NCBI GenBank assembly: GCA_001873845.1 | Contig: MNZY01000070.1 | Location: 1-11,450 of the forward strand | Source: Candidatus Altarchaeum sp. CG2_30_32_3053 | Lineage (GTDB): Archaea > Altiarchaeota > Altiarchaeia > Altiarchaeales > Altiarchaeaceae | DNA: 11,450 bases | Direction of reading: 5' to 3' | In this document: piece after piece, positions 1 to 11,450 of the stretch | Numbering within the stretch: the first letter of the stretch is position 1 | Layout: every line of letters starts with the position of its first letter | The notes under the pieces: generated by a model | What the model was told of the DNA's origin: nothing | Databases searched by the model: none | What the model saw: only the letters and a program-made list of their open reading frames with translations | Program-made: the position numbers and the translations under genes

Positions 1-154
1 CCCATCTTTCCCACCATCAAAAAATTTACGGGTAATTTTAAAAATTTACAAAATTAATTATACTTAACAACAAAAATACGCTCACTTCGTTCGTATCTTT
101 TCAAATCTTTGGGATTTAAAAATTACGCCCAAACTTTTACGCCGGGGTGGGAAA

Positions 155-170
155 CTCAGGATTTATACTA
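155..170 (+). promoter_or_regulatory. BRE/TATA-like element ('caggATTTATACTa') about 20 nt upstream of the ORF185 ATG, suggesting a leaderless transcript.
   Basis: The spacing matches the archaeal TATA-to-start distance of about 25 nt. The same 'atttatact' octamer recurs at 9759-9767 upstream of L7Ae. Confidence 0.3.
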
Positions 171-184
171 TTCATACAATTACA

Positions 185-844
185 ATGGCAAATCTCGGAG
201 GTTTATTTAATATACTAAAAAGAAAGGATAAAAAAGAAAGCAGAACAAAAGGCAATATCAGAGAAAAAGAAGAAACAACAGATATTGTTGAAGATAAAGG
301 AATGAAAGAGATTGAGCAGGAATTCAAATATTTAGACAGCAAAACCAAAAATAAAATTTGTATTGACGGAATTGCTTTGCTACTATTGACAAAAATGGGA
401 ATAATTGAAAATGCAATAAATTTTTACAACATAATTCTAACCCCCTCGCTCGTAGAGGAAATAGAAAAACAAAAAAAAGACAATGAACCAGAGGCAAACT
501 TCATATTAAATTTAATAAATACAGGAAAATTTTCAAAGGAAAAGGTAGATAAAAACAAAGACCTTATACAATACGGATTATACATGGCTGAACTTGAAAT
601 TGTTTCGCATTTTTTGAACGGAAATTGTAATTTTATACTTTCCGATGATGCAATAATTAGGGCAAACAGAGAAATTTTAAAACTGAATGCCATTTCAACG
701 CCTGCTTTTGTGCTGTCTTTACTTAACAAGGAGATAATAACAAGAGAGCATGCAATAAGCGCTTATGCTATTTTAAGAAGTGAAAAATGGTTTGAGGAAT
801 GGATAATAGATGAATGTATAAGAAGGGTGAAGTTAAAAAAATAA
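185..844 (+). CDS. Hypothetical protein with a probable PIN-like nuclease fold, a K/E-rich N-terminal extension of about 50 aa and a C-terminal extension of about 60 aa.
   Basis: The 219-aa ORF has K/E-rich codon usage typical of real genes in this AT-rich genome. Three motifs are spaced as in PIN domains: 'KICIDGIALL' (beta1 with Asp), 'ILTPSLVEEIEK' (the conserved vtp.v..El Glu motif) and 'NFILSDDAIIRAN' (the ..lvTdD.. Asp motif). A TATA-like 'atttatacta' at 161-170 lies about 20 nt upstream of the ATG, consistent with a leaderless mRNA. No search could be run to confirm the fold. Confidence 0.45.
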   Translation: MANLGGLFNILKRKDKKESRTKGNIREKEETTDIVEDKGMKEIEQEFKYLDSKTKNKICIDGIALLLLTKMGIIENAINFYNIILTPSLVEEIEKQKKDNEPEANFILNLINTGKFSKEKVDKNKDLIQYGLYMAELEIVSHFLNGNCNFILSDDAIIRANREILKLNAISTPAFVLSLLNKEIITREHAISAYAILRSEKWFEEWIIDECIRRVKLKK

Positions 845-865
845 ATTTAAAAAAATAAATTTAAC

Positions 866-897
866 GGTTAAAATTTTTTTCTTAATTTTTCTTTCAC
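866..897. terminator. T-rich bidirectional terminator region between the convergent ORF185 gene (+) and GT2 gene (-).
   Basis: 'gttaaaatttttttcttaatttttctttc' on the plus strand after the stop at 844. On the minus strand a T-run 'tttatttttttaaattt' (plus coordinates about 847-862) follows the GT2 stop. Confidence 0.4.
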
Positions 898-929
898 ATA
901 ATTTACAGACTTGTCTATTATGCCTTTAT

Positions 930-1871
930 CTAGCTCCTTGAGGTAATATAAGATATTGACTGGCTAACTACAATTATATTTTCTATGGCCTGGTCATTTG
1001 TTTTCTTTGCCCATACATTCGTTTCGTTGAACTGCTGTCTGAGTTCTTCTGTAAATTTATCTGCCTTTTTTCGGATGTAGTCCTTCATTATATCTGTAAG
1101 CTCGGCAGAGTTATTTGTATACGTACTGATATTAATAAATGCCTGATGAAGTTTTTCCTCATCGGGACGATATTCAACATAGCTGGTACTGGAAAGTATA
1201 TCTTTAAGATTCGGATAACGGGTAGATAATTCAAGTTCAAAATAATATTTCAAAGAGAACAGTAAGCCCATTTCATCAAGCCGTCTCGGACTCGTTATAA
1301 CAAAATTGTCTGTGAAAAAACATGTTTTACCCATTTTATGTAATCTACGCGCAAAATCAGCATCTTCAAGTGGCACATCGCGAAATCCTCCTGAAATTTT
1401 AAACGCATCAGCAGTTACAAAAGTATTGAATCCAAGAAGTGTCGGAAAGTCAATTTTGTCATTGAAATCAAACCATGAGCATAATAGTTTTTCTGTGAAA
1501 ACCATTTTTGGATTTGGATTTGAAAATTTAAATCCAGCACAAAAACCGAGCATGTTGGAATCGCTGTTAAATTTATTCATTCCCCACTCAACATAATCCT
1601 TTGGCAATATTGTGTCAGCATCAACAAAAAGAAAATATTTTCCCGCAGCAGAATTAGCCCCGCGGTTTCGCTGCAATCCTATGCTTCTAACATCTGATAA
1701 AATTACCTTGTCCGCATACTTTTTGGATATCTCAAATGTCTTGTCCTCACGTTTTCCGTCACAGACGATTATCTCATATTTTACATCTGTTTCCTGTGCA
1801 ATTACGGACTTCAAACACACCTCTATGTTTTTTTCTTCATTTAAGGTCGGAATGATTACTGAGACATCCAT
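930..1871 (-). CDS. Family-2 glycosyltransferase (GT-A fold), dolichyl-phosphate sugar synthase-like, with a C-terminal extension.
   Basis: The N-terminus 'MDVSVIIPTLNEEKNIEVCLKSV' is the classic GT2 start. 'VDADTILP' supplies the DxD motif, and 'RNRGANSAAGKYFLFVDAD' is the usual GT2 core. The protein is 313 aa. Confidence 0.85.
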   Translation of the reverse strand: MDVSVIIPTLNEEKNIEVCLKSVIAQETDVKYEIIVCDGKREDKTFEISKKYADKVILSDVRSIGLQRNRGANSAAGKYFLFVDADTILPKDYVEWGMNKFNSDSNMLGFCAGFKFSNPNPKMVFTEKLLCSWFDFNDKIDFPTLLGFNTFVTADAFKISGGFRDVPLEDADFARRLHKMGKTCFFTDNFVITSPRRLDEMGLLFSLKYYFELELSTRYPNLKDILSSTSYVEYRPDEEKLHQAFINISTYTNNSAELTDIMKDYIRKKADKFTEELRQQFNETNVWAKKTNDQAIENIIVVSQSISYITSRS

Positions 1872-1897
1872 CTCAAAAAAATATGTGCATAATTTTT

Positions 1898-2707
1898 TTA
1901 TTCCTTTCTTTCTTCTGCTCCTTTTTTGCTTCTTTCCAAAAGGCCTTCCGACAGCCCTACTATGTCTCCTATATTGCTTGTTCCGCTAACAGCACCCGAA
2001 GGAACTACTATTAAATTTTTCTCCCTCGCTATTTCCGAAAGGGTCTGCAACTCCCTTAATTTCATTGCCATGGGCATTTTTGTATATTCCACTGCTGCAT
2101 CTCTCATCTTCATAGCTGCCTGTAATTCCCCGTCAGCCATAATTATTCTGCTTCTTTTTTCTCTTTCCGCTTCTGCCTGTTTTGCCATCGCCCTCGTCAT
2201 ATTTTCAGGTAAAATAACATCCTTTATTGTTACGGCATTGACCTTTATTCCCCATGGACTTGTCGCCACATCTAAAATTTCCTGTACCTTTTTTCCCAGA
2301 TCTTCTCTTTTGGCAAGCAATTCATCCAGTTCTACCTGTCCGAGAACATCTCTTATCGTTGTCTCTGCCCTCAACACACTTGCTTCATGATAATTTTCAA
2401 CATTTACAACCGCATGACTCGGATCTTCAACCCTATAATAAACAACAGCATCAACCATGATAGAAATATTATCTTTTGTTATTACATTCTGCTTTTTAAT
2501 ATCAAAGACAATTGTCCTCAAATCAATTTTTATCCATTTATCTATTATGGGAATTATAAAAAATACCCCGGGACCTTTTGCCCCGATTAATCTTCCGAGA
2601 CGAAAGACAACGCTCCGTTCATACTCATTTACTATTTTTATGCTGTATGCCAAAATTATTATTACAACAACCAGCCCGAAAATAACCGGAGTTATCTCAC
2701 CACCCAT
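1898..2707 (-). CDS. SPFH/band-7 (stomatin/prohibitin-like) membrane protein.
   Basis: An N-terminal transmembrane helix is followed by 'IKIVNEYERSVVFRLGRL', the SPFH signature. A coiled-coil 'AKQAEAEREKRSRIIMADGELQAA' follows. The gene sits 26 bp upstream of the GT2 gene on the same strand, so the two are probably co-transcribed. Confidence 0.85.
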   Translation of the reverse strand: MGGEITPVIFGLVVVIIILAYSIKIVNEYERSVVFRLGRLIGAKGPGVFFIIPIIDKWIKIDLRTIVFDIKKQNVITKDNISIMVDAVVYYRVEDPSHAVVNVENYHEASVLRAETTIRDVLGQVELDELLAKREDLGKKVQEILDVATSPWGIKVNAVTIKDVILPENMTRAMAKQAEAEREKRSRIIMADGELQAAMKMRDAAVEYTKMPMAMKLRELQTLSEIAREKNLIVVPSGAVSGTSNIGDIVGLSEGLLERSKKGAEERKE

Positions 2708-2740
2708 TTTAAAAAATTTAACAGATATAAATTTTATAAA

Positions 2741-2763
2741 TAATTTGTTATAAATTTGTTATA
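2741..2763. repeat. Direct repeat doublet ATTTGTTATA x2 in the divergent intergenic region.
   Basis: Direct reading. It lies 35-56 bp upstream of the minus-strand SPFH start and is a candidate TATA-region element. Confidence 0.5.
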
Positions 2764-2778
2764 GTAATATAAATATTT

Positions 2779-2927
2779 AAATTTAATACAGCATAAATTC
2801 AGTAAATTTAATACAGCATAAATTCAGTAAATTTAATACAGCATAAATTCAGCATAATTTTAAATTTAATACAGCATAAATTCAGCATATTTAGCATAAA
2901 TTCAGCATAAGCAGCATAAATTCAGCC
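2779..2927. repeat. Tandem repeat array: the 25-bp unit 'aaatttaatacagcataaattcagY' x4 (2779-2803, 2804-2828, 2829-2853, 2862-2886), decaying into three 13-14-bp half-units '(a)gcataaattcagc' (2893-2927).
   Basis: Direct reading. Units 1 and 2 are identical. The core 'cagcataaattcag' occurs seven times. The array ends 3 nt before the ATG at 2931. Each unit contains a TATA-like 'aaatttaata'. Confidence 0.9.
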
Positions 2928-2930
2928 AAT

Positions 2931-3644
2931 ATGAATTTCATCCCGATAACTTATAAAAACACAAACCTGAATATATCTTTATACAAAGGAAATACAACGA
3001 CTGAAAGCATCCCTTTTAACAAAATTTTTAAAACCGTTGTTGAGGAAAGAAGTAAAATAGAGAAGGAAATAATAAAAAATCCGTTGTTTAAATATTCTCT
3101 TGAGCCGCTTAAACCCGATAATGACTCACCAGAAATAATTAAAAATATGTGTTATGCCTCAAATCTGGCAAATGTCGGGCCAATGGCAAGCGTTGCTGGG
3201 GCAATTGCAGAAATTTTATGTGAGAAATGTATTGGACTTGGATTTGATGCTGGGTTCATTGAAAACGGGGGAGATATTGCTCTGTTCGGGGACAGGAATT
3301 TTAAGATTCAGATTTACACAAAAAATTCACCGTTTTCAGACAAATTTTTCATACCTTTAAATCCAGCAAAATTATTCCAGGACAAAATTTTAGGTATATG
3401 TACATCCTCATCTTCTATAGGTCCGTCTGTGAGTTTTGGAGACAGCGATGCGACGACGATTATAGCAAATAGTCCTGCAATCGCAGATGCATTCGCGACC
3501 TCACTTGGAAATTTAGTTAAAAACGATGAAAAGTGTCTTGAGGATGTTATTGAATTCGGAAAGAAATTTAATGTAGTAAAAGGAATTTGTATAATTGTTA
3601 AGGATAAAATCGGGATGTGGAATGTCCGGCTGGAAAAATTTTAA
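2931..3644 (+). CDS. UPF0280 family protein (ApbE superfamily, COG2122-like), function unknown.
   Basis: 'NVGPMASVAGAIAE', '...ENGGDIALFGD...', 'GICTSSSSIGPSVSFGDSDATTIIANSPAIADAFATSLGN' and a C-terminal 'IVKDKIGMWNV' match my recollection of the archaeal UPF0280/ApbE-like family signature. The start codon abuts the tandem repeat array. Only 15 bp separate its stop from the Elp3 start. Confidence 0.7.
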   Translation: MNFIPITYKNTNLNISLYKGNTTTESIPFNKIFKTVVEERSKIEKEIIKNPLFKYSLEPLKPDNDSPEIIKNMCYASNLANVGPMASVAGAIAEILCEKCIGLGFDAGFIENGGDIALFGDRNFKIQIYTKNSPFSDKFFIPLNPAKLFQDKILGICTSSSSIGPSVSFGDSDATTIIANSPAIADAFATSLGNLVKNDEKCLEDVIEFGKKFNVVKGICIIVKDKIGMWNVRLEKF

Positions 3645-3659
3645 ATAAACTTTAAGGTT

Positions 3660-5387
3660 ATGGCTGTCAGGGATGATGAAAGGGATGATAAAAAGAGTGA
3701 TAAAAGGGATGATAAAAGGGATAATGAAAACAGGAAAAAGGTATGCAGAGAGATAATTAAAAAAATTTTAAGCGGCAGAATCATAAGCAGGGAAGCACTT
3801 GAAAAAGAAAAGTCCATTTATTGTGAGAAATATAGAATGCGGGAATATCTGAACAATCCAGAAATTTTAAATTCTGCGAACGACAGCGAAAGGGCAGAAA
3901 TTTTAAAAATTTTGCAGAAGAAACCGTCCCGAACTTACGCGGGAGTTACGGTAATTGCCTGTATGACTATGCCAGCGAGATGCCCTCACGGAAAATGTGC
4001 CTATTGTCCCGGGGGCGTTGAAATTGATATTCCCCAAAGTTATACCGGGAAAGAGCCATCAACGATGCGAGGCATCCAGTGTCATTTTGATTCCTATCTT
4101 GAAACAACCTCCCGGCTGTATCAGTATCACAAGCTTGGACATGCCATTGATAAAATTGAACTAATAATTATGGGCGGAACCCTGCCTGCACAAGATATTG
4201 ATTATATGGAATATTTTTCAAAGCGGTGTATTCAGGCAATGAATGAATTTTATGAAAATTTAAAAATTATTGAAAAATCAGGTGAGGAAAAATTTACTGA
4301 AAAATATAATGATGATAAGAACAGGTCTGACGGAGGAAAATTTCGCAAATTTCACTATCAGGAAGAAATACAGAGGGCGAATGAAAAAGCGAAAATAAGA
4401 TGTGTCGGACTGACTTTTGAATCAAGGCCAGATTATGCAAAAAAAGAGGAAATTCTGGGAATGTTAAAATGCGGGGCAACAAGGGTTGAGATGGGTGTTC
4501 AAAGTCCTTATGATTTTATTTATTCTATTGTCGATCGCGGGCATACTGTCCAGGATGTTATTGAATCAACTGCTTTATTAAAGGATTATGGATTAAAGGT
4601 TTGCTACCATATGATGCCTGGATTGCTTGGAAATTCCGAATACAGCAGGGCTCTTGATTTCAGGGGATTCGGAAAAATTGTCACAGATGAAAATTTCATG
4701 CCGGATATGTTAAAAATTTATCCGACTTTAATAATCAAAGGAACAAAATTTCATGATGAATACATTAAGGGAAATTTTGAACCATTAACAACGGAAAATG
4801 CGGTCCGGTTAATAACAGATGTTATGGCAGCACTTCCGAAATGGGTCAGGGTAATGAGGGTAATGCGGGACATTCCTGCTTATATGATTGAGGCGGGAAT
4901 TAAAACAAGTAATCTGGAACAGCTGGTTGACAAAAAATTAAAAGCCGGAAATTTAAAATGTATGGAAATAAGACACAGAGAGGTCAGGAATGAGAACATT
5001 GATTTTGACAATATAAGGTTGCTGCGTGAGGAGTATAATGCATCAAAAGGAAGGGAAATTTTTCTGAGTTATGAGGACATTGAAAATGATTTGCTGATTG
5101 GATTTTTACGGCTGAGAACACCTTCAAATTTTAACAAAACAAAAAATGTCTTTGTCAGGGAATTGCATATTTACGGGAAAGAGGTTAAAATCGGGGAAAA
5201 AGCAAAAGCAGATGAAATCCAGCACAGAGGGTTTGGGGGAAATTTACTTGCGGAGGCAGAAAGAATTTCCTGTGAAGAATTTGATGCGAAAAAAATTTCT
5301 GTAATGAGCGGAATAGGGGCAAGGGAATATTACAGGAAATTTAATTATAAAAAAGAGAAATTCTGGATGGTGAAAAATTTAAGTTAA
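3660..5387 (+). CDS. elp3: Elp3 homolog: a radical-SAM plus GNAT acetyltransferase enzyme, predicted tRNA U34 carboxymethyl-uridine synthase.
   Basis: The radical-SAM cluster motif 'CPHGKCAYCPGG' is the Elp3-specific CPHGKCxYCPGG variant. The C-terminal GNAT acetyl-CoA site is 'QHRGFGGNLLAEAERIS'. The 575-aa length and the layout match archaeal and eukaryotic Elp3. An N-terminal extension of about 25 aa (RDDK-type repeats) precedes the conserved start 'KKVCREIIKKILSG'. Confidence 0.9.
   Translation: MAVRDDERDDKKSDKRDDKRDNENRKKVCREIIKKILSGRIISREALEKEKSIYCEKYRMREYLNNPEILNSANDSERAEILKILQKKPSRTYAGVTVIACMTMPARCPHGKCAYCPGGVEIDIPQSYTGKEPSTMRGIQCHFDSYLETTSRLYQYHKLGHAIDKIELIIMGGTLPAQDIDYMEYFSKRCIQAMNEFYENLKIIEKSGEEKFTEKYNDDKNRSDGGKFRKFHYQEEIQRANEKAKIRCVGLTFESRPDYAKKEEILGMLKCGATRVEMGVQSPYDFIYSIVDRGHTVQDVIESTALLKDYGLKVCYHMMPGLLGNSEYSRALDFRGFGKIVTDENFMPDMLKIYPTLIIKGTKFHDEYIKGNFEPLTTENAVRLITDVMAALPKWVRVMRVMRDIPAYMIEAGIKTSNLEQLVDKKLKAGNLKCMEIRHREVRNENIDFDNIRLLREEYNASKGREIFLSYEDIENDLLIGFLRLRTPSNFNKTKNVFVRELHIYGKEVKIGEKAKADEIQHRGFGGNLLAEAERISCEEFDAKKISVMSGIGAREYYRKFNYKKEKFWMVKNLS
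3670..3730 (+). repeat. In-frame degenerate 12-13-bp tandem repeat (RGGGATGATAAAA x5) encoding the charged R/K-D-D-K/E extension of Elp3.
   Basis: Direct reading gives gggatgatgaaa, gggatgataaaaa, gagtgataaaa, gggatgataaaa and gggataatgaaaa. Confidence 0.7.
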
Positions 5388-5413
5388 AAATAAACGACTA
5401 GCAACATTATACA

Positions 5414-7144
5414 TTACAGCCTCCTCAAAATATTTCCTAAAATATTCATAACATATACATTCAGTGATTTCCTGTTTCTTGGCCAGTTTAGTTCCCTGTT
5501 TTTATGAATTAATGACTTCATGGACTCATTAATCTCATCCCTTAATAAATTAATTTCCCGCTCATTGTCATTAATACCAATACCTGTTTTTGAAATTTGG
5601 GCAACCTTCTTCATAACATCTCTTGAAATTTCAACCTGTTTTTCTGTATTTTTAACATACCTGTCATCAACCATCTCATGTTTTCTTTTAATATGTGATA
5701 ATTTAACTGCTGTGTCATAAGTAAGATCAATAATATCATCAGGAGAAAGATTTTCTGTCCGATAGTTAAAAAAGTCCTTCCATGAGTATCTGTCAAAGGC
5801 ATTGTAATGTTCTTCAAGTGTCCTGTGCAAAACCACATAACCGTATCTGGCGGGATTTTCAAATGCGATGGATCCTGGGTCAAGAGTCGGGGCATATGGA
5901 GATATAAAAGGATAAACCTTATGTTCCCGTTCTCCGGAATTTTTAAATTTTTTAAATTTCCCGATAACTGAATCAATATAATCAAGTGTTCTGTAAATGC
6001 TTTTCTTACTCTGTTTTCCGAGTCCGAGCATAAAAAAAAGATCAAATTTATCGCAGTCATTGTTCAGTGCGATTTCTATGCTGTTTTCAACATCTTCATT
6101 TGTATAATTCTTTCCGGCGCAAAACCGCACATCATCAGAGGCGTCTTCCGGAGACATCTCAAGATTATAATGTGCAAATGTGCTCTTCAGAGTCACTGCA
6201 AATTCTTCTGTCAAGGGAGAAAATAACTCAAATACAACTGGCAGGTCAATCTTTTCTTTTTTTATTTTTTTAAATACCTCTTCATAATACCTTTTGCCGC
6301 CCATCCGTATGTCATTCAGAAAGAATACGGGATTTTTGATATATTCTTCATTCAGACGCAACTGCTCAATCACTTTATCCGGCTCCATAAATGCCGGCTT
6401 TTTGCGGTTGTATATTCGCTTATAGCATTCAGATGAGCCGCCGCAATTGACACAGTTATACAGGCATCCCTTTGAGGTAAGTATAGGCATTGTCGGTTCA
6501 TCAAGCCATGACCTGTAAGGCAGATTAGCGTCAATGTCCATATCCCTGATAATCAGTTTCAGCATAAATTTCGGGTCAATTACGAAATTAACAGTTTCAG
6601 GCACATTGGTTATGGGATTTGATTTGACAATATTGTTTTTTCTCCACGATAAATTCGGAATGTCTTCTTTATCGGTTTTGTTTAAATTTTCAATTAGTTT
6701 TAATAAAGGATATTCGCAGGAATCGCCTTTAAGCACATAATCAATAAACGAAAATTTAGTTAGAATTTCATCGTGATAGTATGTAGAAGTAAAGCCGCCA
6801 AATATAACTGGTGTATTCGGATGAAATTTTTTGCATATCTTTGCGATTTCAATTGCACCGTGAAGATGGGCCATCCAGTGAAGGTCTATGCAGAATGCCT
6901 CTGCATTTAGTCGTTTTATAAATTTTTCTGCATCAAATTTTTCGCTGTTTAGCATCTTCAGGGCTATATTTACAATCCTCGCCCTGTGTCCGTGCCGCTC
7001 AAGATAATGTGCCATTGATACAAATCCCATGGGATACATTTCAAACACAGGTGTTGACGGGACCGCTTCGCTCATTGCGCCTATAAATACCGGACGCTTG
7101 CGGAAGTCGTAAATGCCTGGCGGATGTAAAAATACAGTTGTCAT
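5414..7144 (-). CDS. B12(cobalamin)-binding-domain radical-SAM enzyme (class B radical-SAM family), substrate unknown.
   Basis: The N-terminal B12-binding-like domain reads 'YPMGFVSMAHYLERHGHRARIVNIA ... PVIFGGFTSTYYHDEIL ... VLKGDSCEYPLLKLIENL'. The canonical CX3CX2C radical-SAM motif is 'TSKGCLYNCVNCGG'. The protein is 576 aa. Its start codon overlaps the stop of the upstream small gene in an ATGA arrangement. Confidence 0.85.
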   Translation of the reverse strand: MTTVFLHPPGIYDFRKRPVFIGAMSEAVPSTPVFEMYPMGFVSMAHYLERHGHRARIVNIALKMLNSEKFDAEKFIKRLNAEAFCIDLHWMAHLHGAIEIAKICKKFHPNTPVIFGGFTSTYYHDEILTKFSFIDYVLKGDSCEYPLLKLIENLNKTDKEDIPNLSWRKNNIVKSNPITNVPETVNFVIDPKFMLKLIIRDMDIDANLPYRSWLDEPTMPILTSKGCLYNCVNCGGSSECYKRIYNRKKPAFMEPDKVIEQLRLNEEYIKNPVFFLNDIRMGGKRYYEEVFKKIKKEKIDLPVVFELFSPLTEEFAVTLKSTFAHYNLEMSPEDASDDVRFCAGKNYTNEDVENSIEIALNNDCDKFDLFFMLGLGKQSKKSIYRTLDYIDSVIGKFKKFKNSGEREHKVYPFISPYAPTLDPGSIAFENPARYGYVVLHRTLEEHYNAFDRYSWKDFFNYRTENLSPDDIIDLTYDTAVKLSHIKRKHEMVDDRYVKNTEKQVEISRDVMKKVAQISKTGIGINDNEREINLLRDEINESMKSLIHKNRELNWPRNRKSLNVYVMNILGNILRRL

Positions 7145-7431
7145 TTTTCAACTATCATGAATAGACATTCCATTATGCGCTCTGATTTGCATTCCGGGCA
7201 TTTTGACGGACTCTTTATCTTTTCCCTTTCTTTGAATACAAATCCGCAATTTATGCACTCTGCTGGTTTTATCATCAGTTTTCCTCTGTGAGAAATGCTT
7301 TTCTTTATGTGTTTTATGTCATCGGCAATAACTTTTTCAGGAAATTTATAACGTATAGATAATGCCCTGATACATATCCATCCATTTTTTAATTCTTCTG
7401 TTAGCCGCTGCCTTCTTGTATACTCGGTCAT
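7141..7431 (-). CDS. Small HTH-like domain fused to a C4 Zn-ribbon (COG3357-like predicted transcriptional regulator), translationally coupled to the radical-SAM gene.
   Basis: The 96-aa protein has N-terminal 'TRRQRLTEEL...IRALSIRYKFPEKVIADDIKHIKKS' (HTH-like) and C-terminal 'CINCGFVFKEREKIKSPSKCPECKSERI', a CxxC...CxxC zinc ribbon. This pattern matches my memory of the archaeal HTH and Zn-ribbon regulator family. Its stop TGA overlaps the start ATG of the downstream gene by 4 bp (ATGA). Confidence 0.6.
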   Translation of the reverse strand: MTEYTRRQRLTEELKNGWICIRALSIRYKFPEKVIADDIKHIKKSISHRGKLMIKPAECINCGFVFKEREKIKSPSKCPECKSERIMECLFMIVEK

Positions 7432-7565
7432 TTTTTATGAATCTGATAATGAACATGTCTGATAAAAATGTATAAAAATGTGGTGCTGGCCTACTAAAAT
7501 TGGGATAATTATATATTTGTTTTTTTACTAATATTTCTTTATTTATTTCTTCCTCAACGCAACCT

Positions 7566-7582
7566 GCCGCAAAAAACCCGTT
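7566..7582 (-). terminator. Putative oligo-T archaeal terminator downstream of gltX.
   Basis: A T6 run on the minus strand (A6 at 7571-7576 on the plus strand) is flanked by G/C ('cggg tttttt gcggcagg'). It lies about 30 nt after the gltX stop codon. Confidence 0.25.
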
Positions 7583-7605
7583 CCTGACACACCTTTCACA
7601 CCTTT

Positions 7606-9093
7606 TCATCTTTGAGTCCAATAAAACTCAATTTCATTGCCCATAATCTTATCTGCCCTGCAAAATCCGAATGTCTCAAACTGTATAATGTCATTTTCCT
7701 TCAAATTCCTGCAGCCTGTTTCGCAAATACCCTTCGCAATCCTCCCGGGCATATAAATTTTTGCACCTGGGCATAAATTTTCATCCGGAAGCCATAAGAC
7801 CTTTGCAACATTAAAAAATTTCCCTTTTTTTCCCTTCTTTCCGTTAGCCACAACCATCGGACCGTGCGAGTTCTCAACATAATCAGCAATGATTTCCGTT
7901 ATGCCTTCAGCTTTTGTCAGACATTTAACCCGGACATTGCAGGTATTCATCAGCCGGATTTCATCCCCTTCTTTTAATTTTTCCGCATCGCTCTTCTGAA
8001 TTAATAAATTTATTTTGCCTTCCTTCGACACTAAATTAAATTCCCTGAATCCGTAACTGTGTTCCTTATGCAGAGGAAACTGGACATCCATATACGGAAA
8101 ATTTTCAACATTGATTTTTACCGGATCTTCAATGAAAAAATAGCGAAACGATGATTCAATAAATTTCTTATTTTCAAAATACAACGCTTCTTCGCTGAAT
8201 TCAACATCAACATCAGTTACCCCCAAATTCAACATATAATTCCTTATTGCCCGCGGATTTATTCCCCGTCGTTTTAATGCTCTTAATGTCAGCAGATTGA
8301 CATCATCCCATCCTGTAAATTTATTTTCATCAATACCTTTCTTTATCTCACTCTTGCTGATTTTTCCTTCCTGGCCAATGCTCATTATTCCGTAATGAAT
8401 GTATTCCGGCTCTTTCCATCCGAAATATTTATAAATAAATTTTTGCTTTTCCGTGTTTGTAAGATGATCTTTGCCCCTTAAAACATGCGTTATTCCGAGC
8501 AAATGGTCATCTGCTGCAACAGAAAGATTCATCAGGGGATAAACCACTAATTCTTTCTTTTTCAGCCGGGGATGATGTTCTTTTGATACCCTTAACAAAG
8601 GAAAGTCCACCAGAGAAGGATTCGGAGAATTTAAGTCCGTCTTAATTCGCACAGTCCATCCTTCCCTGGCATACATTTTGTCAAAATTTTTTAAATTTTC
8701 CGAAATTTCCATATTTCTGTGTGGGCAGGGCATTTTCTGTAATTTTAATACCTTAAATTTTTCCGGTTCGCAATTACATAAGTAAGCGTGCCCCTTTTCA
8801 ACCAGCTGTCTGGCAAAATTTTCATAAACTGGCAGGCGGTCGCTCTGAATTATCTTCATATCCCAGTCACATCCCACCCATTTTAAATCTTCTTCAATTG
8901 CAGCATAAGATTCCTCATCAACCCTGCCGGGGTCTGTGTCCTCAATCCGTAATATTAATTTTCCGCCGTATTGCCTTGAAATTTCGTCGTTTAATATTGC
9001 TGCCCTTGCGTGTCCGATGTGCAAATATCCCGATGGATTCGGTGCAAATCTGACAATAACCTTTCCTCTTTCCGCGTTTGGAATTTCAATCAT
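7606..9093 (-). CDS. gltX: Glutamyl-tRNA synthetase, archaeal/eukaryotic-type class I (GlxRS family), lacking the usual N-terminal domain.
   Basis: The HIGH motif 'FAPNPSGYLHIGHARAAIL' sits at residues about 16-34. The KMSKS-type motif is 'GKISKSE'. Conserved blocks 'ILRIEDTDPGR' and 'GWTVRIK' are present. Together these give the archaeal GluRS/GlnRS catalytic core. The protein is 495 aa. Confidence 0.9.
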   Translation of the reverse strand: MIEIPNAERGKVIVRFAPNPSGYLHIGHARAAILNDEISRQYGGKLILRIEDTDPGRVDEESYAAIEEDLKWVGCDWDMKIIQSDRLPVYENFARQLVEKGHAYLCNCEPEKFKVLKLQKMPCPHRNMEISENLKNFDKMYAREGWTVRIKTDLNSPNPSLVDFPLLRVSKEHHPRLKKKELVVYPLMNLSVAADDHLLGITHVLRGKDHLTNTEKQKFIYKYFGWKEPEYIHYGIMSIGQEGKISKSEIKKGIDENKFTGWDDVNLLTLRALKRRGINPRAIRNYMLNLGVTDVDVEFSEEALYFENKKFIESSFRYFFIEDPVKINVENFPYMDVQFPLHKEHSYGFREFNLVSKEGKINLLIQKSDAEKLKEGDEIRLMNTCNVRVKCLTKAEGITEIIADYVENSHGPMVVANGKKGKKGKFFNVAKVLWLPDENLCPGAKIYMPGRIAKGICETGCRNLKENDIIQFETFGFCRADKIMGNEIEFYWTQR

Positions 9094-9174
9094 TTTATTA
9101 ATAAATTTACCGGTTAAAAATTTATTGTTAAATATTATTAAGCATTCATAATTAAAAAATTCTTTAAATTTAAA

Positions 9175-9363
9175 ATGGTTAGAAAAATTTTAAAAAGAAT
9201 AAGGAGAGGGACAAATAAAGAAGGTGATACAGGGATAATTGAAAAAAATGCGGAAATTTTCAATACCAACAACAAAATAATTTCAAAGTCCATGGAAAGG
9301 TCATTTATGGGCATGATTGATATTGACCAGGAATTATTAAAAACAGGCATGATTGCAGGTTAA
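9175..9363 (+). CDS. Small hypothetical protein (62 aa), uncertain.
   Basis: This is the only protein-like ORF in an otherwise unexplained 336-bp gap between divergent gltX and EF-1beta. Its K/E/I-rich composition resembles the real genes here, and the antisense ORF is hydrophobic junk. I recognise no motif. Confidence 0.3.
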   Translation: MVRKILKRIRRGTNKEGDTGIIEKNAEIFNTNNKIISKSMERSFMGMIDIDQELLKTGMIAG

Positions 9364-9410
9364 AAATTTTAAAAATTTAAAAACTATTGTATTTAAACGC
9401 TAAATTTAGA

Positions 9411-9428
9411 TTGTTATAATTGTTATAA
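9411..9428 (+). promoter_or_regulatory. Perfect tandem doublet TTGTTATAA x2 abutting the EF-1beta start codon; candidate promoter or TATA-related element.
   Basis: Direct reading. A similar doublet (ATTTGTTATA x2) occurs at 2741-2763 in the SPFH and UPF0280 divergent region. Confidence 0.3.
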
Positions 9429-9429
9429 A

Positions 9430-9729
9430 ATGGGAAAAGAAATAAAGAAATTCAACACAGTTGCGAAATTAAGGATAATGCCAAAGGGAACCGATGTTGA
9501 CTTAAAGAAAATGGAAAGCGATATCAGGGAAATTTTAAGCAAATGCAGAAGCAGTAAATTTCATTCCTCGGAAATAAAACCGATTGCCTTTGGTTTGAGT
9601 GCCCTGGAAACAGTCATATTAATCACGGAAGCAGACAGCGAACTGGAAGGTATAGAGGACAAAATTTCAGACCTACCGTATGCAGAAAGTGTTACGGAAA
9701 CGGATATATACTTATTAAGCGATATTTAA
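9430..9729 (+). CDS. ef1b: Translation elongation factor aEF-1beta (guanine nucleotide exchange factor for aEF-1alpha).
   Basis: 'VAKLRIMPKGTDVDL...' together with 'PIAFGLSALETVILI' matches the archaeal EF-1beta pattern (KIKVMPESPEVDL and EPIAFGLKAL). The protein is about 99 aa. Confidence 0.85.
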   Translation: MGKEIKKFNTVAKLRIMPKGTDVDLKKMESDIREILSKCRSSKFHSSEIKPIAFGLSALETVILITEADSELEGIEDKISDLPYAESVTETDIYLLSDI

Positions 9730-9747
9730 TTATTAAGCGATATTTAA
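9712..9747 (+). repeat. Perfect 18-bp tandem duplication (ttattaagcgatatttaa x2) spanning the EF-1beta stop codon.
   Basis: Direct reading. The first copy encodes the C-terminal LLSDI plus stop. The second copy repeats the same residues and stop immediately downstream. Confidence 0.9.
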
Positions 9748-9756
9748 AATTTATAC

Positions 9757-9772
9757 TTTACGGGCTAATTAT
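9757..9772 (+). promoter_or_regulatory. Candidate TATA box for the L7Ae-S28e-L24e-ndk operon ('aaATTTATACTttacggg').
   Basis: It shares the 'atttatact' octamer with the TATA element at 161-169, and 'tttacggg' also occurs at 26-33. It would give a CA-rich 5' leader of about 95 nt for L7Ae. Confidence 0.3.
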
Positions 9773-9783
9773 TATACATAGAA

Positions 9784-9843
9784 CATACAAATACACAAAT
9801 AATACAAATACACAAAATACACAAATAATACAAATACACAAAA
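9784..9843 (+). repeat. CA-rich tandem repeat: a 26-bp unit 'tacacaaataatacaaatacacaaaa' x2, preceded by a partial copy, inside a G-depleted spacer.
   Basis: Direct reading. The perfect copies are at 9792-9817 and 9818-9843. The surrounding spacer 9748-9884 has almost no G. Confidence 0.85.
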
Positions 9844-9884
9844 ATAAAACCGATAATCAAAATATTAAACAAAAATCAAAACAA

Positions 9885-10253
9885 ATGAAAATGGGTTATG
9901 TAAAATTTGAAGCACCTGCGGAATTACAGATGAAGGCGTTAGAGGTTTTGGAAACCGCAAAAAATACGGGCAAAATAAAGAAGGGAGCAAACGAAGTAAC
10001 AAAAGCAGTGGAAAGGAAGGTTGCAAAATTTGTAGTAATTGCAGCAGATGTGATTCCGTTTGAAAATGTTATGCATCTACCAATGATATGTGATGAAAAG
10101 GAAATTCCTTACCTGTATGTCAATAAGAAAGAAGATGTCGGAAAGGCGATTGGCTTAAAGGTTCCGTGTTCAGCAGCATGTGTTATGGAGGAAGGCAAAG
10201 GAAAAGAGATACTTGCTGATGTTAAGAATAAACTAAAAGCAATTAAAAAGTAA
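9885..10253 (+). CDS. rpl7ae: Ribosomal protein L7Ae, also a K-turn-binding subunit of box C/D and H/ACA sRNPs and RNase P.
   Basis: 'KKGANEVTKAVERKVAKFVVIAADV...HLPMICDEKEIPYLYVNKKEDVGKAIG' is the hallmark L7Ae/L30e block. The start could be the ATG at 9885 or the one at 9891. Confidence 0.9.
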   Translation: MKMGYVKFEAPAELQMKALEVLETAKNTGKIKKGANEVTKAVERKVAKFVVIAADVIPFENVMHLPMICDEKEIPYLYVNKKEDVGKAIGLKVPCSAACVMEEGKGKEILADVKNKLKAIKK

Positions 10254-10277
10254 AAGATTTAATAATCGTGTTTAAAA

Positions 10278-10523
10278 ATGCCTTTAGCAGAGGTCGTTGA
10301 AATCGTCGGAAGGACAGGAATTTACGGCGAAGTAATTCAGGTTATGTGTAAAATGCTGGAAGGAAAAGAGTCGGAGAATATTTTAAGAAGAAATGTCAGA
10401 ACACCTGTAAGGGTGGGAGATATAATCTCTTTGAAAGAAATCGAAAGAGAATCAAGGCCCATAGAGACCGCCCAAAGGAAATTAATGAAACTTAAAAATA
10501 AAAATAAGAGAAAAGCAAGATGA
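10278..10523 (+). CDS. rps28e: Ribosomal protein S28e.
   Basis: 'AEVVEIVGRTGIYGEVIQVMCKMLEG...ILRRNVRTPVRVGDIISLKEIERESR' matches the S28e consensus (AEVIEIIGRTGMTGEVTQV...NV.GP.R.GDIL.L.E.EREAR). Confidence 0.85.
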   Translation: MPLAEVVEIVGRTGIYGEVIQVMCKMLEGKESENILRRNVRTPVRVGDIISLKEIERESRPIETAQRKLMKLKNKNKRKAR

Positions 10524-10708
10524 AATGTTCTTTTTGTGGAAAAGAAATTAAAAAAGGAACAGGATTATTGTTTGTTATGTTGTCCGGAAGAGGGGTTAAT
10601 TACTGCTCTTCTAAGTGCAGAAAGAATGTTGAAATGGGCAGAAAGCAGAGAAAGGTTGAATGGACGGAGCAATACATAAATGAAAAGAAAGCAAGAATAA
10701 AGCAATAA
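10520..10708 (+). CDS. rpl24e: Ribosomal protein L24e.
   Basis: 'MKCSFCGKEIKKGTGLLFV...YCSSKCRKN' is the L24e zinc-binding N-terminus. Its ATG overlaps the S28e stop in an ATGA arrangement. Confidence 0.85.
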   Translation: MKCSFCGKEIKKGTGLLFVMLSGRGVNYCSSKCRKNVEMGRKQRKVEWTEQYINEKKARIKQ

Positions 10709-10746
10709 TAAAAAGCAGAAATCTGACAAATTTAACAAAAGAAAAA

Positions 10747-11163
10747 ATGAATGCGTTTATCATAATAAAGTCGGATGCTGTTAAAAGAAATATAACCGGA
10801 AAAATTTTATCACGGTTTGAAGAAAGAGGGATCAGCATAAAGGCAATGCGTATGATAAAAATAAGTAAAGAAGAAGCAGAAAAATTATACAGCATCCATA
10901 AAGAAAAACCATTTTATCCCTCTTTAATTAATTATATAACTTCCGGCAAGGTTGTTGTTTGTGTGCTTGAAGCAGACACGGATAAACTTATAGAGATTGT
11001 CAGAAAGATGAATGGAAGGACAAATCCTGCTGAAGCAGAGCCTGGAACAATAAGAGGGGATTTTGGGATAGTAATGGAAGCAAATGTAATTCACGCATCG
11101 GACAGTATTGATTCGGTAAACAGAGAAATGCCTATATTCTTCACAAAAGAGGAAACGGAATAA
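10747..11163 (+). CDS. ndk: Nucleoside diphosphate kinase.
   Basis: 'ERGISIKAMRMIKISKEEAEKLYSIHKEKPFYPSLINYITSGKVVVCVLEA...NPAEAEPGTIRGDFGIVMEANVIHASDSIDSVNREMPIFF' matches the NDK consensus, including the NIIHGSD active-site His region. Confidence 0.9.
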   Translation: MNAFIIIKSDAVKRNITGKILSRFEERGISIKAMRMIKISKEEAEKLYSIHKEKPFYPSLINYITSGKVVVCVLEADTDKLIEIVRKMNGRTNPAEAEPGTIRGDFGIVMEANVIHASDSIDSVNREMPIFFTKEETE

Positions 11164-11200
11164 GAAATTTATTTCTTGTCTTTCTTGCCTTATTTTTATC
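11164..11200 (+). terminator. Pyrimidine/T-rich archaeal terminator after ndk.
   Basis: 'gaaatttatttcttgtctttcttgccttatttttatc' follows immediately after the ndk stop codon. Confidence 0.45.
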
Positions 11201-11376
11201 AGGATATATGATTTCAAAAACGGAATTTTGAAAGATACGATTATATAAATGATTTTCAAAATTGTAGAGATTTTAAAAATACACAAAAGAAGTAAGGGCA
11301 AAGATCAAAAATTTAAAAATTTAATTTAAAAATCTTTAAAATAGATATTGTAGATATGTTTAAGGAGCAAAAAGTG

Positions 11377-11450
11377 ATGACTCTTGATATATTATCCAAA
11401 AAAGCAAAATGCTCAGGAAAGACAATTCTAAGAAGACTTAAGGAACATGG
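11377..11450 (+). CDS. 5' end of a downstream gene (partial, runs off the window). A possible HTH-type regulator, but it is not the aIF5B that often follows ndk.
   Basis: AGGAG at 11363-11367 lies 9 nt upstream of the ATG. An in-frame GTG sits at 11374. The N-terminus reads 'MTLDILSKKAKCSGKTILRRLKEH'. Only 24 codons are visible. Confidence 0.3.
   Translation, partial: MTLDILSKKAKCSGKTILRRLKEH

Follow-up and report, generated by a model that had tools for sequence, protein, structure and literature searches.

Promoters that vary by means of repeats are well known from yeast and from bacterial pathogens. Bacterial examples include a TAAA tract ahead of nadA and 7-bp repeats ahead of hmw1/hmw2. 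Short boxes in several copies also form multi-site archaeal operators, e.g. the three regularly spaced boxes of Ss-LrpB, as well as the iterons of plasmids. In yeast promoters, natural variation of the repeat copy number tunes expression in a graded way, largely through nucleosome occupancy. Unstable tandem repeats in these promoters are said to confer transcriptional evolvability, as Vinces et al. reportedly described in Science in 2009. For a combined divergent promoter, the TA repeats of Haemophilus influenzae hifA/hifB are an example (van Ham 1993, listed in PMC11868660). The same recent review of phase variation names archaeal phylogenies as an area in which such loci could be surveyed in the future (PMC11868660). 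Our literature search returned nothing on archaeal promoter VNTRs or on repeat-mediated promoter variation via multiplied TBP/TFB sites, and nothing on tandem repeats or promoters of Altiarchaeum.

Here, we analyze an array of direct repeats in a stretch of 11,450 nucleotides of DNA, the whole of which is called the window; it comes from Candidatus Altiarchaeum hamiconexum, an archaeon of the subsurface that has not been brought into culture. According to the explanation that we favor, and to which we give about an even chance, the array is a lineage-specific, promoter-derived VNTR of the UPF0280-elp3 operon that would change how many entry sites are open to TBP/TFB and how long the leader is. 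Bacterial SSR/VNTR contingency loci resemble it in two respects: they are head-to-tail tracts within promoters or leaders (the present one being located in a divergent spacer, too), and the copy number varies between near-identical strains, recurring on one haplotype. The differences are equally plain. The units measure 25 or 33 bp instead of 1-7 bp, and each of them appears to be a whole archaeal core-promoter module and not the spacer between a -35 and a -10 element; initiation is of the archaeal TBP/TFB type, and the genes concerned form a UPF0280/Elp3 operon, whereas the bacterial loci control surface or restriction-modification genes. With the yeast promoters the array shares AT-rich, minisatellite-type repeats in a TATA-dependent promoter, but the Altiarchaeum repeats themselves contain the TATA-like box. 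Like Ss-LrpB operators and iterons, it consists of several near-identical short boxes in direct orientation within a control region; unlike them, it shows no dyad symmetry, no multi-box layout in orthologs and no helical phasing of its 25-bp units, no regulator or replication gene is adjacent, and its copy number is variable.

Genes and anatomy of the array

The array is located in the intergenic spacer between SPFH and UPF0280, which comprises 223 bp with a GC content of 21%. On the minus strand, in divergent orientation, lies a gene of the SPFH/Band_7 family (1898-2707), followed by a GT2 glycosyltransferase gene (930-1871). The first gene downstream of the array, on the plus strand, encodes a UPF0280 protein of the ApbE superfamily (PF27030; 237 aa; 2931-3644); 15 bp 3' of it begins a gene for an Elp3-type radical-SAM protein (575 aa; 3660-5387, plus strand), and the two are probably co-transcribed. 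These four gene calls, first made in a sequence-only reading of the window, were borne out. The UPF0280 protein is identical to the 'UPF0280 family protein' of Candidatus Altiarchaeum hamiconexum at NCBI, and its nearest relatives among species-representative genomes belong to three other Altiarchaeales MAGs, i.e. A3, HURL_140 and GA_1_1. The start codon (ATG at 2931, directly preceded by CCAAT; 2926-2933, plus strand) is backed by an N-terminus (M..YKNTNLNISLYK) that is conserved in four other Altiarchaeales lineages. The UPF0280-Elp3 operon serves tRNA (wobble) modification, and its genes are of a housekeeping type that is atypical for contingency variation; the gene classes characteristic of contingency loci (surface, host-interaction, restriction-modification) are not represented downstream of the array, where only the UPF0280/ApbE-like and Elp3 genes follow. 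Other genes of the window encode GluRS, EF-1beta, L7Ae, S28e, L24e, NDK and a PF0610-type protein, a set that marks its source as archaeal; a B12-radical-SAM gene is also present.

The direct repeats span positions 2778-2925 and thereby occupy 148 of the 223 intergenic bases, all on the UPF0280 side. The sequence-only reading had let the array fill the divergent promoter; this holds for the UPF0280 side, but the 70 bp next to SPFH are outside it. TRF confirms a strong tandem array at this place. At 2778-2860 it reports a period of 25 (score 150, with 3.3 copies and 96% matches), at 2872-2926 a period of 20 (score 89, with 2.8 copies), and it also detects a degenerate period of 11 (12.7 copies, 63% matches, at 2785-2926) with the sub-repeat CAGCATAAATT. 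Within 2789-2925, the 14-bp core CAGCATAAATTCAG occurs five times exactly and once with one mismatch. By chance, 0.20 matches (with at most two mismatches) are expected, and none of 200 shuffled sequences attained the observed count. In size (about 10-100 bp), in head-to-tail order and in an abundance far beyond chance, the units thus correspond to those of a minisatellite or VNTR.

The unit structure had been described differently and needs correction. Units 1-3 are perfect tandem 25-mers TAAATTTAATACAGCATAAATTCAG (2778-2802, 2803-2827 and 2828-2852, together 2778-2852, plus strand), each composed of a TATA-like AT box (AAATTTAATA) and the 14-bp core. Unit 4 (2861-2885, plus strand) is identical to them; all four 25-mers are therefore the same, whereas one change had been attributed to two of them. 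The TT preceding unit 4 completes a TTTAAATTTAATA box. Between units 3 and 4 lies an 8-bp filler CATAATTT (2853-2860, plus strand): together with the preceding CAG it is a truncated copy of the 11-bp sub-repeat, and together with the following 25-mer it makes up a 33-bp higher-order unit, which is duplicated in 5-unit alleles. Where three 13-bp half-units had been proposed, we find two 20-bp proximal units on the plus strand, CATATTTAGCATAAATTCAG (2886-2905), i.e. CATATT plus TAGCATAAATTCAG, and CATAAGCAGCATAAATTCAG (2906-2925), i.e. CATAAG plus CAGCATAAATTCAG. The last core ends 5 nt (CCAAT) and not 3 nt before the ATG. The proposed TATA-like motif per unit is indeed carried by each long unit in the form of AAATTTAATA; in the proximal units, CATAAATT is found at -36..-29 and -16..-9 of the UPF0280 ATG. 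The boxes of the long units differ in sequence. That of the long unit nearest the gene reads TTTAAATT (2859-2866), while units 2 and 3 start with AGTAAATT instead, and these two may have weaker boxes than the TTTAAATT-type units. In units 1 and 4, TTAAATTTAA is a perfect palindrome.

As already proposed, the array is non-coding, and it is no CRISPR array: there are no spacers, the units abut, the 11-bp stretches between cores are identical, and the window contains no cas genes. Several other classes were considered and rejected. No Rfam family or tRNA matches the window, and the array does not form a structured RNA leader or riboswitch (the fold of 2778-2960 has -11.5 kcal/mol, z = -0.19 against shuffled sequences). 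Folded as single-stranded DNA, the region reaches z = -2.0, but nothing more than the weakly palindromic TTAAATTTAA accounts for this value, and the centroid contains no structure. Curved DNA from phased A/T tracts is not indicated, with no power at 10-11 bp (z <= 0.3). A replication origin is equally rejected: neither the window nor the 16-kb contigs contain an Orc1/Cdc6 gene, and the repeats are direct and devoid of the G-rich element of ORB-type origins. The cumulative GC skew has a local minimum that coincides with the divergent gene orientation, and a second one at about 9000. Finally, a MITE is excluded by the anatomy of the array.

Derivation from a single-copy promoter

Orthologous loci of the Horonobe type (HURL; L012, L014, L015 and L018) show what is probably the ancestral arrangement. 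Their SPFH-UPF0280 spacers are 100-113 nt long, contain no array according to TRF, and end with ATATAAATATTTAAAATTTAATGCGATATAAATTTATCTAATATG, which equals one unit: an AT box is followed by a 14-bp segment and this, after 5 nt, by the ATG. These single-copy orthologs have a TATA-like octamer TTTAAAAT at -33..-26 relative to the ATG. All lineages share the central ATAAATT of the core, at -15..-9 relative to the ATG; its CAG flanks are not preserved in the sister lineages. If the spacer of the window is collapsed to one unit, it comprises 100 nt, exactly the length of the L018 spacer, with which it aligns colinearly at 86% identity (87% in the adjacent SPFH coding sequence). Because of this colinearity, equal length and identity, the 25-mer is a duplicated piece of the gene's own upstream region and not an imported element. 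The earlier suggestion of a tandemly duplicated promoter is in agreement with these results, as the orthologs have one unit at promoter distance.

In archaeal promoters, TATA is centred at about -27, BRE at about -33 and an AT-rich proximal element at about -10 relative to the start site, and many archaeal mRNAs are leaderless (PMC5316973). Core promoters of this architecture with leaderless mRNAs are also treated in two further sources (PMC4983044, PMC2151090). Because the octamer at -33..-26 matches the published geometry, we infer a leaderless or near-leaderless core promoter as the ancestral module, with the 25-mer corresponding to its TATA-like box and its proximal segment. Both assignments follow position and AT-richness in a spacer of 21% GC, where TATA-like strings are frequent, and that of ATAAATT at -15..-9 to the proximal element depends, in addition, on the presumed leaderless start. 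Among the first genes of the fetched Altiarchaeum loci, the majority show an AT box at about -40..-22 and lack a Shine-Dalgarno motif. The single-copy orthologs of UPF0280 and the SPFH gene would fit an archaeal core promoter in the position of the AT octamer (-33..-26), in the AT-rich segment at about -15..-9 and in the missing Shine-Dalgarno motif. The window departs from it in that it contains four complete and two partial copies of the module, and in that 60-72 bp separate the ATG from the closest complete TATA-like box, compared with the usual 30 bp or so.

The 70 bp of the spacer next to SPFH (2708-2777) are conserved across lineages and invariant between alleles. This part contains three TATAAAT boxes and an 11-bp repeat TATAAATTTGT (3.4 copies, 2726-2763), and its right end reads ATATAAATATT directly before unit 1. 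A TATA-like octamer TTTATAAA on the minus strand (2733-2740) is placed exactly at -33..-26 of the SPFH ATG. These observations are relevant to the question of which genes the array may affect. It could act mainly on SPFH-GT2, either as an upstream element or as a variable spacer between back-to-back promoters, in analogy to hifA/hifB. The array is indeed situated in the shared divergent spacer, 70-218 bp upstream of the SPFH ATG; the palindrome TTAAATTTAA of units 1 and 4 could let TBP load either way, and GT2 glycosyltransferases are common phase-variable genes in bacteria. Yet the TATA-like box of SPFH and the surrounding 70 bp are outside the array and constant, and the array is made from the promoter on the UPF0280 side and grows on that side only. 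We therefore judge this explanation very unlikely, and the direct control of SPFH-GT2 that had been proposed is unlikely with an SPFH promoter inside the invariant segment. The SPFH-GT2 pair is membrane- or glycan-related, but, again, its promoter is not part of the array.

Copy-number variation among populations

The spacer was extracted from 17 independent assemblies that originate from megahit, SPAdes, JGI and NCBI pipelines; unit counts given here stand for the consensus allele per sample. An identical 237-aa UPF0280 protein and an identical SPFH protein are present on many contigs. Ten of the 17 assemblies have four of the long units and four have five (L005, L008, L044 and L047), the extra copy being the 33-bp unit-plus-filler. 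Two units are found in two assemblies (L007, L048), and a single unit, with a G>T change of its own, in one (L002). None of the 17 shows a change in CCAAT or in the two proximal 20-bp units. In one further MAG (L040), an N gap is located inside the array. Outside the array, the flanks are about 99.9% identical, with 3-13 substitutions relative to the window in 11.4 kb, and the only other differences in length within these 11.4 kb are 1-bp homopolymer changes, nothing of 2 bp or above being seen. The copy number hence varies among close relatives while the flanks stay constant, as is characteristic of a VNTR. Expansion and contraction had been suggested together with a comparison of related genomes, and this comparison yields 1, 2, 4 or 5 units on an otherwise nearly identical background.

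One 1.4-kb flank haplotype (CGTA|GTACT) bears 1, 2, 4 and 5 units, and the 5-unit allele occurs on at least three flank haplotypes. Because all four counts share one haplotype, length change at the array seems to be fast and recurrent relative to point mutation, which suggests a high rate of tract-length change. Such recurrent change on one haplotype is compatible with neutrality and is no demonstration of it. Compared to the 4-unit form, all length variants differ by +33, -58 or -83 bp, and each of them corresponds to an exchange that involves unit 4, i.e. the one after the filler. Variants of +/-25 bp within the perfect triple run do not occur in the 17 assemblies, which is odd for simple slippage.

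Short-read assemblers may collapse or expand repeat copies, and some assemblies are in fact broken or gapped at the array: besides the Ns in L040, the contig of L023 ends 32 bp past it. Several findings speak against an artefact of this kind. Arrays with one or two units, including the proximal ones, measure at most 91 bp, and together with unique flanks they are contained in single 141-mers of k141 contigs; because such 141-mers must occur in reads, the short alleles are, by this k-mer reasoning, probably real. The 5-unit allele has a filler-unit-filler junction, which the 4-unit form lacks and which was recovered by both megahit and SPAdes in four samples, and the 1-unit allele is distinguished by its own SNP. 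Taken together, we regard an assembly origin of the length variation as extremely improbable.

Restriction to one promoter

Elsewhere in the window, the core has no counterpart except for a match with two mismatches inside the B12-radical-SAM gene at 6560, and it was not found elsewhere in the fetched Altiarchaeum DNA. The search for further genomic copies that had been proposed earlier thus gave none in the Altiarchaeum DNA searched. A scan for two cores in JGI metagenome contigs returned 20 loci, of which only L023 is the locus described here; the other 19 belong to unrelated organisms (GC 0.31-0.65) and are chance-similar microsatellites. In viral contigs, the same scan gave 0 matches. Within the DNA searched, the repeat is hence of local origin and neither dispersed nor mobile, and with a core restricted to this locus a dispersed repeat or a regulon is rejected.

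The sequence-only reading had also proposed cooperative binding by a repeat-recognising factor. The array would then be a multi-site operator, the core CAGCATAAATTCAG being bound by a sequence-specific regulator of the iteron or Lrp-like type that represses or activates the operon. Some features fit: six near-identical cores lie between the distal TATA box and the ATG, ATAAATT is the part of the core that all lineages have kept, and the proximal cores are 20 bp apart, i.e. about two helical turns. The core, however, is without dyad symmetry (only 4 of 7 position pairs are self-complementary), its CAG flanks have not been kept in the sister lineages, and orthologs have one copy each and neither an array nor another multi-site layout. 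The spacing of 25 bp amounts to 2.4 turns, with no phasing at 10-11 bp (z <= 0.3). No regulator gene is adjacent; no second site was found in the fetched Altiarchaeum DNA, and the two-core pattern is confined to this locus among Altiarchaeum contigs and absent from the viral ones. For these reasons, a role as operator is decidedly unlikely.

Other arrays in the window offer a comparison. A 26-bp repeat (2.1 copies) is located upstream of L7Ae (9785-9847), an 18-bp repeat (2.5 copies) at the stop codon of EF-1beta, and a coding 12-bp repeat in Elp3. All of them are constant in length in every spanning assembly. A general hypervariability of arrays in the genome is thereby rejected: the array upstream of L7Ae has 213 nt in each spanning assembly, and the deviation in L008 is an N gap.

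In a second lineage of Altiarchaeum, this promoter is occupied by an array of another kind, with units of 13-15 bp that come from the BRE/TATA portion; L013 (GA_1_1) contains 9.7 copies of this unit and L016 contains 3.5 copies. At the UPF0280 promoters of L011 (A3) and L017, no array is found. Because L013 and L016 have a different array there, the UPF0280 promoter was expanded at least two times independently. Either the low-complexity AT sequence is intrinsically slippery, or variation is tolerated or favored at this promoter.

Model of array evolution and expression

The promoter-derived VNTR that we favor could have evolved and could act as follows. The ancestral state, as sister lineages still show it, would have been a single module in which a TATA-like box rich in AT was followed by a proximal segment of 14 bp, likewise AT-rich, and by 5 nt before the ATG. 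Multiplication of this module took place in the hamiconexum lineage, likely by slippage or unequal recombination, for which an internal 11-bp quasi-repeat (CAGCATAAATT / CAGCCAATATG) may have been the seed. The outcome would be the present form, in which 1, 2, 4 or 5 full TATA-bearing 25-bp copies precede two constant proximal copies of 20 bp without the long TATA box. Each full unit would then be a potential landing site for TBP/TFB, and the copy number would determine how many start sites there are and how long a leader without Shine-Dalgarno motif becomes. A start about 25 bp downstream of TTTAAATT at 2859-2866 would give such a leader of about 40 nt, and with each unit farther from the gene it would grow, by 33, 25 and 25 nt in turn. 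For the four units, starts at this distance from the box are predicted near 2809, 2834, 2859 and 2892. Another possibility is that the invariant proximal unit, with CATAAATT at -36..-29, serves as a weak near-leaderless promoter.

The footprint of a TBP-TFB complex measures roughly 24 bp, that of the complete initiation complex about 60 bp. Because TBP/TFB could fill all adjacent units, but polymerase could not do so simultaneously, a change in copy number would be expected to shift the output in a graded manner, up or down, and not to work as a clean switch. The array would thus be a graded modifier of operon expression and not a designed on/off switch. The sequence-only reading had suggested a phase-variable expression switch, for which UPF0280 and Elp3 would be unusual targets.

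What is more challenging is the distinction from an inert minisatellite. In that case, the same slippage or recombination would operate, only the proximal module would fire, and the copy number of the silent upstream units would drift neutrally. The constancy of the proximal 45 bp (the two 20-bp units and CCAAT) in all 17 assemblies points in this direction, as does CATAAATT at -36..-29 of the ATG, which is near promoter distance and could be the sole start. The unrelated arrays at other AT-rich spacers (L7Ae, L013/L016) suggest a general mutational tendency of such low-complexity DNA, and the downstream genes are of the housekeeping type. On the other side, the variable units share the TTTAAATTTAATA box that is found at promoter distance in the single-copy orthologs; because boxes of this kind should attract archaeal TBP/TFB, complete silence of these units is unlikely. 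Furthermore, the array is the sole length-variable site in 11.4 kb, where the other arrays are constant. On balance, we consider the inert alternative somewhat unlikely, though it is the one among the rival explanations that deserves most attention.

A further step would be to see the promoter-derived VNTR as an archaeal locus of the contingency type, a hypermutable minisatellite in which whole TATA/proximal modules are gained and lost and near-clonal sub-populations arise with different heritable expression of UPF0280-Elp3 and possibly SPFH-GT2. We think this unlikely; if true, the independent array in the other Altiarchaeum lineage would speak for recurrent selection for tunability.

Assemblies break or gap at this array, and some caution is advised when they are used here. 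Even if the copies are silent, the array would still provide a high-resolution strain marker for tracking Altiarchaeum populations. Beyond this, the locus is a natural allelic series with 1, 2, 4 and 5 copies of an intact TATA-type module in an otherwise identical background, and Candidatus Altiarchaeum can be sampled as nearly pure biofilms. Because both come together in this organism, the effects of tandem core promoters on archaeal initiation and on leaderless versus leadered translation would be testable in natural populations.

Repeats in the non-coding regions of the window

The 70 bp of the divergent spacer nearest to SPFH (2708-2777) resemble the Horonobe-type sister lineage to about the same degree as the SPFH coding sequence does. 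Three TATAAAT boxes occur in this segment, together with a repeat of 11-bp period (TATAAATTTGT, 3.4 copies; 2726-2763). A 1-bp homopolymer polymorphism (A3/A4, at about 2729-2731) is the sole indel of the spacer besides the variation of the promoter array.

Another tandem array, which is A/C-rich, lies upstream of L7Ae (9785-9847, also 9839-9891); its 26-bp unit is present in 2.1 copies of 100% identity, with sub-periods of 9 and 17 bp. With a TATA-like ATATTTAAAATTTATAC (about 9742-9757) on one side and the start codon of L7Ae on the other, the array probably makes up a leader of repetitive sequence, about 100 nt long. No length change was observed: the anchored stretch measures 213 nt in every assembly that spans it, while two contigs of the same locus (L005, L006) stop within the array and a third (L008) has an N gap there.

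Repeats within coding sequences

At the end of the EF-1beta gene, an 18-bp unit (TTATTAAGCGATATTTAA, 2.5 copies; 9703-9747) runs across the stop codon (ORF end 9729), so that the 3' end of the gene and its stop are duplicated; this repeat is the same in all assemblies compared. The Elp3 gene carries a coding tandem repeat at its extreme N-terminus (3669-3745), which can be described as a 12-bp unit (AGGGATGATAAA) in 4.5 copies or a 36-bp unit in 2.2 copies, and which encodes a charged low-complexity extension. The protein has 575 aa in the window versus 562 aa in the A3 relative.

Homologs and look-alikes

In the Horonobe-type lineage, the UPF0280 proteins are longer (268 aa, L014 3001-3807; 284 aa, L018 2117-2971) than the 237-aa protein of the window and depart from it beyond residue 55 or so (…EPVEINHLTSAHFVPL…), a divergence indicative of an insertion in this lineage. 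In the GA_1_1 relative (L013), an MITE-like element of about 200 bp (3641-3840) lies within that lineage's own promoter array; it is bounded by perfect terminal inverted repeats of 12 bp (GTAACTATTCAG ... CTGAATAGTTAC), and the orthologous UPF0280 gene is found downstream.

Pure 11-bp microsatellites with CAGCATAAATT-like units occur in unrelated organisms with a GC content of 0.37-0.40 (metagenome contigs L020, L029, L031; L036, L038). L020 and L031 contain three copies and L029 at least five, apparently at one shared locus. Their likeness to the Altiarchaeum core is a product of chance.

Strain-level synteny and translation initiation

All contigs with the UPF0280 promoter-array locus are at most 20 kb long. 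Synteny between strains is broken at both window ends (1-150; 11357-11450; contigs L001, L002, L005, L007): the neighbor upstream of the DUF3368-like gene is, depending on the contig, DUF460, an SMC/Rad50-like gene or an amidohydrolase, and an insertion sequence (HTH transposase and rve integrase) starts downstream of NDK.

In the 70 nt preceding each of about 40 genes from four Altiarchaeum loci (L001, L014, L016, L017), operon-internal genes included, no Shine-Dalgarno-like motif was detected, and the typical start context is A-rich (AAA ATG). These features suggest that Shine-Dalgarno-independent initiation is the norm in the Altiarchaeum group.

Follow-up and report, generated by a model that had tools for sequence, protein, structure and literature searches.

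A PF0610-family gene overlapping a TIGR04190 radical-SAM gene in Candidatus Altiarchaeum likely encodes a stand-alone factor and not an obligate partner

Introduction

The PF0610 protein of Pyrococcus furiosus (PDB 2GMG; Pfam PF21476 and PF23470) consists of a three-helix winged helix followed by a four-cysteine, rubredoxin-like Zn ribbon, and its structure is reported by Wang et al. (2007 Biochemistry 46:752, as cited in PMC7614390). PF0610 has been listed among the wHTH transcription factors (PMC6316755), yet its function is presumed, and the family name therefore conveys a fold and not a demonstrated activity.

Among the class-B radical-SAM enzymes, GrsA/GrsB, Gmm, Cgm/Pgm and Ted modify archaeal lipids (PMC11214058; bioRxiv 10.1101/2025.10.20.683597; PMC13459092). 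They are built from a B12 domain, a barrel and a helical C-terminus, and no dependence on a small wHTH partner has been reported for any of them. In an Altiarchaeum-dominated geyser study, no grsA/grsB homologue was found at >50% identity (PMC13003381). The tetraether synthase Tes, or GDGT-MAS, is likewise of the radical-SAM type and has archaeal lipids as its substrates; it is present in Altiarchaeum and is encoded beside GGR in Methanosarcina (PMC8941075). For the radical-SAM family TIGR04190, our literature search under that name or Ta0216 found no mention.

Two kinds of described gene arrangement resemble the one analysed here. In the PqqD/RRE systems, the gene immediately before that of a radical-SAM maturase codes for a small winged-helix-like protein of ~90 aa. 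The other kind is the co-directional gene pair with a -4 ATGA overlap, the commonest overlap class; where such a pair does encode a complex, the close spacing belongs to the pair as such and is conserved across phyla (PMC6728339, PMC10666635). Here we describe a co-directional, ATGA-overlapping pair of a PF0610-family gene and a TIGR04190 gene from Candidatus Altiarchaeum and compare the genomic context of both families, at 80 loci each.

Results

The overlapping gene pair

The window, that is, the whole stretch of 11,450 nt that was analysed, carries on its minus strand a 96-aa small ORF (7141-7431) and a partly overlapping 576-aa enzyme ORF (5414..7144). The features of the locus are as follows:

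5414..7144, minus strand: gene for the 576-aa class-B (B12-binding) radical-SAM enzyme of the TIGR04190 (Ta0216) family, assigned from NCBIfam, Pfam, motif and AF2 model
7141..7144, minus strand: ATGA stop/start overlap of the small gene and the radical-SAM gene; the plus-strand bases TCAT read as ATGA in the coding sense, and 4 nt are shared
7141..7431, minus strand: gene for the 96-aa PF0610-family protein, assigned from Pfam, the PDB 2gmg match, invariant Cys residues, AF2 model and dN/dS
7432..7480, minus strand: A/T-rich, promoter-like region of the small gene, predicted from the sequence
7571..7576, minus strand: T6 run, 30 nt past the GluRS stop codon
7606..9093: GluRS ORF, assigned from the ORF list and a profile match

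The small ORF runs from an ATG at 7431-7429 to a TGA at 7143-7141 on the minus strand, and the two ORFs together with bases 7141-7144 bear out the reading of an earlier note on this DNA, in which the stop codon of the small gene overlaps the start codon of a B12 radical-SAM gene. Since two of the eight same-strand junctions in the window are ATGA overlaps, the second being that of S28e/L24e (10520-10523), a 4-nt overlap is nothing unusual in this stretch. Alignment of the junction with relatives traces the overlap to a loss of ~65 nt, namely the spacer together with the final codons at the ancestral end of the small gene (...VENK, then stop), and the ...VENK C-terminus is retained in the outgroup locus L084. 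On the basis of this alignment and the outgroup C-terminus, the overlap is a derived feature of the window lineage that arose via a recent spacer deletion.

The promoter-like region contains TTTTTATA and TTTTTATC boxes as putative promoter elements, located ~30-45 nt before the ATG of the small gene, and the proximal ~40 nt are conserved in the related loci L096, L098 and L087. The neighbour beyond them varies between GluRS, a divergent 611-aa gene and an IS1 transposase. In the window, the T6 run is a candidate archaeal terminator, which would keep the small-gene transcript apart from GluRS. Neither an Rfam family nor a tRNA was found when the whole window was scanned.

The small protein

The N-terminal part of the small protein (residues ~5-55) corresponds to a three-helix winged helix and the C-terminal part to a four-Cys, rubredoxin-like Zn ribbon. 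Pfam PF23470 (Zn_ribbon_PF0610) matches at 4e-11 with 42.9 bits, passing its cut-off of 26 bits, and PF21476 (PF0610-like_N) at 8.5e-7 with 29.6 bits, slightly under its 33-bit cut-off, while in phmmer residues 5-93 align to PDB 2gmg, that is, PF0610 itself, at an E-value of 4.5e-15. The identity to PF0610 is 40% over ~90 residues, with no structural difference noted. An exhaustive search recovered 576 PF0610-family representatives at E<=1e-3, the residues C59, C62, C78 and C81 are invariant in an alignment of 64 family members, and the dN/dS ratio among Altiarchaeum relatives is ~0.15; taken with the Pfam and 2gmg matches, these results establish the small ORF as a real gene.

The AF2 model (pLDDT 84) contains helices at residues 6-16, 21-28 and 32-48 followed by strands, and its top Foldseek match is 2gmg (TM 0.74), after which come wHTH domains of repressors, for example PurR, CzrA/SmtB and those of the MarR type. 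The N-terminal winged helix is thus evident from the 2gmg alignment and the model, with PF21476 itself remaining below its cut-off, and the two CxxC knuckles of a zinc beta-ribbon are present. We assign the small protein to the PF0610 family, which we take to be the one described by COG3357, and the HTH and Zn-ribbon architecture proposed in the earlier note stands, both through the PF23470 match and through the 2gmg fold. Judged from its modelled fold, the protein is most likely a DNA-binding transcription factor.

The radical-SAM enzyme

The assignment of the downstream gene as a B12-binding radical-SAM enzyme is likewise upheld, by two Pfam domains, the TIGR04190 profile and an invariant motif. 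NCBIfam TIGR04190 (B12_SAM_Ta0216) matches with 594.9 bits against a curated equivalog cut-off of 500, residues 4-530 covering profile positions 3-525 of 554, and this full-length match reveals no difference from the family. Pfam PF02310 (B12-binding) scores 41.7 bits (cut-off 32.1) and PF04055 (Radical_SAM) 39.2 bits (cut-off 29.5), and the CxxxCxxC motif formed by C227, C231 and C234 is invariant among 22 relatives. In the AF2 model (pLDDT 86), an N-terminal Rossmann-type B12 domain is followed by a radical-SAM barrel and a C-terminal helical region, an architecture in common with the lipid enzymes Grs, Gmm, Cgm/Pgm and Ted; the best fold matches are TsrM, TokK, MgmA, OxsB, AprD4 and CysS, and the weak NCBIfam matches include RiPP C-methyltransferases. 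The enzyme is a member of TIGR04190 and a predicted cobalamin radical-SAM enzyme. Its family has >4,000 relatives at E<=1e-10, found in Nitrososphaerales, Bathyarchaeia, Thermoplasmatota, Nezhaarchaeales and several bacterial phyla.

Some relatives of the enzyme adjoin genes for GGR-family reductases or polyprenyl synthases. The orthologue in IMC4, at 62% identity, is flanked by a MenG/UbiE-like gene upstream and GGR downstream within a futalosine-menaquinone cluster, and in other Altiarchaeales one orthologue (51%) follows another radical-SAM gene and faces a polyprenyl synthase gene, and one (54%) lies beside hydrogenase and nuo genes. The position of the IMC4 orthologue beside GGR raised the idea that the enzyme is the Altiarchaeum Tes, which was rejected: the published Tes is unrelated in sequence, with a best BLASTP E-value of 0.23 between the enzyme and the 559-aa Altiarchaeum protein (PMC13003381 Data S3), and a sequence search of the enzyme against PDB chains, GDGT-MAS included, gave no match.

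Linkage across the two families

A genome scan with a 20-sequence subset of the family alignment as the query returned 555 PF0610-family relatives, of which 80 loci from 80 bacterial and archaeal species were retained, spanning Woesearchaeota, Methanosarcinales, Halorubrum, Asgard archaea, Nitrospirota, Myxococcota, Acidobacteriota and others. Both these loci and a second sample of 80 TIGR04190 metagenome loci were picked by sequence motif and best E-value, and their neighbours were taken from a crude ORF finder. No TIGR04190-like sequence was found within 6 kb of the small gene at any of the 80 PF0610-family loci, and no neighbour family recurred in more than six of them. In Pfam searches, the 73 downstream neighbours fell into 56 families and the 78 upstream neighbours into 96, with any one family common to at most five neighbours and Radical_SAM not among the recurrent ones.

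Conversely, no credible PF0610-like ORF was detected near the enzyme at the 80 TIGR04190 metagenome loci, where the positive controls were all recovered and the only two PF0610-like matches (E~0.003) were both non-adjacent. Most neighbours at these loci are housekeeping genes that come from a few clades (SelA, UshA-like, RluD); they give no hint of the substrate. Linkage of the two genes is therefore conserved in neither family. In the earlier note, the overlap was read as the sign of an obligate partner, of a chaperone or of a protein that the enzyme modifies. This reading is not supported, the families being unlinked in either direction: the homologues of the small gene are scattered independently of radical-SAM genes, which is the outcome that the note itself gave as refuting, and TIGR04190 enzymes likewise occur where the small gene is lacking.

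Altiarchaeales and the genus Ca. Altiarchaeum

In another Altiarchaeales lineage, an orthologue of the small gene with 63% identity follows an AlaX-like gene and has no radical-SAM gene nearby. Within Ca. Altiarchaeum, three of the five genus-level lineages have the two genes side by side and co-directional, at distances of -4 nt in the window, +11 nt in L096 and +58 nt in L098-L100, and the 58-nt spacer contains an A/T-rich stretch that is a putative promoter of the enzyme gene itself. With values of -4, +11 and +58 nt inside one genus, the distance does not keep to the range of -8 to +10 nt taken to mark a two-protein system. In L097 an 82% identical enzyme is encoded without the small gene upstream, and in L087-L090, which are four independent assemblies, the small gene is intact and only fragments of the enzyme gene are left beside an IS1. 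From these comparisons, the pairing appears to have arisen only within the genus and does not represent a conserved two-protein system.

For the small gene, the pairwise dN/dS between L087 and L098 is 0.53, a value suggestive of relaxed selection where the enzyme gene is broken, but this was not borne out by the lineage-specific substitutions, which in L087-L090 amount to three synonymous and two non-synonymous, equal to the lineages with an intact enzyme, all of these being very small numbers.

Discussion

The small protein is likely a stand-alone PF0610-family factor with its own promoter, and the TIGR04190 enzyme an unrelated neighbour whose gene came to overlap by deletion. The two proteins each belong to a recognized family, the families are not linked in either direction, the spacing varies and the overlap is derived. 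As envisaged here, the small protein would act as a DNA-binding transcription factor expressed from the promoter-like region directly upstream, and the enzyme gene would have come to adjoin it only in Ca. Altiarchaeum. In the window lineage, the ~65-nt deletion then took the spacer and the last small-gene codons and joined the new stop to the enzyme start. As a consequence, the enzyme is probably transcribed from the small-gene promoter by accident and probably translated by termination-reinitiation, so that its gene would be both co-transcribed and translationally coupled with the small gene; at distances above 20 nt independent translation is predicted (PMC10666635). The two proteins would in all probability form no obligate pair, and neither would be the substrate of the other. 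Subunits of complexes are enriched among gene pairs with short overlaps, which counts against this reading; of all gene pairs a short distance apart, only 30-45% code for subunits of a complex (PMC10666635).

The adjacency in three of five lineages is not an isolated case and would be consistent with a regulatory link at this locus.

Such a link would make the small protein a genus-specific regulator that binds its own promoter and so controls the downstream enzyme, the deletion having tightened a bicistronic operon. Regulators are often encoded beside their targets, the order of small gene and enzyme is retained in the window, L096 and L098-L100, conservation extends to the promoter-proximal sequence before the small gene, and the fold is that of wHTH repressors. 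We nevertheless regard this as unlikely, as the 63% orthologue in the other Altiarchaeales lineage exists without the enzyme nearby, breakage of the enzyme gene has left the small gene intact and its substitution pattern unaltered, the enzyme is encoded in L097 with no small gene upstream, the A/T-rich stretch in the relatives with the 58-nt spacer could serve as the enzyme's own promoter, and no target is conserved across the PF0610 family. A related reading, that the small protein was newly recruited in Ca. Altiarchaeum as a regulator of the enzyme or as a rubredoxin-like or substrate-presenting helper, with the spacers of 58, 11 and -4 nt recording an operon in formation and the enzyme perhaps modifying an isoprenoid quinone or lipid, appears distinctly improbable. 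Still less can be said for the small protein as an obligate accessory, be it a Zn-ribbon subunit, a rubredoxin-like electron donor or an RRE/PqqD-like substrate presenter, held at a fixed ratio by the overlap. An electron donor of this kind would have the Fe-S cluster or the cobalamin of the enzyme as its recipient. RREs are small winged-helix proteins found beside radical-SAM enzymes, and the CxxCG...CPxC knuckles of the small protein resemble those of rubredoxin. The -4 overlap predicts termination-reinitiation coupling, and pairs so coupled are enriched for complex subunits (PMC6728339, PMC10666635). We judge this role very unlikely, because the small gene is absent from all 80 TIGR04190 loci and from the four Altiarchaeales orthologue contexts, the enzyme is absent from all 80 small-gene loci, and the spacing ranges from -4 to +58 nt inside one genus, unlike that of true complex pairs. 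The only solved PF0610-family member is moreover described as a Zn and not an Fe protein (Wang et al. 2007, as cited in PMC7614390), and the solved class-B enzymes closest in fold to that of the window are each listed as a single enzyme with no subunit of this kind.

The resemblance to the PqqD/RRE systems likewise does not extend beyond size, fold class and gene order, as Pfam gives no PqqD match, the 50 best PDB fold matches include no RRE structure, there is no precursor peptide gene, and the small-protein family does not co-occur with radical-SAM genes in the 80 loci and neighbour Pfam scans; the small protein accordingly resembles neither a RiPP precursor nor an RRE that accompanies a maturase. 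Some class-B radical-SAM enzymes do methylate peptides or proteins, and MgmA and Mmp10 are among the fold matches of the enzyme, with weak NCBIfam matches to RiPP C-methyltransferases, so a RiPP-like or Mmp10-like methylation of the small protein could be envisaged. It is, however, a folded, conserved and widespread domain whose architecture shows neither a variable core nor a leader, it is found in hundreds of species, the enzyme being nearby in none of the 80 loci examined, Mmp10 ranks only as the 31st fold match (TM 0.22), and the enzyme orthologues are found among isoprenoid, quinone and respiratory genes and not among peptide genes. That the small protein is the substrate is thus extremely improbable.

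A conserved pairing, if real, would have given the first functional handle on both the PF0610-like proteins and the TIGR04190 enzymes. As the pairing is not conserved, the small gene provides no clue to the substrate of the enzyme, and the locus illustrates that a 4-nt overlap alone is weak evidence of partnership, being traceable here to a recent deletion. For the role of the enzyme, the isoprenoid, quinone and respiratory genes around its orthologues are the better guide.

Gene layout of the pair

The small gene and the enzyme gene follow each other on the minus strand and share four nucleotides, the plus-strand TCAT at 7141-7144 reading ATGA on the coding strand, where the stop of the former meets the start of the latter. 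ATGA overlaps are found at two of the eight same-strand junctions of the window, which sets the local baseline.

7431 to 7141, minus strand: small gene, 96-aa ORF (ORF call)
7144 to 5414, minus strand: enzyme gene, 576-aa ORF (ORF call)
10520-10523, plus strand: second ATGA overlap, between the S28e and L24e ribosomal protein genes

The window also carries the archaeal housekeeping genes Elp3, archaeal GluRS, EF-1beta, L7Ae, S28e, L24e and NDK, and the closest database relatives of both the small protein and the enzyme come from Candidatus Altiarchaeum/Altarchaeum hamiconexum and kin. Archaeal profiles match the GluRS (7606-9093, minus strand) only from profile position ~84-93 onwards, and the ORF permits no upstream extension; the protein is thus about 90 residues shorter at its N terminus than archaeal GluRS usually is. 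Two plus-strand ORFs are uncharacterised: a 219-aa ORF at 185-844 had no match in a Pfam scan, and a 237-aa ORF at 2931-3644, 15 nt upstream of Elp3, has only sub-cut-off matches, to 'hypothetical protein' models of the PRK04334 group in NCBIfam.

The small protein is a PF0610-family protein

The small protein scores above the gathering threshold of Pfam PF23470 (PF0610 rubredoxin-like zinc beta-ribbon) and just under that of PF21476 (PF0610-like N-terminal), and its residues 5-93 align with the solved Pyrococcus furiosus PF0610 (2gmg) at E 4.5e-15. At E<=1e-3, an exhaustive HMMER search yielded 576 representative relatives; across the 64 that were aligned, the four cysteines and two prolines (P75 and P79) never vary, and R7, L14 and F66 are almost invariant. 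In the AlphaFold2 model (pLDDT 84), three helices precede a beta ribbon; 2gmg is the top PDB match (TM 0.74), and the repressor winged-helix domains of PurR, CzrA/SmtB, MarR-type proteins and Phr come next. Among Altiarchaeum relatives dN/dS is ~0.15. Taken together, these data identify the ORF as a real PF0610-family wHTH/Zn-ribbon gene, and the HTH/Zn-ribbon guess of the earlier note is thus borne out. Several family members show weak ArsR/HTH_20 matches. In rare fusions (relatives P0183 and P0234) the PF0610-like module lies C-terminal to a GNAT acetyltransferase or a low-molecular-weight phosphatase/ArsC-type domain, an arrangement reminiscent of ArsR-type regulator fusions.

At the 5' end of the gene (window 7378-7431, minus strand), NCBI records (P0005) place the start later, at a non-ATG codon, which gives a product of 78 aa. 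That start is too late and the longer model right, since the orthologues measure 96-97 aa and a family-wide TRRQ motif occupies residues 5-8.

The enzyme and its neighbourhoods

Against NCBIfam TIGR04190, whose cut-off is 500 bits, the enzyme reaches 594.9 bits; other NCBIfam radical-SAM families match weakly only. It contains Pfam B12-binding and Radical_SAM domains with an invariant CxxxCxxC motif. The best fold matches of its model (pLDDT 86) are cobalamin radical-SAM enzymes, namely TsrM, TokK, MgmA, OxsB, AprD4 and CysS at 11-15% identity, with Mmp10 just 31st. The family exceeds 4,000 clusters at E<=1e-10 and is spread over archaea (Nitrososphaerales, Bathyarchaeia, Thermoplasmatota, Nezhaarchaeales) and bacteria including Actinomycetota, Zixibacteria, Latescibacterota and Bipolaricaulota; no mention of it was found in the literature searched. 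A tetraether synthase role was ruled out, the published Altiarchaeum Tes being an unrelated 559-aa protein.

In the Altiarchaeales IMC4 genome, the enzyme (62% identical) lies between a MenG/UbiE-like methyltransferase gene and a geranylgeranyl-reductase (GGR)-family gene, in that order, within a menaquinone cluster of the futalosine pathway that also contains UbiD, a VitK2_biosynth gene and MqnC, the last scoring above its cut-off. The 51% orthologue shares an 8-nt overlap with a 287-aa radical-SAM gene and faces a divergent IdsA-like polyprenyl synthase gene, and the enzyme relative of a Nitrososphaerales MAG is directly preceded by a GGR-like gene. Such isoprenoid-gene neighbours (L081:4292-7790 in IMC4, L183:2717-5683 in the MAG, L091:3124-6725 in another Altiarchaeales) hint at an isoprenoid quinone or lipid as a possible substrate. 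A respiratory-chain neighbourhood also recurs: the 54% Altiarchaeales orthologue (L094:5001-11763) is flanked by NiFe-hydrogenase and nuo genes, and in Thermoplasmatota (L181:1-7787) and 12-15 of the 80 metagenome loci (L101-L180) the enzyme gene and a nuoA-B-C-D-H operon point away from each other, with MobB/FeS and CCG-domain (HdrD/TfrB-like) genes downstream of the enzyme.

Origin of the overlap

In the relatives, the small gene ends in ...VENK-TAA, followed by an A/T-rich spacer and then ACAAATGAC, while the junction alignment shows GTTGAA joined to AAATGAC in the window, with ~65 nt lost between short AAAT repeats. The small gene of the outgroup L084 is not followed by the enzyme and likewise ends in ...VENK*; the ...VEK* end and the ATGA overlap of the window are therefore derived. 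About 40 nt upstream of the small-gene start are conserved genus-wide whatever the upstream neighbour, with TATA-like boxes ~30 nt from the ATG, and the small gene probably has its own promoter; the enzyme in the window lineage would have lost whatever promoter the spacer held.

Small gene and enzyme are separated by 58 nt in L098-L100 and by 11 nt in L096, and no small gene is present in the 317 nt upstream of the L097 enzyme (82% identical). In four independent assemblies (L087-L090) the small gene is intact and the enzyme broken, with frameshifted residues 1-82 downstream, residues 390-576 ~5 kb upstream and an IS1 transposase between them (L087:327-863 and 6352-6599, likewise in L088-L090; an AAA_14/DUF4143 gene lies nearby). 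Additional C-terminal enzyme fragments follow the intact copy in L096 (8265-9000). The enzyme region in Altiarchaeum is recombinationally unstable. The small gene of L087-L090 carries three synonymous and two non-synonymous lineage-specific substitutions, equal to lineages with an intact enzyme.

According to Huber et al. (PMC6728339, PMC10666635), such overlaps lead to tight termination-reinitiation coupling, the share of short-distance pairs that do not encode complex subunits ranges from 55% in Haloferax to 70% in E. coli, a distance above 20 nt predicts independent translation, and genuine pairs keep their distance as a conserved property. In contrast to the latter, the distance between small gene and enzyme varies even inside one genus.

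Linkage of the two families and possible roles of the small protein

The earlier note had proposed from the overlap that the small protein might be an obligate partner or the substrate of the enzyme. Scanning one genome for each species gave at least 555 confirmed small-family relatives, of which 80 loci were kept. Loci were sampled by motif, PS[RK]CPxC[KR]SE in the case of the small family, and by best E-value; a simple ORF finder called the neighbours, and some contigs are short. The 80 small-family loci derive from archaea (Woesearchaeota, Methanosarcinales, Halorubrum, Nanoarchaeota, Asgard archaea) and from Nitrospirota, Myxococcota/Deltaproteobacteria, Acidobacteriota, Planctomycetota, Methylomirabilota and Rokubacteria. 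None of the 80 lies within 6 kb of a TIGR04190-like sequence, and clustering of all ORFs within 4 kb gave no family in more than six loci. The nearest downstream ORFs (73) fall into 56 Pfam families and the nearest upstream ones (78) into 96, with at most five members per shared family and Radical_SAM not among the recurrent ones. Within Altiarchaeales, the 63% orthologue of the small protein is preceded by an AlaX-like gene and followed by opposite-strand genes. Conversely, a PF0610-like profile that found all positive controls detected no credible ORF within 5 kb of the enzyme at any of the 80 metagenome TIGR04190 loci.

In these samples, linkage thus fails in both directions, and the small Zn-ribbon gene does not accompany the TIGR04190 enzymes. 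This lack of co-occurrence from both sides makes it improbable that the enzyme depends on the small protein as a partner, an electron donor or an RRE, and very improbable that the small protein is its substrate. A regulatory link confined to the genus is somewhat less unlikely, because the order of small gene and enzyme is retained in three of five genus-level lineages, and is regarded as a minor possibility. Most likely the small protein is a wHTH/Zn-ribbon factor that stands alone and probably regulates transcription, and a recent deletion brought the neighbouring gene, for an uncharacterised class-B radical-SAM enzyme, under co-transcription and translational coupling with it.
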